From positions 72,070 to 136,069 of the forward strand of contig CBDAQY010000003.1 in the NCBI GenBank assembly GCA_965199215.1: DNA of 64,000 bases, in the 5' to 3' direction. The translations under genes were made by a program, and so were the position numbers. This DNA is from Acidobacteriaceae bacterium. GTDB taxonomy: Bacteria > Acidobacteriota > Terriglobia > Terriglobales > Acidobacteriaceae. Under the pieces are notes generated by a model. That model saw nothing but the letters and a program-made list of their open reading frames with translations. It did not search any database and had not been told where the DNA came from. This document shows positions 1-64,000 of the stretch, piece after piece; the first letter of the stretch is position 1, and every line of letters starts with the position of its first letter.

Positions 1-351
1 CAGCGTCCACGTTTCGTCAAAGGCAGCATCTGTCGTGGTCTTCAGAGCCGCAATCGCCCCCGCTGCCAGTTCGTCGAACTCAGTCACGAGCTTGTCCCTG
101 GTCTCCATGCGAAGGATCTTTCGCGGGTCGGAAGGAGTCTGCATGTCGATTCCAGGCAGCGTCAGGATCAGCGCGGCAAAGCCCGCGAACTCTGCCGTGT
201 GGCCGGCCAGGCGATTCAGCAGCATCGATTTCTCGTGCGGTTTAAAATCATTGTGACCGTCGGGCACCGCTTCCAGAACACGGCGAGTCTTTGCAAACTC
301 CTGTTCCAGTTCAGAAAGCAGGCGGACGCTCAGCAGGTAGGTTTCAGTCAT
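1..351 (-). CDS. DinB-family (DinB_2-like) protein, C-terminal end outside the window
   Basis: Own reverse-strand translation from ATG at 351-349: MTETYLLSVRLLSELEQEFAKTRRVLEAVPDGHNDFKPHEKSMLLNRLAGHTAEF... It stays open to the window edge, so it is absent from the ORF track. The composition resembles DinB-superfamily helical-bundle proteins. Confidence 0.55.
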   Translation of the reverse strand, partial: MTETYLLSVRLLSELEQEFAKTRRVLEAVPDGHNDFKPHEKSMLLNRLAGHTAEFAGFAALILTLPGIDMQTPSDPRKILRMETRDKLVTEFDELAAGAIAALKTTTDAAFDETWTL

Positions 352-396
352 CTTTAACTCCAGTCCTTCGTTCTTGCGGTTGTTCTTCTCTTCAGT

Positions 397-420
397 GTTT
401 CATTCCCGCAGGGTGCCTGC
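397..420. repeat. repeat family A, degenerate copy
   Basis: gtttcattcccgcagggtgcctgc. Confidence 0.5.
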
Positions 421-552
421 TCTTCGCGCCATCCTCCATCATCACTAGGCGGGCCATGCTCGATTTTGAGACATGGGCATCGCTCGAGCGAGACCGCTCT
501 TCCAGGGCTTATCATCCGATAGCAAAGCGACGGCTTTCAACCCCACGTCGGC

Positions 553-1113
553 TCACCGACGAAAGCAATCCTCTGCATGATCATTCATCATGCCTGCCGC
601 CTGCATCCAGGCATAGACGATCACCGGCCCCACAAACTTGAAGCCTTTTTGCTTGAGCTCCTTCGAAATCGTCTCCGAAAGCGGCGTCTGCGCCGGCAGT
701 GCTCCTTCGTTTCGGATCGGCTTCCCGCCCACCAGACCCCACGCCCATCTTCCGAACTCTGTTCCGCTCTCCCGCATTTCGAGAAAGATCTGCGCCCCGC
801 GAATCGTCGCCTCGATCTTCGCCCTTGCCCGAACAATGCCTGCGTCCGCCATCAAGCGCGCCACATCCGCTTCTTCAAATCGAGCCACAACAGCCGGATC
901 GAACTCCGCAAATGCACGCCGAAACGCCTCCCGCTTACGCAGCACTGTGATCCACGAAAGCCCCGCCTGAAACCCTTCCAGCATCAACAGCTCCCAAAGC
1001 GCGCGGCTATCGAACTCCGGAACACCCCACTCCCGATCGTGGTACTCCCGCATCAGCGGATCGTTCTGCGCCCACGCGCACCGCTTGATTGCCTCGCCGC
1101 TATCCGTCTTCAC
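553..1113 (-). CDS. tag: DNA-3-methyladenine glycosylase I
   Basis: ORF 553..1281. It aligns by eye with E. coli Tag from RCAWAQNDPLMREYHDREWGVPE through FVGPVIVYAWMQAAGMMNDH. GTG at 1113 gives a Tag-sized 186-aa product. The longer N-terminus reads through repeat A1. Confidence 0.85.
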   Translation of the reverse strand: MKTDSGEAIKRCAWAQNDPLMREYHDREWGVPEFDSRALWELLMLEGFQAGLSWITVLRKREAFRRAFAEFDPAVVARFEEADVARLMADAGIVRARAKIEATIRGAQIFLEMRESGTEFGRWAWGLVGGKPIRNEGALPAQTPLSETISKELKQKGFKFVGPVIVYAWMQAAGMMNDHAEDCFRR

Positions 1114-1134
1114 CCTTGCCTCTTCCTCTTTTGA

Positions 1135-1166
1135 TTTGTCATTCCCGCAGGGAATCTGCGTTTCGC
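1135..1166. repeat. repeat family A (TTTGTCATTCCCGCAGGGAATCTGCG)
   Basis: Core hairpin ATTCCC-gca-GGGAAT. Lies between divergent tag and the GH13 gene. Confidence 0.85.
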
Positions 1167-1298
1167 ACTCGCTCCCCGCCACCTGGAACGTTACCAAACA
1201 TCCGGCGATCTCCAACCGTAAGAAACATTTCGCGTAAGATGGTGGGCGCTTGCGACAGATGCTCTGCCGCGCTCTCACCACCTGCTGGAGGTACGACT

Positions 1299-3053
1299 AT
1301 GTCTTTCAGGAATTTAGCCCTTTGCCTCACCCTTGGCGCTCTCACCGTTGCACACGGCCAGCAATCGCCTCCGCGCCAGGAACAGGCAGTCGTCAGCCGT
1401 ACCAGCGCCGACGCCTGGTGGAAGCACGCCGTCATCTACGAGGTCTACCCCCGCAGCTTCCAGGACTCCGACGGTGACGGCAAGGGCGACATCAAGGGCA
1501 TCGAGAGCCGCCTCGAGTACCTGAAAACCCTCGGCATCGACGCCATCTGGATCACCCCCATGTATCCGTCCCCGCAGGTAGACTTCGGCTACGACATCGC
1601 CGACTACACAGCCATCGATCCGCAGTACGGCACCATGGGCGACTTCGACCTGCTCCTGAAGACAGCCAATAAACACGGCATCAAGGTCATCATGGACATC
1701 GTCCTCAACCACACCTCCGACCAGCACCCCTGGTTCCTGGAGTCAAAATCCTCGAAGACGAACCCGAAGCGCGATTGGTACATCTGGCATGACGGCCGCG
1801 AAGCCAAAGATGGAAAGGCTGGAAGTTACCCGAACAACTGGCAGTCCTGGTTCGGGCACTCTGCCTGGACGCTCGACCCAACCACCAACCAGTACTACTA
1901 CCACTACTTCTACACCCAGCAGCCGGACCTCAACTGGCGCAATCCCGAGGTCCGCAAAGCGATGTACGGCGTCATGAAGTTCTGGCTGGACAAAGGTGTA
2001 GCAGGCTTCCGCATGGACGCGGTCTCCCGTCTCTTCGAAGACCCCGACCTCCACGACGACCCCTATCTGCCGGGCTTTAACGCATTCGGCGACCGCAACA
2101 TCAAGCACCAATACACCGATGATCTTCCCGAAGTTCACGAGGTCTTTCGCGAACTCCGCAAGCTCGCGGACAGCTATCCGAATCACCCGGTCCTGATCGC
2201 TGAAGCCGATGAACCGACGATCGCCGACCTTAGCAAGATGTATGGCACGCATGGCGACGAAGTCCAGCTTCCCATGGACTTCCAGATCGCCGACCTCAAC
2301 GAACTGTCCGCCCCGAAGTTTCGCAAGCTCTTTAGCGAAGTCGAAACCAACCCCGCCGACGGCTGGCCCGAATGGTTCTTCAGCAACCACGATCAGGTCC
2401 GCCAGTGGGAGCGCTACGGCGACGGCAAGCACAATCTCGAGATTGCGAAGTTGATGGCCGTCCTCGAACTGACCCCCCGCGGCACCCCGCAGATGTACTA
2501 CGGCGAAGAGATTGGCATGCGCACCACCGAACCCGCCCGCAAGGAAGATGTCCGCGACCCCATCGGCATCACCGGCTGGCCAAAAGAAAAAGGCCGCGAC
2601 GGCGAACGCACCCCAATGCAGTGGACCTCCGTCGCGCCCAACGCAGGCTTCACGACTCCCACCGCGATACCGTGGCTTCCCGTCCCACCAAACGCCCGCA
2701 CCATCAACGTAGAGACCGAGTCCGCCGATCCCAAGAGCCTGTTGAACTTCTACAAATCACTTCTTCAACTCCGTCACACAGAGGCCGCCCTGATGTTCGG
2801 CGACTACACCACCCTCAACCCGGACGACCCCCACGTCTTCAGCTTCATGCGCAAAGTCCCGCCGGGCAGCGAAGGCCACAACATCCTCGTCGCCCTGAAC
2901 ATGAGCGCCACGCCGCAAACAGTTCGCTTCGACACCGTTGGAGCGAAAGGCGGCACGGTTCTTCAGAGCAACTACAGTGCCGCCGGCTCGAAGCTTGATC
3001 TCGGCTCTGTCGAGCTTCCGCGCTTCGGCGCGATCATCATCGGGCTGGAGTAA
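1299..3053 (+). CDS. GH13 alpha-glucosidase / oligo-1,6-glucosidase-like enzyme with signal peptide
   Basis: GH13 conserved regions DIVLNH, GFRMDAV and FSNHD are present. ATG at 1299 is preceded by GGAGG and gives MSFRNLALCLTLGALTVAHG. The upstream part of the ORF is a read-through of repeat A1. Confidence 0.85.
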   Translation: MSFRNLALCLTLGALTVAHGQQSPPRQEQAVVSRTSADAWWKHAVIYEVYPRSFQDSDGDGKGDIKGIESRLEYLKTLGIDAIWITPMYPSPQVDFGYDIADYTAIDPQYGTMGDFDLLLKTANKHGIKVIMDIVLNHTSDQHPWFLESKSSKTNPKRDWYIWHDGREAKDGKAGSYPNNWQSWFGHSAWTLDPTTNQYYYHYFYTQQPDLNWRNPEVRKAMYGVMKFWLDKGVAGFRMDAVSRLFEDPDLHDDPYLPGFNAFGDRNIKHQYTDDLPEVHEVFRELRKLADSYPNHPVLIAEADEPTIADLSKMYGTHGDEVQLPMDFQIADLNELSAPKFRKLFSEVETNPADGWPEWFFSNHDQVRQWERYGDGKHNLEIAKLMAVLELTPRGTPQMYYGEEIGMRTTEPARKEDVRDPIGITGWPKEKGRDGERTPMQWTSVAPNAGFTTPTAIPWLPVPPNARTINVETESADPKSLLNFYKSLLQLRHTEAALMFGDYTTLNPDDPHVFSFMRKVPPGSEGHNILVALNMSATPQTVRFDTVGAKGGTVLQSNYSAAGSKLDLGSVELPRFGAIIIGLE

Positions 3054-3279
3054 ATCGAAGCTAAGTCGGAGCCGCGTCCTCGAAAGTCCTTCCAGAAGAG
3101 CCTTCCTGGCACCACGATTCAGCCGGGACTTGCGATATGCGTTCACCGTACAACTATCGTCTCGCCGAGTTCGTCACAAGCGCAGAGAGGCATGCCCTCG
3201 AATCTTCTCTCTGAAAGTCTCTGTCAGAAGAGTTCGCTCTTCACAATGCCTCTTCAATCCACCTTCGGAAGCGCTCTCG

Positions 3280-3468
3280 ATGATAGCTCGACACAAAAAC
3301 TACCGCCGCTACACCGTCGTCGCCATGGCCGTTGCCACGTTCGCTTGCACGACCCTCACCGGCTGCTTCGTCGCAGGGGTCTCGAGTGGTGGCGGCTTCT
3401 TCATCTGGCCAGGCAGCATCGGTCTGCTCGTCATTCTCTTGATCTTCTTCCTTTTGAGACGGCGATGA
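3280..3468 (+). CDS. small hypothetical membrane protein
   Basis: 62-aa internal-ATG product MIARHKNYRRYTVVAMAVATFACTTLTGCF...LLVILLIFFLLRRR with two hydrophobic segments. No family recognised. Confidence 0.3.
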   Translation: MIARHKNYRRYTVVAMAVATFACTTLTGCFVAGVSSGGGFFIWPGSIGLLVILLIFFLLRRR

Positions 3469-3557
3469 TCCCGTCTACGGTGTCGACAAATTGGGGCAGT
3501 GTGCCTTCAGGTGCAGCTTTAAGGCCCGTGCAAACTGCTCTTATCCTGCCCGCACTT

Positions 3558-4292
3558 TCAGTGCGTCGACTTTCCCAGCAACTCCTCCACTGACCCACAA
3601 GCCAGCATCTGCCTCCCAAATACCCGCCCAAAGCTCTTCGCCGTCGCATTGATCGCCTCTTCCATCGTCGGCACCCGATCCGCCTCGACCTCGAGACTCG
3701 TCACATCCCGGTCCGCAATCCCGCATGGCACGATCCACTGAAAGTCCCGCAAGTCTGTCGTCACATTCAGCGCAAATCCATGTGACGTAACCCCCTGCGA
3801 CACATGCACTCCAATCGCAGCGATCTTCTTCTCCTGAATGCTTTTACCTGCATCCGGATGCACGACCGTCCAAACCCCGGTTCTCTTCGGCACCCGCTGC
3901 GCCTGCACCCCAAACTCTCCACACGCGCGAATTAACACCTCTTCCAGCAGCCGCACAAAATCCACGGGCCCTAGATGAGGCCCCTTCTTCCCCGGCAGAT
4001 CTCCCCGCAGATCGACAATCGGATACCCCACCAACTGCCCCGGCCCGTGATACGTCACATCCCCGCCGCGGTTCGTCTCATGCAACTCCACCCCGCGCCG
4101 CACAAGCTCCTCATCTGAAGCCAGCACATTCGCCCGGCTTGAATTCCTCCCCAGCGTCAGCACCGGCGGATGCTCCATCAGCAGCAGCACATCCCCGATC
4201 GCTCCGGCCTTGCGCGCAGCAACCACCCGCTGCTGCACCGCCAGCCCTTCCGCATAAAAGATTCTGCCCAGCGAAATCAGATGGGTGTACAT
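3558..4292 (-). CDS. lipB: lipoyl(octanoyl) transferase
   Basis: LLLMEHPPVLTLGRN, RGGDVTYHGPGQLVGYP and KIAAIGV are typical LipB blocks. The start was taken at MYTHLISLG. Confidence 0.85.
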   Translation of the reverse strand: MYTHLISLGRIFYAEGLAVQQRVVAARKAGAIGDVLLLMEHPPVLTLGRNSSRANVLASDEELVRRGVELHETNRGGDVTYHGPGQLVGYPIVDLRGDLPGKKGPHLGPVDFVRLLEEVLIRACGEFGVQAQRVPKRTGVWTVVHPDAGKSIQEKKIAAIGVHVSQGVTSHGFALNVTTDLRDFQWIVPCGIADRDVTSLEVEADRVPTMEEAINATAKSFGRVFGRQMLACGSVEELLGKSTH

Positions 4293-4297
4293 CGCCT

Positions 4298-4729
4298 CTA
4301 CAACTCCAGCGGATTCCGCCACCGCAGCCCCAAAAACCTTGCAAAGTCCCGGTCCACGGAGCATAAGATCGCATCATGCTCAATTGCAAGCGCCGCGATG
4401 TGCACATCTGTAGACACGTCTCCACTTATCCCTGAGGTGAGGCAGAGCTTTTTGAAGATCTCCCAATGCGTCTGTCCCGGAGTGAGCACCTTGACATTTG
4501 CGAGCGCCAGCCAGCCGTCAACTGCCTCCAAAGCGTAACGCATCGTAAAAGATTGGCTCGCCAGGCTCACATGCGTCGAGACGCGGACAAATGCCAGGAT
4601 CGATTGGAATGGGATCCCGACCTCGTCTTCATAGGAGAAGACATCCCCAAGCCAGCGACGTGCAGCGTCGTAGAACGGGGATCGAGGATCGTAAGCATAC
4701 AGCAGCAAATTGGCGTCGAGAACGATCAA
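4298..4729 (-). CDS. vapC: PIN-domain toxin (VapC-like)
   Basis: LIVLDANLLLYAY...DVHIAALAIEHDAILCSVDRDF is a PIN-like acidic-residue pattern. A TTG start overlaps the upstream antitoxin TGA stop (TTGA). Confidence 0.75.
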   Translation of the reverse strand: MIVLDANLLLYAYDPRSPFYDAARRWLGDVFSYEDEVGIPFQSILAFVRVSTHVSLASQSFTMRYALEAVDGWLALANVKVLTPGQTHWEIFKKLCLTSGISGDVSTDVHIAALAIEHDAILCSVDRDFARFLGLRWRNPLEL

Positions 4730-5067
4730 CGACCCTGCCGCTCGTCCAGTATCCGCGTCAGATCCGACATCTTGCCTGACGTCCACTCGAGCGGCAGTTC
4801 AATCGTCAGCGGGCCGAAGTCAAACGGCTCGGCGATACCACTCCCATTCGATCCGTTGCGGCGTTCAACAGCCTCAGCAACCTCCACGAACCGAACCTCA
4901 CTCTGCAGTTCCTCTTTCGCTTGCACCGATAGATGCTCTCTTATTGCCTCCCGAATCTTCGAGATCGCCTCTTCCTTAGTCTCGCCTTCAGACCGGCAGC
5001 CCGGCAGTTCAGGACATCCCACGGTGTAGCCCTCTTCGGCATGTGTCAAAACAACTTTGTAGGTCAT
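4726..5067 (-). CDS. HicB-fold (UPF0150-like) antitoxin partner of the PIN toxin
   Basis: N-terminus MTYKVVLTHAEEGYTVGCPELPGCRSEGETKEEAISKIREAIREHL matches the HicB/UPF0150 pattern. GGAGG lies upstream of the ATG. There is a 4-nt overlap with vapC. Confidence 0.7.
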   Translation of the reverse strand: MTYKVVLTHAEEGYTVGCPELPGCRSEGETKEEAISKIREAIREHLSVQAKEELQSEVRFVEVAEAVERRNGSNGSGIAEPFDFGPLTIELPLEWTSGKMSDLTRILDERQGR

Positions 5068-5092
5068 CGTAGCCTCCGCTGAGCAATACGAG

Positions 5093-6538
5093 CTAAACGT
5101 TCACCGCAAGCCCCTCTACACTCGAGAACCCATCCAGCAGCGCCTCCGCCACGGTCGGGTGCGCATGCACGGTAAACATCATCTCCTCGACCGTCGCTTC
5201 CAGCTCAATTGCCGTCACGCACTCCGCAATGATCTCCGTCGCATACGGCCCAATGATGTGGACGCCCAGAATCTCGCCGTACTTCGCATCCGCGACGATC
5301 TTCACAAACCCGTCATGCGCATCGAGGATCGTCGCCTTCGAGTTCCCCACAAACGGGAACTTGCCGACCTTCACCTGATGTCCCTGCGCCTTCGCCTGCG
5401 CCTCCGTCAACCCAACCGAGCCAATCTGCGGATCGCAGTACGTGCATCCCGGAATCCTGTCGCGCCGCACCGGCTTCGCATACTTGCCCGCCATCTTCGC
5501 CGCAACCACCAATCCCGACATCCCGCCCACATGCGCTAACTGCGGCAGCCCGGCAACGATATCGCCGATCGCATACACACCCGGCTCCGTCGTCTCCATC
5601 CACTCATTCACGGGAATGAATCCGCGGTCGAGCGCAATGTTCGTTTTATCCAGTCCAGCATCAAATGTCCTCGGAGCGCGTCCCACAGCCACCAGCACCT
5701 TCTCCGCCTGCTTCGTCGCGCCCTTGCCGTCGGAAGTCGTGAAGTGGACCAGGACGCCGTCCTTGTTCTTCTCCAGCTTGTCGACCTTGGCCGAAAGGTG
5801 CATCTCGAACCCGCGCTTTTTATACAGCCGCAGGAGTTCCTTGCTGATGTCCTCGTCCTCGACGTTTACCAGCCGCGGCAGCGCCTCGATGATCGTCACC
5901 TCGGCCCCAAAGCTCTTGAAGACTGACGCAAACTCCACGCCCACCGCTCCTGCGCCAATTACCACCAGAGACTTCGGAAAGCTCTCCGTCTTCAGAATCT
6001 CGATATTCGTCATGATCGTGTCGTCCGGCGTATATCCCGGCAGCATCCGCGCATCCGATCCCGTCGCCAGCACAACCTTCTTCGCCTTCACCACCTGCGA
6101 CTTGCGATCAGCCGACTTCACATCGACTGCATGCACGCCCTCCGTCGCAGGGCCGGTTAGCCGCCCATACCCCTTGAAGGTCGTGATCTTGTTCTTCTTC
6201 ATCAGGAAGTCGAGGCCCTTGGTGTGCCGCATGATCACGTCATCCTTGCGCGCGAGCAGGTTCTTCCAGTTCAGCTTCGGCTCGCTCACGCCGTCGATCC
6301 CGTATTTTTCCGCGTGCTTCAAATGATCCCAGAGCTCCGCCGAAAACAGCATTGCCTTTGTCGGAATGCATCCCCACAGCAGGCACGTCCCGCCCAACCG
6401 CTCATTTGCATCGATCAGCGCTGTCTTCAATCCAAACTGCGATGCTCGGATCGCACACGTATACCCGGCCGGCCCGCCGCCAACCACCACAACATCGAAG
6501 ATCGTATCTGCCAAGAAAGTGCTCCAATCCTGCCGCAT
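5093..6538 (-). CDS. lpdA: dihydrolipoyl dehydrogenase
   Basis: FDVVVVGGGPAGY, redox-active GGTCLLWGCIPTK and C-terminal HAHPT motifs. The start was taken at MRQDWSTF. Confidence 0.9.
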   Translation of the reverse strand: MRQDWSTFLADTIFDVVVVGGGPAGYTCAIRASQFGLKTALIDANERLGGTCLLWGCIPTKAMLFSAELWDHLKHAEKYGIDGVSEPKLNWKNLLARKDDVIMRHTKGLDFLMKKNKITTFKGYGRLTGPATEGVHAVDVKSADRKSQVVKAKKVVLATGSDARMLPGYTPDDTIMTNIEILKTESFPKSLVVIGAGAVGVEFASVFKSFGAEVTIIEALPRLVNVEDEDISKELLRLYKKRGFEMHLSAKVDKLEKNKDGVLVHFTTSDGKGATKQAEKVLVAVGRAPRTFDAGLDKTNIALDRGFIPVNEWMETTEPGVYAIGDIVAGLPQLAHVGGMSGLVVAAKMAGKYAKPVRRDRIPGCTYCDPQIGSVGLTEAQAKAQGHQVKVGKFPFVGNSKATILDAHDGFVKIVADAKYGEILGVHIIGPYATEIIAECVTAIELEATVEEMMFTVHAHPTVAEALLDGFSSVEGLAVNV

Positions 6539-6665
6539 AAGCGTCTTTATAAGTTTACGCTTTGCGTCAAGTCGCGAGGGAGACCGCGCTCCAGGGCGCA
6601 CCTCCGCTCCCGCACTCCAGCAGTGTCTCTGATCGATATCGGAGACCAACCTGATCTGTCTTCGT

Positions 6666-7124
6666 CTAGGAAACGCTTAGTACGGCAGCTTGCTGAAACA
6701 TGCTCATCTCTGCCTGCCGGCGCCGCAAAAGACCTGGAATAACCTGGCCTTTGCAGTGGTCCCAGAGCAGGAACTGCGGCGCCGCATTGTTGAAGTCCCC
6801 GGCGTTGACCCGCTTGAGCAAGGTGGAGGTCAGCAGACTTGTCGCGCCCAGATTGAACACAAAGTCCACCAGCGCGTCGAACTGGTACTGCTCCAGTTCC
6901 ACGGTCACCGCCCGATTCACCGCCGTAACCGAAGCCGCAACATCGCTCTCCAGCAACTGGTCTGCCTGGTCTGATGTCAGTACCAGGCCTCCATGAACGT
7001 TCGGTCCGGTGTGCCCGTATCCGATCGTCCACACGCCGCCCTGGTCCTGGTACGCCTTGAGTTGAAGGCCTTCAAACTCTTTCGTGAGGGCCAGGCCCTG
7101 ATCACTATAAGTGAAGCTATTCAT
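6666..7124 (-). CDS. GH24 (T4-type) lysozyme
   Basis: TKEFEGLQLKAYQDQGGVWTIGYGHT carries the T4-lysozyme-like Glu, Asp (+9) and Thr (+15) spacing. ATG at 7124 follows GGAG. No signal peptide is evident. Confidence 0.8.
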   Translation of the reverse strand: MNSFTYSDQGLALTKEFEGLQLKAYQDQGGVWTIGYGHTGPNVHGGLVLTSDQADQLLESDVAASVTAVNRAVTVELEQYQFDALVDFVFNLGATSLLTSTLLKRVNAGDFNNAAPQFLLWDHCKGQVIPGLLRRRQAEMSMFQQAAVLSVS

Positions 7125-7311
7125 GGTGAAACTCCTCTCATTCTGCTCTATTGGTGCGAGGCCCCTTTGAACCGTTACAAGTCTTCCTTGCCAATTTCCG
7201 TTGCCAACCGCGCAACGAAGCGCTTGCAGCGAAAGAAGACTATAGCTTCCCTCTGCGAAAATGAAAATACAAAAGATAACCCTTCTGCCTGCTTTGCGCG
7301 ATAATTCACCT

Positions 7312-7845
7312 ATGGCGAGCGCTACCCTCATCCCGTTGAGCGAGTACCTCAGCACCTCCTACCGGCCCGACTGCGACTACATCGATGGAGAAGTCAAGGA
7401 GCGCAACTTGGGCACCCGCGCACATGGCTTTCTGCAAGGAATCATCGCTGCCATCTTCTTCGCCAGTATGGACGCGTGGAAAATAGTCGCAGGTCCGGAG
7501 ATCCGCACCCGCGTCGCCTCCACCCGTGTGCGCATTCCAGATGTCTGTGTCATGCGCAACTCCGACCCCGCCGACCCCGTTGTTCAAGTAGCTCCGTTGA
7601 TCTGCATCGAGGTTCTCTCCCCCGAGGATTCCCTGCGCTCGCAGCGAGATCGCGTCGACGACTATTTCAGCATGGGCGTCGAACACATCTGGATGCTCGA
7701 TCCGATCCGACGCCAGGCCCACATCGCCACTCCATCTGGATACGATCTCTGCGAAACCGGCGAACTCACCGTTCCGGGAACTCCCATCCGCATCGTCCTC
7801 GCTGAGATCTTCGCCACCCTCGACAAAATGCTTACCCCCGCCTGA
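7312..7845 (+). CDS. Uma2-family (DUF820) putative endonuclease
   Basis: YRPDCDYIDGEV...RIPDVCVM...PLICIEVLSPED...KRDDY-like blocks are typical of Uma2. Confidence 0.7.
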   Translation: MASATLIPLSEYLSTSYRPDCDYIDGEVKERNLGTRAHGFLQGIIAAIFFASMDAWKIVAGPEIRTRVASTRVRIPDVCVMRNSDPADPVVQVAPLICIEVLSPEDSLRSQRDRVDDYFSMGVEHIWMLDPIRRQAHIATPSGYDLCETGELTVPGTPIRIVLAEIFATLDKMLTPA

Positions 7846-7902
7846 GAAACCATAAGCGATGGAGTGGCGCTGACATATCCGGTTCCCGTACAGATGCTTC
7901 TG

Positions 7903-7933
7903 TTTTGTCATTCTCGAAAGGAATCTGCGTTCC
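7903..7933. repeat. repeat family A, variant
   Basis: ttttgtcattctcgaaaggaatctgcgttcc. Confidence 0.7.
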
Positions 7934-7977
7934 AGCCTCTATACCGCAAGGCGAAACGCTCTCACTCAGCCGCCATC

Positions 7978-9276
7978 CTAACTCCAGTAAGGCCCGAACC
8001 TTCCCACCACATCCCCATCCTCCCGCGTATCGTCTATCACATACACCTCGTACTTCGCCCCACCCTCCGCCACCCGCACCACCACATGCCCATGCTGGCT
8101 CAGCATCTTGTCTGAGAGCCGTGCCTCCGCCAGGTGTGCCGCGGGCACCAGCCCCGTCGCAAACACATCGTGCGCTCCCGGCGACAGAACCGGGCTATAC
8201 AACTCGTCCAGAACTGATAGCGCCGGATGCGAGGCATGCCACGTCTGAACCACATAGATCCGGGCCTGCATGGCTCGCACAAACTCAGGCCCGGTAGCAT
8301 CAAAGTAGCCGTGATGGTCCAGCGCCGCCACACTCACCGGTCCCGCTACCCGCGCCACCGCCGACTCCACATCCATCCATGGCGTCGTTCCAAAGCGTGT
8401 AAAGCACGTCAGGTCGCCGCCGATGTAATACCGGAACGCTCCATAACTCAATCGCAGCGCGTTCGAGCAGGCATTCTCCGTCGGAAAGTCCTCCCGCTTC
8501 AACGTGCTCAGTTCTGGAAACAGCCGCATCGTCTCCTCGCCATGCCCTGTCCAAATCTCACCGTTCGACGCGAGGTTCTGCACCTCAAACGAGGGGAACA
8601 AAGCCGCCTCGTGCTCTAAGACGATCTGCCGGCGCGAACCCGCCTTGAACCGCTCCACCCTTGTCTGACCGGCCCCATTCTCCTTTGCGTAGCGCGCAAA
8701 CCGTATGTAGTTCACCGCCGCCTCGTCGGTGAAAGCAGCCGGATAGCTGTACTCCGGATACCCGCGGTCCAGCAGGCATCGAATCGGCACCGCCTCCGCC
8801 ACGTCCGTCACGCCGGTCAGCCGATATGCGCGGTTCTTGCTCGAGGGCGAAGCCGCAGTCACCGCCCCCACGTGATCGTCATGCAAGTGGGTCAGCACGA
8901 AGTAATCCAATTCCTGCCGGGGAGTCGCCTTCAACTGCCGTTGCGCATACCGCCCCAGCCACTCGCCCGGCCGCCTGGAATCATCCGGCCGCGCCGGACC
9001 CATCGCGTCCGTCGCACCGTCCGCCGCCCCCGCATCGATCATCATCGACGTCCCATCCGGGCAGATCGCCAACACAGAGTTCCCCCGCCCCGTTGAGATG
9101 TGGTGAATATCCAGCAGCCCCTTCGACCACTCCTCCATCCTGCCCGGAGGCATGCTGGACCCCCATGTCCGAACTCCCTCCATCCACGGGCTGACCAACA
9201 GGCCGCTTAGAGTCGCTCCCCGAAGAAACCGTCTCCTGTTCATCGTTCTCCTGTTGGCCCTCTGCTCACGCGCCAC
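7978..9276 (-). CDS. MBL-fold metallo-hydrolase with Tat-type signal
   Basis: NRRRFLRGATLSGLL twin-arginine leader and HLHDDHVG (HxHxDH) motif. The start abuts the hemB stop. Confidence 0.7.
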   Translation of the reverse strand: MAREQRANRRTMNRRRFLRGATLSGLLVSPWMEGVRTWGSSMPPGRMEEWSKGLLDIHHISTGRGNSVLAICPDGTSMMIDAGAADGATDAMGPARPDDSRRPGEWLGRYAQRQLKATPRQELDYFVLTHLHDDHVGAVTAASPSSKNRAYRLTGVTDVAEAVPIRCLLDRGYPEYSYPAAFTDEAAVNYIRFARYAKENGAGQTRVERFKAGSRRQIVLEHEAALFPSFEVQNLASNGEIWTGHGEETMRLFPELSTLKREDFPTENACSNALRLSYGAFRYYIGGDLTCFTRFGTTPWMDVESAVARVAGPVSVAALDHHGYFDATGPEFVRAMQARIYVVQTWHASHPALSVLDELYSPVLSPGAHDVFATGLVPAAHLAEARLSDKMLSQHGHVVVRVAEGGAKYEVYVIDDTREDGDVVGRFGPYWS

Positions 9277-10266
9277 TTAGCCCAGCACTCGCGCCGCATC
9301 CTTCGCGAAGTAAGTCACAATAAAATCCGCCCCGGCCCTGCGGATACTCAACAGCGACTCCATCATCGCCCGCTCCGGCTCCAGCCACCCTCGCTCAAAC
9401 GCCGCATGCAACATCGAGTATTCCCCCGAAACCTGGTAAGCCCCCATCGGCAGGTCAAAGCGCTCCCTCGCCGCCCGAATCACATCCAGATACGGCATCG
9501 CCGGCTTCATCAGCAGCATGTCCGCACCCTCTGCCACATCCTGGTCGATCTCCCGCATCGCCTCGCGCAGATTCGCGCCATCCATCTGGTACGTCTTGCG
9601 ATCCCCAAACTGCGGAGCTGAATCCGCCGCCTCGCGAAACGGCCCATAGAACGCCGACGCAAACTTCGACGCATAGCTCATCACCGGCACATCCTGCCTG
9701 CCCGCGGCGTCAAGCGCCGCCCGAATCGCCTCCACCCGTCCATCCATCATGTCCGAAGGCGCTACGATGTCCGCGCCCGCCACCGCCAGCGAAGCCGCCG
9801 CCTTCGCGATTAGCGCCACACTCGCATCGTTTTCAACCGAATAGTGCTCTCCATCACGAGCAATCAAGCCGCAATGTCCATGCGACGTGTACTCGCACAG
9901 ACAAACATCCGCAATCGTCACCAGCGAATCCAGCCTCCGATCCGCTTTCATCGCCCGAAGCGCTCGCTGCGTTATCCCATTCGGATCCCAGGCGCCCGTA
10001 CCCTGCTCGTCCTTCGTCTCCGGCAACCCGAACAGCAGCACACCGCCCACTCCAAGCTCCGCGCACGCCGCAGCCTCCTTCACCGCCTCATCCACCGAGA
10101 GATTAAACACCCCCGGCATCGACGAGATCGGCCTCTGCACGCCCTCACCCGGGCACACAAAAAGCGGATAGATCAGCATCTCCGGCCGCAGATGCGTCTC
10201 CCTCACCAGCGACCGCATCGCCTCCGTCTTCCGCAACCTTCTCAACCTAGTAACCGGAAAATTCAT
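9277..10266 (-). CDS. hemB: porphobilinogen synthase (delta-aminolevulinate dehydratase)
   Basis: RLRRLR N-terminus, active-site region [17 protein letters not shown] and a full-length 329-aa match to the HemB pattern. Confidence 0.92.
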
Positions 10267-10293
10267 AGCTACAGTCTACGACTCAAGAAAATC

Positions 10294-10423
10294 CTGTCAT
10301 CCTTCGAGTAATACTCGGCCCTCAAACCTTGTCATCCTTCGCGCGATACCCCCACCTGGAGTGTCATCCTGAGTGAAGCCACTCGCAGCCTCATCGCGAG
10401 TGGCGCAGTCGAAGGACCTGCTC
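10294..10423 (+). repeat. repeat family B: two truncated heads plus one full unit (10361-10423)
   Basis: GTGTCATCCTGAGTGAAGC-[gccactcgc..gcgagtggc hairpin]-GCAGTCGAAGGACCTGCTC. Truncated gtcatccttcg heads are at 10296 and 10330. Confidence 0.85.
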
Positions 10424-11346
10424 TACGCCACCGGTCCGCCATACGGTAACGAAATATCCGACGACCGAATATGCAGATCCCTCTGCGGAAACGGCAACTC
10501 GATCCCGTTCTCCGCGAACAGCTTGAACACCGCAAAGTAAAGGTCGGACTTCAGCACCAGCGGCGTATGCGCCCGCTCCGCCGTCCACACTCTCAGCGCG
10601 AAATTGATCGAGTTATCCCCATAATCCGTAAAGATCACGTCCGGCTTCGGGTCCTTCAACACTTGGGCGTGCCCGGCCGCAGCTTGCAGCAACAACCTGC
10701 GCACCACCTCTGGATCAGAGGTATACCCTACGCCCACCGGCACGTTTACCCGCACATTCGGATCGTTCGCCGTCCAGTTCGTCACTGAATTATTGATGAA
10801 CTCGTTATTGGGCACAATAATGAGTACGTTGTCGTTCGTTCGCACCCAGGTCGACCTCGCCGCAATCTTCACAACATCTCCCAGCGTGTTTCCAGTCTCG
10901 ATCCGGTCACCCATCCGGATCGGCTGCTCAATCAGAAGAATCAACCCCGCCACGAAGTTGGACACCACATTTTGCAGCCCTAGCCCGACACCAACACCCA
11001 CCGCCCCGCCAAAGACAACCAGCGAATTCAGATTCACGCCCAGCGACTGCAACCCGACGAACAGCCCCACCGCAAAGAGGAGATACGTCGTAAACCGTCC
11101 CAGCGCAAACTTCTGCGAGTCTGCGATGTTCACATGCCGCAGTACCCGCCCCAGCAGAAACCGCTGCACGCCATTCGAGATCGCCACCAGCAGAAAAAGA
11201 AAGACTGCAACCTTCAGCAGGAATACCGGTGTCACCGGCAGCCCGCCAACCTTGAAGAACGTATAGAACAGCACGTCCCGCCACCCGTGCGAGAGATAGC
11301 TCATCCATTCGGGCGACTGCAAAACCGACGCTGACCAGGAGATCAC
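10423..11346 (-). CDS. MscS-family mechanosensitive channel
   Basis: Three N-terminal TM segments followed by GLQNVVSNFVAGLILLIEQPIRMGDRI and the beta-domain pattern. Confidence 0.85.
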   Translation of the reverse strand: MISWSASVLQSPEWMSYLSHGWRDVLFYTFFKVGGLPVTPVFLLKVAVFLFLLVAISNGVQRFLLGRVLRHVNIADSQKFALGRFTTYLLFAVGLFVGLQSLGVNLNSLVVFGGAVGVGVGLGLQNVVSNFVAGLILLIEQPIRMGDRIETGNTLGDVVKIAARSTWVRTNDNVLIIVPNNEFINNSVTNWTANDPNVRVNVPVGVGYTSDPEVVRRLLLQAAAGHAQVLKDPKPDVIFTDYGDNSINFALRVWTAERAHTPLVLKSDLYFAVFKLFAENGIELPFPQRDLHIRSSDISLPYGGPVA

Positions 11347-11459
11347 CCCTGTAGGACGCGCGCCAGCACAAATCTAGGTGCCCCACGTAACGATTCTAAG
11401 AAGCGTGTCCTGGCGCGAAGTAACCAGCCGCCTCCACCCCCGGGTCTCACTCAGCGCAA

Positions 11460-11795
11460 TCAAGCACCGACACCTTTTAGCAGATGCCTTCGCCCCCAGC
11501 CACAGAGAACCTCCAGCACCGGCAGCAGAGTCTTGCCATATGCCGAGATCGAGTACCGAACACACCGCGGCGCACTCCGCTCCTCCTTCCGCAGCAAAAT
11601 GCCCTCCTGGCACATCTCCTGCAAATGCCGGATCAACATTCGCTCGGTGATCTCCGGAATGCACCGCCGGAGTTCACTTGGCCGCAGTGGCCCATCCACC
11701 AGCCGCCATAGGATGGTTCCCTTCCATCGTCCGTCGATGACCGACAGCGCGGCATCGATCGGGCATGGTGAAATCTCCTTCTTCGATACCGGCAT
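11460..11795 (-). CDS. HxlR-family transcriptional regulator
   Basis: CPIDAALSVIDGRWKGTILWRL...PSELRRCIPEITERMLIRHLQEM...R.VRYSIS is the HxlR winged-helix signature. ATG at 11795 has an upstream GAGGGGGA. The ORF track begins at a TTG at 11834. Confidence 0.8.
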   Translation of the reverse strand: MPVSKKEISPCPIDAALSVIDGRWKGTILWRLVDGPLRPSELRRCIPEITERMLIRHLQEMCQEGILLRKEERSAPRCVRYSISAYGKTLLPVLEVLCGWGRRHLLKGVGA

Positions 11796-11901
11796 TGCGA
11801 CGCTCCCCCTCTTACGTCCTTTCGATCCTGACAACTTAGTCAGTACCGATCACTGAGTCAGTCTAGTCGCGCATACGCTCTAAAGAGGTGGAGAGTGTCT
11901 T

Positions 11902-12354
11902 ATGATCCAGCTTCTCGATGTAGTCACCCTGGTAAGCATTGGCCTGATGGTTGGTGCCGAGCTTTCGATCGCAGCCTTCATCCACCCGGCCCTGTACCGC
12001 CTGCGGGAGGAAGCCCACGTGCCCGTCGCCGCCGCTCTTGCCAGGCTCTTCGGCCGGGTCATGCCGCCGTGGTACGCCGCTAACCTTCTACTCGCGCTTG
12101 CCCAGACCTTTCTGCGCTGGCACCAATCGGGCCGCGCCCCGGAGTTGCTCGCAACCTCAGCCTTCCTGCTCCTGCTGATGATCCTCTATTCGGTCATCAT
12201 CGAGGTGCCCATCAACAACCGCGTCGCAGAATTCTCCGTCGGCGAACTTCCCGCAGACTGGAAGATGGATCGCCAACGCTGGGACTTCCACCACCGCTGG
12301 CGCGTCCTGATCCTCGTCGCCGCCTTCACGCTCCTGGCCACGTCCCTCACCTGA
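11902..12354 (+). CDS. DUF1772-family membrane protein
   Basis: Four hydrophobic segments, AELSIAAFIHP and the VPINN pattern. Divergent from the HxlR regulator. Confidence 0.65.
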   Translation: MIQLLDVVTLVSIGLMVGAELSIAAFIHPALYRLREEAHVPVAAALARLFGRVMPPWYAANLLLALAQTFLRWHQSGRAPELLATSAFLLLLMILYSVIIEVPINNRVAEFSVGELPADWKMDRQRWDFHHRWRVLILVAAFTLLATSLT

Positions 12355-12378
12355 CCTCAACACTTGGCGGCAAGCAGG

Positions 12379-12410
12379 TTTGTTTGTCATTCCCGATGGC
12401 ATTCGGCGCT
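12379..12410. repeat. repeat family A, degenerate
   Basis: tttgtttgtcattcccgatggcattcggcgct. Confidence 0.6.
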
Positions 12411-12540
12411 TCCGCCTGGACACTGCGAGGTAAACCGCTCCAAACACCAGATGGCCCGGGCGTCCAATCCATTGCACTCACAGCGATTGCACTCACAGCC
12501 ATGGATGGTGCGTGCATCTCTCCCATGGGTGCCGCGCTCG

Positions 12541-13665
12541 TTATGGTTTCACCGGAGACCCTGTCATCAGCCCCACGAACATCCTGTTGAACTTCGCTTT
12601 ATCCAGGTCCACCCACACATGCACCGGCTGCAACGTGAACCTCGGCTTGTTCTCCTTCGTCCAGCTCAGTGTGTCCCCGTAGTTCGTCCCTCGCGTCGTA
12701 TCCACATCGACATACAGCGTCTCCTCCTTCGTAATGACGCCGGGGTCGATCCACGCCGCCGCGGCCAGTTCATCCCACATATAGTAGTTCTCGTGCGTGT
12801 ACTTCGCGAGATACTCAGCCGCCGGAGTCTTTGCCTTCGCAACCTCCGCCAGCATCTCCTTACTGAAGAAAGTCTTTACCGAAATATCGACCGTCGTAAG
12901 CTCGACCCTCTTCCACGCCGCCCGTAGAGCAATGTGCGCCGCCTCGGGGTCCCACCAGAAGTTGAACTCATGCCTCGGATGCGTACGAAACTCCGTATCG
13001 TCGGTCACCGGCGCAAGACTCCCGCCCATGATCACAATCCCCTCAGCCAACTCCACGAACTGCGGATCGATCGAGATCGCCAGCGCGATGTTTGTCAGCG
13101 GCCCCGCCGCATAGATCGTCACCAGGTGCGGATGCGCCCTCACCTGCCGCACCAGAAAGTGCGCCGCATCCTCATCGATCGGCTTCGTAGTCGGCGCGCC
13201 TTCTTCCATCGGCGGCAACACAAACGCCGCGTGATACGCCTGCGCACTCGTCCTTGGCCCGGACGGCCCTGCAAGATCACCCCACGCCCCATACCAGTCG
13301 AAGCTCCCAGTCAGGGGCCGTTCGAGCATCGTCTCTTCCTCGGTCCGCACCATCGGATACACCGCCCCCGCAGCCACCGGAACGTCCGTCCTTCCAATCA
13401 ACTCCAGCATGCGCAATGTATGCTGGACCTCTTCGGGCTCCCAGGCGTTCCCGCTCACCATCGTGATGCCGAGCACCTTGACCTTCGGCGATTGCAACAG
13501 CACCATCATCGCCATCTGGTTCGATCCTCCCGGGCCTGAACCATCCTGATCGATCACCACCATCCGCTGCTGGCCCAGCGCCCCGGCACAGACAATCCCT
13601 AGCGCCAGCACGCTTGAAACTGCTTCATTAATGATCCACATGCGAACAGAGTAGAGCAAAACCAT
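12541..13665 (-). CDS. nucleoside hydrolase family protein, secreted
   Basis: The signal-like N-terminus, VVIDQDGSGPGG...VLGITMVSGN...IYAAGPLTNIA resembles IUNH-family blocks. The N-terminal Asp cluster is atypical. Confidence 0.7.
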   Translation of the reverse strand: MVLLYSVRMWIINEAVSSVLALGIVCAGALGQQRMVVIDQDGSGPGGSNQMAMMVLLQSPKVKVLGITMVSGNAWEPEEVQHTLRMLELIGRTDVPVAAGAVYPMVRTEEETMLERPLTGSFDWYGAWGDLAGPSGPRTSAQAYHAAFVLPPMEEGAPTTKPIDEDAAHFLVRQVRAHPHLVTIYAAGPLTNIALAISIDPQFVELAEGIVIMGGSLAPVTDDTEFRTHPRHEFNFWWDPEAAHIALRAAWKRVELTTVDISVKTFFSKEMLAEVAKAKTPAAEYLAKYTHENYYMWDELAAAAWIDPGVITKEETLYVDVDTTRGTNYGDTLSWTKENKPRFTLQPVHVWVDLDKAKFNRMFVGLMTGSPVKP

Positions 13666-13666
13666 C

Positions 13667-13700
13667 TTTGTTTGTCATTCCCGCAGGGAATCTGCGTCTG
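13667..13700. repeat. repeat family A
   Basis: tttgtttgtcattcccgcagggaatctgcgtctg. Confidence 0.85.
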
Positions 13701-13793
13701 TACTTACTTTCCTGGTCCGTCGATCAAACCGGTCTGCTGCGAAACGGTTAAAGAACTGTCTCGGGCTGGAGAACACTGTGCTACGCTCCGCGT

Positions 13794-14468
13794 ATGAAAA
13801 TTTGTTTGCTGATGGCGCTATTGGCGGCATGCCCTATCTCAGTAGCTTCACTGAATAGGCGCTCGACTCAGCAGTCACTTGGTCAATGCGCTTGGAACGG
13901 CACAACCGTGCAACTTACAGACGCGGGAAACACGGTCCTCACAACCATGGACGATGTGACCGTGCGCGGAGGCTACTTATCGAACATCGATCAGTCGGCG
14001 GCGGTTCTCACCTTTTGGAGAGGAGACAAGTTGCTGTTATCGAAAAATATCGATGACATGTCGAACCCAAATGGTTTTGCTACTCAGTCCGACGATCGCC
14101 ACTGGCTAGCCCTCAACTCAAGCAACGGCGGCGCTGCAGGTGGTTGGAGTATATCGATCTTTCACTTAGCAGCACACGGAAAGATCACCGATCTATCATC
14201 CTCGATGGCGTCCGTCATTCGAGATTTCTCTTCCCGGCACGACTGCAAAACAAGAGGCGACAACTACCAAGCCTTTCAATGGCGAGGTGTGGATGAACTG
14301 CTGCTAACCGCCGAAGTCTATGGAACAAGCGATTGTGGCAAAGAGAGTGGATACACAGAGGGTTATGTGCTTCAACCCTCAAGTGGCAAAATCCTGCATC
14401 GTTACTCCGAGCCAGAACTGCTGAGGCTCCCCGGAGTGTGCCTCTGGAACTGGGATACTCGCCGGTAG
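13794..14468 (+). CDS. hypothetical secreted protein (orphan)
   Basis: Signal peptide MKICLLMALLAACPISVAS. No recognisable family. Visibly lower GC and no GC3 bias relative to neighbours. Confidence 0.5.
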   Translation: MKICLLMALLAACPISVASLNRRSTQQSLGQCAWNGTTVQLTDAGNTVLTTMDDVTVRGGYLSNIDQSAAVLTFWRGDKLLLSKNIDDMSNPNGFATQSDDRHWLALNSSNGGAAGGWSISIFHLAAHGKITDLSSSMASVIRDFSSRHDCKTRGDNYQAFQWRGVDELLLTAEVYGTSDCGKESGYTEGYVLQPSSGKILHRYSEPELLRLPGVCLWNWDTRR

Positions 14469-14473
14469 ACCAC

Positions 14474-15037
14474 TCAACTCCGGTCCGCAATCGCTTTCCA
14501 CTCCCCACCGGACTCACCCGGAGCCATCACCCAGAGCGTATAAGTCCCCAGCGCCGTTCCCATCGGAAGCGTTAGCAGAGCCAGCACAGCCGCGACGATC
14601 GCCAGCGTTCTCGCCCAAGGCTTACGGTTCAAAAGACTCCAGCCAACAATCACCGACAGTACCACGGAGAAGCCGGTCACGACGGTCAGCAATGGCAGCA
14701 GCACGGACATCCACTGTGGGCCGCCATCACCGAAGCGATGGTTCAAGATCCATGCCGGTGGCCCGAAACGTGTCCCCACGAAGGCGTGCAGAAAGATGGT
14801 TTCGAAAAGCGCCGCTACCCCGCGATACGCCGCAAACAAACACCAAAGCACCCCAAGTGTCTTGAGGTTCCGCTGTACCCGAAGCCGTGCCGCATACGGC
14901 ACCCCGTAGTGTCCGGCTACCGGTTCAGGCTGTGCCGCATAGATTGGCTGTCCTGTGGCCGCCACAACGCCGCCTCCACATCCTGCGCAAAAATTCACGC
15001 CCGTAACTGCCCGGGCGCCACACGTCCCACAGACCAT
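14474..15037 (-). CDS. zinc-ribbon membrane protein
   Basis: N-terminal CGTCG...CAGCG double CxxC, then four hydrophobic segments. ATG at 15037 is preferred over GTG at 15073. Confidence 0.6.
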   Translation of the reverse strand: MVCGTCGARAVTGVNFCAGCGGGVVAATGQPIYAAQPEPVAGHYGVPYAARLRVQRNLKTLGVLWCLFAAYRGVAALFETIFLHAFVGTRFGPPAWILNHRFGDGGPQWMSVLLPLLTVVTGFSVVLSVIVGWSLLNRKPWARTLAIVAAVLALLTLPMGTALGTYTLWVMAPGESGGEWKAIADRS

Positions 15038-15134
15038 CACACACCTCGCATAGTTCACACGCAATTCACACACCTGTACGCGCGCAGATCATCTCGGGTT
15101 CCCGCAGACCAGTAGGAAACGTACGATAGAGGAT

Positions 15135-17891
15135 GTGAACCCGCCGTCCCTCCTCCCCGAAGTCCCGTCCCCCCTCCTCGAATCGAGCGCCATTGCCCTT
15201 GAGTGGCCGCGCCTCCGCGAGCACATCGCCACCCGCACCACCTCGCCTCTCGGCCGAGCCTGGATCACGGCCCTGGAGCCGTCCTCCGACCTCCTGTGGA
15301 TTGAGCAACAGCATCAACGCACCGCCGAACTCCGCGCCATGCTTACCGCCGGAGGCACCTTCGACTTCAATGGCCTCTTCGATCCAACCCTGCTGCTGGA
15401 GAAAGCGCGCATCGACGGCTCCGCTCTCGAATCGCTCGAAATACTCAACCTCCTCAGCGTCGCCGAGCGAGTCGCCGCCTGGCGCAACCTCTTCGCCTCC
15501 GCCGAAGCCCGTCGCAACAACGGTCTCGTCTCAGCCACCAGCATCGCGACCCTTACCGCCCCATTACTCGACCACGACCTCGCCCCGCTCCTCCGCACAC
15601 TCCGCGGCAAGATTGAACCCGACGGCTCGCTCTCAGACGACGCCAGCCCCGAGCTCCGCCGCATCCGTCGCGCCATGGAGCGCCAGCACCGCGCGATCGA
15701 AGAGTCCCTCCGCAAGTCCCTGCGGTCCCTGGCAAGCGAGGGCAGTACGAGCGCCGGCGGCGGTTCGCTACGAGACGAACTCATCACCATCCGCGGCGAC
15801 CGCTTCGTCATCCCGGTCAAAGCGGAGTTCCGCCGCCGCGTCCCCGGCGTCATCCACGGAGCTTCTTCTTCTGGGCAGACTGTGTTTGTGGAACCCCTCG
15901 AAACCATCGAGCAAAATAACGAACTCGTCCGCCTCCTCGACGAAGAACAATCCGAGATACACCGCATCCTCGTCGCCCTGACCCGCGCTCTCGGTGAAAA
16001 CGCCACGGCCCTCCACCTCGGCACCGCCATCCTCGCCGAAGTTGAATCTCACATCGCCCGCGCACGCTTCGCCAACGACCTCGACTGCACCCGCCCCCTC
16101 TTCATTCAGGACGATGCAAATCGCAGAATGCAGGACGATGCAAACCGAGGAATGCAGGGCGATGTAAATAGAGGAATGCAGGACGATGTAAATAGAGGAA
16201 CTCAGGACGATGTAATTAGAAGAACGCAGGGCGACTTAAATAAAAGTGTCATGCTGAGCGAAGCGCAAAGCGCGCAGTCGAAGGACCTGCTGTTAAGCCC
16301 AGCGAACGCCCCTCAAATCTCCCTCACCGCCGCCCGCCATCCTCTCCTCGAACTCCGAATGCGCACCGCAGCCCGCGAATCTGGCGAAGCCGCCAAATCC
16401 CCCATCCCGCTAACCATCGCTCTCCCCAACGACGCCCGCCAGCTCATCATTAGTGGCCCTAACACCGGCGGCAAAACCGTCTCCCTCAAAACCACCGGCC
16501 TCCTCGCCTTAATGGCGCAGGCCGGAATTCCCGTTCCCGCCGAAGAGGCGAAGTTTCCCCTCTTCCACTCCATTTACGCCGACATCGGCGACGCCCAGTC
16601 CATCGAGCGCAACCTATCCAGCTTTTCCGCCCACGTCGTCAACCTCGACCGCATCTCCCGCCTCGCAGGGCCGGCGTCTCTGGTCTTATTAGACGAACTA
16701 GGCTCCGCCACCGACCCCGAAGAAGGCGCAGCACTCGCTGTGGCCATCGCCTCGCACTTCCTCGCCACCCGGGCCTGGTGCTGCATCACCACCCATCTCA
16801 CCTCGCTCAAGGTCTACGCCGCCAACCACGCCGGAGTCCTCAACGCCGCCGTCGGCTTCGACCAGGAGACCCTCTCGCCCACCTACCAACTCCGCCTCGG
16901 CGTTCCCGGAGCCTCAGCCGGCCTCAACATCGCCGCCCGCCTTGGCATGTCGCCCGCCATCATTGAAGAAGCCCGCGCCCAGATGACCACCCAGACCGCC
17001 GACATCGGCGCCTTCCTCGATCAACTTCATGACCAGCTTCGTGCCGCGGAGAGCGAACGCGACAGCCTCCGCGCCCGCGAAGAAGAACTCCGCAAAGAAC
17101 GCATCAAGCTCGACATCGAGGGCCGTGCCGAACAAAAAGCCCGCATTCGCGAGCTCGAACAAAAGCTGGAGTCTCTCATGCAGGACTTCGCCACCCAGGT
17201 AAAAGACACCGTCAAGCTCATCGACGACAAGACCCTCAAGCAGAAGATCTCCCGCGACGCCGATCTCCGCCTCGCCCGCGCGAAGCGTGAATTTTCCGAA
17301 CAGTTCAAATCCACTGTAGTCGCTCACAACACCGGTGCCGACAAGCACCCAGACAAGGCCTCTGCCTCTAAATCGGCCCTGCAATCGGCCCAGCGCACCA
17401 TAAAACCTGGCGACCTCGTCACCCTTAAATCACTAGGCCGGCAGGCCCGAGTCGAACGCGTGATCGACGCCAGAAACTACGAGGTCTCCATCGGCCCCAT
17501 GAAGATGCGTGCCGTCCTAGACGACATCACCGACGTCCAATCGGTGGCTGTCGTCACCCCCTTACAAGCAGCCCGCAAGCGTGGAGGCATCACCGTCTCT
17601 ACCTCCGCAAACTCCGGCTCCGCGTCGGACTACGCCTCCGACTACATGCCCTCCGAGATCAACGTCATCGGTCGCACCGCCGACGAAGCCGAGACCGAGG
17701 TTGAACGCTTCCTCGACCGCGCCTTCCTCGCTGGCCTCCCCAGCATCCGCATCGTCCACGGCACGGGCATGGGCATCCTCCGCAGAACGTTACGCGAATA
17801 CCTGCGCTCACACCCCCACGTCACCACCGTCACCGAACCCCCACAAAACGAAGGCGGCCAGGGAGCCACGGTAGTCGAACTCCGCCAGTAA
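15135..17891 (+). CDS. mutS2: endonuclease MutS2 (with a repeat-derived insertion)
   Basis: Walker A GPNTGGKT, LLDELGSATDP and C-terminal Smr domain INVIGRTADEAETEVERFLD...IVHGTGMGILR. GTG start. 918 aa, which is long for MutS2. Confidence 0.9.
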   Translation: MNPPSLLPEVPSPLLESSAIALEWPRLREHIATRTTSPLGRAWITALEPSSDLLWIEQQHQRTAELRAMLTAGGTFDFNGLFDPTLLLEKARIDGSALESLEILNLLSVAERVAAWRNLFASAEARRNNGLVSATSIATLTAPLLDHDLAPLLRTLRGKIEPDGSLSDDASPELRRIRRAMERQHRAIEESLRKSLRSLASEGSTSAGGGSLRDELITIRGDRFVIPVKAEFRRRVPGVIHGASSSGQTVFVEPLETIEQNNELVRLLDEEQSEIHRILVALTRALGENATALHLGTAILAEVESHIARARFANDLDCTRPLFIQDDANRRMQDDANRGMQGDVNRGMQDDVNRGTQDDVIRRTQGDLNKSVMLSEAQSAQSKDLLLSPANAPQISLTAARHPLLELRMRTAARESGEAAKSPIPLTIALPNDARQLIISGPNTGGKTVSLKTTGLLALMAQAGIPVPAEEAKFPLFHSIYADIGDAQSIERNLSSFSAHVVNLDRISRLAGPASLVLLDELGSATDPEEGAALAVAIASHFLATRAWCCITTHLTSLKVYAANHAGVLNAAVGFDQETLSPTYQLRLGVPGASAGLNIAARLGMSPAIIEEARAQMTTQTADIGAFLDQLHDQLRAAESERDSLRAREEELRKERIKLDIEGRAEQKARIRELEQKLESLMQDFATQVKDTVKLIDDKTLKQKISRDADLRLARAKREFSEQFKSTVVAHNTGADKHPDKASASKSALQSAQRTIKPGDLVTLKSLGRQARVERVIDARNYEVSIGPMKMRAVLDDITDVQSVAVVTPLQAARKRGGITVSTSANSGSASDYASDYMPSEINVIGRTADEAETEVERFLDRAFLAGLPSIRIVHGTGMGILRRTLREYLRSHPHVTTVTEPPQNEGGQGATVVELRQ
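16107..16247 (+). repeat. 24-bp tandem repeat, about 5.9 copies, in frame inside mutS2
   Basis: Units start at 16107, 16131, 16155, 16179, 16203 and 16227 (caggacgatgcaaatcgcagaatg and variants). They encode Q[DG]D[AV][NI][RG][RG][MT] octapeptides. AT-richer than the flanking sequence. Confidence 0.9.
16246..16293 (+). repeat. repeat family B, short unit, in frame inside mutS2
   Basis: gtgtcatgctgagcgaagcgcaaagcgcgcagtcgaaggacctgctgt, translated VMLSEAQSAQSKDLLL. Confidence 0.85.
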
Positions 17892-17906
17892 TCAGCCACG
17901 ACATTT

Positions 17907-17937
17907 GATCCCCTGTCTCGATCTGAGACATAGGATC
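17907..17937 (+). repeat. repeat family C hairpin (between convergent mutS2 and the hydrolase gene)
   Basis: gatcccctgtctc-gatct-gagacataggatc. Confidence 0.75.
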
Positions 17938-17969
17938 CGTGCTCCGAAGGATGCTGTATTTCGACCAAG

Positions 17970-19160
17970 TCACACTTGATCGAGCAATCCCTGCAGGTCT
18001 GCTGTGTACTCATCCAGCTTTTTTTGTCCACCGTTGAAATCTCTCGTATTCAGGATGAAGGCGGCATCGATACCGTTCGGCCTGGAATAAGTCATGCTGC
18101 TCGTTCCGGGCAGGCTGCCGCTGCGGCTCGAACGCGGTGCCCGGCCACCAAGCCCCCACACCGCATGGCGTGCGCTGAACAACGCAAGCGTCTCCGCGTT
18201 CGTCATTAGGCCACCGGCACTGTCGTGAAGTTCCGGGATATACCCCCCGCCATACGCCGACGGGACAAGGTCGCTCGACCTTGGCTTCAATGCCGTGGGC
18301 GCGGAGTTTGGGCAAACATACCAGACCTCTCGCGGGTTCTTCGCTGTATCAAGCAGACGTGAAAGGTAGACGTTCTCAACGTGAGTGTCCTGGCCAAGTC
18401 CTGTCCTGATGAAGTTGATGTAAGACTGTCCGCTCACCTTTTCAATCACCAGTCCAAGCAGCATGTATCCGAGGTTTGAATAAGACTTCTTATACGTGCT
18501 GTTGAAGTCCTGGCTGCCCGGCACAAACTGTAGTTGCTTGCCATACATGTACTGCGCTAGCTCCAGCTTCGAAGGAGGCCGATCTAACTTGAGTTCAAGG
18601 GCTATCCGCCGCACGGCGAACATGGGATCGCTGTCAGCTCCGGGAACATGGGTGCCGTCCTTCGCTATGACGCTTTCGTGATCATTCCATCCGCCCGCAT
18701 GGTCGACGAGATGCTGCACCGTAATCTCGTCAATGTGTGGGTCCGGCTTGTCTTTACGCACTGCGGGAGAACTGATTCCGAGCAACGGAAACACCTTTAC
18801 GTCCAGCTCTAGGTCGCCTCGCAAGTGAAGCGTTGTAATTGCAGAGCACGTAAACATCTTGCTGCAACTCGCAATCCTAAAAAGGCTGCTGCTATCGACA
18901 GGTGCGTAGCCCGAAGGTGGCTTCACTGCGTAAGAACGACTCAGGATGAGGGAGCCGTTACGGCAGATTGCGATCTGGCAGGCGCTCACCCCAGCCTGCT
19001 CCAGGAATCTCTTCGTCATGCCGTCAATCGCAACGCCGGTTGCGGACGCTGGAAAATCTGTCTGGCCCGCGCCCGGTAGTGTCGAGAACACAGAAAGAGT
19101 GCTACTTGGGCAGGCGAGAAATGTCGCGTAGGACTGAAGGAATTGGCGCCGCGACGTCAT
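17970..19160 (-). CDS. beta-lactamase-fold serine hydrolase with Tat-type signal
   Basis: MTSRRQFLQS leader, SxxK (SCSK) and YSN motifs. Lower GC by eye. Confidence 0.8.
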   Translation of the reverse strand: MTSRRQFLQSYATFLACPSSTLSVFSTLPGAGQTDFPASATGVAIDGMTKRFLEQAGVSACQIAICRNGSLILSRSYAVKPPSGYAPVDSSSLFRIASCSKMFTCSAITTLHLRGDLELDVKVFPLLGISSPAVRKDKPDPHIDEITVQHLVDHAGGWNDHESVIAKDGTHVPGADSDPMFAVRRIALELKLDRPPSKLELAQYMYGKQLQFVPGSQDFNSTYKKSYSNLGYMLLGLVIEKVSGQSYINFIRTGLGQDTHVENVYLSRLLDTAKNPREVWYVCPNSAPTALKPRSSDLVPSAYGGGYIPELHDSAGGLMTNAETLALFSARHAVWGLGGRAPRSSRSGSLPGTSSMTYSRPNGIDAAFILNTRDFNGGQKKLDEYTADLQGLLDQV

Positions 19161-19378
19161 GAACCTCTCCAGATAGTTTCATTTGGGCCCACAAATCTCA
19201 ACTACGTCTGTGAAGACTATCCCCTGATACCTCGCCAGAATCAAGTACTTTTGCTTGCTGCAGCCTCCATGTCTTGCCGCTTCCGCTCTATACCTCTGCT
19301 TTTGAAATTCTGCACCCTTGACCAGCGCCACTCATAATTCGCTCTTTGTTAGATCTGATAATTGCCGCTCGCCCTTAC

Positions 19379-20980
19379 CTAATGATTCGGCTTCGCAAGC
19401 CCCGCCGCCTTCAACAAATCCGCCCGAAACATCTCCATCATCTCCTCGCGTGATGCCTCATCACGCGCCCGCAAGATCGCCGAAGGATGCAGTGTCGCCA
19501 TCACCCGCTCCGCATATGGCGTACTCAACACCTCCCCGCGCTGCTTCATCAGCCCAAACGTCCCGCCCAGCATGGACTTCGCCGCCGAAGCCCCCAGGCA
19601 CAACACCACCTCTGGTCTGACGGCATCGATCTCTGCCAGCAGCCACGGTTTGCAGGCCATGATCTCTGAAAGCCGAGGATTCTGGTGCAGCCGCAGCTTA
19701 CCTCGTTGCACAAACTTGAAATGCTTAACCGCGTTGGTCACGTACACCAGCGAGCGATCGATTCCGACCTCCGCCAGCACCTGATCCAGCAGCCTCCCCG
19801 CTGGCCCAACGAACGGCAGTCCCTGTGTGTCTTCCTGGTCGCCCGGCTGCTCTCCCACCATCACCAGCCTCGCACCCACCGGCCCCTGCCCGCCGACCAC
19901 CTGGGTCGCATGGCAATAAAGCTCACATCCCTTGCAGGCTGGCAGTGCCTCTCGTATCGCTTCAAGCGTACGTTGCTGCGGCACGAAGGGCGCAGCAGAA
20001 GTCTTCTCCTCTTGCCTCGCAACCATCGCCTTCACCCGCGTCTTCGATTGCGTAATCAGCGTCGGCAGTGCTGCTACTTCGGGCAGGTTCTTCCAGTACC
20101 GCACCGGCATCTCGGAGCGCATCGCCTGCGGGTTCAGCCGCGCGGGATTGTAGATGCTTGCGTAGTAGCTCCGCCAAAGCGTCTCCAGCTCATCCTCATC
20201 CGGAGCCGACTCACGCGGCACGCCCGCCGACCAGATCAACTGCTTCGTTCCCGGGTCCCACGAAACACTTGCATCCGGCGTCAGAATGCTCCACCGCATA
20301 ATCGCAAATCGTTCTGCAAAGAAAGGCGCTGCCAGCGGCAGGATCCGATGATCAGGCTGATACCACGCGATGAAGTGTTCGCACTCGTCTTCCGTAAGTT
20401 CGGCGCCTGCGGTCTCCGGCTCGCATTGCTCGACCTCGCTCTTTGCGATACCGAACGGTGTCGGCGTCGCGAGCACCAGATGACGCGTCTCCACCGGCGT
20501 CTGCGACGCGGCCCTGGCGGGCGTCAGCACTTCGTCAAGCACCTCCGGGCGATGCTCCATAAGCAGGACCTCGCCTGGCCTCATCACCTTGCGGAACCGC
20601 ACAAAAGCGTGCATCTTGTGCAGATCGCGTTTCACCTGAGCAGCCAGCCGGTTCAACTCCGCTACGTCCGCATCAGTCTCAAGCCTCAGCAGATTGCGAT
20701 CACTCTGCAGGCGGTACAGCACCCGGTAGAGCAGGTTCCAGCGTTCCTTGCCGCGATGGACCGCCGCCACTTGCGCCTGCTCCAGGAAGCTCCTCGAGGT
20801 ATGTGGCTGCGCAATCGGACTTCCCGTTGGAACTGGTTCAAGCTCAAAGGAAAGTGCAAGCGTACTCGCGACTGCCGCATCCTGAAAGTCGATCTCCTGA
20901 GGCGCATAACCGTCATGCAGCGCATCCCGAGCCGCCTCCCGCCACGCCGTAAAGTCAGGTTGAACCAGAACACGCTTCAT
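19379..20980 (-). CDS. DUF4130-like domain fused to a UdgX/family-4-type uracil-DNA-glycosylase-fold domain
   Basis: The C-terminal half has GEQPGDQED, LPFVGPAG, NAVKHFKF, KLRLH and HPSAILR. The N-terminal ~250 aa resembles the TIGR03915/DUF4130 partner domain. Confidence 0.8.
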   Translation of the reverse strand: MKRVLVQPDFTAWREAARDALHDGYAPQEIDFQDAAVASTLALSFELEPVPTGSPIAQPHTSRSFLEQAQVAAVHRGKERWNLLYRVLYRLQSDRNLLRLETDADVAELNRLAAQVKRDLHKMHAFVRFRKVMRPGEVLLMEHRPEVLDEVLTPARAASQTPVETRHLVLATPTPFGIAKSEVEQCEPETAGAELTEDECEHFIAWYQPDHRILPLAAPFFAERFAIMRWSILTPDASVSWDPGTKQLIWSAGVPRESAPDEDELETLWRSYYASIYNPARLNPQAMRSEMPVRYWKNLPEVAALPTLITQSKTRVKAMVARQEEKTSAAPFVPQQRTLEAIREALPACKGCELYCHATQVVGGQGPVGARLVMVGEQPGDQEDTQGLPFVGPAGRLLDQVLAEVGIDRSLVYVTNAVKHFKFVQRGKLRLHQNPRLSEIMACKPWLLAEIDAVRPEVVLCLGASAAKSMLGGTFGLMKQRGEVLSTPYAERVMATLHPSAILRARDEASREEMMEMFRADLLKAAGLAKPNH

Positions 20981-21017
20981 CCGCTTAAACTTCTGATGCC
21001 TCGCGACGCAAGCAACT

Positions 21018-22271
21018 CTAAAGCGATCCGCTCAACGCACTGATCGGGGCAAAAAGATCGAGCTGCGCTGCGACCGCCTCAACAGGAGCTTCCCTTCGAC
21101 TCAGCGGCAGGTAGTCCGTGGTCACCAGGTAAGGCAGCCCCTGTTTCACACGCACATGCAGCTTGCGCAGGTCGTCCAGCATCAGCCGATGATACTTGCG
21201 GATAGAAAGGATCCGCTCAACATTCTTGTATCCGATCCCGGGTACCCGCAGGAGCGCCTCCTTCGGCGCGAAATTCACGTCCACGGGGAAGAACTCGGGG
21301 TGCGCCTTTGCCCAGCTCGTCTTCGGATCTTCAGTCAACGAAAGCGACGGGTTCTCCTCCGATGTCAGTTCACTCGCTTCAAAACCATAAAACCGCATCA
21401 GCCAGTCCGACTGATACAACCTGTGCTCGCGCACCAGCGGCGTAGGCTTCAGCGGCAGCCGCGTGTCGGCCTCGGGAAATGGTGAAAAGCCTGTGTAGTA
21501 CACCCGCTTCAACTTGTATTCGCCGTAGAGATGGGTCGCCGTCGAAAGTATCTGCCGGTCGCTTGCTGCCGTCGCTCCCACCACCATCTGGGTCGACTGT
21601 CCCGCCGCCGCAAACCGCTGAGGCTTTTTGTGCTCCGCCACGCGAGAAGCCCTGCGCTCCTCCTCAGACTCAATCGTCTTGGTGTGGATCTGACCCATCG
21701 TCGCTTCAATCACCGACGACTTCTTCTCCGGCGCAAGCTGCACCAGGTCCTTCTGTGTCGGCAGTTCGATGTTTGCCGACAGCCGGTCCGCAAACAGTCC
21801 GGCCTTTGCGATCAGTGCCTCGCTACAACCAGCGATCGTCTTCAGGTGGATGTATCCGCCGAAAGAATGCGTCTCCCGCAGCTTTCGCGCAACCTCAATC
21901 ACTTGCTCCATCGTGTAATCCGGCGATTGGATGATCCCCGAGGAAAGAAAAAGCCCCTCGATATAATTGCGTTTGTAAAAATCAAGCGTCAGGCTTACCA
22001 CCTCATCCGGCGTAAACCTCGCTCTTTGGATGTCCGATGAGACCCGGTTAACGCAGAAGACGCAGTCGTACGTGCAGTAGTTCGTCAACAGAATCTTCAG
22101 CAGGGAGACGCAACGCCCGTCCGGCGTGTAGGAATGGCAGATCCCTTCTCCATCGGAATGTCCAACACCTCTTCCGTTCCCCGCGCGCTTTGACCCAGAG
22201 GAGGCGCAGGACGCGTCGTACTTCGCTGCGTCCGCCAGGATCTCTAGTTTTTGCTGTAGGTTTATCATCAA
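21018..22271 (-). CDS. putative DNA modification/repair radical SAM protein
   Basis: CX3CX2C (CTYDCVFC) and a C-terminal helix-hairpin-helix PGIGYKNVERIL. It lies 37 bp upstream of the UDG-fold gene on the same strand. The ATG at 22268 is an alternative to the TTG at 22271. Confidence 0.85.
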   Translation of the reverse strand: MMINLQQKLEILADAAKYDASCASSGSKRAGNGRGVGHSDGEGICHSYTPDGRCVSLLKILLTNYCTYDCVFCVNRVSSDIQRARFTPDEVVSLTLDFYKRNYIEGLFLSSGIIQSPDYTMEQVIEVARKLRETHSFGGYIHLKTIAGCSEALIAKAGLFADRLSANIELPTQKDLVQLAPEKKSSVIEATMGQIHTKTIESEEERRASRVAEHKKPQRFAAAGQSTQMVVGATAASDRQILSTATHLYGEYKLKRVYYTGFSPFPEADTRLPLKPTPLVREHRLYQSDWLMRFYGFEASELTSEENPSLSLTEDPKTSWAKAHPEFFPVDVNFAPKEALLRVPGIGYKNVERILSIRKYHRLMLDDLRKLHVRVKQGLPYLVTTDYLPLSRREAPVEAVAAQLDLFAPISALSGSL

Positions 22272-22311
22272 GGGTGCGTTAGGCGCTCTTTGATTATAAG
22301 CGAAGTAAAAG

Positions 22312-22324
22312 CGAACTGTTCACG
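22312..22324. promoter_or_regulatory. candidate operator half-repeat CGAACtGTTCACG
   Basis: Lies in the divergent promoter region between the radical SAM gene and the MFS gene. A second copy is at 22371-22385. Confidence 0.3.
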
Positions 22325-22370
22325 TCCGGTGGAACTCCCCGATCTCACGGCGGCAGCACTTTTTTTGCAT

Positions 22371-22385
22371 CGAACAAAGTTCACG
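22371..22385. promoter_or_regulatory. candidate operator half-repeat CGAACaaaGTTCACG
   Basis: Second copy of the CGAAC..GTTCACG motif, 59 bp from the first. Confidence 0.3.
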
Positions 22386-22431
22386 AAGAGTCTTAGAAGA
22401 GAGCGAGATATTACAATCTGTTGGAGAGATT

Positions 22432-24045
22432 TTGCCTGAAACAGCCGTAGCCGAAAAACCAGCAGAGCAAGACCACGGCGCCTGGAAGCCGCAGGCCAAC
22501 CCGTGGCTTATCGCCGCCACAGTTGCCCTCGCTGCCTTCATGGAGGTCCTCGACACCTCCATCGCCAACGTGGCCCTGCCTCACATCGCGGGCAATCTTG
22601 GCGCCAGCACCGATCAGGGCACCTGGGTGCTCACCAGTTATCTCGTCTCGAACGCGATCATCCTTCCCGTCGGCGGATGGGCATCGTCCGTCATCGGGCG
22701 CCGCAACTTCTTCATGCTCTGCATCATCATCTTCACGATCTCGAGCTTCCTTTGCGGCCTCGCACCCAGCCTTCCCCTCCTGTTGCTCTTCCGCGTCTTT
22801 CAGGGAATCGGCGGCGGCGGTCTGCAGCCGATGGCGCAGGCCATTATGGCGGACTCCTTCGAAGAAAAGAAGCGCGGCCAGGCTTTCGCTCTCTACGGCC
22901 TCGTCGCCGTCCTCGCCCCCTCCATCGGCCCGACCATCGGCGGATGGATCACCGACAACTACTCCTGGCGCTGGATCTTTTACATCAACATTCCCGTTGG
23001 CATTCTGGCGCTCGTCTTGACCCAGCGCCTCGTGCAGGATCCGCCCTGGATTAAGGCCGACCGTAAGAATCTCCTAAACCTCGACTACGTCGGCCTAGGC
23101 TTTCTCACGCTCGCCATGGGCGGCCTTCAGATCATGCTCGATAAGGGTGAAGAGAACGACTGGTTCGCCTCCAACTTCATTCGTTCCTTTGGCATCATGT
23201 TCGTACTTGGCATGATCGGTCTCATCTGGTGGGAGTGGCAAAAGAAGAATCCGCTGATGAACATCAAGCTTTTCAAGTTCAAGAACTTCGCCATCTGCTG
23301 CCTGCTCATGATGCTGGTCGGCGGAGTCCTGAACGCCGCTACCGTCCTTCAACCACAGTTCCTGCAGCAACTCCTCGGGTACACAGCCACCAACGCTGGC
23401 ATGGCCCTCACCGCCGGTGGCATCGCACTCGTCATCGTCATGCCGGCAGCCGGCATCGCAACCGGAAAGTTCGCCGCTCGCAACCTCGCTGCTGTCGGAT
23501 TTGCCTTCTTCGCGGCCGCCTACTACTGGGTCTCCACCCACGTCACCCTCGACATGAGCTTCGGCGAGGCCTCGTTCCTCCGCGTCATTCAGATGATCCC
23601 CATCCCGTTCTGCTTCATCTCCATCACCAATGCCGCATACGTCGGCTTGCCTCGAGAGGCCTCCAATCAGGTCTCGGGCATTATTAACTTCGTCCGCAAC
23701 GTCGGCGGCAGCATCTTCATCGCCGTCACGGGAGCCCTCGTCACCAACCGCTCCCTCTATCATCAGTCTCGCCTCGCCGAGCACATGCAGTCCGCCAACC
23801 CGCAGTACCAGCAGCAGTCCCAGGCTCTCTCCGGATACTTCAGCGGCGCCGGTGTAGGCGGCGGAGCTGGAATGAATATGGCCCACGCCAGCATCTATCA
23901 GCAGTTGAACCAGCAGGCCTCCGCGATGGGATACATGGACGTCTACCGGATGCTCTGCTGGATGTCCTGCATCATGGTTCTCTTCGCCTTCCTCCTCAGC
24001 AAGAACCGTCCCGGCCAGGGTGCTCCCGAAGGCGCCGTCCACTAA
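22432..24045 (+). CDS. MFS transporter, DHA2 (EmrB/QacA-like, 14-TMS) family
   Basis: FMEVLDTSIANVALPHI, GWASSVIGRRN, LFRVFQGIGGG and a 537-aa length with about 14 hydrophobic segments. TTG start after GGAGAG. Confidence 0.85.
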   Translation: MPETAVAEKPAEQDHGAWKPQANPWLIAATVALAAFMEVLDTSIANVALPHIAGNLGASTDQGTWVLTSYLVSNAIILPVGGWASSVIGRRNFFMLCIIIFTISSFLCGLAPSLPLLLLFRVFQGIGGGGLQPMAQAIMADSFEEKKRGQAFALYGLVAVLAPSIGPTIGGWITDNYSWRWIFYINIPVGILALVLTQRLVQDPPWIKADRKNLLNLDYVGLGFLTLAMGGLQIMLDKGEENDWFASNFIRSFGIMFVLGMIGLIWWEWQKKNPLMNIKLFKFKNFAICCLLMMLVGGVLNAATVLQPQFLQQLLGYTATNAGMALTAGGIALVIVMPAAGIATGKFAARNLAAVGFAFFAAAYYWVSTHVTLDMSFGEASFLRVIQMIPIPFCFISITNAAYVGLPREASNQVSGIINFVRNVGGSIFIAVTGALVTNRSLYHQSRLAEHMQSANPQYQQQSQALSGYFSGAGVGGGAGMNMAHASIYQQLNQQASAMGYMDVYRMLCWMSCIMVLFAFLLSKNRPGQGAPEGAVH

Positions 24046-24089
24046 ATCGCCGGCTATCTGCTTCGGACGCCCTCCATCCCAATCAGGCC

Positions 24090-24117
24090 GTCCTTCTGAG
24101 CGGAGCGAAGAATCCCC
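24090..24117 (+). repeat. family B-related short variant
   Basis: gtccttctgagcggagcgaagaatcccc. Confidence 0.5.
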
Positions 24118-24272
24118 GTCTCTCGCACTCGAGGGGAGGGGACAAAGCTCCGTCTCAACGTTCTTCCGCATCTCGATCCAACTTATACTCAGCGCTCGCA
24201 ATCTCACCCAACGATGCACCGTCAAGCTATGTCGCGGAAGCGGCTGCTGGTGCGATCCAGGGGGAGACGACG

Positions 24273-24884
24273 ATGGCTTTACAGGATGTCCTGATTGACG
24301 AACTACGCGATATGTACAGCGCAGAGAACCAGCTCGTGAAAGCACTTCCGAAGATGGTCAAGGGTGCGAAGAGCTCCGAACTCAAGCAAATTCTGGCCGA
24401 CCACCTCAACGAGACCAAGGAACAGGTCCTCCGTCTCCGCACCGTCTTCGAGCAACTCGGCAAGAAGCCTACCGGCAAACACTGCAGCGGCATGGAAGGC
24501 GTCATCCAGGAGGGCACGGAAGCGCTTGAGGAAGACATGGACGACGCATCCTTCGACAGTGGCCTCATCGGGGCCGCGCTCCGCACCGAACATTACGAAG
24601 TAGCGGGTTACACGGCCTGCATTGCAATGGCTCACACGCTCGAACTCAACGACGCCATCGAACTGCTCCAGCAGAACCTCGACGAAGAGCTTGCTGCAGC
24701 GGAGAAAATCAAGGCCGCCTCTGAAGCCATCTTCCAGCAGGCCATGGACGAAGAAGAAGAGGACGAAGACTCCGAACCCGAGTCAAAGAAGCCGGCCAAG
24801 GAAAAGGCCGCAGAACGGAAGAGCAAGGAAGACGAGAAGGCCGCTGCACCGCAGGTCAAGAAGCGCTCCTCGAAGGTCGCCTAG
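24273..24884 (+). CDS. DUF892 (YciE/YciF-like ferritin-fold) protein with charged C-terminal tail
   Basis: LIDELRDMYSAENQLVKALPKM...HYEVAGYTA pattern. The last ~50 aa are an E/D/K-rich low-complexity tail. Confidence 0.8.
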   Translation: MALQDVLIDELRDMYSAENQLVKALPKMVKGAKSSELKQILADHLNETKEQVLRLRTVFEQLGKKPTGKHCSGMEGVIQEGTEALEEDMDDASFDSGLIGAALRTEHYEVAGYTACIAMAHTLELNDAIELLQQNLDEELAAAEKIKAASEAIFQQAMDEEEEDEDSEPESKKPAKEKAAERKSKEDEKAAAPQVKKRSSKVA

Positions 24885-24900
24885 CTTCATTCGCCATAAC

Positions 24901-24938
24901 CAGGCTCCCGTGTCTCGATCCTGAGACATGGGAGCCTG
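24901..24938 (+). repeat. repeat family C hairpin, terminator-like, between convergent genes
   Basis: caggctcccgtgtctc-gatcct-gagacatgggagcctg is a 16-bp stem with one G-T pair. Confidence 0.85.
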
Positions 24939-24942
24939 GTTG

Positions 24943-26538
24943 TCATGCCTTCAAGGAATCAGCAATCCTTTCAATCGCGTGATGCGCGGAAAGGATTGCT
25001 CCCTCCTGCCATCCCACCAAGTGCGAAAGATAATCTCCCGCAAAATAAGTCCGCCCTTCCGGCTTTTCTAACTGCGCGTAAGCCGGATCGCTCGAAGCCA
25101 GGTGATTATTTGCAAAACATCCAAGCGAGTACGGGATGCTGCTCCACTGCACATAGATGGGCTTCGTCAACAGGCTGCCCTTGCCCGGATGCAACGTCTC
25201 CACCGCCGACCTTGAAGCCTCGAGCTTCGCCTCTATCGTAGGCAGCGCTCCGAACGCCGTCGGCTTGAATGTATTCGTTCCCCCCATACCCATCCCGCCC
25301 ACGTCCTCACGCTCAGAGTTGAATCCTGACACAATCACCCCCGTCGGCGAGAACATCTTTGCGCTTGGATACCAGACCAGGTCCACCTTCTCCTTCGTAA
25401 ATGAAAGCCCGCCGTAAATGCGGTTCTCGGTTTCCCAGAATCTCGGCGCCTCCCACGCAATCTTGTAGAGCGCCGTCATCGGCATCCCTGAAAATGCCCT
25501 CTGCGTCGCCGCGGAAAAGTTGTTCTTCGTCTTCGCGAGCACCGAGATCGGCATCGTGCAGATACAAAAATCCCCGCTGATCGTCTTTGCCGCGCCGCCC
25601 TGCGTATACGTCGCCGTCACGCCGGTCGCTGTCGTCGTAATGTCGTTCACTGGGGCGCCGTAGTGGATCAATCCCTCCGGCAGCGCCCTGGCAAACCCAT
25701 ACGGAATCCGGTCCATCCCGCCCACCGGCTGGAACATCGTCGCCTGCCAGTCGATCTGCTCCTCGTAAAATTCGCCCTTCGAAAAGTCCGAGGCCAGCAG
25801 TTCCTTCAGCGAAAGCGGCTTGTTCAGCACTGACTTCGCCGGCCCGGCTCCGCGCGCCACTTGATATCCCGCCCGCGACGTTCCCGTGTACTTGGCCTTC
25901 TCGTCGAGGTCTCCATACCCCGACAGGAACTCCAGCATCTGCGCCTGCTCCTCTGCCGTCAACTCCTCATCGAGAGCATGTTTGTTCACCGCCTTCGACA
26001 ACAACTCGGCCATGTACCCGCGCGTGTCATGCATCACCTGTCGCTGCGGCACAGCCTTCCCGCCGTTCAACGCCGCCGACTGCATCAACGCCGAGCGCGA
26101 GAAGTTCACCTCAATCTCAAGCGGTACGCCGAGCTTCGAGCAGTAATCCAGCAGGTGCGTATGGATCGAAGGAATTCGCGCCGGGCCGGCATTCAGATAC
26201 CCGCCATCCGACCACGAGCAAGTCTGCTTCGTCCCATCCGTAAACTCCACCACCGACCCATCCCGCACCGACCACGACCGTCCCCCTGGCCTCTCTCGGG
26301 CCTCGATAATCGTGCACTCGAAGCCGGCCTTTCGCATCTCGAGCGCCGCCGTCAGCCCCGCAATCCCGGCGCCCAGAATGACTACCTTCTTGCCCCTGCC
26401 GAAATCCGCCGGAAGCTCCGGCAGCGGCGACTTGCCCGGGCTTGGCGTTAACCCGAGTGCATGCATCGCTGAAAATGCGGCGGAGTATCCGCCAATCTGC
26501 GCCAGGCGCTGAAGAAAGACACGTCGGGTGAGGCTCAT
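24943..26538 (-). CDS. flavin-containing amine oxidase family protein, Tat signal
   Basis: SLTRRVFLQRLA leader and KKVVILGAGIAGLTAALEMRKAGFECTIIEARERPGGR dinucleotide-binding motif. Confidence 0.8.
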   Translation of the reverse strand: MSLTRRVFLQRLAQIGGYSAAFSAMHALGLTPSPGKSPLPELPADFGRGKKVVILGAGIAGLTAALEMRKAGFECTIIEARERPGGRSWSVRDGSVVEFTDGTKQTCSWSDGGYLNAGPARIPSIHTHLLDYCSKLGVPLEIEVNFSRSALMQSAALNGGKAVPQRQVMHDTRGYMAELLSKAVNKHALDEELTAEEQAQMLEFLSGYGDLDEKAKYTGTSRAGYQVARGAGPAKSVLNKPLSLKELLASDFSKGEFYEEQIDWQATMFQPVGGMDRIPYGFARALPEGLIHYGAPVNDITTTATGVTATYTQGGAAKTISGDFCICTMPISVLAKTKNNFSAATQRAFSGMPMTALYKIAWEAPRFWETENRIYGGLSFTKEKVDLVWYPSAKMFSPTGVIVSGFNSEREDVGGMGMGGTNTFKPTAFGALPTIEAKLEASRSAVETLHPGKGSLLTKPIYVQWSSIPYSLGCFANNHLASSDPAYAQLEKPEGRTYFAGDYLSHLVGWQEGAILSAHHAIERIADSLKA

Positions 26539-26842
26539 GCGTATGGGCTCCGCTCCTGCAGCTATTTGAATTTTCTGTGAACAGCTTCAGTGTCACGGAA
26601 ACGGCCCGTCCGCGCAAGTCCCAACTCCCTGCCCCACAAACTCAGGAGCCCACACAACAACTTTGTGTGGGCACTAAGATGAATTCTCATCGACTCAAGC
26701 TAAGTGCGCCTAAGTAGTCGCGCCGCTACTGAGCGCGCCTGACAACGCCGTCACCCTGAACCCCGAACGGAATGAAGAAAAAGAGTTCCCGCACCAGCTA
26801 GCCACCCGGTCGGCATAAGCTTACCGGCTCCCACTTTACGCA

Positions 26843-27904
26843 TCACGGCTGTGCGTAATACCCTGTCCGCGTCCGTGCGGTCAGCCCTGGCTTGTCTATC
26901 TGCACGTCAACCCGATGGTATTCATCCGCACCCTCCCCAGGCGCAGCCTCGAACGATACCTCGTAATACGCCTTGGAATCGTTCATCGCTCGCTGCAGCA
27001 TTGAGGTGATGTCGTTGTTCGTGGTCAGCGCGAGCCCCCCGGTCTGGACTGCAAGTACCTGCAGGCCAAGGTGTCCCAGGTCAACCTGGCTCGGCTTCGA
27101 AACCCCATTCACGAAGGTCTTGTAATAGTCCGCACGTACGAGGCTTTGTTCCGTACCAAGGGGATTGATACTGTATAGCGTAATCCTCGCCTTGCGCAGT
27201 TGTGCAGAGAGCGCAACCACCTGTCCGAAGATCTGTTGTTCCTGCTTATTGTCCAACTGAACACCCGGCCCCGAGATCAACGGCCAACCCGGAGAGACCC
27301 AGAAAATCATCTTTCGTCCGGGCTTTGCCTCTTCGCGGGCGATAAGCCCCCTGAGGGCTTTTAGAGACAGGTTCAGCCTCTCCTCCGCGCCATAGAATCC
27401 GGTGCTGCGTGTGATCGTCCTCAGGCTGATTGCATATTGATCGAGAGCCGCCTTCAACGCCTTTCCATCGCGCGAACTCCCCTGTTCTATTTGGGTGCCT
27501 TTGTCTGTCAGCACGGCGAGAGTGACAGGATGCGCAAGCTCGCCGCCATCGGTCATCAGAAACTTGTCGATTCTTTCTTTCTCATAGGCCACCGTCTCGT
27601 ATCGGGCATTCACCGCATCAACCAGCAGGATCACCTCGACCGTCGCTTCTCGGCCATTGACTGCCGTGAACGTCGTAATCGGCCGCGCCGTCTTGTTGTC
27701 GAGCACCGTAAAGTCCTGCTGCTCGAGCCCTGCAACGGGGTCGCCGGAGCGTCCTGTCACGACCACATCCAGCTTGATCTGGCGATCAGCCTTTGCCGTC
27801 TCCGGAGCAATCTGCTGCGCAAAACTTCCCGCACTCAGCGACAACATACAAAGACTAGTGAAAGCACGGCGCATTTGGATCAGCATGGAATACCCTCGGC
27901 CCAT
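26843..27904 (-). CDS. VWA-related protein (acidobacterial TIGR03436-like)
   Basis: Signal peptide, then KLDVVVTGRSGDPVAGLEQQDFTVLDNKTARPITTF, which resembles the TIGR03436 N-terminal block. Starts at 27886 or 27874 are also possible. Confidence 0.65.
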   Translation of the reverse strand: MGRGYSMLIQMRRAFTSLCMLSLSAGSFAQQIAPETAKADRQIKLDVVVTGRSGDPVAGLEQQDFTVLDNKTARPITTFTAVNGREATVEVILLVDAVNARYETVAYEKERIDKFLMTDGGELAHPVTLAVLTDKGTQIEQGSSRDGKALKAALDQYAISLRTITRSTGFYGAEERLNLSLKALRGLIAREEAKPGRKMIFWVSPGWPLISGPGVQLDNKQEQQIFGQVVALSAQLRKARITLYSINPLGTEQSLVRADYYKTFVNGVSKPSQVDLGHLGLQVLAVQTGGLALTTNNDITSMLQRAMNDSKAYYEVSFEAAPGEGADEYHRVDVQIDKPGLTARTRTGYYAQP

Positions 27905-27995
27905 CCAGCTCTCGCGAGCACAACCCGCACCCGCGTACGCTATAGAGGCACCCCTTCAGATGCGGAACCAGGCGCTGCCGTCTAACCCTCGCGGT

Positions 27996-28997
27996 CTAAA
28001 CCGTCACCACAATCTTCCCGATCTGCGCGTTCGACTGCATATACCGATGCGCCTCCGCTATCTCCGCCAGCGGGAATACCTTGTCAATCTTCGGCTTGAA
28101 GACTCCCGATTCGAGATGATCAAAGATGTACTTCTTCGCCGCCGCAAACCTCGCTCGGTCAAACACCACCTCGAACAGTATGTACCCGCGGATCGACACA
28201 CCCCGGCTCATCGACGCGAACAGCGGAAATGGCGTCGGTTCCGGCGCCAGCATCCCGTACTCATAGATCGTTCCACCCTGCGCCGTTGCGTTGGTAAGCG
28301 CCTCCACACCCTTACCCGCAACCGGATCGAACACAACCCGCGCGCCCTTGCCGCCCGTGATCTCCATCACCCGCGCCGCCAGGTCTTCTTCTTCGGACGC
28401 GATCACATAGTCCGCTCCCAACGCCAGCAACTGCTCTTTCTTCGCCGAGGTCCGTGTCGTCGCAATGCTGATCGCACCCTCCGCTTTGGCAATCTCTATT
28501 GACGCAATCCCTACTGAGCTGCTCGCCGCCGTAATCAAAACATAATCGCCTTTGCTGATCTTCCCATGCCAGATCAGCGCCCCATACGCGGTCATATACT
28601 GCATCCAGATGCTTGCGCCTTCTTCGTAGGAAAGCTTCGCGGGATATTCCGCCAGTGCGATCTGCGGAACGATCGCCACCTCGCCGTAGACGCCATACAC
28701 GTCCGCATGAAACGACGGGACGGTGCTCACCGTCTTCCCCACCCAACTCCCGTCCACGCCTTCGCCAACCGCCTCTACCACGCCTGAAGCCTCATACCCC
28801 AGCTTCGAAGGCAGAATCGGGTTCACGAAGTACTTCCCCTGCCGAAACGCGACCTCGGCGCGATTCAACCCGATTGCCTTCACCCGCAGCCGCGCCTCAC
28901 CCGGCTCCGGCTCCGGCAGCGGCAACTCATCCATCTGCAATACCTCTGGCCCACCCAAGGAGTGAAACCGAACAATCTTTACCGTCTCTTCCGCCAC
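27996..28997 (-). CDS. zinc-type alcohol dehydrogenase-like / quinone oxidoreductase (MDR family)
   Basis: LRVKAIGLNRAE, AASSSVGIASIQ-like nucleotide-binding region and C-terminal GKIVV. GTG start. Confidence 0.85.
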   Translation of the reverse strand: MAEETVKIVRFHSLGGPEVLQMDELPLPEPEPGEARLRVKAIGLNRAEVAFRQGKYFVNPILPSKLGYEASGVVEAVGEGVDGSWVGKTVSTVPSFHADVYGVYGEVAIVPQIALAEYPAKLSYEEGASIWMQYMTAYGALIWHGKISKGDYVLITAASSSVGIASIEIAKAEGAISIATTRTSAKKEQLLALGADYVIASEEEDLAARVMEITGGKGARVVFDPVAGKGVEALTNATAQGGTIYEYGMLAPEPTPFPLFASMSRGVSIRGYILFEVVFDRARFAAAKKYIFDHLESGVFKPKIDKVFPLAEIAEAHRYMQSNAQIGKIVVTV

Positions 28998-29114
28998 GTG
29001 TCTGTCCTCCGGATGCTGCTCCGTCTTGGATGTCCCGGAAGGCTCGCAAGGTGCTGATCAGCCTCTCTTTTCGCACTTTCCACATGACTCCACTTCGTCG
29101 ACCACAAACCAGTC

Positions 29115-30815
29115 CTAACGCCACGAAATCCTCACCAGCTCCACCCCTTGCCGCGGCAGCGTCATCTTCATCACCACCGTCCCATCCTTCGCCGGCACCT
29201 TCTTCTCGCCAACCATCGACTCCAACCCGCTCGACTTCACCAGCAGCGCCTTTTGTTCCGGCGTGGGCTGCGCCGGCGATCCCATCTTCTTCCACACCGT
29301 ATATGCATTGCTATGGGCGTCGTCCATGCGGAACTCTTCCGTCCGCATCGCCGCCTCAGGCAGTCCATCAACCGTCACCTGGATTACGATCGCTGCGGCA
29401 GGCAAGTCCACGTCCGAGTAGTTCCACACCAACACATCCACTTCGTGTTCCGACCGCGTGGCAATCGCATCGACATCCGTCTTCGCTCCCACCCCTTCCT
29501 TCACCAACTCTTCGAGCGGTATAGCCCCGGAGCTCTCCGTCTTCACCCATTGCCCGCCTAGCTTCCCATACATGCGAAAGACATTCAGCACGGGCTTATC
29601 GATCCCGTCCGTCGCCAGCTCCCGGAATCCCGCAAACGCGGGCTGGTCTTCAAACTCAAACGCCCAGGTCACCCCGCCCTGCAGGTTCACCCCGTACTTC
29701 TGCCCCAACTGGTAGATCCGGGCCATCGCCTCCGCCACGCTCACCCCATACAGCGGCCCATTGCGGTACCCGTTCTGCGGCCCCTTGCAAGCCGCGCACC
29801 CTTCAGGATCGGTCTCGGTCAGGATGATCGGCGTGCTCTTCCACTGCGGATACGAAGCCACGATCTTCATTCCTCGCTCCGTCGCCCGCAACTGTGTCGC
29901 CAGACTCATCTCCACATGTCCCGCATGCCCGTCATTGGCGATAAATTTCGGCGAACCCTTCGGGTGATAGCTGATGAAATCCAGCGGCGCGCCCACACCG
30001 CCGCCAGCAGCGTTATTCCCCGAAGCGCAGTGCTCCAGAAACTGTTTCAGAAATGCCTCTGACTTTCCCGGGTTGATCCCCGTAGCCCCCGGCCCGCCTA
30101 CCTTCGCCTGCGGCAACACTTTACGGATCGCAGCCGTAGTCACGTCATACAGCCGGTCGTACTCCTCCGGAGTTCCATGCCAGTAATCGATGTCCGGCTC
30201 GTTCCAAACCTCCCACAGCCATCCATCCGTCGCCGCCCCATACCGCTGCTTCAGATGTGTCGCATACGCCTCCACAAGTGCGCCCCATTTGTCGAAATCC
30301 TTCGGCGGATACGACCATCCTGTAAACACATCGCCCCTCGGAAAGTTATGCCGATACGGCTCCGGATGCGTCGACATCGCCTCCGGCATAAACCCCACCT
30401 CGACCAGCGGCCTCACTCCAGCCCCGGTCATTGCATCGAAGATGCGATCTGTTATCGCCCAGTCATAGATCGCCTTCCCACCCGCGTCTTCGCGATACGC
30501 GTTTGTCGATCCCCACTTTAGCGATCCCTCGCCATTTCCCGTCGTCAGCAGGTTATGCGGCCTGTAATACACGGGGACCGGACTCAGATCGTGCAGTTCC
30601 TTCAACAGCTTCTTGCCATTTTGCGTATAGGTATAGTTCGGCTCATCCGCGCCGAAATAATTCCAGTCCGGTGTGTACTTCCCCGTACTCTGCCCCGCAT
30701 GAACTGTAATCGTCGTCACTGTCGTCGCAGCCACCTCCTGCCCGGACCCGCTCACTGAGCCGGCAATTAGACCTGCAAGGGCCAGGCTCCGCAACATTCC
30801 ACTCTCAAATCTCAT
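29115..30815 (-). CDS. GH39-like glycoside hydrolase, secreted
   Basis: Signal peptide, WLWEVWNEPD (acid/base block) and IILTETD (nucleophile block). Confidence 0.7.
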   Translation of the reverse strand: MRFESGMLRSLALAGLIAGSVSGSGQEVAATTVTTITVHAGQSTGKYTPDWNYFGADEPNYTYTQNGKKLLKELHDLSPVPVYYRPHNLLTTGNGEGSLKWGSTNAYREDAGGKAIYDWAITDRIFDAMTGAGVRPLVEVGFMPEAMSTHPEPYRHNFPRGDVFTGWSYPPKDFDKWGALVEAYATHLKQRYGAATDGWLWEVWNEPDIDYWHGTPEEYDRLYDVTTAAIRKVLPQAKVGGPGATGINPGKSEAFLKQFLEHCASGNNAAGGGVGAPLDFISYHPKGSPKFIANDGHAGHVEMSLATQLRATERGMKIVASYPQWKSTPIILTETDPEGCAACKGPQNGYRNGPLYGVSVAEAMARIYQLGQKYGVNLQGGVTWAFEFEDQPAFAGFRELATDGIDKPVLNVFRMYGKLGGQWVKTESSGAIPLEELVKEGVGAKTDVDAIATRSEHEVDVLVWNYSDVDLPAAAIVIQVTVDGLPEAAMRTEEFRMDDAHSNAYTVWKKMGSPAQPTPEQKALLVKSSGLESMVGEKKVPAKDGTVVMKMTLPRQGVELVRISWR

Positions 30816-30994
30816 CGTTCAAATCCCCCATACCCACCATCGGGATCAACTTTATAGAAATCGGAACGACCGCGCTTACAACGCCTGGGACGATACCTCT
30901 GAACTCCGGATACCCCATTCATGCAGCCTCATCGCACGGGGGCGATCACGAACGTTCCGTAAACCCCGCGCTCTCAGTCGTGAGAAAATTCTCC

Positions 30995-31207
30995 ATGAGC
31001 GATTTCATCCCGAAACCCGGCGCAATCAAAATCGGCGGCCTCGGCCGCAAGGCGCAGAAGCTCCAGGCCCTGCGCGAAAAGGCAGCCCAGGCCGCAGAAG
31101 GGAAGTCCGGCGCCAAGCAGACCCTGAACACCTCTGCCTCCTCCTTCAAAGCCAAGGACTCCTTCGCCAACACCAAGAAGACTACGTTCCAGCGCAAAGC
31201 CGTCTAG
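30995..31207 (+). CDS. small lysine-rich hypothetical protein
   Basis: 70 aa with strong GC3 codon bias, consistent with real coding. No family recognised. Confidence 0.4.
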   Translation: MSDFIPKPGAIKIGGLGRKAQKLQALREKAAQAAEGKSGAKQTLNTSASSFKAKDSFANTKKTTFQRKAV

Positions 31208-31266
31208 CAACAGCCCTCTGCAAGTTGGTTTGGCACTCCCACAGCTGATCTTCAGCGTTATGCATA

Positions 31267-31332
31267 AGGTCACGGCTTTAGCCGTGCCGCGAACACCGCT
31301 TCCATCTTGCGGCTTCAGCCGCTGAGGTACGC
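31267..31332 (+). repeat. double-hairpin element (CACGGCtttaGCCGTG ... GCGGCttcaGCCGC)
   Basis: Two short perfect hairpins downstream of the small ORF. Resembles interspersed elements of soil-bacterial genomes. There is only one copy in this window. Confidence 0.4.
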
Positions 31333-31417
31333 CTCCCTGCCGTCATGCACCCGCTCCATCCAGGCAAAATCCGCACCCATTTCCTCCAAACAAACGTCTA
31401 CTTAAGCAGAGGTCGTT

Positions 31418-32227
31418 ATGCTCAAGTCCCTGACGCTTTTATCCCTCGCCGCCACGTTTACGATTGCGAGCGCTCAGTCTACCGGTCCTGCACCCCTCGT
31501 TGGATCGGATCAATCTCAGCCGCCCGCACCGATCGTCCGCAGCGACCAGCACCGCCCCCGTCCCCAGCCAGACCAGATCACCGAGTCTCAACCTACCCCC
31601 GGCGTCTGGCTCCGCTCTGAATCCACGAGCGTCCTCAAGACCGTCTCCGCCACGCCTCAGCACATCGAGATCCGCCTTGACCGTGGCCGTCTCAACGTCA
31701 ACGTCCACCAGCCCGCCCAGCACTCCGCAATCCTTATCGACCTCTCCGGCGGCCAGACCTCCCTCCTCAAAGACGGTCTCTACACCTTCAACGCCGACAC
31801 CAACACCGTCCGTGTCCTCCGCGGCGAAGCCGCCGCCTACCCCGGCCCCATCGCAGCCAACGCAGACGCCAGGCCCATCAAGATCAAGGAAGATCACCAG
31901 CTCTCCCTGGTATCCGCAACCGACACCAGGCCCGGCGAAGCGAAGTCCGTCGAATCCTACCCCTACGAGCTCACCGCCGACCTCCTCCCCCTCGGCAACT
32001 CCGGCGACCGAGCCTACGCAGGCGGCGGATACGAAGGCGGCCTCGGATATGGGGACGGCGAAGACTATCCGCTCTATGGCGGATACCCCTACGCCGGGGG
32101 CTGGGGCTACCCGGGTTTCTATCCCGGCTACTACGGATACGGATATCCCTTTGCTTACGGCATCGGCTTCGGCTACTACGGCGGCTTCCACGGCGGCTAC
32201 GGTTATCGTGGCGTCTTCCGCCGCTAA
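31418..32227 (+). CDS. secreted hypothetical protein with Gly/Tyr-rich C-terminal tail
   Basis: Signal peptide MLKSLTLLSLAATFTIASA, a Pro/Ser-rich linker, a beta-rich middle and a ~70-aa G/Y/F/P tail. Confidence 0.6.
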   Translation: MLKSLTLLSLAATFTIASAQSTGPAPLVGSDQSQPPAPIVRSDQHRPRPQPDQITESQPTPGVWLRSESTSVLKTVSATPQHIEIRLDRGRLNVNVHQPAQHSAILIDLSGGQTSLLKDGLYTFNADTNTVRVLRGEAAAYPGPIAANADARPIKIKEDHQLSLVSATDTRPGEAKSVESYPYELTADLLPLGNSGDRAYAGGGYEGGLGYGDGEDYPLYGGYPYAGGWGYPGFYPGYYGYGYPFAYGIGFGYYGGFHGGYGYRGVFRR

Positions 32228-32291
32228 ACCACGTCCGAACGCTCAGGTGCCCGATTCATTCGATGTTAGCGGATGAATGGGAAGGAAAAGT

Positions 32292-32325
32292 AAAGGCCGA
32301 TCCCCATGGATCGGCCTTTTGCGTT
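32292..32325. terminator. bidirectional intrinsic terminator-like hairpin
   Basis: aaaggccgatcc-ccat-ggatcggccttt is a perfect 12-bp stem followed by T-rich sequence. It sits between convergent genes. Confidence 0.7.
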
Positions 32326-32337
32326 CAGAACACTGAG

Positions 32338-32832
32338 CTACGCCGCCTTCGCCTGCTCGTTCACCGATTCCTCGGCAATCGACGTGAACTTCTCATCCCC
32401 GTTCTTGCTGTCCTCGAGATTCTCCTCGAGTCCCTTCACCGCGTCCGCTTTGCCAAGCAGCTTTGCATAGCTCTTGAGCGACCCGTAGGACGCCACACGA
32501 AACATCTGCTGCTGGTTCGTCGCCACGATCAGCGCCGCATCGCGGACCGGCCCCGGATCGGTGTTCTTGATCATGTTCTCGACCTCGGTAATCATCGCCT
32601 TCGCGATGTGGTTGTCGTTCCGCTCCACCTTCTGGCCGAGCTTCTCAAATGTCTCTTCCACCTTCGAGGCGTACTCCTTGCTCTTGGTCGCGGTCTTCCC
32701 AAACGCTTCCTTCAACTCCGTATCGCTTGAAGCCTGCTGCATCTTCGGCGCAGCCTCGGCAATCTGCTCTTCGAAGTCCAAAACATAGGTCAATCCGGTC
32801 GTCATCAGGTCTTGCACACTTTGCATCTTCAT
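32338..32832 (-). CDS. DUF892 (YciE/YciF-like) protein, second paralog
   Basis: The LTYVLDFEEQIAEAAPKM...SYGSLKSYA pattern is similar to 24273-24884. The start was taken at MKMQSVQDL. Confidence 0.75.
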   Translation of the reverse strand: MKMQSVQDLMTTGLTYVLDFEEQIAEAAPKMQQASSDTELKEAFGKTATKSKEYASKVEETFEKLGQKVERNDNHIAKAMITEVENMIKNTDPGPVRDAALIVATNQQQMFRVASYGSLKSYAKLLGKADAVKGLEENLEDSKNGDEKFTSIAEESVNEQAKAA

Positions 32833-33011
32833 AACAAATCCTAGTTGTGGCGGCACTCACGTCCAGCCTTCAAGAAGGCATTCGGAACCACGCACTCGAA
32901 CTCCGATGACGCGAGCGAAGAGATCGTTGCCAGACAGAAAACGCCACCTTGACCGCGCAAAAGTTCATCTCCCTTCCTTGCATCTTCACAATTTGTAAAG
33001 TACCATTCGGA

Positions 33012-33347
33012 ATGGTAATAGTCACGCGCCGTCACCTTGAACAGGCTGCAGCGACGTACAAAGATGCAGCTACAGAGCTGACCGCGTGGGCCATCATCGT
33101 AAGCAAGGTTCGATGGAAGAGCTTTGAAGAGGTTCGAGCCTCATTCCCTGATGCCGACGCAGCCCGTGGTTTCATCGTCTTCAACGTAAGGCACAACCTA
33201 TACCGCCTCATCACCCACATTCACTATGCGAAGGATGATCCAAATAAAGGTTCTACCCGCGGCCACTGTTACATCCGTTCCTTCCTCACGCACGCCGAGT
33301 ACAACAATCCCGGGACAAGGAGTTCGGTTCATGACACCTCTCGCTAA
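33012..33347 (+). CDS. higB: HigB-family toxin (mRNA interferase)
   Basis: WKSFEEVRASFPDADAARGFIVFNVRHNLYRLITHIHY...YIRSFLTHAEY matches the HigB_toxin pattern. Confidence 0.75.
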   Translation: MVIVTRRHLEQAAATYKDAATELTAWAIIVSKVRWKSFEEVRASFPDADAARGFIVFNVRHNLYRLITHIHYAKDDPNKGSTRGHCYIRSFLTHAEYNNPGTRSSVHDTSR

Positions 33348-33753
33348 CCCCGCAAAGATGATCGAGAAGGGCGCGCCGCGCGTCATCCATACCGAGGAAG
33401 AACTCGACCAGTACGCGAAGGCTCTCTTCCGCCTCACCGCAAAAGATAGCCCCACCGCCTCTGAGCTACAGGCCATCGAACTCCTCACCATGCTCGTCGA
33501 ACAGTATGAAGACCGGATGCATCCCATCCCCTCAGCCACGCCTGTCGAAATCCTGCGCTACCTCATGGATCGCCACAGCCTCAAACAGAGAGACCTTGTC
33601 CCCGAACTCGGCTCAGAATCGAACGTCTCCCAGATCCTCAACGGCACCCGCAACCTGACCCTGCCGCACATCCATGCTCTCGCCGCCCGCTTCAGCATCC
33701 CCGCCTCAACCTTCGTCCCATCAGCACCGACAAATAGCCTGCGCTCCGCTTAG
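33331..33753 (+). CDS. higA: HigA-family HTH antitoxin
   Basis: Overlaps the higB 3' end by 17 nt, with AAGGAG RBS. The C-terminal HTH is LKQRDLVPELGSESNVSQILNGTRNLTLPHIHALAARF. Confidence 0.75.
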   Translation: MTPLANPAKMIEKGAPRVIHTEEELDQYAKALFRLTAKDSPTASELQAIELLTMLVEQYEDRMHPIPSATPVEILRYLMDRHSLKQRDLVPELGSESNVSQILNGTRNLTLPHIHALAARFSIPASTFVPSAPTNSLRSA

Positions 33754-33780
33754 GAACAATAGCTAAGCCACTCAGGCCCC

Positions 33781-33815
33781 CTTGTTTGTCATTCCCGCAG
33801 GGAATCTGCTTCTAA
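33781..33815. repeat. repeat family A
   Basis: cttgtttgtcattcccgcagggaatctgcttct. Confidence 0.85.
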
Positions 33816-33835
33816 ATTTGTTCTACGGCAAACGA

Positions 33836-34267
33836 TCAGTATGGGTTGCAAGCGGCAAAGTGGTCCGCATCAGTTCTTTGGAGAAGAATACCGAAGTACT
33901 TCATTCGTGGTTCGGTCGTTTCCAAAATTCCTTCACGTAAAACTCCCCACGAATGTTGCCGCCAGAGTCCGTCTTCACTTAGCCCATATCCGGTCGCAAT
34001 TGCGACCATATTAGGTCGCCGAGCCTTCCAAACCGCGGCTACGTTTTGATGGCACAGGCTGGACTTCACACTCTTCACTGTCACCTGTCCGATCATCAGG
34101 AAACCGCAGTCCAAGAGCTTCGGTAGATCTCGGTCAAACTTGGACGGAGCGACAAGGAACTCGCCTCCAAAACGAAGCAGCAGTACCTTCAACTTCTTTA
34201 TCTCTGGTTGGTCGGTCGCGGCTTTGTTTAGGCGGCCTTGAAGAAACTTCTTTTGCTCAGGGGTCAT
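33836..34267 (-). CDS. hypothetical protein (orphan) immediately downstream of dnaN
   Basis: 143 aa, no family recognised, lower GC and weak GC3 bias. Confidence 0.5.
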   Translation of the reverse strand: MTPEQKKFLQGRLNKAATDQPEIKKLKVLLLRFGGEFLVAPSKFDRDLPKLLDCGFLMIGQVTVKSVKSSLCHQNVAAVWKARRPNMVAIATGYGLSEDGLWRQHSWGVLREGILETTEPRMKYFGILLQRTDADHFAACNPY

Positions 34268-34357
34268 GGCTCGAGAAGCCTATCACGACATTTTCATCTG
34301 CAAACAATACGAGCGAGCCGTGAGGCCCGCCCGTTCTTACACTCCGACTCAATCTAT

Positions 34358-35527
34358 TCAAATCCGCATCGGCATCAAAATATACCGATACTTCACATCC
34401 TCATTCCCATCTTCAGGTCGCATCTGCCCTGCACTCTGCGCGTCCTTGAACTCCAGCCTGACCTCGCCCTGCGTCCCAATCGCCTTCAGAAAATCAATCA
34501 GGTACTGGCTGTTGAACCCCACCACCAGCGGGTCATAGTTGTACGGAGTCTCGATCGTATCCTCTGATTCGCCGGCGTCTGTAGAAGAACTGGAAAGCTT
34601 CAGCTCATTCTGCTCCAGCCGGATCTTGATCGCGCCTGACCGCTCATCAGCAAACTGCGCCACGCGCTGGATCGCCGCCATCAGATCTTCCGACCTTACG
34701 ATCACAAACTTGTTGTTGTCCCTCGGCAGCACCGCCTCGTAGTTCGGGAACTGCCCCGTCAGCTTGCGGCTGGTCAACACCCGCCCGCCAATCCTGAAGA
34801 ATAAGGTCTGATCGTCATCCGCAAAATCCAGCGTCTCCGCATCGGTCGAGCTCAGAAGCGAAGCAATCTCCGCCAGCGCCTTCCTCGGAATCAGCGTCTT
34901 CTTCTCGCCCGAAATCCCCTCGAGCGTCTCGCCCGTCTTCTCGATATGCGCCAGGCGGTGCCCATCGGTCGCCACCATCGCCATCGACTCTGCCTTCAGC
35001 ACCAGCAGCGCGCCGTTCAGCGTATACCGGCTCTCCTCGTTCGAGATCGCAAAGATCGTCTTTGACACCATGTTCTTCAGCGACGGCACCGCGATCTTGT
35101 ACGAGCCCGACGCCGGGAACTCAGGCACCTGCGGGAAGTTCGCCCGCGCCATCCCCACCATCTTCGTATTCGATCGCCCCGCCCGGATCTGCACCCAGTG
35201 GTTGTCCATCAGCTTGATCGAGATCTCGCCCTCGGGCAGCAGCTTGATGTAGTCATACAGCTTCCGTGCAGGAATCGTGCAAGCGCCGGACTTCTTCACC
35301 TTCGCCGCGCAGCTCGTCCGCAGGCTCTGGTCCAGGTCCGTTGCCGTGATCGTCAGCTTCCCCGCCGCGTCGCCCTCACCCGCTGTCGCCTCAAACAGGA
35401 AGTTGGACAGGATCGGGATCGTTGTCTTCCGCTCAACCACACTCTGCGCCGCCGTCAACTCCCGCAGCAGCTCCGCGCGCGAAACCGTGATCTCGAGGTT
35501 GCCAACAGGTGCGGCGGTGGTCGTCAT
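34358..35527 (-). CDS. dnaN: DNA polymerase III beta sliding clamp
   Basis: LEITVSRAELLRELTAAQSVVERKTTIPILSNFLFEA and the three-domain length. ATG at 35527 has AAGGAG upstream. The track ORF begins at GTG 35590. Confidence 0.9.
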   Translation of the reverse strand: MTTTAAPVGNLEITVSRAELLRELTAAQSVVERKTTIPILSNFLFEATAGEGDAAGKLTITATDLDQSLRTSCAAKVKKSGACTIPARKLYDYIKLLPEGEISIKLMDNHWVQIRAGRSNTKMVGMARANFPQVPEFPASGSYKIAVPSLKNMVSKTIFAISNEESRYTLNGALLVLKAESMAMVATDGHRLAHIEKTGETLEGISGEKKTLIPRKALAEIASLLSSTDAETLDFADDDQTLFFRIGGRVLTSRKLTGQFPNYEAVLPRDNNKFVIVRSEDLMAAIQRVAQFADERSGAIKIRLEQNELKLSSSSTDAGESEDTIETPYNYDPLVVGFNSQYLIDFLKAIGTQGEVRLEFKDAQSAGQMRPEDGNEDVKYRYILMPMRI

Positions 35528-35949
35528 CTCGGGCTCCTTTGCAATAATGGCGGCGGAACTTGCAATCACGTCCGGGGTAGCATTCGTCACGGTGTATCTC
35601 CATCTCTGTCGGTCGGTTGTCGTGCCGTTGTCTTGGGTTGGAACGCTATCGAAAACTCTACACCGAACACGGCTCTTCTTGCACGAATATCAAGGCAGCT
35701 ACCCCGCATCATGGGAAACGCACCAGCCCTGGTACACGACACTGCATCGATCTCTCGATTCTAGGGTCTCCCCGCCCTCCACGCGACTCCAAACTATGTG
35801 CAAATCGCCTCCGATGTGTGTGAGCGGGACGTCCGTCCCCACTGCGCCATAGCACCAGGTGTACGCCAGCCTGACTTCGGCTAAAGTTCCGATTCGTTCC
35901 AGCCCATGGCCTCTTCCTGGGGTCTTCGTTGGTCGCGCCAAGGAGGGCT

Positions 35950-36400
35950 GAAGCCCCAGTATCTCGCGAGACCTTTACATTGCGAAGAGCCACCATACCG
36001 CCTCTACAAAACTACATAAAAGGAAGACAAATACCAGTAGCAGTAGTCGTTGTCGCTGGAAATGTGGATACCTCGTCCATCCCCCACATGTTGAATCACA
36101 TACCCCATGGGCGTGATTTACAAAACCCGCCCGGCAAAACTGCAAACGTTGGAAGACGGGTCACGCCTCGCGCCGAACGTCCCTGCTTATCCCACTTCTC
36201 CACACCGCTCGTCCGCACCCTCACGACAAACCTTGTTCGCTCCGTGCGAAAAACCGCCAACCCTTTTCAAAATGAGCCACTTCCCCCGACCACGTTTCGC
36301 ACACCCCGGATACTCTCAAGAGGATAAGTAGCACCAATCGTCCGTGGCAACGTCGGTCAACCACGAGAGAACATCGGGCCAACCACAGAGACAATATCGG
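35950..36400. other. candidate oriC core (DnaA-box-like 9-mers plus an AT-richer tract)
   Basis: Lies within the ORF-free 35528-36499 tract. TGTGGATAC (36063-36071) and TTCTCCACA (36196-36204) each have one mismatch to TTATCCACA. TTATCCCAC is at 36187-36195. An AT-richer stretch runs 36005-36035. Confidence 0.35.
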
Positions 36401-36417
36401 ATGAACAATATAGAAGC

Positions 36418-36454
36418 GTCATCTCGACCAAGCAAAGCGAGTGGAGAGACCCCC
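36418..36454 (+). repeat. family B-related variant (GTCATCTCGAC...GGAGAGACCCC)
   Basis: gtcatctcgaccaagcaaagcgagtggagagacccc. Confidence 0.45.
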
Positions 36455-36499
36455 GCATTTCGCTCTCGCACTTGTCCGTAGCCATACTAGGAGCACCCC

Positions 36500-37141
36500 A
36501 TGAACATCGCCCTCTTCGGCGCCTCCGGAGGTACCGGCAAGCTCCTCACCGAACGCTGCCTCGCCGCCGGTCACACCGTCTCAGCCCTCGTCCGTACCCC
36601 GGAAAAATTCCCGTACTCGGCCCGCGTCCGAGTCATCAAAGGCAGCGCCTTCGACACCTCCGCCGTCGCCGAAACTCTGCTCGGAGCGGATGCCGTCCTC
36701 TCCGCCCTCGGCGCGAAATCCCCCTTCAAGAAGGAGGACGTTCTCCAGCGCGCCATCCCTTTGATCGTTGCCGCCATGCAGCAGCACGGACCGCGCCGCA
36801 TCGTCGCCCTTGGCTCAGCCGGCGCCCCCGCAACCTCGCTTGACAAGCAGCCCTTCTTCAGCCGCTGGCTCGTCCGGGAGATCGTCTACAAACACTTGCT
36901 CAAGTACCCGGTCCAGGAACAGGTCTCGCAGCTGCACGATCTCTCAAGCAGCAGCCTCGATTGGACAATGGTCCTTCCACCCGTCCTGGCGAACCTGCCC
37001 GGTCGCGGCCACTACCGCATCGACGGCGCCGCCCTGCCGTTCCTCGGAGCGCTTATCTCCCGCACCGACGTCGCCGACTTCATGATGCAGCAACTCACCA
37101 CCTCGCAATGGGTTCGCAAAGGCGTCTACATCACCTGGTAG
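36500..37141 (+). CDS. NAD(P)H-binding (atypical SDR / BVR-B-like) protein
   Basis: MNIALFGASGGTGKLL Rossmann motif. AGGAG RBS. Confidence 0.8.
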   Translation: MNIALFGASGGTGKLLTERCLAAGHTVSALVRTPEKFPYSARVRVIKGSAFDTSAVAETLLGADAVLSALGAKSPFKKEDVLQRAIPLIVAAMQQHGPRRIVALGSAGAPATSLDKQPFFSRWLVREIVYKHLLKYPVQEQVSQLHDLSSSSLDWTMVLPPVLANLPGRGHYRIDGAALPFLGALISRTDVADFMMQQLTTSQWVRKGVYITW

Positions 37142-37337
37142 TCACCCCTGGGCCACCCGCCACGGCTCGCGACCAACCGTGTCCTCCTTCAACCAAGTCG
37201 GAGGATATGCTGTTGCACCTGTCGTCACTTGTTCTCTCCGCCCGTAACACCTCGACCGATCGGCGCTTCCGGTGTCTGCAAACGAAAAGGCATTCGCGAA
37301 CTCGCGAATGCCTCAATCTCTCGCTCTCACTTGAACC

Positions 37338-38792
37338 CTATCCCAAAGTCTCCATCAACTTACTCAACGTTCTACCCAGGTCCTTATCCGTCCGCTTCAA
37401 CTCATCGATCTTCGCAATCGAGTGCATCACCGTCGTATGGTGCTTGCCCCCGAACTGCCTTCCGATCTCGGGCAGCGAAGCCTCCGTCAACTGCTTCGCC
37501 AGGAACATCGCAATCTGCCTGGGCACCACAATCTGCCGCGAGTTGTTCTTCTGCTTCAACTCCGCGACCCGCATCCCGAACTGCTCCGCCACGGCCCGCT
37601 GAATCGCTTCGATCGTGATCTTCCGCACCTGCGTATCGATGAACTGCTTCAGGCACTGCTGCGTCACTGCCAGCGTAATATCCACGCCATGCATGGAGCA
37701 CCACGCGATCAGCCGCACCAGCGCGCCCTCAAGCTCACGCACATTCGTCCGCACATTCGAAGCGATAAACAGCGCCACGTCCGTCGGCAGCTGCGTGTGT
37801 TCCGACTCCGCCTTCTTCTGCAGAATCGCAACCTTGGTCTCAAGATCCGGCGGCTGGATATCAGCAATCAATCCCCACTCGAAACGCGACCGCAGCCTGT
37901 CTTCGAAATCGGCAAGCTCTTTCGGAGGGCGGTCCGAAGCGATCACGATCTGCTTCATGCTCTCGTGCAGCGCGTTGAAGGTGTGGAAGAACTCCTCCTG
38001 CGTCCGCTCCTTACCGGCAAGAAACTGGATGTCGTCGACCAGCAGCACATCCGTCGTCCTGTACTTGTCCCGGAAGCTCGTCATCTTGTCATAGCGAACA
38101 GAGTTGATCATCTCGTTCGTAAACTTCTCGCCAGAGATATACGTGATCGATGCATGGGGCTGCCGCCGTTTCACATCGTGCCCGATCGCCTGCATCAGGT
38201 GGGTCTTGCCCATCCCCGATCCGCCATAGAGAAACAGCGGGTTGTAAGCCTTCGAAGGTCTCTCTGCCACTGCCTGCGAAGCCGCCATGGCGAACTGGTT
38301 GCCGCTGCCGATCACGAACGCATCGAAGACATACTTCGGGTTCAACTGCGAAGCCGCACTCCAATCGAATCGCGCCTGCTCCACCGCGGGCAACGGAGGT
38401 GCAGTGTTGCCACGATTCAGCCTGTTGCCGCTTGCATTGCCAGGCGCATTCGCTACTGGTGCATTCGGGCTATGTGTCGGCAGCGGAGCGAACCCGCCGT
38501 CCTCGCGCAGCTTGGGAACCGTCGGATCCTGTGCCGGCGTCTGGAACGTGACCGTTTCGATCTCCAGATTCAGGTTGTCAATCGCTTCCTGGATCAGGTC
38601 CGCGTACTTTTGACCAATGTGTTGAAACTCCGCCGAGGGCACTCTGACGAACAGCGTCTTTCCGTTCACATGCGAGAACCTTGTCGGTTTCAGCCACGTG
38701 TCGAACGACTGGCGATTGATCTTCTTTTCGAGCGCCGCCAGGATGCGGACCCAATAGTTCAATACGGCGGTTGCCGTGGGAGCGAATGACAT
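37338..38792 (-). CDS. dnaA: chromosomal replication initiator DnaA
   Basis: NPLFLYGGSGMGKTHL Walker A, LLVDDIQFL, VIASDRPP, and C-terminal domain IV with KHHTTVMHS. The start was taken at MSFAPTAT. Confidence 0.93.
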   Translation of the reverse strand: MSFAPTATAVLNYWVRILAALEKKINRQSFDTWLKPTRFSHVNGKTLFVRVPSAEFQHIGQKYADLIQEAIDNLNLEIETVTFQTPAQDPTVPKLREDGGFAPLPTHSPNAPVANAPGNASGNRLNRGNTAPPLPAVEQARFDWSAASQLNPKYVFDAFVIGSGNQFAMAASQAVAERPSKAYNPLFLYGGSGMGKTHLMQAIGHDVKRRQPHASITYISGEKFTNEMINSVRYDKMTSFRDKYRTTDVLLVDDIQFLAGKERTQEEFFHTFNALHESMKQIVIASDRPPKELADFEDRLRSRFEWGLIADIQPPDLETKVAILQKKAESEHTQLPTDVALFIASNVRTNVRELEGALVRLIAWCSMHGVDITLAVTQQCLKQFIDTQVRKITIEAIQRAVAEQFGMRVAELKQKNNSRQIVVPRQIAMFLAKQLTEASLPEIGRQFGGKHHTTVMHSIAKIDELKRTDKDLGRTLSKLMETLG

Positions 38793-39358
38793 TTTTTTAT
38801 TAATCCTTTTAACTTTTAGGAGGCCCGTGCTTCGCCGAGGCACCTGCAGATCGCAGTAAGGCGCGTACAGAAAGTGACGCATACCGGCAGACAAGGACGC
38901 GGACCCGCCAGAGACAGCAGGGCAGGGAAGCGACGACGTGTCTGCAAGAAAGTCTTCACCCAGGCTTGGGAAAAGCGAGTGGTATGAAGAGAAAAGTTAA
39001 GACTAAAAAAACAACGTGCGGCTTGCTGAGGTGCGGTGCAAAACATATTGCGAAGCGGGTTTGATAGTAGCACGCTGAGAGTGCCGTTTTAATGGGCCAT
39101 TCACTAGAAAAGTGAAGTTGCACCATTCCTTGTGAACTCTGATTCCCGCTGTCGTCTTCGAGGCTGGCAAGCCACCCGAAGCGCGTGAAAATACCATCTC
39201 CAGGCCTTCTTCCCGGGCTCGTTTTTGTGATAAGCGACGCTCTTCGAGAGAAGCCCGCGACATCGCGCTCGCCCGGCGCTCGTCTGTTGCACTTCTGTCC
39301 GTTATGCTGTGACGCTCATCGTGCAGTCTTCTGCTTGTCTTTGCTGGCCACCCATTGC

Positions 39359-39421
39359 GGTCATCCTGAGCGCAGCGGATCACCGTCCCGATCGTGATCC
39401 CCGGAGTCGAAAAATCTGCGC
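39359..39421 (+). repeat. repeat family B
   Basis: Head ggtcatcctgagcgcagc, hairpin ggatcac..gtgatcc and a degenerate tail ggagtcgaaaaatctgcg. Confidence 0.75.
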
Positions 39422-39583
39422 TTGATCCCGCTCGGCGCTGTAAAAATCCCGTCGCCTGAGGTATACTTTGGGTTGGCCGCAACCGCCAAAAGTTCAGAGC
39501 AGAAACGCCCCCTGATTTGTGGTTTCGATTCGCACTCAAAATCGTACCTTCCAGAGGGGCCCTGCACACGAAAAGAGAGTTCA

Positions 39584-39739
39584 ATGCCCAAGCGTACCTT
39601 CCAGCCCAACCGCCGCCACCGCGCCAAGACCCACGGCTTCCTCACCCGCATGAAGACTAAGGCTGGTGCCGCTGTCCTCAGCCGCCGCCGCGCTAAGGGC
39701 CGTCACAAGATCGCCGTCTCCGCCGGCTTCCGCGACTAG
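39584..39739 (+). CDS. rpmH: 50S ribosomal protein L34
   Basis: [46 protein letters not shown] is the canonical L34 sequence. Confidence 0.93.
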
Positions 39740-39779
39740 CTCGCACCTGCACGCTACGCTTCCGCATCATCAGCAAGCG

Positions 39780-39815
39780 GCCACCGCGATTATGGATTGC
39801 GGTGGCCTTTCTGTG
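39780..39815 (+). terminator. intrinsic terminator downstream of rpmH
   Basis: ggccaccgc-gattatggatt-gcggtggcc is a 9-bp stem followed by tttctgt. Confidence 0.65.
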
Positions 39816-39910
39816 TCCGCGCATCGATTCTTGTTCTTGACCCTCTTCCCCCCTGTTCGGGCAGCATCTTCTCGCCTCCTTCCCCGCGAATGCCATGCCC
39901 CAGCAAGTAT

Positions 39911-39973
39911 GTGTCATCCTGAGCGGAACAAATCGCGGTTGTCTTGCGATTCGGAAGTCGAAGGACCTGCTGT
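39911..39973 (+). repeat. repeat family B
   Basis: Head gtgtcatcctgagcgg, hairpin aatcgc..gcgatt, tail gaagtcgaaggacctgctgt. Confidence 0.85.
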
Positions 39974-39998
39974 AGCTCCTTCCTGTCTCGGCCCACAG

Positions 39999-40538
39999 CT
40001 AGCTTCCCATCATCTCTGCCAGTGTCTTCACCGTCCGCCAGTTCCTCTGCGTCCCCACGGTCTTCAGCTTTGAATCGAAATAAGCATTGGTCAGCTTCGT
40101 CTTCGCCGCCCCGTGCGGCAGATGCAGGTAAATCTCTCGCCCTCGCACCATATACTCGTCCGGCACTGACCTTGCCGCATCCAGCCCCGCAATCATCGCA
40201 GCCGAAGGCTCGTCCTCAAGAAACATAACGTGCAGCCAGGCTTCGTCCACATCGCGATCCAGAAATGGATTTTCCGCAAGCACCTTCACCATCTCCGCAG
40301 CCGACCGCATCACCACCGGCACCTTCAACCCAAACTGCTTTGCAATCTCCGCCCGCACCAGGCTCGCGACATCCTTCCTCGCGCCTTGGCGAAACACCAC
40401 ATTGCCGCTCTGGATATATGTCTTTACGTCGGTGCACCCTGCCACCGCAAACATCTCCGCCAGCGCCTTCATCGGCAGGATGTTCTTTCCGCCCACATTG
40501 ATTCCGCGCAGCAGCGCCAATGCCATCTCCGCCTTCAT
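39999..40538 (-). CDS. DUF1697 domain protein
   Basis: LLRGINVGGKNILPM hallmark. The ATG overlaps the stop of the upstream antiporter gene (ATGA). Confidence 0.8.
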   Translation of the reverse strand: MKAEMALALLRGINVGGKNILPMKALAEMFAVAGCTDVKTYIQSGNVVFRQGARKDVASLVRAEIAKQFGLKVPVVMRSAAEMVKVLAENPFLDRDVDEAWLHVMFLEDEPSAAMIAGLDAARSVPDEYMVRGREIYLHLPHGAAKTKLTNAYFDSKLKTVGTQRNWRTVKTLAEMMGS

Positions 40539-41770
40539 GCCGCTTTCTTTCTCCGTACCAGGAAGTAGTCCATCGATCCGCCCTGCACCACAATCGAGAA
40601 CAGCACCACCGAGTAAGTCGCTACCAGTATCCAGCTTCTGCCCTGCTGCACCGGCACAGAAAGCGCCAAAGCCAGCGACAACCCGCCCCTCAGGCCGCCC
40701 CAGCTCAGTGTCCTGATCGAACTCAAATATCCCGGCTCGATCATCCGTATCACCGAGATCATCGCGGCCACCACCGCCAGCCTCACCAGCGTCACGACCA
40801 AGATCGCCACCCCACCCGATCGAAGCGCCAGTCCACTGAATGGGATTGCCAGGATCATCAATCCCAGCAGCACAAACAGCACCGCATTCTGCACCTCGTC
40901 GATCACCTCCCAGAAGCTGTCGAGCCGCTCATGCGCGATCTCCCCGTGAACATGGTTCAGATTGAACCGCCGCAGCGCGATCCCCGCCGCCACAGCCTCG
41001 AGTGGTGCCGACACATGCAGTCTCTCTGCCATCGCATATCCGCCCACGGCCAGCGCAATCGTCATCAGAATCTCGATCTGGTATGCATCCACAGCCCGCA
41101 TCAGTGCCGAAGCTCCCCATGCCAGCGCCACTCCCAGCAGCAGACCTCCACCCGCCTTCAGCACCAGCCCGCCCATCACGTCTGCTGCTGAAGGCGTCGC
41201 TCCCCGGGAGGCCTCCAGCAATGCTATGAACAGCACCGCCCCTACGCCATCATTGAACAGCGACTCGCCCGCAAGCTGCGCCTGCACGTTCCTCGGCACA
41301 CCCACCCGCCGCAGCAGTTCAAGCACTGCAATCGGGTCCGTGGGCGAGATCAGCGCTCCAAAGAACAGGCACGCCATCCACGACGTATGCAGCCCGATAA
41401 GCGGCAGTCCAAGCCACATCAATCCCGCTGTTATTCCCGTCGAAAGGATCGTTCCCGGAAGCGACAGCAGCGTCACCACCAGCTTCTCCTTCGCCAGCGC
41501 CTCCAGGTCCAGCAGAAACGATCCCGCAAACAGCAGCAGCCCCAGCATCCCGTGCAGGATCAGGTTCTCGAAGTCGATCTCTCCAACCAGCTGCATCGCC
41601 CAGCCATGCACGGCCGGGTCCCGCGCGCTCACCCCAAGCAGCGCCAGCGCCCCGATCACCGTCAGCATCATGGTCCCGATGGTGATGGGCAGCTTGAGCC
41701 ATCGCCGGCTCACCCAGCCAAACAGCGCCGCCGTCGTCACCAGCAGACCTATCAGTTCGGACCTGGACAT
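40535..41770 (-). CDS. CPA1-family Na+/H+ antiporter (NhaP-like)
   Basis: About 12 hydrophobic segments and LAGESLFNDGVGAVLF, the typical CPA1 block. Confidence 0.85.
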   Translation of the reverse strand: MSRSELIGLLVTTAALFGWVSRRWLKLPITIGTMMLTVIGALALLGVSARDPAVHGWAMQLVGEIDFENLILHGMLGLLLFAGSFLLDLEALAKEKLVVTLLSLPGTILSTGITAGLMWLGLPLIGLHTSWMACLFFGALISPTDPIAVLELLRRVGVPRNVQAQLAGESLFNDGVGAVLFIALLEASRGATPSAADVMGGLVLKAGGGLLLGVALAWGASALMRAVDAYQIEILMTIALAVGGYAMAERLHVSAPLEAVAAGIALRRFNLNHVHGEIAHERLDSFWEVIDEVQNAVLFVLLGLMILAIPFSGLALRSGGVAILVVTLVRLAVVAAMISVIRMIEPGYLSSIRTLSWGGLRGGLSLALALSVPVQQGRSWILVATYSVVLFSIVVQGGSMDYFLVRRKKAA

Positions 41771-41938
41771 GAAATAGCCTTCCTCGCCCAAGTCTACCGA
41801 CTCAGCAGTGCACACTTAACGCGTTGACAGCGTCGCTCACACCAGCCCGGCCACTCGGATGCTCCCATACCTGTCGCTTTGTCTCACGCGCTTTGTCTCA
41901 CGCGAGGGGTATGGATCGACAACTCCCGATCGCCGCCA

Positions 41939-42904
41939 TCACAGCTTCAGCAAAGCAGCCGCATTTCCGTGCGTAAACCTCGCCATCTCTTCCTCACTCA
42001 ACTCCAGAGTCTTCAGGAAGTCCCGACCCTTCGTGTTCGGGCTGAAAGGGTAGTCAACCGAGTACATCATCCGCTCGATGCCCACCACCTCCAGAGCGCA
42101 CTGTAGTGGCGGCTTCGTAAAGTAGCCGCTCGTCGTCACATGGAAGTTCCTGTGAAAGTACTCTGCCACGGTCATCGGAAGCTTCACGGCCCTGCTGAGC
42201 ACCTCACTCGACCGGGCTAACGCATAAGGAACACCCTCGCCCATATGCCCGATGATGATCTGCAACTCCGGAAACCTTTCGAGCAACCCAGCCACAATCA
42301 ACCGCAGCGCATGAAGCCCCATCTCCGCATGCCATCCCCATCCGGCGATCGAGAGCAGATGCCCCGCCTCGCCCGGCAGCCCCGAGAAATAAGCCTCCTG
42401 CACCACCTTCGGCGGCTCCGCGGGATGCACATAGAGGGGCACGCCCAGCGCATTCGCCACCTCAAACACAGGCAGGAACTTCGGCGCATCCAGAAACTCG
42501 CCCTCGGTGGTTCCATTGAGCATTGCTCCCTTGAAGCCCAGCTTCGTGACGCATCGTTCCAACTCCCTGGCCGCGCTCTCCGGCTCCTTCATTGCCAGCG
42601 TCGCGAACCCCGCAAACCGTTCTGGATGGTTGCGCACGGCTTCGGCAAGCTCGTCGTTCACATCGTGCAGCACCTGCGTAGAATCCGACGCCTTGAGCTC
42701 ATCAAACCCAATCGCCGCCAGCGACAGCACCTGCATATCTACGCGCCCTTCATCCATCGCCGCTATGCGACTTTCACCGAGATCCAGCAGCTTCGCCCGC
42801 ATCTGCTTGAAACCCTCAGGGCCATCATCTCCATAGGCACCCGTGGCCTTCAGAAAACCAGCGGTCACAAAATGTTCTTCCAGGGTGATCGTCTTCATGC
42901 CCAT
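41939..42904 (-). CDS. amidohydrolase-2 (ACMSD-like) family protein
   Basis: ITLEEHF N-terminal metal-binding block, HPA and IIIGHMGE blocks. Confidence 0.75.
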   Translation of the reverse strand: MGMKTITLEEHFVTAGFLKATGAYGDDGPEGFKQMRAKLLDLGESRIAAMDEGRVDMQVLSLAAIGFDELKASDSTQVLHDVNDELAEAVRNHPERFAGFATLAMKEPESAARELERCVTKLGFKGAMLNGTTEGEFLDAPKFLPVFEVANALGVPLYVHPAEPPKVVQEAYFSGLPGEAGHLLSIAGWGWHAEMGLHALRLIVAGLLERFPELQIIIGHMGEGVPYALARSSEVLSRAVKLPMTVAEYFHRNFHVTTSGYFTKPPLQCALEVVGIERMMYSVDYPFSPNTKGRDFLKTLELSEEEMARFTHGNAAALLKL

Positions 42905-43004
42905 TGAGACGCTTATTAGGCTACAAACGTCTTCCGCCATTCCGCCTTCCTTCGAACGCGGGTGCCACCCCGCGGCCCGGGTGTCCCATCTATCGCGGTT
43001 CTGT

Positions 43005-43034
43005 CTTAGCGACGGGTGGGACGTAAACCTTCGG
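43005..43034 (+). repeat. motif family D (CTTnnCGAYGGGTGGGA..TAAACC)
   Basis: cttagcgacgggtgggacgtaaaccttcgg, 58 bp upstream of rnpA. Confidence 0.6.
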
Positions 43035-43091
43035 TTGCCCGAGGCTGGCCTTCACAGCAGGAGACACTTCCGCTCAACGTAAACTGATTCC

Positions 43092-43505
43092 ATGCCTCAC
43101 CTCATCTTCCGCCTCCGCAAACACGCCGACTACCAGCGCGTCTACAAGGCAAGCCGCAAGCAGTTTGCAAAACAGATGAGCTACTTCTTCACTCTCCGCA
43201 CTCCCGACGAAATCGCGACCGATCCCGACGGCGCAACCGGCGCCCGCATCGGCCTCACCGTAGGCAAGGTCATGGGCAAAGCCGTCGACCGCAACCGCAT
43301 CAAGCGCCGGATGCGCGAAGCCGTTCGCAGCAACCTCGGCACGCTCACCACCCCCGTAGACGTCATCCTTCACCCCCGCCGAGCGGTAATTGATCTGGAG
43401 TTTGCACAGTTAGACCGCGAAGTTGCCACCGTCTTCCGCACCATCCAGAAGCTGGCCGCCCGCACCCCGCAACCGGGCAGCATCGCAAAGTCGCAACCAA
43501 ACTAG
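43092..43505 (+). CDS. rnpA: ribonuclease P protein component
   Basis: LRKHADYQRVY..., RIGLTVGKVMGKAVDRNRIKRRMREAVR (RNR motif). Confidence 0.85.
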   Translation: MPHLIFRLRKHADYQRVYKASRKQFAKQMSYFFTLRTPDEIATDPDGATGARIGLTVGKVMGKAVDRNRIKRRMREAVRSNLGTLTTPVDVILHPRRAVIDLEFAQLDREVATVFRTIQKLAARTPQPGSIAKSQPN

Positions 43506-43560
43506 CGCCGCATTGTCTCTTGATTTCCACTCTTGCTTCTCATTCCGTCGGCTACCCCTT

Positions 43561-43595
43561 CGTTTGTCATTCCCGCAGGGAATCTGCTTCTGCCC
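43561..43595. repeat. repeat family A
   Basis: cgtttgtcattcccgcagggaatctgcttctgcc. Confidence 0.85.
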
Positions 43596-43675
43596 TTGCC
43601 GTCGTCTGTTCTTCACCCGATGCAATAGCTCTTCTCCGTTCTGAAATTGTGCTCTTTAAGCGGATGCGACTTGCT

Positions 43676-45016
43676 CTAAACCTCACCGCTCTTCGCCAGC
43701 CCGCCAAGCACCAGCGCGCTCGGCTTCGGTGTCCGCTTCTGCGTCGTCCGATCGACCGCCACCAAGCCAAACGTCGGCCCATACCCCGATACCCACTCGA
43801 AATTATCCAGCAGCGACCAGTAGATATATCCGCGAACATCCACGCCGTCCCTGCGGCATCCTTTCACACCCTCGACAGCGCGCTTGATGAACTCCACCCG
43901 CCGGCTATCGTCCGTTACTGCCACGCCATTCTCTGAAACCAGGATCGGCACACCGGCCTCCTTCGCAGTCAAACGAATGGCATGTTCGAGAGCCTCCGGA
44001 TAAAACTCATAGTCGCTCTGCGTCAGCTCGGTGCCCGCCGGAGGCGTCAGATTTGCCTTGCCCACAAAGCTCCGCGTGTAGTTCTGCACCCCGATGTAAT
44101 CATCAGACTTCGCCAGGTTGAACCACGGGGCGTACACCTGCTTCCGCTTCTCTTCCACATGACTCTCCTGCTTCATCTCGGGCGTAGGAGCCTGGTCGTC
44201 TTCAATCGCCAGGCTGAAGCCGACCGGCAGCGCCGACCGCTCCGCCTTAATCGCCTTCCGCCCCTCGGCGTGCGCCACCAGCATCGTTTCGAGCATCTTG
44301 TCCGGATCTCCCAGGAAGATCGTGCTCAGCATCGGCTGGTTTGTCTGCTTGCGGATGTTCGCCAGCTGCCCCCGCGTCATGTCGCTCAACGTGCCGACGT
44401 GCGGTATCTCCAGCCACCGGAAGAGCATCGGCAGGTTCGGTTCATTCAACGTCATCGCATAGCCGATTAAATCCCCCAGCGCCTTCGTCACCACGCCGCA
44501 ATAACGCGCAAACAGCGCAGCGGTCTTCGGATTGTCCCATCCTCCCTGGAACGCCACCCACTGCGGCAACGCCACGTGCACGTACGTGACCACGGGTAGG
44601 ATCCCGTGCTTGTGGCAGGTCTCAAGAACGCGGCGATAGTGGCCCAGCTCCGCCTGCGAGAAGGCCCCCTCCACCGGCTCGATCCGCGACCACTCTACCG
44701 AGAAGCGATAAGTGTTCAGGCCGAACGAAGCCAGCATCGCAATGTCGCTCTCGAACAGGTGGTACTGATCGCACGCGTCCCCCGAAGGCTCCTTGAAGAT
44801 GGAGTTCGGCAGATGCTCCAGCAGCCAGCAATCGTCGTTCACCAGGTTGCCTTCCACCTGGTGGCCCGCCGTCGCCGCCCCCCACAGAAACGGCGTCTTT
44901 GCCGTCACCGAGGAAGCCACCATCTCTGCACGAGCAACCTCCCGCGCAAGCAGCGTTCCTACTCCGGCACCCATAAGCCCAAGCGCACTTCGACGACTCA
45001 TATAAGGCTTCAGCAT
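43676..45016 (-). CDS. GH1 beta-glucosidase with Tat/Sec-type leader
   Basis: WGAATAGHQVEG, TLNEPN (acid/base) and VSENG (nucleophile). Leader is MLKPYMSRRSALGLMGAG. Confidence 0.85.
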   Translation of the reverse strand: MLKPYMSRRSALGLMGAGVGTLLAREVARAEMVASSVTAKTPFLWGAATAGHQVEGNLVNDDCWLLEHLPNSIFKEPSGDACDQYHLFESDIAMLASFGLNTYRFSVEWSRIEPVEGAFSQAELGHYRRVLETCHKHGILPVVTYVHVALPQWVAFQGGWDNPKTAALFARYCGVVTKALGDLIGYAMTLNEPNLPMLFRWLEIPHVGTLSDMTRGQLANIRKQTNQPMLSTIFLGDPDKMLETMLVAHAEGRKAIKAERSALPVGFSLAIEDDQAPTPEMKQESHVEEKRKQVYAPWFNLAKSDDYIGVQNYTRSFVGKANLTPPAGTELTQSDYEFYPEALEHAIRLTAKEAGVPILVSENGVAVTDDSRRVEFIKRAVEGVKGCRRDGVDVRGYIYWSLLDNFEWVSGYGPTFGLVAVDRTTQKRTPKPSALVLGGLAKSGEV

Positions 45017-45111
45017 CTTCAACCCCCTAGACGATCCCTGTTGGTAACAGATTGAATTCTCCACTGTAAAGTTGGGTATCGTATTCGGGCGCCCTACTCC
45101 ATTGCGCCTTT

Positions 45112-45145
45112 GTCTTCCGCGGATGGGTGGGATCCACGATCTCGG
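45112..45145 (+). repeat. motif family D
   Basis: gtcttccgcggatgggtgggatccacgatctcgg, 68 bp upstream of yidD. Confidence 0.55.
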
Positions 45146-45212
45146 TCCCGCCACAACGAGAAGCGATAGCATAGTACCGGACACGAGCGCCGGAGAGGTC
45201 GGCACCGTACCC

Positions 45213-45485
45213 ATGGTCGACTCCGCTCTCCCATCAGATCCGCTCCCGCTCCGCCTCGCCTTCGCCGTCTACAAGCGAGTCCTCTCACCCATCGCCCACG
45301 CGATCAGCCCCACCCAATGCCTCTACCTTCCCACCTGCAGCGAATATGCCTACGTAGCGCTCCACCGCTTCGGCCTCACTAAAGGCTCCTGGCTTGCCCT
45401 CAAACGGCTCGCCCGCTGCCATCCCTTCGCCAAGGGCGGCCTCGACCCTGTACCTGAATCTGGGCGCCCCGGATCTCGATTCTGA
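45213..45485 (+). CDS. yidD: membrane protein insertion efficiency factor YidD
   Basis: YKRVLSPI...[46 protein letters not shown]. The last 9 codons and the stop lie in repeat C3. Confidence 0.85.
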
Positions 45486-45497
45486 GATGTGGGATTC
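45467..45497 (+). repeat. repeat family C (supplies the yidD C-terminus and stop)
   Basis: ccccggatctcgattctgagatgtgggattc. Confidence 0.75.
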
Positions 45498-45529
45498 GTC
45501 TGGGACTCTTGCCTTCATGGCATCTGCCT

Positions 45530-47602
45530 TCACACGCCTACCACTGTCCTCAGATCCACCGACATCCTCTCTCTCGCATCATCCTCACGCACCCTTGCAA
45601 TCTTCACCACGGTTATATCGTCCTCCTGCCCAAACGCCTTCGCCGCCTCCGCGATCTCCTGAACGCTCGGCCGCGACCGCATCAAAGCCTCGCACCGCTC
45701 GAACCCGAACAACTCCCCGGCTTCGTTCTGCGCCTCCAGCACCCCGTCCGTATACACCGACACCTCATCGCCTTCGGCGAGTGTAAACCGGCTCTCCGCA
45801 AACTCTGCGTCGTACGAAATCCCCAGCGGCAGCGAGCCTTCCATTTCCATCGCCTCGCCATTCAGGAAAGGCGCAAGATGCCCCGCGTTCGCCATCGTAA
45901 CTTCGCCGTTCGCGGTGATGTGAAGCACCAGGCAGGTCGAGAACCCTCCATTGGTCCGTCCCATCAGCCGCCTGTTCAGCCCGGCGAGGATCGTCATCGG
46001 ACTCGTCGTAATGTCCGCTAACGTTCTGACGCTGCCCACCATCAGCGAGACCGTCATCGCGGCCTTCAGCCCCTTGCCACTCACATCGGCGAGCACCACC
46101 GTCACGTCGCCCGCCTCTCCCGGAAGCACCTGGAACATGTCGCCGCCCACCTCGCCCGCAGGCCAGTAGAGGCTACCGATGGCAAACCCCGGCACTGCGG
46201 GCGTCTCCTCCGGCACCAGTACCCGCTGAATCTCCTGTGCCGAGCGGATCTCCGACTCGACAAAGAGTTGGCGTCGCCGCTCCCGCGCCTGCTCCCGGTA
46301 AACCGTCCACATCATCACCACCAGAAACACTGCTTGAAGCTCGGTATTCAGTGTCAAGAGATAGGGTCCAACTTGAGTGTTGGTCGCCGCCACAATCGTG
46401 AGTAATCGAATGCTGATTGTCGTAGGTAGCTGCTGGATAGCGTGGAAGATCAGGAGATAAGCCTCGAGCACCGCGCACACGAGCACTGCCGGCAGCAGGG
46501 CCAGGTCTCGTCGTCGGCGCATCCCTGCCGCCAGCAGCACAAAGAGATACGCAGGAAGTGCGCTATAGGTCCCAGTCACTAACGGTTCAAGACGCTGAAG
46601 AGGCGGCCAGCCCGATTCCCAGTGCCAGACGATAACCGCGTCGATAGCGTAGAGGGTAAGCAGGAGTGCTGCCAGTGTCCCTGTCGTCCTTCGCCAGACT
46701 TGTTCGCGATCGAGCCCGAAAAGCGTTTGAATCACCATCCAGATTCCTACGTCTTTCGCAAGACTGATGATGGCCAGGTAGAGATAAGCTGGCGGTGTAA
46801 AAAGGATGCGATTGACGGCTGGCAGCACGAATATGTTTGAATACCCAACCTGCCCGATCAGGAAGATGCCTAGCCAGAGTTGCAACCTGTTCCTTCGGTC
46901 GAAGACCCACAGCGCAATTGCGACGAAGCCGGTCAACAACAGGATCGTACCTTCGATGATCCGAATCAATCCGCGGCGTTCCTGCTTGTCTTCTGTGAGC
47001 GCCAACCTGTCCCGGAGCACCTGACTCTCGCCGATCTGCGGCGGCGCGTTCAGCCCGCCGCTGTCGAACGAATCGCTCGAACCGGGCATCTCATTCCAGA
47101 CCCTGATCGCGAGCACGCCCTCCAGAACACCGTTCAGCCGTCCGTCTTTCCCTGACCCCGGTCCTGCCCTTGGATCGAAGAGCGTGAAGACGTTGCTGAC
47201 GGGATACGGCGTCCACTCCGCGTGCGGCGGCAGTCTCCCAAAGCTGCCGATGCGCTGCCCGTTCCAGAAGACTTCATACGCGTCGTCCACCTGTGGCACA
47301 TAGATGGAAACCGGTCCGCTCAGTCCACCGATCTCTACTGCCCGCCGGTACCAGGCAAACCCCGGGTACCCCGGGTGCCCCTGCACTCCCCACGGCTTGT
47401 CCGCCGAAATCTTCTCCCATTTCGCGTCATCGAATGCCGGATTCGCCCACCCCAAATCGTCGCCGGTATGGAACTGCCAGTTCCCCGTCATCGTCACCGA
47501 GCTCTGACCCAGCGCAGCTTTGAACACCTGTGCCCACGCGCTTGAAGCTGATACCGCAAGCAAACAGCAGCCGATCAGCAGTAAGCGACTCAGACGCTTC
47601 AT
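45530..47602 (-). CDS. 7TM-DISM-type receptor fused to a PP2C (SpoIIE-like) phosphatase
   Basis: Signal peptide, a periplasmic jelly-roll-like domain, about 7 TM segments and C-terminal GGDMF...DVSGKG...TDG PP2C blocks. Confidence 0.8.
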   Translation of the reverse strand: MKRLSRLLLIGCCLLAVSASSAWAQVFKAALGQSSVTMTGNWQFHTGDDLGWANPAFDDAKWEKISADKPWGVQGHPGYPGFAWYRRAVEIGGLSGPVSIYVPQVDDAYEVFWNGQRIGSFGRLPPHAEWTPYPVSNVFTLFDPRAGPGSGKDGRLNGVLEGVLAIRVWNEMPGSSDSFDSGGLNAPPQIGESQVLRDRLALTEDKQERRGLIRIIEGTILLLTGFVAIALWVFDRRNRLQLWLGIFLIGQVGYSNIFVLPAVNRILFTPPAYLYLAIISLAKDVGIWMVIQTLFGLDREQVWRRTTGTLAALLLTLYAIDAVIVWHWESGWPPLQRLEPLVTGTYSALPAYLFVLLAAGMRRRRDLALLPAVLVCAVLEAYLLIFHAIQQLPTTISIRLLTIVAATNTQVGPYLLTLNTELQAVFLVVMMWTVYREQARERRRQLFVESEIRSAQEIQRVLVPEETPAVPGFAIGSLYWPAGEVGGDMFQVLPGEAGDVTVVLADVSGKGLKAAMTVSLMVGSVRTLADITTSPMTILAGLNRRLMGRTNGGFSTCLVLHITANGEVTMANAGHLAPFLNGEAMEMEGSLPLGISYDAEFAESRFTLAEGDEVSVYTDGVLEAQNEAGELFGFERCEALMRSRPSVQEIAEAAKAFGQEDDITVVKIARVREDDARERMSVDLRTVVGV

Positions 47603-47744
47603 TCAAAAGCCCCTCTTGAGCGAAGTTGCGAAGATGTCCGGGATAACCCTCCGAGAATACGTCTCTCCCGGCCTCCCATCCAAACTATTTCGCCTCATTT
47701 GCGAATCCCCGCCGAACTCTCCGTGCCCCATCCATCGCGTCTCT

Positions 47745-47776
47745 ATCCTTCGCGAGGGCTAGGATGTAAACCTCCC
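47745..47776 (+). repeat. motif family D, divergent copy
   Basis: atccttcgcgagggctaggatgtaaacctccc, 143 bp upstream of yidC. Confidence 0.4.
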
Positions 47777-47918
47777 CCGCAGCTACCTTCGTCTTCGCTT
47801 CCCACACCAACTACCCACACCATTTACCATTGGAGGTGGTGTCAGAAGCGCCCAGACTCACCGGTCCATGCATCCAGCGCTTCCCATGACCGAGAACTGA
47901 CAAAGAATAGGAAGTCCC

Positions 47919-49739
47919 GTGGCAGAGTTTACAAACCCGAATCAACCCGGCGCCTCAGGCGGCATGGGTGGTGGCGACAACAAGTCCCTGATCCTCATGA
48001 TGATCGTCATGGTCGGCGTCTTCTTCGGCCTCCAGTTCTATCGCTCGAAGACCACCCAGCCGACCGTCATCTCGAAGCCCTCGCAATCGGCAACCCAGCC
48101 CGCGGCCCCCGCGCTTCCTCAGCCGATGCAAGCCGCCGATCCGGCATCTTCAGCAGCTCCATCAGCAATTCCCGCCATCCAGGCCACTGCCGACTCCACC
48201 ACCGTCGTCGAGAACGAGCTCTACCGCATTACCTTCTCGAACCGCGGCGGCTCCGTTCTCAGCTGGATCCTCAAGAGCCAGAAGGACGCCGATGGCAAAC
48301 CCCTTGACCTCGTCCACGCCCAGTCCGCCGCCGCCTTCGGTCACCCGCTCTCGCTCTATACCTACGACGCCGCGACCACCGCCGCCGTCAATCAAGCGCT
48401 CTACCTGCCATCCGCCACCGGAGCACTCGCGGCTCCCGGCAGCCTCACCTTCCGTTACGCCGCGAACGGTCTAGAAGTCACCAAGACCTTCACCTTCGAC
48501 GAGACCTACCTGATCCACGCTGATGTCCTCGTCACCCGCAACGGCGTCCCCGTCCGTTCGCTCATCTCCTGGCCCGGCGGCTTCGGCGATGAAGACAACG
48601 CACTCGCCTACAACAGCGCCCAGCTCGACACCATGCGCGACAGCAAGGAAGAGCACGTCGCCCCCAAGAAGATCTCAAATGGCGATACCCTCAACGGTCC
48701 TTTCGAGTGGGTCGGCGTCAGCGACATGTACTTCGCTACCATCTTCCTTCCCGATTCGCCCTTGACCGCAACAGTCGCCACGCTCTCGAACCAGATCGAC
48801 GTTCAGAAGACCATCAAGAAGAGTTCCCTCGGCTTCGGCTCCTCATCGAACAAGCCGATCCTTGTTCCCGTAGTCGGCGCAGCTCTCGGCGACACCAGCG
48901 GCCACACCCGGACCCGCATCTACGCCGGCCCCAAGCTCGTCAACGTGCTCCGCGGTATTCATCCCACCGGCACCACCGCGTCCCTCGAGCCGCTCCTCGA
49001 CTTCGGTTTCTTCGGCCCCATCGGCAAATACCTCTTCCTCGCCCTGCAGTTCATCCACTCGCATGTCACGCTCAGTTGGGCCGGATCATGGGGATGGGCA
49101 ATTGTCTTCCTCACTATCGCCATCAACCTCCTGATACTCCCTCTTCGCGTCAAGACCATGCAGAGCGGCCTGAAGATGCAGCGCATTCAGCCCCAGATGG
49201 ACGCCATCAAGGCTCGGTACGCCAAGTACAAGGTCACCGACCCCAAGCGCAACGACATGAACGCCGAGATCATGAAGCTTCAAAAGGACAACGGCGTCAA
49301 CATGTTCGGCGGCTGTATCCCCACCCTGATCCAGATGCCGCTGCTCTTCGCCTTCTTTGGAATGCTCCCTAAGGTCGTCGAACTACGCCATGCCAGCTGG
49401 TTCTGGCTCCCCGACCTCACCTCAGCCGACCCGTACCACATCCTGCCCATCATCATGGTGGTGAGCCAGTTCCTCGTCCAGTTCTACACACCCTCGCCCG
49501 GCGTCGACCCACAACAGCAGAAAATGATGGCCTTCATGATGCCCGCCTTCTCCGGCTACATGACCTGGAACTACGCCTCCGGCCTCGCTCTCTACTGGTC
49601 AGTCGGCAATCTCATCGGCATTGCCCAGCAGGCGATCATGAACCGCACCAGCCTCGGCCGCGAAATGCGCGAGATCGCCGCCAAGCGCGCACGTCGCAAG
49701 ACCGGCGCTGCTGCAACCACCATCCAAGGCCGCCGATAG
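47919..49739 (+). CDS. yidC: membrane protein insertase YidC
   Basis: Large periplasmic P1 domain, then WGWAIVFLTIAINLLILPL, MQRIQPQM, GCIPTLIQMPLLFAFF and YWSVGNLIGIAQQ. GTG start. Confidence 0.9.
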   Translation: MAEFTNPNQPGASGGMGGGDNKSLILMMIVMVGVFFGLQFYRSKTTQPTVISKPSQSATQPAAPALPQPMQAADPASSAAPSAIPAIQATADSTTVVENELYRITFSNRGGSVLSWILKSQKDADGKPLDLVHAQSAAAFGHPLSLYTYDAATTAAVNQALYLPSATGALAAPGSLTFRYAANGLEVTKTFTFDETYLIHADVLVTRNGVPVRSLISWPGGFGDEDNALAYNSAQLDTMRDSKEEHVAPKKISNGDTLNGPFEWVGVSDMYFATIFLPDSPLTATVATLSNQIDVQKTIKKSSLGFGSSSNKPILVPVVGAALGDTSGHTRTRIYAGPKLVNVLRGIHPTGTTASLEPLLDFGFFGPIGKYLFLALQFIHSHVTLSWAGSWGWAIVFLTIAINLLILPLRVKTMQSGLKMQRIQPQMDAIKARYAKYKVTDPKRNDMNAEIMKLQKDNGVNMFGGCIPTLIQMPLLFAFFGMLPKVVELRHASWFWLPDLTSADPYHILPIIMVVSQFLVQFYTPSPGVDPQQQKMMAFMMPAFSGYMTWNYASGLALYWSVGNLIGIAQQAIMNRTSLGREMREIAAKRARRKTGAAATTIQGRR

Positions 49740-49795
49740 CACCCTTACCAATCGGAGAATCTCGCGATCTTCTGCAAAGGCAGGCGCTCTAATTG

Positions 49796-49824
49796 TTGAT
49801 TAAGTAAAACTAAGGGTATATGTT
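49796..49824 (+). promoter_or_regulatory. sigma70-like promoter candidate upstream of jag
   Basis: TTGATT-17 nt-TATGTT inside the only AT-rich patch of the yidC-jag spacer. Confidence 0.3.
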
Positions 49825-49920
49825 TTGCGTCAGCATCAAATCGCCGCGTGTAGCAGGAAGGGAGACGCCAGCAACTTGACGAACTCCTGACCAAGCTCCA
49901 GCGGCTAAGGGGCACCACTC

Positions 49921-50418
49921 ATGACGAACCTGACGCACGCCCGTCAAAAACTTGCGGCATTTGTAGAGCTACTGCAAACACCCGGATGTCTCGAACTCAC
50001 CGCACAGATGAAGCACCTCTCGTCTGACGGCAGCCCGGTTCGTCCTGAGATCACGGTTGAATTTAAAGGCCCCGATACCTCGCTCCTCACCGCCCGAAAC
50101 GGCGAACTGCTCCATGCCATCGAGCACCTTGCCGCAAAGATCCTGGGCCTGGAATCTGACGAGCATGACCGCATCTCCTTCGATGCGGTCAGCTTCAAGG
50201 CCACCCGTGACCGGGAACTCGCGAAGCTGGCGAACACTGCCATCGTCAAAGTCCGCACCTCTGCGAGCGCCTACGTCTTCCCACCCATGATGTCTCGCGA
50301 GCGACGGTTGCTCCATCTCGCCCTCGCGCACTCCGGGCTCAAATCCGCCAGCACAGGTGAACCCTCCCGCCGCTCCGTCGTTCTCTACCCCGAAGGCGTT
50401 CTGCCCCCGACCGGCTAA
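49921..50418 (+). CDS. jag: Jag/KhpB-like KH plus R3H RNA-binding protein
   Basis: Position after yidC. The C-terminal R3H-like block is MSRERRLLHLALAHSGLKSASTGE. Confidence 0.75.
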   Translation: MTNLTHARQKLAAFVELLQTPGCLELTAQMKHLSSDGSPVRPEITVEFKGPDTSLLTARNGELLHAIEHLAAKILGLESDEHDRISFDAVSFKATRDRELAKLANTAIVKVRTSASAYVFPPMMSRERRLLHLALAHSGLKSASTGEPSRRSVVLYPEGVLPPTG

Positions 50419-50477
50419 CCGCTAAGGGAGGATCTGCTCTTCTCCTCCGCGCCTTATTCGCCGCGAGACAAACTACC

Positions 50478-51404
50478 TCAAGCCAGCAGCAGAATCTTCC
50501 CCAACCCGCCTTTCTCCGCTGCCGCATGCCCTTCACCCGCGTCTTCCATCGCAATCATCCGATCGATGGGAATCTTCAGCCTTCCCGCCACAACATCGTC
50601 TGCCAACTCCCGCAGCTTCGCCGCATTTGGCTCCGTCATGACCCGGACTGCCTTCACCGTCGGGTTCAGCTTCGCATTCTCCGGGACGCCAACGACTGAG
50701 GCAAACACGCCACCCTGCTTCACCTTGCCGAGCAGCATCTCCGCCGTCTCGCCGCCAACCGTGTCCGCAACCGCATCGATAAACCCCAGCTTCGCCATCG
50801 CATCTTTGTCATCGAGCGCGAGCACCTGGTCCGCCCCAAGCTTCGCCGCCTCCTCAACCTGAGATTGTCTGACGCCCGCAATCACGGTTGCTCCCAGCTT
50901 CTTGGCTGCCCAAACCGCAGACCGGCCCACCGCTCCTCCGGCACCCGACACCAGCACCGTAACTCCCTCTTTCACATCCAGCGCTGACCCAACCCCATGA
51001 GAGATGACATACTCACCCGTCAGCACCACCAGAGGCAACGCCGCCGCCTCCACCAGATCGAGCCCTTCCGGAACCAGGGCCAGATCCGAAGCCTTCACTC
51101 CTGCTAACTCGGCATAGGCCGCATGCCCCAGCGCCATCACCTTATCGCCCGGTTCGAAACCGGTCACACCCTCGCCCAGCTCCCTCACTGTTCCGGAAAT
51201 GTCCCGACCCAGGATCCCCGGAAACTGAACCGGAAACCTCTCCCTCGCCGCCCCGCTGCGCATCTTCCAGTCGACAGGATTGACGCTGCTCGCCGCCACG
51301 CGGACCAGGACCTCTCCTGGCCCCGCCACCGGATCATCAAAATCCTCATACTTCAGCTTCGACGGCCCACCATACTCATGCAACACGACAGCCTTCATGC
51401 TCAC
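50478..51404 (-). CDS. NADP-dependent MDR-family oxidoreductase
   Basis: MKAVVLHEYGGP, VRVAASSVNPVDWK and VSGAGGAVGRSAV. Confidence 0.85.
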   Translation of the reverse strand: MSMKAVVLHEYGGPSKLKYEDFDDPVAGPGEVLVRVAASSVNPVDWKMRSGAARERFPVQFPGILGRDISGTVRELGEGVTGFEPGDKVMALGHAAYAELAGVKASDLALVPEGLDLVEAAALPLVVLTGEYVISHGVGSALDVKEGVTVLVSGAGGAVGRSAVWAAKKLGATVIAGVRQSQVEEAAKLGADQVLALDDKDAMAKLGFIDAVADTVGGETAEMLLGKVKQGGVFASVVGVPENAKLNPTVKAVRVMTEPNAAKLRELADDVVAGRLKIPIDRMIAMEDAGEGHAAAEKGGLGKILLLA

Positions 51405-51510
51405 ACCTCACACCCTGAGATGCCTCCTCGCCAAGCCGAGTACTTTTGCTTCCCTCCGCCCACTGAGAGACGATGCCGACGGGATAGCGGCGGTAGACGC
51501 AGAGTCGAAA

Positions 51511-51550
51511 GTGTCCTCCTGAGCGAGCGCAGCGAGTCGAAGGACCGGTG
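51511..51550 (+). repeat. repeat family B, minimal unit
   Basis: gtgtcctcctgagcgagcgcagcgagtcgaaggaccggtg. Confidence 0.75.
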
Positions 51551-51581
51551 TTTTACATCCTCTGCAAAACCGTTGCAGTTT

Positions 51582-52094
51582 CTAAGGAGTCAGATACTCC
51601 CGCCAGCCATCCCCTTCAGCGAGCCTCTTCAACAAGGCAAACCTTCTCCGCAGTAAACCGCGGATATGCGGAACCATCACCACTCGCCCGACCATCTCCC
51701 CCGCCCACCCGAGCGGCATCGAAAATCGCAGCTCATCTTCGAGTCTTGTTCTTCCTGCAACGACCGTGAAGTGATGATCATGCTGAAACGTCGCGAACCT
51801 TCCTCGCCCCATCGTGTCCTGGAAGAACCCCGCATCCCCGTCTTTTGGATTCCGATAGCCTGTGATCAAAGTCTCATGCATCTGCGGCAAACCGAACTTC
51901 CACCCCCGCCACAGCAGCTGGTCCCCCGCCAGGATTATTCCACCAAGCTTTCCCTCGACCGGCCGCATCCCCAGCGTCAACCCCACCACTTCGATACTCG
52001 TCGACAGCCGGAAGCATCGCTCAATCGGCGCATCGATTACGACGCTATCCCGCAGCGTAAACGTTCTGCCTACTCCAAACATCGCCATTCCCAT
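51582..52094 (-). CDS. SRPBCC (cyclase/dehydrase-like) family protein
   Basis: The size and VIDAPIERCFRLS...FQHDHHF pattern are typical of SRPBCC/COG4276 proteins. Confidence 0.65.
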   Translation of the reverse strand: MGMAMFGVGRTFTLRDSVVIDAPIERCFRLSTSIEVVGLTLGMRPVEGKLGGIILAGDQLLWRGWKFGLPQMHETLITGYRNPKDGDAGFFQDTMGRGRFATFQHDHHFTVVAGRTRLEDELRFSMPLGWAGEMVGRVVMVPHIRGLLRRRFALLKRLAEGDGWREYLTP

Positions 52095-52122
52095 GACCCA
52101 AAGGGCTGACCCCCCTAAGAAA

Positions 52123-52186
52123 GTGTTATCCTGAGCGTAGTCTCTCGCTGGAATTATCGCGAGAGACGCAGTCGAAGGATCTGCGG
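52123..52186 (+). repeat. repeat family B
   Basis: Head gtgttatcctgagcg, hairpin gtctctcgc..gcgagagac, tail gcagtcgaaggatctgcgg. Confidence 0.85.
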
Positions 52187-52211
52187 TTCCGTTCGTCCTG
52201 TCGAAACCGCG

Positions 52212-52568
52212 TCAGGTAAGCTTCGCCAGCGCCTCAGCATCCGCATGACACCGCGCACATACCAGGCTCGTATTCTCGACCGTATACCCCTCAATCGCTC
52301 GCGCCCGATGCAGCTCCGCACCATTCTCCGGCAGCGGCTCCTTACACGAAGCACAAAGCCCGGATTGACTTCCCCGCTTCTGCGCCTTCAACTTCTTGCG
52401 ATGTGTCGGCGTCCCCCGCTCATCGAACTCCAGCCGCTTCCCGATATACCGCTTCATCTGAAACCGCAGCAGCTCGTTCCCTGCCGCAGCCGCATCGATC
52501 TTCACCCGCAACTCCGCCAGCAGCGCCTTCGCCTTCTCCCGATCCTCCTCAGAAAGCTCCGGCATCAT
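52212..52568 (-). CDS. small HNH-like zinc-finger protein
   Basis: C-terminal CASCKEPLPENGAELHRARAIEGYTVENTSLVCARCH has CxxC...H...N...CxxCH spacing. GGAGGA RBS precedes ATGATG. Confidence 0.45.
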   Translation of the reverse strand: MMPELSEEDREKAKALLAELRVKIDAAAAGNELLRFQMKRYIGKRLEFDERGTPTHRKKLKAQKRGSQSGLCASCKEPLPENGAELHRARAIEGYTVENTSLVCARCHADAEALAKLT

Positions 52569-52612
52569 TGTCCTCCGACAATCACAAATGCTCGGGTACG
52601 TCATCCATCGCG

Positions 52613-52649
52613 CTCTTGCTTCGGCGATGGGTGGGAGCTAAACCGCTCG
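52613..52649 (+). repeat. motif family D
   Basis: ctcttgcttcggcgatgggtgggagctaaaccgctcg, in the thrS/HNH-like spacer. Confidence 0.6.
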
Positions 52650-52653
52650 ATAT

Positions 52654-54738
52654 CTACAGCACCGCCGACTTCCCCTTCACCAACCCAGCCGCCCGGTCCA
52701 CAAATGCCTCTAACGAAACCCCACCCTCATCGCCCTTACCCCGCGTCCTCACGCTGACGCTCTCGCTCGCCGCTTCTTTGTCCCCCATGATCAGCACAAA
52801 CGGCACCTTCTGCAGCATGAACTCGCGAATCTTCGCATTCATCTTCTCGTTCCGAGCGTCGAGCTCCACCCGCAGCCCCGCAGCCTCTAAGCGGCTCTTC
52901 ACCTGCGAAGCGTACTCAAGGTGCTTATCCGAAGAGATCGGCACCAACCCAATCTGCACCGGTGCAAGCCACATCGGAAACGCACCCGCATAGTGCTCGA
53001 TCAGCACGCCGAAGAACCGCTCGACCGACCCAAACAGCGCCCGATGCACCATCACCGGCTGATGCATCTCGCCGTCTTCGCCCTTGTACTCAAGCCCGAA
53101 TCGCGCGGGCAGATTGAAATCAAATTGCACCGTCGAAAGCTGCCACAACCGCCCCAGCACATCGACCAGCTTGATATCAATCTTCGGCCCATAGAATGCG
53201 CCTTCTCCCGGTATCGCTTTGAACGAAACCCCGCGCTTCGTCAGCGTCTGCTTCAGCGTCGCTTCCGCCTTCTCCCAGTCGGCCTCGCTGCCGACGAACT
53301 CGCCAGCCTTCTTCGGATCGTGCAGCGACAGTTCAACCCGGTACTCCTCAAACCCAAACGTCTTCAGCACCGCCTCGGCAAAGTCGAGACAAGCCTCTAT
53401 TTCACTGTCGATCTGTGCGGGCGTACAAAAGATATGCGCATCGTCCTGGGTAAATCCACGCACCCGCAGCAGTCCATGCATCGTTCCCGACCGCTCATAC
53501 CGATACACATTTCCCAGCTCCGCATACCGCACCGGCAGATCGCGATAGCTCTTCGGCGAGTTCTTATAAATCAAAATGTGCCCGGGGCAGTTCATCGGCT
53601 TCAGCCGGTACTCGGCATCGTCCAGCTCCATCGGCGGATACATATTCTCCGCATAGAACCCCTCGTGCCCCGAGATCTTCCACAGCTCCCGCCGCATGAT
53701 GTGTGGCGTGTAGACCATCTCGTACCCGCGCCGAATGCACTCATCGCGCATCCAGTCTTCCATCGTCTTGCGGATCAGACCGCCCTTCGGATGCCAGAAG
53801 ATCAGCCCCGATCCCGCTACCTCCTGGATCGAAAACAGATCGAGCTGCTTACCCAGCACGCGATGATCGCGCGCCTTGATCTCCTCAAGCCGCTTGAAGT
53901 GCGCGTCCAAATCCTTGGCATTGAAAAAGGCAGTCCCATAGATCCGCTGCAGTTGCTGGTTCTTCTCATCGCCCAGCCAGTAAGCCCCCGCAACCGAGGT
54001 CACCTTGAACGCCTTTACCCGTCCCGTCGAAGGAACATGCGGCCCCCTGCAGAAGTCCGTAAACCCACCATTCTTGTAAAGTGAAATCTCGTCACCCGGC
54101 TTGGTAAACCGTTCAATGAAGTGGACTTTCATGAACTCGCCCTGAGCCTCATAATCCGAGAGCCCTTTCTCGCGAGTCTCTTCCTCCCGGACGAACTTTT
54201 CATCCCGCGCCACCACCTCGGCCATCCTCGCCTCGATGGCCGCGAGATCAGCATCGGAAAACGGCGTCTCCCGATAAACGTCATAGAAGAACCCCGCATC
54301 CGTCGCCGGCCCATGCCCCAGCTTGGTCTCCGGAAACAGTTCGAGAATCGCCGTCGCCATCACATGCGCCGCCGAGTGCCGCACCACTCTCAGCGCGGCC
54401 TCGTCATTCTCCTTCAGCAACTCCAGCGCAACATCCTCATTCAGCGGCGCCCCCAGATCCACCAGCCTCTCGCCGGCCTCTTGATGGACCCCATACATCG
54501 ACTCCTCCGCCGAATCCGGGTGCCCCATATCTCGATTCTGAGATGTGGGGTCTTCACCCTCACCCTCATCGGTCTTCTTCAGCGGCTTCACCCGAGCCAC
54601 CACGACCGCCGCCGCCAACCTCGGCGAGATACTCATCGCCACGTCCAGCGGAGTCGTTCCCTTCGCCACCTCGCGCACCGAACCATCCGGCAACTGCACT
54701 CGAATCATCTGCGCCGTCTCAACCATCAGCTCACTCAT
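52654..54738 (-). CDS. thrS: threonine--tRNA ligase (with an insertion in the TGS domain)
   Basis: TGS N-terminus, HSAAHVMA editing-domain motif, class II motifs (FRRE-like HIMRRELW, GFTQDDAHIF, GAFYGPKID) and an anticodon-binding C-terminus. Confidence 0.93.
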   Translation of the reverse strand: MSELMVETAQMIRVQLPDGSVREVAKGTTPLDVAMSISPRLAAAVVVARVKPLKKTDEGEGEDPTSQNRDMGHPDSAEESMYGVHQEAGERLVDLGAPLNEDVALELLKENDEAALRVVRHSAAHVMATAILELFPETKLGHGPATDAGFFYDVYRETPFSDADLAAIEARMAEVVARDEKFVREEETREKGLSDYEAQGEFMKVHFIERFTKPGDEISLYKNGGFTDFCRGPHVPSTGRVKAFKVTSVAGAYWLGDEKNQQLQRIYGTAFFNAKDLDAHFKRLEEIKARDHRVLGKQLDLFSIQEVAGSGLIFWHPKGGLIRKTMEDWMRDECIRRGYEMVYTPHIMRRELWKISGHEGFYAENMYPPMELDDAEYRLKPMNCPGHILIYKNSPKSYRDLPVRYAELGNVYRYERSGTMHGLLRVRGFTQDDAHIFCTPAQIDSEIEACLDFAEAVLKTFGFEEYRVELSLHDPKKAGEFVGSEADWEKAEATLKQTLTKRGVSFKAIPGEGAFYGPKIDIKLVDVLGRLWQLSTVQFDFNLPARFGLEYKGEDGEMHQPVMVHRALFGSVERFFGVLIEHYAGAFPMWLAPVQIGLVPISSDKHLEYASQVKSRLEAAGLRVELDARNEKMNAKIREFMLQKVPFVLIMGDKEAASESVSVRTRGKGDEGGVSLEAFVDRAAGLVKGKSAVL
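54518..54552 (+). repeat. repeat family C inside the thrS coding sequence
   Basis: ccccatatctc-gattct-gagatgtgggg, translated on the minus strand as PTSQNRDMGHP. Confidence 0.85.
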
Positions 54739-54799
54739 AAGCTCTTCTATCCCTCACAAACTCGTCGATCAAATCGGTGTCATCCAGAACCCTGAACCC

Positions 54800-54863
54800 G
54801 TGTCATCCCGAGCGGCGTAGTTCGCTCGCCTTCTCGCGAACTACGCAGTTGAAGGATCTCCGG
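54800..54863 (+). repeat. repeat family B
   Basis: Head gtgtcatcccgagcgg, hairpin cgtagttcgc..gcgaactacg, tail cagttgaaggatctccgg. Confidence 0.85.
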
Positions 54864-55084
54864 TGGCCTGTTCTCACTTCGCCCGCTAGATCCACCCAGA
54901 CATTACAAGCATATTTGCTTTAGCTTCCACGCGCACCAACGTGTCATGCATGCCCGCCCCTATTGTTCCGTTGCCTTGACCAGTTAGGGGCATGTTCCGT
55001 TGTCACTCCAGACAGTAGCTTGCTCATATGCCTCGCCCGGCGCGAGCGTGTTCGCATCTGTTTCCGCATTTAGGAGGGTCCCCA

Positions 55085-55387
55085 ATGCACCAGGTTCTCT
55101 GTACTCTTTCCCATGAAGGCAGCGACGTCCGTTGTACCGTCTGCGGCCAGGGTTTTCTCGTCTACTGGTCCCGTTTCTCGCGCGCCGAGCAGGCGGAATG
55201 CCGCCGCGTCGTCCAGGAGCAGCTCCGTGAACATCATGTCTTCGCGAAAGATCCCGGAGCGGATCGCCGCATCCATCCTCGCGCGCCCTTCAACGTTCCC
55301 GATTGGACTGGTCTCCCGCACTTCTCGGCCGCCGCCCTCCTCGGCAACTCCAAATCCATCTCTCTCGAGTTCGAAGACGTAGCCTGA
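55085..55387 (+). CDS. hypothetical protein
   Basis: AGGAGG RBS, 100 aa, single CxxC. No family recognised. Confidence 0.45.
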   Translation: MHQVLCTLSHEGSDVRCTVCGQGFLVYWSRFSRAEQAECRRVVQEQLREHHVFAKDPGADRRIHPRAPFNVPDWTGLPHFSAAALLGNSKSISLEFEDVA

Positions 55388-55553
55388 ACCACAGTTCGTC
55401 GAAGATCGGGTGCCCTGCCTTTTGCGATAGCCTAAAGTCGCTAAAGTGGGGCACAGTTGTGCGCAGCTCCACCATCTCTCCTCCAGCCCAGAACTCCGCA
55501 CAAAATTCATAATCCTTCTGCATCCTCCCTCCGAATCCCTCATCTACTGGATA

Positions 55554-55575
55554 GATACCTCGATATCGAGGTATC
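55554..55575. promoter_or_regulatory. perfect 22-bp palindrome, candidate operator upstream of azoR
   Basis: GATACCTCGATATCGAGGTATC ends 28 bp upstream of the azoR ATG. Confidence 0.5.
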
Positions 55576-55603
55576 GGCAACCCAGCCCCATGAGGAGATT
55601 TAC

Positions 55604-56218
55604 ATGCCCACACTCTTGAAGATCGATGTCAGCCCTCGCGGCGACTACTCCGTATCCCGCAAGCTCTCCGCCAGGTTTGCCGATCAATGGAAGCAGACCC
55701 ACTCAGACGGCACCGTCGTTGTCCGCGATCTGGTCAAGACTGACTTACCTTTCGTCGATCTTCCCTGGATCATGGGCGCTTACACCGCTCCCGATCAGCA
55801 CACCCCGGAACAGAAGTCGGCTATCAAAGTCTCCGACGACCTCATCGCCGAGCTCCTCTCCGCCGATGAGATCGTCATCGCCACCCCCATGTACAACTTC
55901 GCCGTCCCCGCCCTCCTCAAGGCCTGGATCGACCACATCGTCCGCATCAACAAGACTTTCACCGCGCAGTACGAGGGCCTCGCCAAGGGTAGGAAGGTGA
56001 CACTCGTCATCGCCAGCGGCGGCGTCTATGCACCTGGCTCGCACATGGAGAGCTACAACGCCGAGACCAGTTACCTGAAGCAGATCCTTGGCTTCATCGG
56101 CATCACCGATGTGACGGTTGTCCTCGCCGGCGGCACCAATGACGTCAACCAGGGCAAGGTCACCTTGGAAGAGCACATCGCCCCGTATGAGCAGCAGGTC
56201 CTCGCCCTCGCCAGCTGA
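55604..56218 (+). CDS. azoR: FMN-dependent NADH-azoreductase
   Basis: LLKIDVSPRG, ATPMYNFAVPALLKAWIDHIVR. GAGGAG RBS. Confidence 0.85.
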   Translation: MPTLLKIDVSPRGDYSVSRKLSARFADQWKQTHSDGTVVVRDLVKTDLPFVDLPWIMGAYTAPDQHTPEQKSAIKVSDDLIAELLSADEIVIATPMYNFAVPALLKAWIDHIVRINKTFTAQYEGLAKGRKVTLVIASGGVYAPGSHMESYNAETSYLKQILGFIGITDVTVVLAGGTNDVNQGKVTLEEHIAPYEQQVLALAS

Positions 56219-56252
56219 TCCGCCAAACAGTCTGCAAAGCCAGGAACAACTA

Positions 56253-56285
56253 AAAGCCCTCCGTCCGCGCGGAGGGCTTTCTTTG
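56253..56285 (+). terminator. intrinsic terminator downstream of azoR
   Basis: aaagccctccg-tccgcg-cggagggcttt followed by ctttg. Confidence 0.65.
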
Positions 56286-56487
56286 TGGCTGTTAGGCCTC
56301 ATTCGCTCTCAACCACCGGCCCGCGTTGATACCGTCAACTTCTTCTGTGAATAGCTCGTGAAACTGGAGAATGCAAACCTCTTATTAACATTTGCGGAAT
56401 AGCACTGATTGGACAGGGTCCCACGCGCAGGTGTTAGACGGCGCACTCTTCCGGAACCAGACAGCCAACAGTTTTAGGAGCCAGAAA

Positions 56488-58539
56488 ATGAATGTAAATT
56501 CCATATGGAGTAAGGCGTGCGCGTGTGTCGCAATCACTGCGCTCGTACAGCCTTCCTTCGGCCAGTCGGCCGGAGCAATTGAAGCGAAGAGCACCAGGAC
56601 AACCGAGGTCGCTCCTCGTTCGAGCGATGAAGTCGCCAGCAAAATAGTTCTTGCTAGTGGTTCCATTCCCACCGAGGCCGCAAAGCAGGCTCTCCTCAAG
56701 AAGAAGATCAAGTACGTCTTCGTCCTCTTCCAGGAGAACCGGTCCTTTGACTACTACTTCGGCACCTATCCCGGCGCAAACGGCCTCTTCTCAAAGCCCT
56801 CAGCTCAGACCCCGGGCTTCGTCCAGCCGATCGTTGAGACCGACGGCACCGTCGGCACCATCTCGCCCTTCAAGATGCCCCAGAGCGTCGTCAACACCAG
56901 CGGCGCGACCGTCCTCCTATACCCCGAAGATGCCGACTCTGTAAACCACTCGCACGCCGGCATCGACATGAAGTTGAACCTCAACGCCAACCACGTTCCC
57001 CTGAACAACCGCTATGCCGTCACCGAGCAGGGTCTCGCCGGAACCCTCAGCGCCGACGGCACCACCTACACCGGCCCTGCCCCGACCCTCGCGCAGAAGC
57101 AGAAGGGCGAGCTCGTCATGAGCCACGTCGACTGCGACACCGCTCCCTTCCTCTGGAACTACGCGGACCGCTTCACCCTGCTCGATGAGTTCTTCGACAC
57201 CGTCATTGGGCCATCGACGCCGAATGCCATCGCCATGATCGCCGGCCAGTCCGGTGAGACCCAGTGGATCCGTCACCCCGAACTCGCCAGCAACGTCAAC
57301 ATGGCTGCGAACCAGCTGCCTGTCACGGCGGATCCTCAGCCCTTCTGGGGTTCGGCGCTTGACTATCTCACCCCCCCGAACGAGAAGCAGCCCGTCGACA
57401 ATCCCGGCGGTGTTAGCGCAAATCCCTCCTCGAACCTGACCTTCGCCACCCTTCCGCTCTCCTTCATGGGCAACAAGATCGAGACCACCACCGGCAAGGA
57501 TCTCAACCCCGCATTCGACCTGCTCGATGTTCAGGAAGACATCAAGAAGATCGCTGGCGACAACAACAAGCCCACCAACTGGGGATGGTTCCAGGAAGGC
57601 TATGACCATGAGCCGACCGACCCCACCGCCGCAGCCAGCAACACCGACTACATCGCACACCACAACGCTCCTCAATACTTCGGCTACATCGCCAACAACC
57701 CCGAAGAGACCAAGGCGCACATGAAGGGTCTCGGCGACTTCTACACCGCCGTCAAAACCAATGCGCTTCCCGCAGCAGGCGGCGTCTTTTATGTTCGCGG
57801 CGGCTATGGCAACCTCGACGGCCTCGTGCCCCGCGATCCCAGCCCTGCTGTTAAGGCGAACTTCCAGGGCAACGATGATCACCCGGCATACTCCGACGGA
57901 CAGATCAGCGAAGCTCTTCTCGCGGACTCCATCAACGCCATCGCCAGCAGCAAATACTGGAAGGATAGCGCCATCATCATCACCTACGACGAGACCGATG
58001 GTCTCTACGATCACACCCAGCCCATGATCCGCAGCTTCGATCCCAACGGTCTCGGTCTCGATCAGGGTCCCCGCGTTCCCACCATCGTCATCTCGCCCTA
58101 CGCCAAGGCCCACACTATCGATCACGAGCGCAGCGAACACGGCTCGATCATCAAGTTCATCAACTCTCTCTATGACCTCACCCCGCTCGCTGCACTGCCC
58201 GACGAATTCGCCGCCCGCATCAAGGGTGAAAAAGTTTACGGTCAGAGCTACCTCGGACCTTCGGACGGAAGCACGCCGAACGTGAGCAACCTCTACGCCG
58301 CCTTCGACGATGCTCGTCTCGAAGGTACAGCGTCACCGCTTCCCGCCTCCTACGCCATGATCCCTGCTGCCCAGATCACCACTCTCCCGCACTTCGGAGC
58401 TCAGGGTTGCCGCGCACTTCAGATCACCCCCACCGATGTGGTTAATGGCCAGCTCCTCGATCCTGCTCCGGCGGACTTCAACCCCCGCCCCAGCACCAAC
58501 CCCGGTCTGCCGACCTCTGGCACCTGGCCCACCAACTAG
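56488..58539 (+). CDS. phosphoesterase-family protein (phospholipase C / acid phosphatase AcpA-like), secreted
   Basis: Signal peptide, KYVFVLFQENRSFDYYFGTYPGANG and ITYDETDGLYDH blocks. Confidence 0.8.
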   Translation: MNVNSIWSKACACVAITALVQPSFGQSAGAIEAKSTRTTEVAPRSSDEVASKIVLASGSIPTEAAKQALLKKKIKYVFVLFQENRSFDYYFGTYPGANGLFSKPSAQTPGFVQPIVETDGTVGTISPFKMPQSVVNTSGATVLLYPEDADSVNHSHAGIDMKLNLNANHVPLNNRYAVTEQGLAGTLSADGTTYTGPAPTLAQKQKGELVMSHVDCDTAPFLWNYADRFTLLDEFFDTVIGPSTPNAIAMIAGQSGETQWIRHPELASNVNMAANQLPVTADPQPFWGSALDYLTPPNEKQPVDNPGGVSANPSSNLTFATLPLSFMGNKIETTTGKDLNPAFDLLDVQEDIKKIAGDNNKPTNWGWFQEGYDHEPTDPTAAASNTDYIAHHNAPQYFGYIANNPEETKAHMKGLGDFYTAVKTNALPAAGGVFYVRGGYGNLDGLVPRDPSPAVKANFQGNDDHPAYSDGQISEALLADSINAIASSKYWKDSAIIITYDETDGLYDHTQPMIRSFDPNGLGLDQGPRVPTIVISPYAKAHTIDHERSEHGSIIKFINSLYDLTPLAALPDEFAARIKGEKVYGQSYLGPSDGSTPNVSNLYAAFDDARLEGTASPLPASYAMIPAAQITTLPHFGAQGCRALQITPTDVVNGQLLDPAPADFNPRPSTNPGLPTSGTWPTN

Positions 58540-58578
58540 TCGAAAGTGCCTCTTTGTTTGAGCAACGCTTCTCCCTTT

Positions 58579-58613
58579 CGTTTGTCATTCCCAAAGGGAA
58601 TCTGCTTCTTCTG
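58579..58613. repeat. repeat family A (loop variant aaa)
   Basis: cgtttgtcattcccaaagggaatctgcttcttctg. Confidence 0.8.
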
Positions 58614-58650
58614 TTGCCTGTAATGTCTTCGTCAAACTGAAAACTCACCC

Positions 58651-58685
58651 GGCGGTCGAGCCAAAGTCCTCGGCCGCCTTTTACT
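58651..58685 (+). terminator. intrinsic terminator downstream of the phosphoesterase gene
   Basis: ggcggtcgag-ccaaagtc-ctcggccgcc (one G-U pair) followed by ttttacttt. Confidence 0.6.
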
Positions 58686-58722
58686 TTCCCGTATTGCAAT
58701 TCCGATAACCTGACAGGAAATC

Positions 58723-59832
58723 ATGAATCGTCTCTGCCCGACCCTCGTCCCCCTCGCCTTCCTCTTAGCGGTCTCCGTCTCCTGGGCTCAGTCTGCCGCC
58801 CCGCCCACAGCCCCAACTGCTGTCATTCCCAAGGCCCACGCTATCAACCCGGTGGCTGTCGAGCTCATGCCGCTCCCCGCCGGTCCGACGCTCACTAAAG
58901 TCAGGGCGGACAAAGCCCTTTCCTGCGGGGTCGACTTTGAAGAGGTCGAATACACCACCGAGGATGCCCACGGGAACCACTCCCTCTTTGATCTGGACAT
59001 GTGCAAGGCCATCGCCGTCGCTGTCCTTGGTCCCGGCGCAAAGGCCATCATTGTCCCGTACCGCGATGAGATCGACGCCCTCAGAGGCCTGAAGGCGGGA
59101 GAGATCGCCGTCCTCGCCACCGGCTCCCCGAATCTTGTCAACACGTCCAAGGGATTTGGTTTCTCCCGCCCGGTCTTCTACGACTACCAGGGCTTCATGG
59201 TGAACAAGACGCTTGGCATCCATTCCGCGAAAGACCTCGCAGGCAAGAAGACCTGCTTCATCGACGGCTTCGAGATCGCCAGCCAGGTCCAGGGCTACAT
59301 GCCTCGCGAGGCGATCAACTGGATTCCCTTTCCCTTCCAGGAAGAGGGGGAGATGGAAGCGGCCTTCATGACCCGCAACTGCGCTGCCGTCACCGCCGAC
59401 GTCTCCCAGCTCGCCTACGAACGCATCGCCTTCAAAGGCCTTGCCCCGGAGTTCGAGATACTCCCCGATGTCGTCGCCAACGATCCTCTCTCCATCGCAT
59501 ATCGTCTCGACGATCCGCAATGGGCCCTCCTTATGAACTGGATTCCCAACGCTCTCATCCAGGCTGAGCAGTCTGGCGTCACCCAGTCGAACGTCGTCGC
59601 GATGAAGTCTTCGGAAGACCCCGTGATCCAGCGACTCCTGGGCACCCATAAAGGCTGGGGCCAGTTCCTCTCGCTCGACGATGCCTGGGCGGCAAACATG
59701 ATCGAAGCCGTCGGCAACTACGGCCAGATCTTCGAGCGCGACCTCGGTTCAGGCTCCCTCATGCACCTCGCCCGCGGCGATAACAACCTCTCTACCAGGG
59801 GCGGACTCATGGTCGCCGCCCCCATGCGCTAG
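58723..59832 (+). CDS. family-3 amino-acid ABC transporter substrate-binding protein (no permease or ATPase nearby)
   Basis: Signal peptide and AapJ-like blocks (LSCGVDFEEVEY, YDYQGFMV, DGFEIASQ). Confidence 0.75.
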   Translation: MNRLCPTLVPLAFLLAVSVSWAQSAAPPTAPTAVIPKAHAINPVAVELMPLPAGPTLTKVRADKALSCGVDFEEVEYTTEDAHGNHSLFDLDMCKAIAVAVLGPGAKAIIVPYRDEIDALRGLKAGEIAVLATGSPNLVNTSKGFGFSRPVFYDYQGFMVNKTLGIHSAKDLAGKKTCFIDGFEIASQVQGYMPREAINWIPFPFQEEGEMEAAFMTRNCAAVTADVSQLAYERIAFKGLAPEFEILPDVVANDPLSIAYRLDDPQWALLMNWIPNALIQAEQSGVTQSNVVAMKSSEDPVIQRLLGTHKGWGQFLSLDDAWAANMIEAVGNYGQIFERDLGSGSLMHLARGDNNLSTRGGLMVAAPMR

Positions 59833-59866
59833 AAGCAAATCAGCCGTCGAGGTAAAGACTGCGTAT

Positions 59867-59975
59867 TGTTTGTCATTCCTCCCTTTATCATTCCCTCCCT
59901 TTGTCATTCCCAAAGGAAATCCGCTGTTGCTTTTGCTTCACCGTTCATCATTCCCGAAGGCAATCTGCTGTTGCT
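59867..59975. repeat. pile-up of four full or partial family A units
   Basis: tgtcattcctccc / ttatcattccctccc / tttgtcattcccaaaggaaatccgctgttgc / ttcatcattcccgaaggcaatctgctgttgc. Confidence 0.8.
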
Positions 59976-60061
59976 TTTGTTCTTACGCGTTCATCACTGG
60001 ATCACCACAAAAAGCGAGCGCCTCACCACCGCAGCTCCACCGCCATCCTTCCGAGACTCTC

Positions 60062-62284
60062 TCACGGGACAGGCGCCACCACCGTCATACCCTTCTCGGC
60101 GAAGAGCGTCCTGGCTTCCTTCTCTGAAGCCATCTGGTCCGCATGGTCTGGCGAAGCGGCGCTCAAAGTAAAGACTGTCCCCTTCGGGTACTGCTCGATC
60201 TTCTCGCCCAGGAGCGTGATAGACCTCACGTCATACTGGCCAACCTGGTAGTTCTCCGACGTCTCATTCTGGTAGAGCGACACATGGAGAGGCGCGGTCG
60301 CCATCAGCGCAAGCTGTTTCATTTGCTGGCACATCTGTTCGCCCACGCAGCTCTTCACCACGCTCGCAATCAACTGATCGTCGGCCAGCCATCCCTGGTT
60401 GGCGATCAACGCCCTCCCCAGACCAGCACCGACCCAGATCTCCTGATTATTCTTCTGCGCCGTCTCACGATCCTGCGACTCGAGAACTTCCGCCTTACCG
60501 GCCCACATCTCTATCCACTTCGAGTACCGTTCCTGGATCGGCCTTTCGTCTTCCTTCCGTCCATGCCATGCAATATAGAGCAGCGCGTCCATCAATGTTT
60601 GATTGTCAGCATCGTCCAGAGCGGCCATCGCCGCATCCGTCAGCACCGCTCCCGACGCATGAGCAGATACATCCTGAAACAGCGAGTGACTGCATCCCGT
60701 CGTGCCGCCATGAATCGCCCGAGGCAACAGCGGCTTGACACTATCCGGATCGAACCTTACCAGGTAGGCCAGCGCCGCCGCCTGCGGAGCGCAAGCCCAC
60801 GCACCCACTTTGCTGTTCAGCTTGCCCGCCACCTGCGAAGCAGCCGTGCCCCTTCCAAAACGCACCATCAATCCAGCCAGCACAGCTTCTTCTTCTTCGT
60901 CATTGCTCTCCACCAGTCGCTGCGCCCAGACCTCCTCATACTGCGAGAGCGTCTGAGATGCGGCAGACTTTTCCGGTAGATAGAAGAGCGACTGCCCCGT
61001 CAGCAACGGCGTCTCCGATCCAACCTCCGCCACAATCTCCCGCGTCGCACCCTCCGGGTCAAGCTCGTACCAGCGATGCAACGCCGCCGCCTTCAACTCC
61101 CGCCGTGAGTACACGTTCGTGCGCTGGCTCAGCAGGTTGGTCAGCGAGAGCCTCGCCCGGTCCCTCAATGCGGGCAACATCGCCTCAGACCGCAGAGCGT
61201 CCCAACTGTACTCCAACTGCATCGTCTGCTGGTTCTCCGTCAAGTCGAGAAACGACTCCCCCAGCACCGCACCCAGCGAGGCTTTTGCCTCCGCGCTCAA
61301 GTGGTCCGGCTGCCTCACCGTCAGTGTCTGTGCTGTCTCCGCCCGCGCCTTCCCGTCCTTGCGCGCGAGCCCCGCCAGCACCCGCTGCCATGCTTTATCC
61401 CACAGCTGCCCGTAACGTTCATCGATCCCATTCCCGACCGGCGCATCGCCCAGCTCCTCAACGGTTGGCAGCGAATCCAGAAACCACGTGCAGACCGGAA
61501 AATGAGGATCGTCGATCGCCCGTTCCATGGCCTCAAGCCCCATTTCACGCATCGACTCCGGGAGCCCCATCAGCCCGAACGCGCTCTGAGGCATCATGCT
61601 CATCCGGTCCTCGCGAAGGTTGGCCACCAGCACGTCGACCGCCGCCCTGGTCCCCAGATATCTCAGGTCCGCCACTGCGGCCACCCTCCCCGGCGCCACT
61701 ACGCCCATCGTCTCCGGCTCGGCTTTCAGCTCATCGAGTATCGCCGCCAGCTTCTCTGCCTGCCACTCCTTCGTCGCCGCCACAATCTGCACCGAAATAG
61801 GATTAGCCGCGTCGATAGGCCGCCCGCTCATTCCGTGGTGATCTGATCTCTTCAAGTCCACCACCCGGGTGCTGCTCACTGTCACCGTGTAGCTACCGGG
61901 CTGATCAAAGCGCACCCACTGGTTCAGATCGACCTCCAACTCCGTAGGCTTGGCGGACAACTCCTCGATCCCACTCATCCCGCCGCCCATGTAGCCCCTC
62001 GCGAAGTACCGCGCGAGCGGATCGACCCACCCTCCGCCTGGACTGACCTTGAACTCTTCGTAGTGCTCTCTTCCACTGCGGTCGGAAGTCGCATTCGATA
62101 TCTCATACCGCTTCTCTTCCGCCGCCGTGAAGCTCAGCTCCAGTGGAATGCGTTCCCCTACGCGAAACGTCGTCCGGCCGCCCGCGATCTGCACCCGCAG
62201 CACAGGCCCACCCTGCGCGAAAGTCATCGGCACAACCAGCAACGCGCACACATACGCAAGCGTATTTATTCGTAAGCGATTCAA
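60062..62284 (-). CDS. large secreted hypothetical protein
   Basis: TTG at 62284 gives LNRLRINTLAYVCALLVVPMTFAQG, a signal-like N-terminus. A beta-sandwich-like N-terminal part is followed by a long helical part. The track ORF extension to 62506 reads through three repeat elements. Confidence 0.6.
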   Translation of the reverse strand: MNRLRINTLAYVCALLVVPMTFAQGGPVLRVQIAGGRTTFRVGERIPLELSFTAAEEKRYEISNATSDRSGREHYEEFKVSPGGGWVDPLARYFARGYMGGGMSGIEELSAKPTELEVDLNQWVRFDQPGSYTVTVSSTRVVDLKRSDHHGMSGRPIDAANPISVQIVAATKEWQAEKLAAILDELKAEPETMGVVAPGRVAAVADLRYLGTRAAVDVLVANLREDRMSMMPQSAFGLMGLPESMREMGLEAMERAIDDPHFPVCTWFLDSLPTVEELGDAPVGNGIDERYGQLWDKAWQRVLAGLARKDGKARAETAQTLTVRQPDHLSAEAKASLGAVLGESFLDLTENQQTMQLEYSWDALRSEAMLPALRDRARLSLTNLLSQRTNVYSRRELKAAALHRWYELDPEGATREIVAEVGSETPLLTGQSLFYLPEKSAASQTLSQYEEVWAQRLVESNDEEEEAVLAGLMVRFGRGTAASQVAGKLNSKVGAWACAPQAAALAYLVRFDPDSVKPLLPRAIHGGTTGCSHSLFQDVSAHASGAVLTDAAMAALDDADNQTLMDALLYIAWHGRKEDERPIQERYSKWIEMWAGKAEVLESQDRETAQKNNQEIWVGAGLGRALIANQGWLADDQLIASVVKSCVGEQMCQQMKQLALMATAPLHVSLYQNETSENYQVGQYDVRSITLLGEKIEQYPKGTVFTLSAASPDHADQMASEKEARTLFAEKGMTVVAPVP

Positions 62285-62362
62285 GTCCGCACCTCGCCGA
62301 GTCTGCTTACTTAGACTCCGCCACCCGCATTCCTGTTCCCTATGCGACGCGCATACCTGTTG

Positions 62363-62390
62363 CTCCATGTCTCGCTTCTGAGAAATGGGC
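62363..62390 (+). repeat. repeat family C, degenerate
   Basis: ctccatgtctcgcttctgagaaatgggc. Confidence 0.55.
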
Positions 62391-62418
62391 CCTGTCACCT
62401 CGACATCATTCCTGAGGC

Positions 62419-62479
62419 GTGTCTCCTGAGCGGAGCTTCTTGCAGTCTCACCGTAAGAAGCCAGTCGAAGGACCTTTAG
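62419..62479 (+). repeat. repeat family B
   Basis: Head gtgtctcctgagcgg, hairpin gcttctt..aagaagc, tail cagtcgaaggaccttt. Confidence 0.8.
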
Positions 62480-62481
62480 TT

Positions 62482-62510
62482 CGCTTCCGACGGGTGGGAA
62501 CACCACCGCC
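62482..62510 (+). repeat. motif family D
   Basis: cgcttccgacgggtgggaacaccaccgcc. Confidence 0.5.
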
Positions 62511-62540
62511 CAACCCTGCGCTCGAAACAGCCACCCGAGA

Positions 62541-63803
62541 CTACAGCAGCCGTACCGCCACCACCGTCATATCGTCATACTGCTTTGCCTCACCCGCAAA
62601 GCAATCCACCGCATGACACAACTCTTCGGTCAGCAGGTGCAGCCGCGCCCCGGTGTGCGCCTGCACTACGCGATCGACCTCTTCCTCTTCCCAGAAGTCT
62701 CCCGCCTCATTGCAGGCCTCGACCATGCCGTCCGACACCACCACCACCAGGTCTCCCGGTCGCAGCGCAACCGTGCAGCACTCATAGCTCACGACTGGCA
62801 TCATCCCCACCGGCATACCACTCTCCGTAAACCGTTCCAGCGTTCCGTCCGAGTGCAGCAGCAGCGGCTGCACTTGCCCCGCATTCACATAGGTCAGGAA
62901 GCTCCGGTCCGGCGAGATCACTCCGCAAAACAGCGTCGAGTACCGCTCCGCCGTCGAGCTCATATACAGCGTCTCGTTCAGGTCCTGCATCATCTGCGCC
63001 ATGCCATCCGGATTACCCGCCTCGCGCTGTAACAAACTTCGCAGCAGCGTCTGGATGCTGGCCATCATCACCGCCGCCGGAATCCCCTTGCCCGAGACAT
63101 CGCCCAGCGTCACCGCGAAGCTGCCATCCCGCAGCGGCAGCAGATCGTAGTAGTCCCCGCCAATCGACTGTGCCGGCCGGCAATACCCCACGCAATCCAA
63201 CCCATAGACGCCCGTCGGGTTCTCCGGCAGCAGTCGCGCCTGCACATCGTGCGCCAGCGATAGCTCATGCTTCATCAGCTTCGCGCCCAGGGCCTCCCGC
63301 CGCAGCCGTTCGCCCTCGATCGCATTCGCCGCAAAGTGTGCCAGCAAGCCCAGCAGCCCTGCATCGGTCTCCGTAAACGGCATCGGCTTGTTCAACAGTT
63401 GTAGCGCCCCGATCACCCTGCCTTCCGTCCGCAGCGGAACGCAAAGCAGCCGTTTCGTTACATATCCGGTCTTCTGATCGACCTGCCGATGCAGCCGCGG
63501 GTCGTCGTTGATGTCGTTAATCACCAGAACGCGGTCGTCCTGAACGCATGCGCCGACAATTCCCTTACCCAGAGGAATGCGGATCTGGTCGGTCCCATGC
63601 GCCACCTTCGTCCAGAGCTCTTCCGTCTTCGGGTCGATCAGCCACAGGCTGCACCGGTCCGCCCCGACCAGGTCGCGCGCAAAGTCCGCATTCAGCCGAA
63701 TAATCTCATCCGGGTTCTGCTCGCGATCGATCCGCGTCGCATGGCTGAAGATGGCGCGCGTTATATGTTCGGCGCTTGTCTCGTCTGGAGCTTCAGCAAT
63801 CAT
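62541..63803 (-). CDS. GAF-domain sensor fused to a PP2C (SpoIIE-like) phosphatase
   Basis: GAF block (DRCSLWLIDP...GIVGACV) followed by GGDYYD...DVSGKGIPAA...VSDG. Confidence 0.8.
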   Translation of the reverse strand: MIAEAPDETSAEHITRAIFSHATRIDREQNPDEIIRLNADFARDLVGADRCSLWLIDPKTEELWTKVAHGTDQIRIPLGKGIVGACVQDDRVLVINDINDDPRLHRQVDQKTGYVTKRLLCVPLRTEGRVIGALQLLNKPMPFTETDAGLLGLLAHFAANAIEGERLRREALGAKLMKHELSLAHDVQARLLPENPTGVYGLDCVGYCRPAQSIGGDYYDLLPLRDGSFAVTLGDVSGKGIPAAVMMASIQTLLRSLLQREAGNPDGMAQMMQDLNETLYMSSTAERYSTLFCGVISPDRSFLTYVNAGQVQPLLLHSDGTLERFTESGMPVGMMPVVSYECCTVALRPGDLVVVVSDGMVEACNEAGDFWEEEEVDRVVQAHTGARLHLLTEELCHAVDCFAGEAKQYDDMTVVAVRLL

Positions 63804-64000
63804 GCAGACACCTTTCCTGGAGTTAACGATCTGGCTTTTGGAATGTATACCAAACAGCTTAGCGTCTGAAGTGGAGATTTGTCCCTGAAAACCGGGCCAG
63901 CGGGCGGGAATCGTAACTCTGGCTCCGAAAGGACGTAACATGGGAGTGAATCGAGCGTCAGGAACGTTGCACTCTTGAAGGCCACTGCCGACAAATCCCA

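Follow-up and report, generated by a model that had tools for sequence, protein, structure and literature searches.

How does a conserved ATPase gene come to carry a run of repeat DNA within its reading frame, and does the resulting peptide serve the protein? The question is raised by the mutS2 gene of an Acidobacteriaceae bacterium, which lies in the 64-kb stretch of DNA analyzed here (the window) and contains an extra in-frame segment ahead of its Walker A motif. A sequence-only reading had described the segment as a tandem array joined to an interspersed repeat, both of them mobile DNA that a DNA-repair gene tolerates and may have co-opted. Comparison with orthologs, structural modeling, and analysis of the repeats themselves lead to a partly different picture, in which the segment is quite probably not a functional module but selfish and slippage DNA that MutS2 tolerates at a structurally permissive turn.

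The mutS2 gene and its variable segment

The gene was assigned to mutS2 from its ORF and from Pfam matches of its product (MutS_V at residues 437-618, 2e-32; MSSS at 758-797, 1.4e-06; Smr at 842-917, 1.5e-23), together with sequence matches to the MutS2 structures of B. subtilis, T. maritima, and T. thermophilus and a Foldseek search in which the best matches of the protein model are MutS2. The match to the B. subtilis structures has E = 1e-111, and the alignment begins at residue 20 of the window protein, on B. subtilis MutS2 residue 7. The product combines a domain V ABC ATPase bearing Walker A with a KOW/MSSS region and a C-terminal Smr domain. It has no Pfam match to MutS_I or MutS_II, and absence of the mismatch-recognition (MutS I) and connector (MutS II) domains is characteristic of MutS2 (PMC10897456). 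The term DNA-repair gene is therefore uncertain here, as B. subtilis MutS2, which is without mismatch-recognition domains, is a ribosome-collision rescue ATPase (PMC10897456).

The extra segment separates the conserved CTRPLF block from the conserved ISLTAARHPLLE block; in many orthologs 3 residues occupy this place. The CxRPxF block on its 5' side is kept in 120 aligned homologs, and on its 3' side A400, R401, H402, P403, L404, L405, and E406 are invariant among homologs. Alignments made with HMMER to solved structures of MutS2 are interrupted precisely at the insert, and phmmer alignments to E. coli MutS begin at the ISLTAA strand (query 391 = MutS 574). Orthologs thus bear out an in-frame addition between two conserved blocks, as well as its build of a 24-bp array and a family B repeat, which are followed by 21 bp. 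The extent proposed earlier, 16107-16310, proved slightly short of the ortholog-based limits (Table 1), whereas the start of the insert on a codon boundary holds, 16107 being the first position of a codon in the 15135-17891 ORF. The frame stays uninterrupted from the insert through the Smr domain, as the ORF and the Pfam matches confirm.

The AF2 model puts the segment in a hairpin turn where the core meets the ATPase, flanked by strands 322-324 and 395-400. The pLDDT is ~94 up to residue 320, 27-42 between the flanking strands, and ~90 at strand 395-400, and the 71-residue loop is probably floppy or disordered according to this model, whose alignment was shallow and in which residues 203-252 and 566-593, outside the insert, have low pLDDT as well.

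An assembly error in the array, or a decaying mutS2 whose frame is open by accident, could in principle be suspected from the near-identical strain L084, where five extra bases within 16104-16392 break the frame and the gene is called only from residue 460. The L084 assembly is, however, labeled as 4x coverage, and its scattered 1-nt insertions, found over genes and spacers alike, and strongly C-biased substitutions form a pattern typical of read error. The window protein is from a 2.36-Mb contig, L001 independently has an intact frame with one more array unit, and conservation is high over the remaining protein, in which Walker A and Smr are intact. Three independent assemblies show the segment, which speaks against the assembly artefact that the sequence-only reading had wished to see excluded; we consider an artefact or a pseudogene very improbable.

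Table 1. Features of the mutS2 locus and related repeats in the window.
Feature	Position	Strand	Description and evidence
mutS2 gene	15135..17891	+	Intact 918-aa ORF; core/lever-clamp, ABC ATPase, coiled coil, KOW/MSSS, Smr
Codons of residues 322-324 (PLF plus I324)	16098..16106	+	Last conserved strand 5' of the variable segment
Whole lineage-specific variable segment	16104..16316	+	Residues 324-394, 71 aa; alignments; pLDDT <50 at 327-391
24-bp in-frame array	16107..16247	+	5 full and 1 truncated unit; purine- and A-rich; TRF, unit listing, composition
Short hairpin-depleted family B copy (GTGTCATGCTGAGCG ... CAGTCGAAGGACCTGCTG)	16246..16295	+	Read as (S)VMLSEAQSAQSKDLLL; orthologous copy in L001 and L082
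Trailing insert DNA AGCCCAGCGAACGCCCCTCAA, the right junction	16296..16316	+	Read as SPANAPQ; alignment with L082
Codons for ISLTAA (residues 395-400)	16317..16334	+	First ATPase-domain strand, leading into the RHPLLE motif
Walker A GPNTGGKT	16455..16478	+	Residues 441-448; 46 residues past the insert; invariant columns
Representative full-length intergenic family B copy	10361..10423	+	9-bp central hairpin; -15 kcal/mol, z = -3.07
Family C repeat in the threonyl-tRNA synthetase gene	54512..54549	+	In-frame; antisense DPTSQNRDMGHP; enlarged TGS-domain loop

The 24-bp array and the interspersed repeats

Tandem Repeats Finder reports a period of 24 at 16107-16242 (5.7 copies, 84% matches, 0% indels), and a sixth partial unit recognized by eye reaches 16247/16250, merging with the family B element, so that the array comprises 5.7-5.9 units in all. 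The units are translated as QDDANRRM, QDDANRGM, QGDVNRGM, QDDVNRGT, QDDVIRRT, and QGDLNKS. The pattern suggested for them earlier, Q[DG]D[AV][NI][RG][RG][MT], describes them well overall and fails at position 6, which is always R or K. The GC content is 0.42-0.47 against ~0.64 around the array, the GC skew is reversed within it, and no secondary structure is indicated (folding z = -0.3). Adjacent units are the most similar (20/24-21/24), with identity dropping with distance. Both the AT-richness and the stepwise divergence of units noticed from the sequence were thereby upheld, and the predicted variation in copy number exists as well: there are 6 units in the window strain and in L084 and 7 in L001, whose MutS2 is 97% identical to that of the window. 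The 6- and 7-unit alleles of the window strain and L001 have identical edge units and different interior units, and the array is a potential marker for strain typing.

In-frame variable-number tandem repeats (VNTRs) are typical of surface and contingency genes, where their variation is thought to be adaptive. The mutS2 array has the same head-to-tail arrangement, a unit length that is a multiple of 3, no indels, a strain-variable copy number, and conserved edges with variable interior units. It differs in its location in a cytoplasmic ATPase beside a mobile-element remnant and in the absence of on/off switching, since with a unit of this length a change in copy number cannot switch mutS2 on or off.

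The array had been taken together with its neighbor for mobile repeat DNA. Its unit was found nowhere outside mutS2 in the 64-kb window, the 84 fetched loci, or the JGI metagenome contigs, and because it occurs nowhere else searched, the array is, on this sequence evidence, of local origin and not mobile repeat DNA. Two candidate sources were rejected. The reverse-complemented left end of family B shows only an 8-nt resemblance (TCCTGAGT), to two units, which is not convincing, and in L082 and L083 the DNA preceding the orthologous B copy has a weak A-rich likeness (AAYAARAGT) with no clear single-copy source.

Family B is an interspersed family with conserved ends (GTGTCATCCTGAGCG ... CAGTCGAAGGAYCTGC), whose other copies in the window are found at 10361, 39358, 39911, 51511, 52123, 54800, and 62420, against a chance expectation of zero. 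The mutS2 copy was originally placed at 16246-16293; the copy is real, although the 48 nt read as VMLSEAQSAQSKDLLL are 16248-16295 and the preceding GT extends it to the limits given in Table 1. Its left end has 1 mismatch and its right end none, whereas almost all of the central hairpin is lost, only GCGC-AAA-GCGC with a 4-bp stem remaining in place of the stable 7-11 bp stem-loop of the family. The mutS2 copy has a folding z of +0.34; when four full-length intergenic copies were folded, three gave values of -2.7 to -3.1. The repeat is hence not complete, as had been stated, but a truncated variant, common to L082, which has kept its ends. With regard to the terminal inverted repeats and target-site duplications of MITEs, the ends of family B pair, outside the central stem, over only 4 bp (TCCT/AGGA), and direct duplication of the flanks was evident in none of the 8 copies inspected. 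Scanning the full window against Rfam at gathering thresholds gave no match to any family, so that none of the repeat families A, B, and C is a known RNA family. A hammerhead-like core considered for family B (CUGAGCG...CGAAGGA) was also rejected on inspection, as the CUGANGA and GAAA signatures are absent.

A second in-frame case is the family C repeat in the threonyl-tRNA synthetase (ThrRS) gene thrS (52654-54738, - strand), whose close orthologs have 1-2 copies of the C repeat in the TGS loop. Every other window copy of families A, B, and C lies between genes or at an N-terminus that is doubtful. At two places in-frame N-terminal inserts were considered and are probably not present: the repeats at 62352-62477 lie upstream of a signal-peptide-like start, and the one at 1136-1159 lies ~100 residues before an alpha-amylase domain in a gene whose start codon is uncertain.

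The same site in other MutS2 proteins

The sequence-only reading treated the insert as a single case, whereas the survey of homologs reveals a lineage-wide insertion hot spot. In the alignment of 121 proteins (MAFFT --retree 2), 176 insert columns fall at this site, against 15 or fewer anywhere else in the protein body. The site holds a 3-aa turn (GSE, TQE, or GAE) in 72/120 homolog clusters and 7-104 aa in 43/120, the latter unrelated in content and inserted at exactly the same position. It is the dominant length-variable position of MutS2 in the closest relatives, and more distant Terriglobales are variable there too. The frame is open across the site in all 83 of the 83 independently fetched loci.

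These inserts are different interspersed repeats in either orientation, to which independent in-frame tandem duplications are added (21-bp x3 in P0007, 45-bp x3 in P0051, 33-bp x3 in P0073, and 12-bp x4 in L078). The peptides VILSEAK.., GAPRxDSxTW / HISESRCGAP, and RVPHLRDG.. are families B and C translated in either orientation, and for 25 or more of the 72 insert segments a match exists in DNA that is not part of a mutS2 gene, a conservative count obtained with a database of only ~0.7 Mb. The presence of different repeats in the same loop across dozens of species argues for a tolerated dumping ground and against a new functional domain; tolerance itself is suggested by the open frames and by the conservation of the remaining gene.

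The history of the window allele can be followed in part. The window strain, L001, and the more distant ortholog L082 have the B copy in common, in the same frame and with the same right junction, which indicates that the B element, with a few tens of bp of A-rich flank, entered the 3-residue turn between the last core/lever strand and the first ATPase strand in the ancestor of these three. In the window lineage only, the 24-bp stretch just 5' of the element was duplicated head to tail into 6-7 units, for which replication slippage or unequal recombination would be the mechanism, and the copy number is still changing among near-identical strains. L082 has no array; in its lineage three other repeats nested instead, the right junction being split by a ~190-nt block (191 alignment columns) that contains three C-like repeats. 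Selection for a working MutS2 would purge variants with frameshifts or stops, and the survivors would be multiples of 3 bp, free of stops, and encode a hydrophilic disordered loop harmless to the flanking domains. In the Acidobacteriaceae and other Terriglobales the turn acts like intergenic space, accumulating varied repeat families and local tandem duplications.

The same data bear on whether the loop has been co-opted as an adaptive, tunable linker, whose length or charge at the core/ATPase junction would modulate MutS2 in ribosome splitting or recombination suppression, with repeat variation under selection. Such a role would be in keeping with the interdomain position of the site next to the ATPase, with length differences between very close strains, and with the persistence of variation at the site across a whole order, and Di Nocera et al. 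have speculated that repetitive extragenic palindromes (REPs) in repair genes alter activity (PMC3733652). We nevertheless regard it as unlikely, and no sign of the co-option proposed from the sequence was found. The insert is absent from many close orthologs (~60% of the close homolog clusters), is replaced by unrelated repeat mosaics in other lineages, and is predicted to be disordered; its peptides are set by the element's frame and the replication-strand orientation and have no common motif; ThrRS carries a similar passenger insert; and the 24-bp unit precludes switching by copy number.

The reuse of one site might alternatively reflect the DNA more than the protein, if the local sequence or a resident element were a preferred transposase target and insertion bias outweighed tolerance. 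Elements do cluster in intergenic DNA too, as adjacent pairs (397/440, 24895/24940, 59901/59945, 62352/62420), and the L082 insertions are nested within an existing insert. Moreover, another presumably permissive linker of MutS2, the C-terminal KOW-Smr linker, contains no interspersed repeats in these homologs, and given this uncolonised linker permissiveness alone may be insufficient for a hot spot. Against targeting, inspection of the left flanks of family B copies revealed no common target motif, the site has received several unrelated families, in either orientation, as well as pure tandem duplications, and the baseline 9 nt are themselves variable. Site-specific targeting as a full account is decidedly unlikely; as a "seeding" component it is compatible with, and no substitute for, the explanation by tolerated selfish DNA.

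Many different inserts end in ...PQ before [ILV]SL. Because this ending is common to them, part of the recurrence may represent turnover inside one old insert and not independent hits.

Strand orientation and relation to known repeat systems

The orientation of the elements is tied almost absolutely to GC skew, whose sign was used as a proxy for the replication strand: the ratio of plus to minus copies is 26:0 at negative-skew loci and 1:15 at positive-skew loci (p = 1.6e-10), and the copies embedded in mutS2 also follow this rule. Since it is the replication strand, and not the direction of transcription, that their orientation follows, the interspersed elements would move in a replication-coupled manner, as single-stranded hairpin DNA, like IS200/IS605 or REP elements. 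Single-strand transposition coupled to replication is described for IS200/IS605 and REP/RAYT systems in the accounts drawn on here (PMC6006769, PMC3733652). The elements of the window resemble those systems, as there described, in behavior only, by containing hairpins and by an orientation that follows the replication strand on the GC-skew proxy. The termini of families A, B, and C carry no GTAG or CGTC tag and no clear inverted repeats, so that the strand bias is the one observation pointing to this mobility; it provides a concrete lead to the mobilization mechanism. An Acidobacteria-specific group of RAYT-like Y1 transposases (TIRYTs) has been defined (PMC3733652).

A bolder reading, which we hold to be unlikely, is that the MutS2 core/ATPase junction is a maintained "landing pad" in Terriglobales, where strand-oriented hairpin elements moved by acidobacterial RAYT-like transposases insert, nest, excise, and trigger in-frame expansions, and where the resulting length polymorphism tunes MutS2 in ribosome rescue or anti-recombination, and thereby the rates of recombination or mutation. 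If so, mobile DNA would be making variation on which selection can act, in a factor of genome maintenance or of translation quality control.

For tolerated selfish DNA there are two close parallels. Rickettsia palindromic elements (RPEs) are inserted in-frame in unrelated housekeeping genes at positions judged compatible with the protein fold (Ogata et al., 2000, as presented in PMC10969869). As in that account, short palindromic or hairpin repeats are here translated as extra peptides in unrelated genes, family B in mutS2 and family C in thrS; orthologs free of inserts exist, and the mutS2 insert is in a loop position in the AF2 model. The present case differs from the RPEs described there in that its host, a soil acidobacterium, is free-living and high in GC, whereas RPEs occur in a reduced intracellular genome. 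Its repeats measure ~25-65 bp and not ~100-150 bp, nearly all copies are intergenic, and many families reuse one site, at which a local tandem array has also formed.

The second parallel is provided by intragenic GTAG/CGTC REPs, many of which are found in replication and repair genes (uvrABCD, recBCD, polA, dnaE2) and whose host genes are presumed viable since the inserts sit in loops or linkers (Di Nocera et al., 2013, PMC3733652). Both there and here, single or clustered stem-loop repeats add 20-80 residues in DNA-metabolism genes. Families A, B, and C differ by the lack of a terminal GTAG or CGTC tag, and neither MutS2 nor Acidobacteriaceae are among the cases of that study, which likewise describes no order-wide recolonisation of one homologous site and no adjoining variable-copy array. 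We found no earlier account of this insertion site in the literature searched on MutS2 and on Acidobacteriaceae repeats.

We read the mutS2 insert as an instance of this REP/RPE-in-gene phenomenon. It extends translated in-frame inserts of this type, best known in Rickettsia and a few REP-rich proteobacteria, to the abundant free-living soil Acidobacteriota. It also constitutes an unusually clean natural experiment in which one 3-residue ATPase turn has been filled dozens of times with 0 to ~100 residues while the gene stayed intact, making testable the tolerance of random peptides at the junction, seeding by resident elements, and the origin of new protein segments from non-coding repeats. 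Length differences of MutS2 (788-941 aa) and ThrRS in these taxa reflect repeat content and not domain gain, and the occurrence of VILSEAK.. or GAPRxDSxTW within annotated proteins can serve as a flag for such inserts.

The mutS2 insert and its history

The insert-bearing protein matches the MutS2 structures of B. subtilis, T. maritima, and T. thermophilus in sequence and predicted fold. MutS2, a paralogue of MutS with an implied role in rescuing collided ribosomes or suppressing recombination (PMC10897456), is less well described as a mismatch-repair gene; the earlier description as a DNA-repair gene is uncertain.

The 24-bp array and family B repeat noted in the sequence-only reading were confirmed with small corrections only. 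Tandem Repeats Finder detected a period-24 array of 5.7 copies with 84% matches and no indels, read in register as QDDANRRM, QDDANRGM, QGDVNRGM, QDDVNRGT, QDDVIRRT, and a truncated sixth unit, QGDLNKS, that merges into the following element. The array is AT-rich, as claimed (GC 0.42-0.47 with positive skew vs. about 0.64 with negative skew in the host gene), and stands out from its surroundings by a skew of opposite sign (+0.3 to +0.5). The progressive divergence of its units also holds, adjacent ones being most alike (20-21 of 24 positions identical) and identity dropping with distance; folding revealed no secondary structure in the array. The 48 nt of family B are present, two bases further right than first placed. 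This copy had been called complete, but it is a stump that keeps both ends with a 4-bp stem only and has no folding advantage over shuffled sequence (z = +0.34). Nor does the array qualify as mobile repeat DNA: neither the rest of the window nor the fetched loci of relatives nor JGI metagenome contigs contain a match to its unit, which points to local expansion.

Table. Features of the window and tandem duplications at the MutS2 site in orthologs
Feature	Position	Strand	Details
mutS2	15135-17891	+	918-aa protein
MutS domain V	residues 437-618		Pfam
MutS2/Smr-associated SH3 domain	residues 758-797		Pfam
Smr domain	residues 842-917		Pfam
24-bp array in mutS2	16107-16242	+	
Family B copy in mutS2	16248-16295	+	48 nt translated as VMLSEAQSAQSKDLLL
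thrS (threonyl-tRNA synthetase)	52654-54738	-	in-frame family C copy
Family C copy in thrS	54512-54549	+	enlarged TGS-domain loop, antisense reading DPTSQNRDMGHP
Family A		+	TTGTCATTCCCGCAGGGAATCTGC; 11 copies in window
Family B	10361, 39358, 39911, 51511, 52123, 54800, 62420	+	conserved ends GTGTCATCCTGAGCG..CAGTCGAAGGAYCTGC; 8-9 copies in window
Family C		+	GGTGCCCCATATCTCGATTCTGAGATGTGGG; 3-6 copies in window
Tandem duplication	P0007		EEDRVPQ x3
Tandem duplication	P0051		PLLSSRSEAEGPAVA x3
Tandem duplication	P0073		RDDVAGGAGFN x3
Tandem duplication	L078:3925-3993		SAG[KT] x4

In L001, a metagenome contig whose MutS2 is 97% identical at the protein level, the insert is built in the same way but has seven units vs. 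six in the window, which bears out the predicted copy-number variation between strains; the edge (first and last) units of the two arrays are identical, and the interior ones differ. A third near-identical strain (L084, contig labelled 4x) has six units, along with 1-nt insertions and C-biased substitutions scattered over genes and spacers. Given this pattern, we judged its indels to be probably read errors, real decay being less likely. Single-base insertions break the L084 mutS2 frame in or near the insert (L084:2572-2850, window equivalent 16104-16392), and this 290-bp stretch holds 4 of the 10 L084 indel positions. An assembly artefact or a pseudogene is unlikely to account for the insert, and the frame through the site is open in every locus from 81 species-representative genomes, fetched regardless of gene calls.

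In locus L082 (homolog P0002), the short B copy stands in the same frame as in the window, CTGTTAAKCCCAGC comes after it, and the right junction is also shared. The array is missing from L082; its B copy and junction are instead separated by a nested block of about 190 nt (191 columns of the alignment), with three C-like repeats among its contents. On this comparison, the B insertion is ancestral to the window, L001, L084, and L082 lineages, and the array is younger, having expanded locally from A-rich DNA immediately 5' of B.

The same turn in MutS2 orthologs

The window organism belongs to the Acidobacteriaceae, its closest named relatives being Granulicella and Edaphobacter. The extra segment was confirmed by aligning MutS2 with its 120 closest homolog clusters: the CxRPxF and xSLTAARHPLLE blocks are separated by three residues only (GSE, TQE, GAE, or similar) in 72 clusters and by 7-104 residues, at exactly this gap, in 43. 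The site contributes 176 insert columns, any other internal site at most 15.

The inserts are unrelated in sequence between lineages, and most close clusters have none; both observations speak against the suggested co-option by MutS2, for which nothing was found in support. Moreover, the peptide sequence is set by the frame and orientation of the element, and on/off switching of the gene through copy-number change is not possible. A tolerated passenger is the best-supported reading of the insert.

The sources of the inserts are recognizable. VILSEAK(D/N)P... is the sense translation of family B, GAPRxDSxTW and HISESRCGAP represent family C in its two orientations, and other repeat types include RVPHLRDGFIVAKVG, VISTDQREWRDPRISP, LLSSRSEAEGPAV, and DKYRGLS..RSGRDDV. 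Of the 72 insert segments, at least 25 also have matches that lie outside every mutS2 gene, even though the database comprised only about 0.7 Mb. Independent in-frame tandem duplications (21 bp x3, 45 bp x3, 33 bp x3, and 12 bp x4) show that local tandem expansion recurs at this site across species. The site is also variable in distant Terriglobales, with CGDGRPRPS-type hairpin repeats. In Terriglobales of about 50% identity (L028-L081), the CGDGRPRPS / ALSEAEGSA-type peptides of the loop (e.g., L056:8052-8095 and L049:1905-1934) are translated GC-rich hairpin repeats that also occur in flanking intergenic DNA of the same genomes.

HMMER alignments to B. subtilis MutS2 have a gap from TRPLF (query 323, chain 296) to query 427 (chain 321). 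E. coli MutS aligns from query 391 onwards (MutS 574), which is reportedly the start of the ATPase domain (Lamers et al. 2000). In an AlphaFold2 model (59-sequence alignment, mean pLDDT 69), strands 322-324 and 395-400 have pLDDT 90-96, and residues 327-391 between them lack secondary structure at pLDDT 27-42, although two conserved stretches are also of low confidence in this shallow-alignment model. With confident strands on either side, the insert lies in a hairpin turn at the core/lever-ATPase junction and is predicted to be disordered.

Repeat families and replication strand

The central stem-loop of family B is copy-specific in sequence yet self-complementary. All tabulated copies of the family are far above chance expectation, and three of the four full-length intergenic ones that were folded form stable hairpins (z = -2.7 to -3.1). 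Central stems at 10361-10423, 39911-39972, 52123-52186, and 54800-54861 differ in sequence, keep complementarity, and have a common TCGC...GCGA apex. Families A and B have common end motifs (GTCATYCC ... GGRWYCTGC) and may form one superfamily; no Rfam family matched the window. Apart from the mutS2 and thrS copies, those of all three families are intergenic or at doubtful N-termini. Copies at 62352-62477 and 1136-1159 lie within longest-ORF extensions of 60062-62506 (-) and 1089-3053 (+, alpha-amylase-family), and are probably not true N-terminal inserts but due to an over-extended start codon.

Close ThrRS orthologs contain one or two C copies or a different repeat (PTHDDGTVMDGAP), more distant ones none. 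Even the baseline TGS loop of Acidobacteriaceae ThrRS exceeds that of E. coli by about 27 aa. Since family C is in-frame in thrS, in-frame repeat passengers are a property of the lineage, beyond mutS2 alone.

All copies in the window are on the + strand, and GC skew is uniform and strong (-0.16 to -0.26 in each of the 8-kb blocks of 1-64000, independent of gene orientation). For elements outside mutS2 in all fetched loci, oriented by mutS2, the +:- ratio is 26:0 where skew is below -0.05 and 1:15 where it exceeds +0.05 (Fisher p = 1.6e-10); the copies within mutS2 obey the same rule. Across L002-L083, the orientation of the elements reverses when local skew changes sign. Because it follows this sign, orientation tracks the replication strand rather than transcription, which explains why a family is read in sense in MutS2 of some species and antisense in others and in thrS here.

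This pattern suggests replication-coupled single-strand insertion, resembling the strand behaviour described for IS200/IS605 (PMC6006769) and proposed for REP/RAYT. Di Nocera et al. reported an Acidobacteria-specific group of RAYT-like transposases (PMC3733652). Unlike GTAG/CGTC-tagged REPs, the A, B, and C elements have no such terminal tags, and by analogy single-strand, transposase-driven movement is a candidate mechanism only.

Probable origin of the occupied loop

As a tolerated passenger, a hairpin element would have come to rest in a permissive MutS2 turn, and the DNA beside it would then have grown by slippage. Selection for intact MutS2 would leave only stop-free multiples of three, and the occupied loop acts like intergenic space, gathering further elements.

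In-frame Rickettsia palindromic elements are established (PMC10969869), as are REPs within genes, those for replication and repair in particular (PMC3733652). The literature searched yielded no prior description of MutS2, Acidobacteriaceae, or these untagged families as hosts or elements of such inserts, nor of one homologous turn being used repeatedly throughout an order, or of an adjoining variable-number tandem repeat.

The hot spot may also owe something to site-specific targeting or seeding, given that elements cluster in spacers as well and that the KOW-Smr linker, with up to 15 aa of length variation among homologs, contains no interspersed repeats in any of them. In the window, this linker includes an in-frame period-12 tandem repeat (17612-17645, 2.8 copies) encoding SDYASDY.

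Follow-up and report, generated by a model that had tools for sequence, protein, structure and literature searches.

UdgX is a uracil-DNA glycosylase (UDG) that is now mainly a tool for uracil mapping and base editing. It is already known that the genes for a radical SAM (rSAM) protein and a DUF4130 protein occur as a pair in SOS and other DNA-damage regulons and that their products are predicted to form a complex. SOS regulation of this operon has been reported in Verrucomicrobia, Alphaproteobacteria, and Bacteroidetes, and the rSAM and TIGR03915 genes of Acinetobacter show DdaA-dependent expression; the family is wired into DNA-damage responses by no fewer than two regulators, LexA and DdaA, which are unrelated to each other. 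A published AlphaFold 3 model predicts the rSAM–DUF4130 complex with an ipSAE of 0.80, and a structural analysis from 2026 (preprint) did not find catalytic residues in DUF4130. The work on DUF4130 in the literature that we searched is computational throughout, and no substrate, product, or phenotype is reported there for either rSAM or DUF4130, in agreement with the original prediction that the rSAM partner has no established substrate. No paper in the searched literature treats UdgX and a radical SAM protein together. That prediction did not mention that an SOS- or damage-regulated operon of this kind had been described, that an AlphaFold 3 model of the complex had been published, or that standalone mycobacterial UdgX lies outside such an operon. 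Solving the rSAM/DUF4130 reaction would extend bacterial DNA repair by a new step that relies on radicals and would also give UdgX a physiological context.

The two genes and their products

Both open reading frames lie on the minus strand of the window, that is, the whole 64 kb stretch of DNA that was analyzed. The rSAM gene occupies positions 21018-22268, beginning with an ATG at 22268 and encoding 416 amino acids (aa); the frame would span 21018-22271 if begun at a TTG, and the homologs and the public gene call begin one codon later. The second gene (19379-20980) encodes a 533-aa fusion of a DUF4130/TIGR03915 domain with a UdgX-type UDG domain. Re-translation returned exactly the coordinates, strand, and 37-bp spacing first given for the two genes, and every quoted motif was found, an agreement far beyond chance. 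Neither a promoter-like nor a terminator-like site is present in the 37-nt intergenic gap (20981-21017, minus strand); in many relatives, the rSAM and DUF4130 genes overlap by 1-4 nt. There is strong support for a predicted single transcription unit behind one putative sigma-70-like promoter. The expected match to the neighborhood of TIGR03916, TIGR03915, and TIGR03914 was obtained, with all three models scoring above their curated cut-offs, and the window operon is an ordinary member of the widespread TIGR03916/TIGR03915-TIGR03914 (COG4277-COG1573) family.

The rSAM protein matched TIGR03916 with 547.8 bits (cut-off 343.5) over residues 5-386. The CX3CX2C motif, CTYDCVFC (22053-22076, minus strand), is present as predicted, and its three cysteines (C65, C69, and C72), predicted to form the radical SAM [4Fe-4S] site, do not vary among aligned sequences of as little as 35% identity. 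A C-terminal helix-hairpin-helix had also been proposed, and the corresponding region (21189-21284, minus strand), which includes PGIGYKNVERIL, was recovered with Pfam HHH_3 and the family profile as a predicted DNA-binding element. Although the single sequence stayed below the Pfam gathering score (E = 6.8e-4, 20.1 vs. 27), the family profile matched the ComEA-related DNA-binding protein 2duy (E = 2.3e-8), and P343, G344, and G346 are invariant. These sequence features strongly support that the first gene encodes a predicted radical SAM enzyme with a ComEA-like helix-hairpin-helix DNA-binding tail. Its homologs within the Acidobacteriaceae show 76-93% identity, and the family comprises 850 clusters at 50% identity (E <= 1e-30) from many phyla. 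The AlphaFold2 model of the protein was of low quality (pLDDT 60), and no hint came from its structure.

The N-terminal part of the fusion protein (aa 1-305; 20066-20980, minus strand) matched both TIGR03915 (188.3 bits vs. a cut-off of 112.25) and Pfam DUF4130 (PF13566; 134.2 bits vs. 27), in each case split into two stretches by an insertion at approximately aa 133-200. The original prediction was right that an N-terminal domain exists, but its length is approximately 305 aa rather than approximately 250 aa because of this lineage-specific insertion of approximately 60 aa. The insertion is common only to close Granulicella-type relatives, missing from P0082 and P0118, and enlarged in P0115 and P0119. 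Among 75 DUF4130 sequences, the residues conserved in at least 90% are mostly arginine, aromatic, and histidine residues.

The C-terminal part (aa 306-523; 19412-20065, minus strand) was identified as a UdgX-type domain by TIGR03914, phmmer, and Foldseek. TIGR03914 gave 272.5 bits (cut-off 189.95) and the family 4 model TIGR00758 only 135.9, with 116 bits for Pfam UDG; phmmer against Mycobacterium smegmatis UdgX (6ail) gave E = 7e-57. Against the fusion protein, UdgX chains scored 187-197 bits and family 4 chains 92-106, and the predicted fold of the domain showed a TM score of 0.88 and approximately 50% identity to the UdgX structures 6ajr and 6ajo, vs. TM scores of 0.80-0.84 for ordinary family 4 UDGs. 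The UDG-fold motifs described earlier are all present on the minus strand: motif A, GEQPG (aa 376-380; 19841-19855), with E377 and Q378 at the places of UdgX E52 and Q53; the TNAV motif (19727-19738); and motif B, HPSAILR (19469-19489), in which H498 and R504 correspond to H178 and R184. The published pattern of motif B is HPS(S/A)(L/V)(L/V)R, and the window protein has an isoleucine at the first L/V position, a conservative change. In the HMMER alignment with 6ail, UdgX E52, Q53, N91, R107, H178, and R184 are all kept. The R-loop reads GKLRLH (19685-19702, minus strand); as had been proposed, KLRLH aligns on the KRRIH of M. smegmatis UdgX, with R430 and H432 (19685-19687) on R107 and H109, although KRRIH is not fully kept (R106 to L). 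A set of 29 relatives keeps G427, K428, R430, L431, and H432 without exception, and NCBI names the fusion homologs 'UdgX family uracil-DNA binding protein'. A Bradyrhizobium homolog, Bll3023, which may or may not be of the fused type, is reported to be active. It is strongly supported by the alignments that the second gene encodes DUF4130 joined to a predicted UDG domain with every catalytic signature of UdgX.

The putative promoter and the damage response

The only sigma-70-like promoter found in 19000-22500 lies directly upstream of the rSAM gene on the minus strand and consists of a putative −35 hexamer TGAACA (22317-22322) and a putative −10 hexamer TATAAT (22293-22298) separated by 18 nt, with 10 of 12 positions matching the consensus. 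The spacer between the hexamers is filled by a direct repeat, GTTCGCTTTTACTTCGC (22300-22316, minus strand; TTCGC-N6-TTCGC, period 11), a candidate LexA-type operator. It is the only exact occurrence of TTCGC-N6-TTCGC in the 64 kb and the top position-weight-matrix match (23.9 bits; runner-up 15.9). The same repeat is found in 11 related Acidobacteriia loci at an equal position, abutting the −10 box, and a TATAAT-like hexamer then follows it in most Acidobacteriia relatives. Within the repeat, GTTCgcttttaCTTC agrees with the LexA box GTTC-N7-GTTC in 7 of its 8 positions; the exact LexA consensus is absent at the window operon, GTTCN7GTTC occurring once in the window, elsewhere. The repeat is probably a LexA-type operator, and that a LexA-type repressor regulates the window operon may be offered as a guess.

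Among the relatives, exact alphaproteobacterial LexA boxes were found within 120 nt upstream of the operon in 30 loci, E. coli-type boxes in 7, and a CCAG variant in 7 more. The density of LexA boxes upstream of the operon is approximately 100-fold that in the rest of the 1.13 Mb. These canonical boxes belong to relatives from the Alpha- and Betaproteobacteria; regulation is not uniformly by LexA, because the Xanthomonadales relatives carry a different palindrome.

SOS control of the operon bears on two specific proposals for the chemistry. In the first, a particular version of the explanation that we favor below, the rSAM protein would act as a dark photoproduct lyase in the manner of spore photoproduct lyase (SPL), directly undoing either a dihydropyrimidine lesion or a pyrimidine dimer caused by UV, and UdgX would remove uracils formed from deaminated cytosines therein. 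SOS-linked radical SAM partners have been called 'SplB-like' in the literature, and the hosts are soil bacteria under UV and desiccation. However, no SPL model or structure is among the matches of the protein or the family profile, and membership of the rSAM protein in the SPL family was rejected, with no SPL match at E <= 0.01 (NCBIfam) or E <= 1 (PDB). In addition, the Erill group lists SplB (COG1533) and the COG4277 operon as separate SOS members, and the requirement for DUF4130 is left unexplained. We regard such a lyase as decidedly unlikely. In the second proposal, rSAM–DUF4130 would turn normal bases, such as thymine, into uracil-like ones, from which UdgX would make blocked abasic sites for error-prone SOS translesion bypass. 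Aravind and colleagues predicted DUF4130 to be a mutagenesis-related enzyme that might modify thymines and linked it to the SOS network, and SOS regulons place the operon under joint control with error-prone polymerases. However, the proposal draws on gene context only, neither the window nor, so far as could be seen, the other loci have a polymerase gene adjoining the operon, and no catalytic residues were found in DUF4130 in the 2026 analysis; programmed mutagenesis seems very unlikely to us.

Co-conservation and the proposed order of the chemical steps

The neighborhood was compared in 80 related loci that represent at least eight phyla, a sample biased to close relatives of the window's rSAM protein, in which 77 loci had readable downstream sequence. 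The co-conservation on which the predicted pairing depended was borne out: in 75 of the 77 informative loci (97%), DUF4130 shares the strand of the rSAM gene and lies directly downstream of it. The informative loci come from Acidobacteriota, Myxococcota, Planctomycetota, Gemmatimonadota, Verrucomicrobiota, Bdellovibrionota, Actinomycetota, and Pseudomonadota. Fusion proteins of rSAM with DUF4130 also exist (P0244, P0247, and P0249), and one locus (L048) carries all three domains in a single ORF. It is strongly supported that rSAM and DUF4130 are an obligate pair, sometimes one protein. That the two genes are functionally unrelated and merely co-transcribed has nothing specific in its favor, except that UdgX can work alone, and is extremely improbable in view of the adjacency across phyla, the start and stop codons that often overlap, and the fusions in three different combinations; because fusions exist, this explanation is close to refuted.

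A fused UDG domain was present in 65 of the 80 loci, nearly always with UdgX signatures (GEQPG in 63 of the 65 domains and the R-x-H loop in nearly all). Throughout the sample, DUF4130 has nearly always the crosslinking type of UDG as its fusion partner and never an ordinary family 4 UDG. At a single locus, DUF72, a domain predicted to be endonuclease IV-like, takes the place of the UDG in the fusion. Seven loci have DUF4130 alone, with UDG absent within 8 kb, and the rSAM–DUF4130 core is said in the TIGRFAM description to occur without UDG in most of the family. Conversely, neither rSAM nor DUF4130 was found within 6 kb of the standalone UdgX genes of mycobacteria and Rhodococcus.

From the match of the helix-hairpin-helix profile to ComEA and the fusion of DUF4130 to a DNA glycosylase in those 65 loci, we infer that DNA is the probable substrate. 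The pair might instead modify nucleic acid without repairing it, either by epigenetic marking or hypermodification of DNA, which could be directed against phages, or as an RNA modifier of the RlmN/MiaB type; the curated name is 'DNA modification/repair', and the 2026 preprint likens the complex to MiaB and RlmN and calls the type of nucleic acid not determinable. However, neither protein matches any PADLOC model of a known anti-phage defense system, phages seldom carry the genes (10 of 50,697 records), and plasmid copies sit mostly on large non-mobilizable replicons. The window operon is chromosomal, its neighbors are unrelated housekeeping genes, and a methyltransferase or nuclease partner is absent. 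With the operon in damage regulons and fused to a DNA-specific glycosylase as well, modification without repair is highly improbable.

The explanation that we favor, tentatively and at somewhat less than an even chance, is a DNA-damage-response module acting on DNA, in which a damage-induced radical step by rSAM–DUF4130 would precede excision and capping by UdgX. After DNA damage, repression at the operator would be lifted, most likely through loss of a LexA-type repressor, and the rSAM–DUF4130 complex would bind DNA, probably single-stranded or gapped, and direct its 5'-deoxyadenosyl radical at a pyrimidine or sugar that has been damaged. Uracil left or exposed at the lesion would then be excised by the tethered UdgX domain, and H432 would keep the domain covalently on C1' of the abasic sugar, a cap that may prevent the site from breaking until repair is completed by gap filling or recombination. 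The radical step would come ahead of the UdgX step or alongside it rather than later, because some lineages have the rSAM–DUF4130 core but no UDG, and mycobacteria have UdgX by itself; this order is read entirely from phyletic patterns, in a sample biased to close relatives of the window's rSAM protein. It counts against such a module that a suicide glycosylase on a scaffold would make the complex single-use and leave a large DNA-protein adduct, which is hard to square with efficient repair.

In the opposite order, UdgX would act first, and in-cis radical chemistry of rSAM–DUF4130 on the His–C1' adduct or the shielded abasic site would free the protein, turning suicide UdgX into a regenerable enzyme. 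The UdgX-DNA bond is covalent, and the authors of the UdgX work invoke RecA-dependent pathways or proteases for its removal. The fusion holds the rSAM partner at the adduct, and the UDG so fused is the crosslinking type almost without exception. The DUF4130–DUF72 fusion, if DUF72 is endonuclease IV-like as predicted, would again point to abasic-site processing. However, the seven loci with the core and no UDG and the solitary UdgX genes of mycobacteria and Rhodococcus argue against a resolvase of crosslinks, and no earlier case is known to us in which a radical cleaves a bond between His and a sugar. We consider this order of events unlikely, and we judge equally doubtful the wider version in which rSAM–DUF4130 acts on the UdgX-His–C1' adduct or on protein-capped or oxidized abasic sugars generally. 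If true, 'excise, cap, then radically release' would give base excision repair a new branch under SOS control, and it would be the first case in which an enzyme reverses a glycosylase-DNA crosslink.

Comparison with described systems

Spore photoproduct lyase, SplB (COG1533), is likewise a radical SAM enzyme, acts directly on DNA, and is reported to be SOS-regulated in several phyla, but it has no detectable sequence relation to the window rSAM beyond the generic cluster loop and no DUF4130 partner. The SRAP/HMCES/YedK proteins shield abasic sites. They resemble the proposed capping step in function only, being SOS-associated and covalently linked to DNA at abasic sites, whereas their fold is unrelated, they are joined to DNA through a Cys-thiazolidine and not through His–C1', and they have no glycosylase step and no in-cis radical SAM partner. 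The gene-neighborhood network of Aravind ties SRAP and ImuB-C to diverse SOS repair systems, including radical SAM genes. RlmN, Cfr, and MiaB also combine a radical SAM core with a nucleic-acid recognition module, and DUF4130 sits in the AlphaFold 3 model where the TRAM domain of MiaB does; however, these enzymes act on RNA and are not damage-regulated, and the window protein has no sequence match to them.

M. smegmatis UdgX (MSMEG_0265; 6ail, 6ajo) shares GEQPG, TNAV, the R-x-H loop with the aligned histidine, and motif B with the window domain. In the window protein, the R-loop is two residues shorter, R106 is replaced by leucine, and K110 by glutamine; crosslinking via the histidine is a property of M. 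smegmatis UdgX and is predicted for the window protein from its sequence. The mycobacterial model protein is solitary, of approximately 210 aa, and has unrelated neighbors, whereas the UdgX-type domain in the window is the C terminus of a 533-aa DUF4130 fusion beside an rSAM gene; in the sampled loci, which span eight phyla or more, such a domain accompanies the rSAM–DUF4130 machine as a fused accessory.

The closest system is the TIGR03916/TIGR03915-TIGR03914 family itself, which has the same three domains, gene order, strand, and motifs as the window, and its Paracoccus yeei RefSeq example has an identical two-gene layout. The window differs from the family in the 37-nt gap in place of an overlap, the DUF4130 insertion of approximately 60 aa, and an Acidobacteriia-specific promoter repeat in place of a canonical LexA box; what is new in this copy is the candidate Acidobacteriia operator and the lineage-specific insertion, and these alone.

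The radical SAM protein and the DUF4130-UDG fusion

Both genes lie on the minus strand, with ORFs at 21018-22271 (gene 1, encoding the radical SAM protein) and 19379-20980 (gene 2, encoding the DUF4130-UDG fusion), which bears out the original prediction of a two-gene pair with a 37-nt gap. In public gene calls and homologues, gene 1 starts at the ATG at 22268 and encodes 416 aa. We looked for a terminator-like or promoter-like site between the two genes and found none. Every motif quoted in the prediction (CTYDCVFC, PGIGYKNVERIL, GEQPG, NAVKHFKF, KLRLH and HPSAILR) was confirmed by translation. The proposed family assignments were also upheld, as each curated model exceeded its own cut-off: TIGR03916 matched gene 1 at 547.8 bits (cut-off 343.5), while gene 2 was matched by TIGR03914 ('UdgX family uracil-DNA binding protein') at 272.5 bits (cut-off 189.95) and by TIGR03915 at 188.3 bits (cut-off 112.25). 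At the level of sequence, these models leave no doubt about the family membership of both proteins. Searches of Pfam returned DUF4130 and UDG for gene 2 and weak matches to both Radical_SAM and HHH_3 for gene 1. The host belongs to the Acidobacteriaceae and is Granulicella-like, its nearest named relative being G. aggregans (79-88% identity).

In a phmmer search of PDB sequences, the top match of gene 2 was M. smegmatis UdgX (6ail, E = 7e-57), whereas ordinary family-4 UDGs were far weaker (1e-25 to 1e-29). The definition of the UdgX class was taken from the UdgX literature and applied residue by residue to the fusion protein. UdgX residues E52, Q53, N91, R107, H109, H178 and R184 are kept as E377, Q378, N416, R430, H432, H498 and R504, respectively. 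In the phmmer alignment, KLRLH falls on KRRIH after a two-residue loop deletion, in agreement with the earlier claim that the crosslinking histidine of UdgX is retained; the fusion protein differs from M. smegmatis UdgX in having Leu for R106 and Gln for K110. The R-loop residues of this domain are invariant among 29 relatives. Four cysteines of the domain (C349, C352, C443 and C461) are likewise invariant and appear to occupy the expected positions of the family-4 iron-sulfur ligands. An AlphaFold2 model of the fusion reached a pLDDT of 70 overall, with higher values in the UDG half, and superimposed on UdgX structures with a TM of 0.88 at ~50% identity, compared with 0.80-0.84 for family-4 UDGs. 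Judged from alignment and model together, the UDG half is genuinely of the UdgX type, and the crosslinking chemistry of standalone UdgX is known from the UdgX literature. Because the top Foldseek matches of the fusion model were all UDGs, none was informative on the fold of DUF4130.

The DUF4130 domain is 305 aa long in the window, against a median of 241. It carries a lineage-specific insertion of ~60 aa (20381-20584, minus strand; aa ~133-200 of the fusion), in which HHLVLATPTPFG is conserved and two cysteines, C186 and C200, are nearly invariant. This insertion is missing from the homologous proteins P0082 and P0118 and greatly enlarged in P0115 and P0119.

The CX3CX2C motif of the radical SAM protein is invariant down to 35% identity, and its C-terminal region, used as a family profile, matched the ComEA-related DNA-binding protein 2duy (E = 2.3e-8). 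The next-best NCBIfam matches were ThiH, MoaA and HydE, at E ~1e-3 and over the cluster loop only; by sequence comparison the protein otherwise has no close characterised relative. Spore photoproduct lyase matched neither the protein nor the family profile in NCBIfam and PDB searches, and membership of an 'SplB-like' group was therefore rejected. PDB profile searches turned up no solved structure related to the radical SAM core outside the cluster loop, and none related to DUF4130. The AlphaFold2 model of the radical SAM protein was poor (pLDDT 60.5, with 26 close homologues in the alignment) and too weak to use; its Foldseek matches in the PDB were confined to generic folds of the TIM-barrel and radical SAM kind, and no match reached E <= 0.001. 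This is a large family, with 850 matching clusters (E <= 1e-30) in a library grouped at 50% identity. Upstream of CX3CX2C, aa 21-53 (22110-22208, minus strand) contain C44-H45, C53 and a cysteine at or next to position 21, which are conserved within the subfamily to ~41% identity and lost in remoter members; these residues may coordinate an auxiliary metal or cluster.

Conservation and genomic setting of the operon

A genome scan with one genome per species yielded 80 loci, spanning Acidobacteriota, Myxococcota, Planctomycetota, Gemmatimonadota, Verrucomicrobiota, Bdellovibrionota and Actinomycetota as well as Alpha-, Beta- and Gammaproteobacteria, and we looked for partner genes by searching six-frame ORFs with HMMs derived from relatives of the window. 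The predicted co-conservation of the two genes was found across these genomes: DUF4130 lies directly downstream of the radical SAM gene on the same strand in 75 of the 80 loci, and among the other five, three stop at a contig edge and only in L003 and L016 is it truly missing. In L003, the radical SAM gene is followed by small ORFs without a family match and by a PD-(D/E)XK restriction-endonuclease-like gene. This locus is labelled Verrucomicrobia but may have been mis-binned, as it carries the Acidobacteriia promoter repeat and is 68% identical to the window.

The UDG domain is fused to DUF4130 in 65 of these 75 loci, a share that does not generalise, since the scan query was an 8-sequence radical SAM alignment that biases the loci towards proteins near that of the window, with the DGRC(V/I)SL motif. 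GEQPG is present in 63 of the 65 fused domains and the R-x-H loop in almost all; the UDG is degenerate in L056 and a mere remnant in L061. DUF4130 stands alone in 7 loci, where no UDG lies within 8 kb and the pair is not followed by any conserved third gene. Proteins joining radical SAM and DUF4130 also exist (P0244, P0247 and P0249, 666-729 aa, with P0313 listed alongside), and L048 (7515-10727) encodes radical SAM, DUF4130 and UDG in a single ORF; as this locus comes from a metagenome bin, a sequencing error removing a stop codon is possible. These fusions agree with published work in which AlphaFold 3 predicts that the radical SAM protein and DUF4130 form a tight complex.

In a locus of Gemmatimonadales (L026, 1932-3812), DUF4130 is fused to DUF72, not to UDG. 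If DUF72 is an endonuclease IV-like TIM barrel, as has been predicted, it would be another type of accessory for base-excision repair carried by the DUF4130 scaffold. The composition of the fusions bears on the main rival explanation of the operon, in which the radical SAM enzyme would act as a crosslink resolvase that removes the UdgX-DNA adduct. This less likely explanation is kept in play by the almost invariably crosslinking type of the UDG fused to DUF4130, and the exchange of UDG for DUF72 in L026 was counted on the same side.

Standalone UdgX genes of 208-214 aa were found in five further loci from Mycolicibacterium and Rhodococcus (L081-L085). Their neighbours are unrelated (hydrolase, catalase, MarR, decarboxylase), two of the UdgX genes lie near phage-type integrases, and no radical SAM or DUF4130 gene occurs within 6 kb. 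The literature searched contained no paper mentioning UdgX together with radical SAM, likely because the UdgX proteins studied are solitary, mycobacterial-type genes.

The neighbours of the window operon are also unrelated: MutS2, a beta-lactamase-family serine hydrolase and, in divergent orientation, an EmrB-type efflux transporter. We rejected the reading of the operon as a defence system or mobile element because neither protein matched known defence models, phage records seldom contain the radical SAM gene (10 of 50,697), and plasmid-borne copies are mostly on large non-mobilizable replicons. Rfam families and tRNA genes were sought in the window, and none was found.

Strand asymmetry is very strong across the whole window (1-64000), with an overall GC skew of -0.20 and ~72% of the examined coding bases on the minus strand. 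The third-position skew is -0.39 to -0.56 in most plus-strand genes and +0.21 to +0.64 (coding strand) in most minus-strand genes; because its sign flips with the coding strand, the skew tracks the DNA strand and not the gene. The pattern suggests a mutational bias of unusual strength that is linked to replication, for example through cytosine deamination; connecting it with the uracil-handling operon is speculative. The serine-hydrolase gene immediately downstream of the operon (17970-19160, minus strand) has no neighbour-like skew (third-position skew -0.01, GC3 0.65) and may have arrived, or been inverted, recently. The MutS2 gene (15135-17891, plus strand) contains an in-frame tandem repeat of 24 nt x 5.7 copies at 16107-16242, encoding DDANRRMQ/DDANRGMQ-like octapeptides in mid-protein.

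Promoter and regulation

GTTC-N7-GTTC is the LexA box of Alphaproteobacteria and CTGT-N8-ACAG that of Beta- and Gammaproteobacteria. Exact matches were counted in the 120 nt preceding the radical SAM gene and across the other 1.13 Mb of locus sequence. The former box was present in 30 loci and the latter in 7, the one-mismatch form CTGT-N8-CCAG occurred in 7 further betaproteobacterial loci, and the density of boxes near the radical SAM start was ~100x that in the remainder. These boxes agree with published SOS regulation of the COG1573-COG4277 operon in Verrucomicrobia, Alphaproteobacteria and Bacteroidetes. In Acinetobacter, which is without LexA, radical SAM and TIGR03915-family genes have been reported among the damage-response genes that require the activator DdaA. 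Six Xanthomonadales loci (L014, L022, L024, L027, L033 and L042) had none of the tested LexA boxes upstream and share a palindrome, (G/T)TCTC(A/G)-N5-TGAGAC, up to ~60 nt upstream of the radical SAM gene, which suggests another regulator of the same operon.

In the window, no exact LexA consensus occurs at the operon, and the only exact GTTCN7GTTC site lies elsewhere. A consensus search gave a single match at the operon, a sigma-70-like promoter (TGAACA-18-TATAAT, 22322-22293, minus strand) whose spacer is occupied by GTTCGCTTTTACTTCGC. The TTCGC-N6-TTCGC core of this direct repeat is unique in the 64-kb window and is found again at the same place, directly adjacent to the -10 box, in 11 further loci of Acidobacteriia; a matrix of the repeat scored 23.9 bits at the promoter and at most 15.9 elsewhere in the window. 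Like the alphaproteobacterial LexA box, it is a period-11 direct repeat, and the LexA box of Acidobacterium capsulatum is reportedly of this same type. On the strength of this shared architecture, we lean slightly towards regarding the repeat as a LexA-type operator. Two palindromes upstream of gene 1 that resemble half-spaced LexA boxes, GAACtttGTTC (22363-22379, minus strand) and GAACaGTTC (22310-22322, minus strand, overlapping the -35 hexamer), were dropped as operators because they are not conserved in relatives.

Proposed mechanism and comparison with known systems

We propose that DNA damage would relieve repression at the operator, a step that is well supported in relatives and predicted for the window organism. 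The radical SAM protein and the DUF4130 domain would then form a complex on DNA; the fusions, the published model and the adjacency of the genes all support this, as does the HhH domain. In this complex, the radical SAM enzyme may act on a damaged pyrimidine or sugar, and the fused UdgX domain, given the conservation of the full catalytic set, would excise uracil and cap the abasic sugar via H432. Since each half is found without the other in some lineages, the radical step would come before or beside the UdgX step. The original prediction held that no substrate of the radical SAM partner had been established, and the literature searched gives none; a gene-context proposal (Aravind) assigned the system a mutagenesis-related role.

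The earlier finding is real and its interpretation correct. Its interest is moderate and lies in pointing at an open problem in the mechanism of a known family. The three linked family models, SOS or damage regulation, UdgX crosslinking and the predicted complex between radical SAM and DUF4130 are already known; the window operon is a further member of this annotated family with an unsolved mechanism, and the copy itself is not special.

Follow-up and report, generated by a model that had tools for sequence, protein, structure and literature searches.

The window, a 64-kb stretch of Acidobacteriaceae DNA, carries the threonyl-tRNA synthetase (ThrRS) gene thrS on the minus strand at positions 52654 to 54738. 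The open reading frame (ORF) list gives an intact gene of 694 aa. Four Pfam domains follow one another in the product, namely TGS (2e-9), tRNA_SAD (9e-15), tRNA-synt_2b (2e-49), and HGTP_anticodon (3e-21), and this is the TGS-SAD-core-anticodon order of a bacterial class II ThrRS. The frame stays open through a dispersed repeat inside the TGS domain, which is read in frame, as a first reading of the sequence alone (the sequence-only reading) had claimed. The protein is 80 to 92% identical to 59 aligned relatives. Residues C384, H435, and H565 show no variation across the 60 aligned sequences. We take them to be the zinc ligands of the catalytic site, equivalent to C334, H385, and H511 of the E. 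coli enzyme (motifs KPMNCPGH, DDAHIF, and VMVHRA).

The TGS domain is split by a long loop at the turn of its β-hairpin. Residues 12 to 51 (54586 to 54705, minus strand), with which the TGS (N1) domain begins, cover Pfam profile positions 1 to 40 of 60, and the Pfam match ends there, at residue 51. In phmmer alignments with solved ThrRS structures, the query aligned up to residue 50 and again from residues 90 to 92. PDB alignments and the AlphaFold2 (AF2) model place the resumption of the domain at GERLVDLGAPLNEDVALELL (residues 89 to 108; 54415 to 54474, minus strand). Domain order and the sequence on both sides of the loop match the ThrRS of E. coli (1QF6) and S. aureus (1NYQ/1NYR). However, the same site holds 3 residues in 1QF6 and about 4 in 1NYQ, compared with about 41 here. 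Therefore, the extra segment amounts to 38 codons, residues 51 to 88, at 54475 to 54588 on the minus strand, as located by anchor search, PDB alignments, and AF2. These are exactly the coordinates at which the sequence-only reading had put about 38 extra codons.

The AF2 model was poor overall, with a mean pLDDT of 65. Its low confidence in the catalytic core results from a shallow alignment, and we used it for the TGS domain and the loop only. The flanking TGS strands, including residues 12 to 51, have pLDDT values of 88 to 92. Strands are predicted at residues 91 to 93 and 103 to 109, and the block-mean pLDDT is 87 to 90 for residues 91 to 110. Values fall below 50 for residues 56 to 87, and to 27 to 31 in the loop. 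The model thus predicts a disordered loop, which fits the earlier proposal that the added peptide forms a surface loop.

Only 33 to 39 nt of the 114 nt in the loop (11 to 13 codons, 54512 to 54550) are repeat. The repeat core of 33 nt, defined by contig pile-up and pattern match, corresponds exactly to codons 64 to 74 (PTSQNRDMGHP; 54517 to 54549, minus strand). With the adjoining GGATTC (Asp75-Ser76), the core makes up the 39 nt (54512 to 54550, plus strand) held in common with a second copy in the window. The other parts of the loop are a 10-codon spacer, a 12-codon ancestral tail, and a nearly invariant KPL. The acidic spacer KKTDEGEGED (residues 54 to 63; 54550 to 54579, minus strand) is lineage specific by DNA alignment and holds a GAGGGT GAGGGT duplication. 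The nearest relatives are without it and have 4 or 5 residues instead (GSVE, ASLE, or EKVEN). The tail, AEESMYGVHQEA (AEESMYG-VHQEA, residues 77 to 88; 54475 to 54510, minus strand), contains an E-x-x-M-Y motif recognized by alignment. Across 60 aligned ThrRS, E78 and Y82 never vary and at least 90% have M81, and this C-terminal part of the loop is kept clade-wide as (S/T)E(A/E)xMY(G/A/S).

The repeat forms the hairpin ccccatatctc-gattct-gagatgtgggg at 54523 to 54550, with arms at 54523 to 54533 and 54540 to 54550 and a loop at 54534 to 54539. The stem has 11 bp. A single pair is irregular, reading T-G on the plus strand but C-A in the thrS mRNA. Because the mismatch at mid-stem breaks each arm into 5-mers, a repeat search with a 6-nt seed misses this hairpin; it was confirmed by eye and by folding. 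The predicted fold is worth −15.3 kcal/mol in the mRNA sense (z = −2.75) and −22.8 kcal/mol in the antisense, which agrees with the earlier statement that the orientation in thrS mRNA is the weaker one and includes a C-A mismatch. No promoter-like or terminator-like site was found (terminator-like sites, 0 in 54200 to 55000), and Rfam gave no match at E values up to 1 in 54300 to 55200. An intrinsic terminator, a riboswitch, and a thrS leader RNA were accordingly rejected as identities for the element, there being neither a U-tract site nor an Rfam match.

The window holds two close and four diverged copies of the repeat. The closest copy to that in thrS lies on the plus strand at 45456 to 45494, overlaps the 3′ end of a small ORF (45072 to 45485, plus strand), and is identical at 34 of 39 bases; no such match arose in 100 shuffles. 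Together with metagenome copies described below, this copy confirms that the centre of the extra segment is a dispersed hairpin repeat. The diverged copies, at 459, 17907 (to 17937), 24901 (to 24938), and 62363 (to 62390), all have the same orientation, the last three being on the plus strand. The copy at 24901 has an extended stem of 21 bp (−39.8 kcal/mol, z = −9.9). It is to this copy that the description of the element as an inter-gene hairpin elsewhere in the window applies, and to the other diverged copies only loosely. A scan of the window for 11-bp stems with at most one mismatch and loops of 3 to 8 nt returned 22 register matches at about 13 distinct sites, against a shuffle mean of 2.55.

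Beyond the window, the repeat has the consensus CCCAYRTCTC-AGAATC-GAGAYRTGGGGCACCC(GGATTC), which in thrS encodes PTSQNRDMGHP(DS). Five of its reading frames are open, with the peptides PTSQNRDVGHP, PHISESRCGAP, PHLRIEMWGT, GAPHLDSEMWG, and VPHISILRCG. The unit is 32 to 39 nt long, with a stem of 10 to 11 bp and a 6-nt loop. At least 120 metagenome contigs from soil and peat contain the exact 32-nt pattern, and the sequences flanking it are unrelated. The stem varies at two positions, whose bases complement each other in 89 of 125 copies. Contigs with other copies pile up on thrS within 54504 to 54554 only, and their loose ends fall mostly at 54516 to 54518 and at 54549. We found no target-site duplication: in a comparison of 121 copies, the 20-nt flanks had no more k-mers in common than did shuffled pairings of flanks. 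The repeat was therefore rejected as a MITE, which would combine terminal inverted repeats with such a duplication.

At least 10 of the 125 sampled copies (about 8%) lie in frame inside ORFs. Nine have Pfam domains of one protein on both sides or around them, and the tenth is a thrS copy (in L135). The in-frame hosts include LigD, MutS2, PriA, GlmS, HolA, MnmG, TsaD, a histidine phosphatase, and a ketoacyl synthase, and the repeat stands between or within the Pfam domains of these proteins. The MutS2 of a metagenome contig carries the same repeat in frame, in line with the parallel drawn earlier between thrS and mutS2.

We compared about 200 ThrRS of Granulicella, Edaphobacter, Tunturiibacter, and other Acidobacteriaceae. 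The loop is present in all 120 of the nearest ThrRS clusters and in all 80 species-level genomes retrieved. It is 26 to 48 residues long, most often 27 or 28, and usually has no recognizable repeat. The E-x-x-M-Y motif is present in the relatives' loops listed and in the 12 loci recovered out of 14 that a regular expression had missed. The sequence-only reading had named sharing of the segment by distant lineages as its refutation, and the outcome is split. The loop is conserved in close relatives, but it is absent from all 12 representatives of more distant ThrRS clusters that were read (at most 52% identity), as it is from the solved ThrRS with their turn of 3 or 4 residues.

The clade loop consists of a hypervariable acidic first part and the conserved E-x-x-M-Y tail. 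Four DNA-aligned relatives (the P0001, P0005, P0007, and P0008 lineages) have the repeat at the same codon position, from which we infer that the thrS copy was inherited rather than gained in the window strain. Three subfamilies of this hairpin repeat (type A) occur in relatives' loops, as do another hairpin family, the PTLRDETAKDGAPG type, and a GTRDQG-type repeat, which does not form a hairpin at the DNA level. The P0005 loop has a tandem pair, and decayed copies include PTSQKLDVGRP and PTSLNRDMGQA. On the ThrRS tree of 119 tips, the loop types are intermingled and require at least 28 changes; the tree is shallow, so such gain and loss counts are rough, and recombination between relatives could mimic recurrent gain. 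Loops of the P0001 type are not a base loop plus 33 nt, because they lack about 10 residues of the variable part. Each event must therefore have been a replacement or have been followed by deletion. The strict type-A hairpin pattern gave four matches in 1.5 Mb around the relatives' thrS genes, two of them inside thrS loops. Such scarcity makes copy number inestimable there, and we used the metagenome scan for that purpose.

We suggest, with a probability of roughly 74%, that the repeat is a selfish or neutral REP-like passenger, tolerated in a permissive, clade-specific loop of ThrRS. In this scenario, a short palindromic unit of 33 to 39 nt would have inserted into the hypervariable part of the loop with the frame kept. 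Since such a loop, disordered by prediction, is probably permissive, an insertion would survive selection on this essential gene as long as it preserved the frame and brought no stop codon. Copies in the loop may later decay, be replaced, or gain further copies as neighbors. The mRNA hairpin (−15 kcal/mol, no U-tract) would be a by-product that ribosomes read through, and the loop-bearing enzyme would work as an ordinary ThrRS.

The origin of the extra segment can also be drawn more broadly than this. The sequence-only reading took all of it for family C repeat DNA, placed in a canonical TGS domain by a single insertion of about 38 codons. The segment does have a perfect family member at its centre, and the upstream spacer (GGGTG...) can lengthen the stem by pairing with CACCC on the downstream side of the hairpin. 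However, all of the roughly 200 relatives examined have the loop, mostly free of the repeat, the pile-up of other copies stops at the limits given above, and the tail AEESMYG is an ancestral conserved motif. With 11 to 13 repeat codons only, an origin of the whole segment from the repeat is scarcely credible; what stands of that reading is an in-frame dispersed repeat in an intact thrS. Repeats might instead have made the loop long ago. Ancient insertions would have built it in the clade, its tail would be a domesticated remnant (for example, of the frame ...SESRYGAP), and the loop would persist as a self-renewing integration hotspot in which resident copies attract new ones. The tail SEASMYGA does resemble the other sense frame of the repeat, S-E-S-R-Y-G-A-P, and TCGATGTATGGGG resembles TCGAGATATGGGG, but these resemblances cover short stretches and require an indel of one codon. 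The loop Tyr is encoded by TAT in 58% of genes, compared with 39% in the rest of thrS, a weak test that ignores kinship, and GGG after MY is not enriched (15% versus 23%). Certain loops classed as "repeat-free" (PAGETAEDEAT) have the look of type-B copies (GETAKDGAP) in decay, 22 of 125 copies have another GGG[GC]CACC tag within 80 nt where about 9 are expected, and the tandem pair in P0005 points the same way. Derivation of the MY tail from the repeat is nevertheless speculation, and we regard this joint account as quite improbable. Stated as a conclusion about the present, that the TGS loop is an active self-renewing hotspot with a variable part derived wholly from repeats and a domesticated E-x-x-M-Y tail, it seems to us unlikely; resident REP-like copies may, as part of it, recruit more by adjacent insertion or gene conversion.

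Other explanations give the repeat a function or deny that it is real. The hairpin might tune translation (by pausing for TGS folding), mRNA stability, or autoregulation. Its stem is almost intact here and perfect in P0001, L012, and L135, and the z score of the sense fold is in keeping with such a role. In P0007, moreover, one stem pair differs from P0001 on both sides (TCTC/GAGA to TCTG/CAGA) at the cost of two amino acid replacements. This change speaks against a mere passenger, and it could reflect selection that favors pairing, gene conversion by a different copy, or a fresh insertion. However, most relatives have no hairpin at all, and orthologous stems have decayed to 7 of 10 pairs in P0008 and 8 of 10 in the second P0005 copy. 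In P0011 and P0062, the variant peptides imply that the stem is broken as well. The orientation in the mRNA is the weaker of the two, neither a U-tract nor a terminator-like site nor an Rfam match was found, and identical units stand in many unrelated genes and spacers. We therefore consider a functional hairpin a slim prospect. That the encoded peptide was selected as protein, as an acidic or His-Pro loop adding a tRNA or partner contact or a regulatory site, has a slimmer one still. All type-A ThrRS loops use the hydrophilic frame PTSQNRDVGHP, and the loop is acidic across the clade. Yet use of a single frame is also expected from common descent and selection against hydrophobic frames, the peptide varies freely or is absent among relatives whose enzymes are 80 to 92% identical, and AF2 predicts disorder. 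As for an assembly artefact or a pseudogene, repeats can in principle yield mis-joins, but no evidence for either was found. One metagenome contig (run X1) is identical to the window over 54349 to 54800 and spans the whole insertion; another (run X2) is identical over 54300 to 54546 and so ends within the hairpin. No insert-free version of the same strain was seen, and the joints that were found belong to relatives at 85 to 90% identity. Related organisms share the codon position of the repeat, and thrS here retains an open frame and intact conserved residues. The chance that the repeat was mis-joined into thrS, or that this copy is not a working gene, is practically nil. As RNA evidence, only soil metatranscriptomes containing 5% of the words were found; they show the thrS of a relative with a different loop, 30 nt shorter, and not a transcript of the window organism.

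A translated repeat in ThrRS belongs to a class of events already known and involves no new mechanism. Intragenic REPs are short (20 to 40 bp), multicopy palindromes found mostly near gene ends, some of which are translated within ORFs (PMC3733652). They occur inside tRNA synthetase genes of X. oryzae, E. litoralis, and S. alaskensis (Di Nocera, De Gregorio and Rocco 2013, PMC3733652), and different REPs occupy about the same recB site in two Xanthomonas species (PMC3733652). The thrS repeat is likewise a short (20 to 40 bp), imperfect palindrome with many dispersed copies and unrelated flanks. Unlike REPs, it has no GTAG or CGTC tag at the stem end on either strand, as checked on the consensus (a/t)CCCAYRTCTC...GAGAYRTGGGGCACCC-GgaTTTGTGG. 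It also differs from the surveyed REPs in its acidobacterial host and in that, throughout a bacterial family, at least three repeat types have colonized one and the same loop. Rickettsia palindromic elements (RPEs) lie in frame in many unrelated housekeeping genes, are tolerated in the finished protein, and are thought to occupy surface-compatible positions (PMC10969869). The thrS repeat resembles them in being in frame in many unrelated protein-coding genes. However, it measures 33 to 39 nt, whereas RPEs measure about 100 to 150 bp, and its hosts are free-living soil Acidobacteriaceae rather than obligate intracellular α-proteobacteria. REPs proper go with a cognate RAYT/TIRYT (HUH tyrosine transposase) gene that copies of the repeat flank. 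TIRYT genes are on record in other Acidobacteria. Our literature search returned no description of the in-frame repeat phenomenon for the phylum Acidobacteriota.

Taken alone, thrS is one more essential gene that tolerates an in-frame palindromic repeat, a phenomenon known since the RPEs and documented for REPs in tRNA synthetase genes. The value of the case lies in the comparative picture: a single ThrRS loop site, conserved across about 200 Acidobacteriaceae sequences, is filled by at least three repeat types (three hairpin subfamilies, a second hairpin family, and the GTRDQG type) at different stages of decay. This is a natural series for studying how selfish DNA makes and remodels disordered protein loops, for finding insertion-tolerant loops in essential enzymes, and for gauging how far repeat-coded peptides inflate acidobacterial annotation and alignments. 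If the loop were in fact a self-renewing hotspot, the Acidobacteriaceae would be a free-living counterpart of Rickettsia, with palindromic repeats building and remodeling loops proteome-wide (in MutS2, LigD, PriA, TsaD, and others). The in-frame copies already sampled span DNA-repair, replication, and tRNA-modification genes.

The thrS ORF (52654-54738, minus strand) is intact, with 694 codons, and contains the four bacterial threonyl-tRNA synthetase (ThrRS) domains by Pfam. The Pfam match to TGS, the N-terminal ThrRS domain, stops at residue 51, which is position 40 of the 60-position profile. Alignments to solved ThrRS break off at residues 47 to 50 and restart at residues 90 to 92, and the intervening length is only 3 to 4 residues in the E. 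coli (1QF6) and S. aureus (1NYQ) enzymes. These alignments and the loops of relatives delimit an extra segment of residues 51 to 88 (54475-54588, minus strand), with the peptide KPL-KKTDEGEGED-PTSQNRDMGHPDS-AEESMYGVHQEA. The sequence-only reading had placed an insertion at 54475-54588, an exact match to the residues absent from solved ThrRS, and its observation as a whole was confirmed. Its interpretation, that the segment derives from a hairpin repeat (its family C, here type A), stands in part. The centre is indeed a dispersed repeat, but only 11 to 13 of the 38 codons belong to it, because a loop, usually without a recognizable repeat, is general in the relatives compared and absent from the 12 more distant ThrRS read. 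By DNA alignment, a further 10 codons are a lineage-specific spacer, which includes a GAGGGT duplication, and the remainder is ancestral loop.

An insert occupies the identical site in all 120 nearest ThrRS clusters, which are 670 to 716 aa long where full-length; the source-named ones are Granulicella, Edaphobacter, or Acidobacteriaceae. The loop is likewise present in 80 of the 80 species-level genomes retrieved, Tunturiibacter included. It is missing in 12/12 of the next 50%-identity cluster representatives read (at most 52% identity, 634 to 678 aa). Among species representatives, the usual loop has 27 to 28 residues and no recognizable repeat. Its layout is R/KPL, about 13 variable and often acidic residues, (S/T)E(A/E)xMY(G/A/S), 3 to 4 residues, and GERLVDL; in the tail, E78 and Y82 do not vary across 60 aligned sequences, and M81 hardly does. 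Judged from this distribution, the loop appears to predate its repeat. An Acidobacteriaceae-type thrS with the loop also lies on four contigs (L027, L041, L047, and L056) assigned to MAGs of Verrucomicrobia, Rhodanobacteraceae, or Lichenicola; these contigs are probably mis-binned.

An AlphaFold2 model from a 60-sequence alignment was used only to contrast the loop with the TGS domain, as the whole model was poor (mean pLDDT of 65) because the alignment was shallow. The pLDDT was 88 to 92 for residues 11 to 50 and 87 to 90 (10-residue block means) for residues 91 to 110, versus 27 to 31 for residues 61 to 80. Within the loop, a weak helix alone is predicted (residues 76 to 82), covering the E-x-x-M-Y motif.

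The repeat itself is widely dispersed. A copy at 45456-45494 is identical to the thrS copy at 34 of 39 bases, with no match in 100 shuffles, and diverged copies lie at 459, 17907, 24901 (21-bp stem), and 62363, all in one orientation. In each of the six window copies (459, 17907, 24901, 45456, 54512, and 62363), the plus strand has the GATTCT loop. In JGI metagenome contigs, CCCAYRTCTCAGAATCGAGAYRTGGGGCACCC occurred in at least 125 copies on at least 120 contigs. Flanks are unrelated among the 125 copies listed, apart from a weak consensus of an A/T-rich base ahead of the unit and GgaTTTGTGG behind it. No target-site duplication and no GTAG or CGTC tag was found at these listed copies. The stem's two variable positions are complements of each other in 89 of the 125 (CA/TG, 41; CG/CG, 27; TG/CA, 21), and 22 copies form the common CA/TA subfamily, to which the window's variant belongs. 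At many metagenome loci (e.g., L091, L100, L109, L124, L175, and L191) CA/TA copies often sit within a larger composite, with the hairpin GGTTCGCGCnnnGCGCGAATG directly upstream and AGATGTGGGCCACCCGCC about 25 to 35 nt downstream; the thrS copy, unlike these, is the core only. Single-mismatch variants among the 125 were C-A on the AGAATC strand (G-T on the other) in 30 cases versus T-G in 2. Folding of the GATTCT strand could account for this strong asymmetry, as could a founder effect in one subfamily.

When metagenome and metatranscriptome contigs were aligned to 54300-54800, depth rose 20- to 100-fold over 54504-54554 only, and loose contig ends fell mostly at 54516-54518 and 54549. Therefore, the dispersed unit is 54517-54549, 33 nt, precisely codons 64 to 74 (PTSQNRDMGHP). 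One public run (X1) has a contig identical to the window over 54349-54800, spanning the entire insertion; a contig of another (X2) is identical over 54300-54546 and ends within the hairpin. In some runs, joints going back 33 or 34 nt, from 54549 to 54516/7, indicate head-to-tail arrays elsewhere. In three runs labelled soil RNA-Seq (X23 to X25), depth over 54504-54554 was about 100 times that of flanking thrS, which suggests that many copies are transcribed; DNA carry-over could also contribute.

Relatives' loops hold other repeats. Three type-A subfamilies occur as perfect or near-perfect units (PTSQNRDVGHP, PTSESPDVGHP, and PMSEDPDMGHP). Also present in relatives' loops are a second hairpin family likewise ending in TGGGGCACCC (PTLRDETAKDGAPG and PTHDDGTVMDGAPG), a GTRDQG-type repeat without a hairpin in its DNA, and visibly decayed copies (PTSQKLDVGRP, PTSLNRDMGQA, and PTPQNPEMEHP). 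The loop of one relative, P0005 (locus L206), has a tandem head-to-tail pair from different type-A subfamilies, CCCATGTCTC... and CCCACGTCTG...; a duplicated CCGGATTC motif follows these units. Loop types are intermixed on a shallow 119-tip tree of loop-masked ThrRS sequences and require at least 28 changes by parsimony versus a mean of 45 with shuffled labels, a count that recombination between relatives could inflate. These comparisons suggest that the loop has been colonized repeatedly by different repeats.

In the DNA alignment of nearest relatives, the window shares the codon position of its unit with P0001, P0005, P0007, and P0008, which argues for inheritance of the window's copy. Two close neighbors of the window on the tree, P0026 and P0030, have unrelated 28-residue loops. 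Intact stem pairs in thrS copies range from 10/10 (P0001, L012, and L135) to 7/10 (P0008), as predicted by neutral decay. P0007 fits this less simply: one pair is altered on both sides via two amino-acid replacements, which could reflect selection for pairing, gene conversion, or re-insertion.

The hairpin at 54523-54550 agrees with its earlier description, having one C-A mismatch in mRNA orientation and a T-G pair on the opposite strand. It folds at -15.3 kcal/mol (z, -2.75) in mRNA orientation and at -22.8 kcal/mol on the opposite strand, so the weaker strand is the one in thrS mRNA, and most relatives have no hairpin here. Hairpins of equal quality gave 22 register hits (about 13 distinct sites) across the window versus a shuffle mean of 2.55. 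We found no terminator-like or promoter-like site within 54200-55000 and no Rfam match within 54300-55200. The thrS hairpin shows no sign of a regulatory role. Upstream of the start, the leader (54800-54845) contains another repeat, called family B in the sequence-only reading, whose perfect-looking hairpin CGTAGTTCGCTCGCCTTCTCGCGAACTACG (54816-54845) lies about 80 to 110 nt before the ATG and matches no Rfam family, whether T-box, thrS leader, or other.

The best explanation, to which we give a probability of roughly three in four, is a tolerated selfish repeat inherited within a permissive, clade-specific TGS loop. Di Nocera et al. 2013 (PMC3733652) report REPs within ORFs, tRNA synthetase genes among them, and also describe a single gene that carries different REPs at nearly the same position in related species. 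The thrS repeat behaves like these but lacks the GTAG/CGTC tag of REP super-families. It also behaves like Rickettsia RPEs, the classic case of in-frame insertion (PMC10969869), but differs from them in size. We found no description in the literature of in-frame palindromic repeats of this kind in Acidobacteria. The part worth following up is the comparative pattern: one loop, many repeats, many genes.

At least 10 of the 125 listed metagenome copies lie inside long ORFs. In nine, Pfam domains of one real protein flank or surround the unit: LigD, MutS2, PriA, GlmS, HolA, MnmG, TsaD, a histidine phosphatase, and a ketoacyl synthase. The tenth lies in an Edaphobacter-type thrS. Among these copies, three reading frames occur (two sense, one antisense). 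In a metagenome TsaD (Kae1/Gcp) ORF (L093:4235-5680, minus strand), six or more in-frame units of two families lie between Pfam TsaD stretches, a load far above that of thrS; the units include THISESRYGAP, PTHDDETVMNGAP, PTRDGETVTNGAP, and PTSQNRDVGHP. The MnmG/GidA ORF (L160:7-2196, minus strand) has two in-frame copies, GAPRLDSETWD and GAPHLDSEMWE, and the GlmS ORF (L126:4896-7919, plus strand) has GAPRLDSETWV plus a second, similar peptide, GAPGLASETWD.
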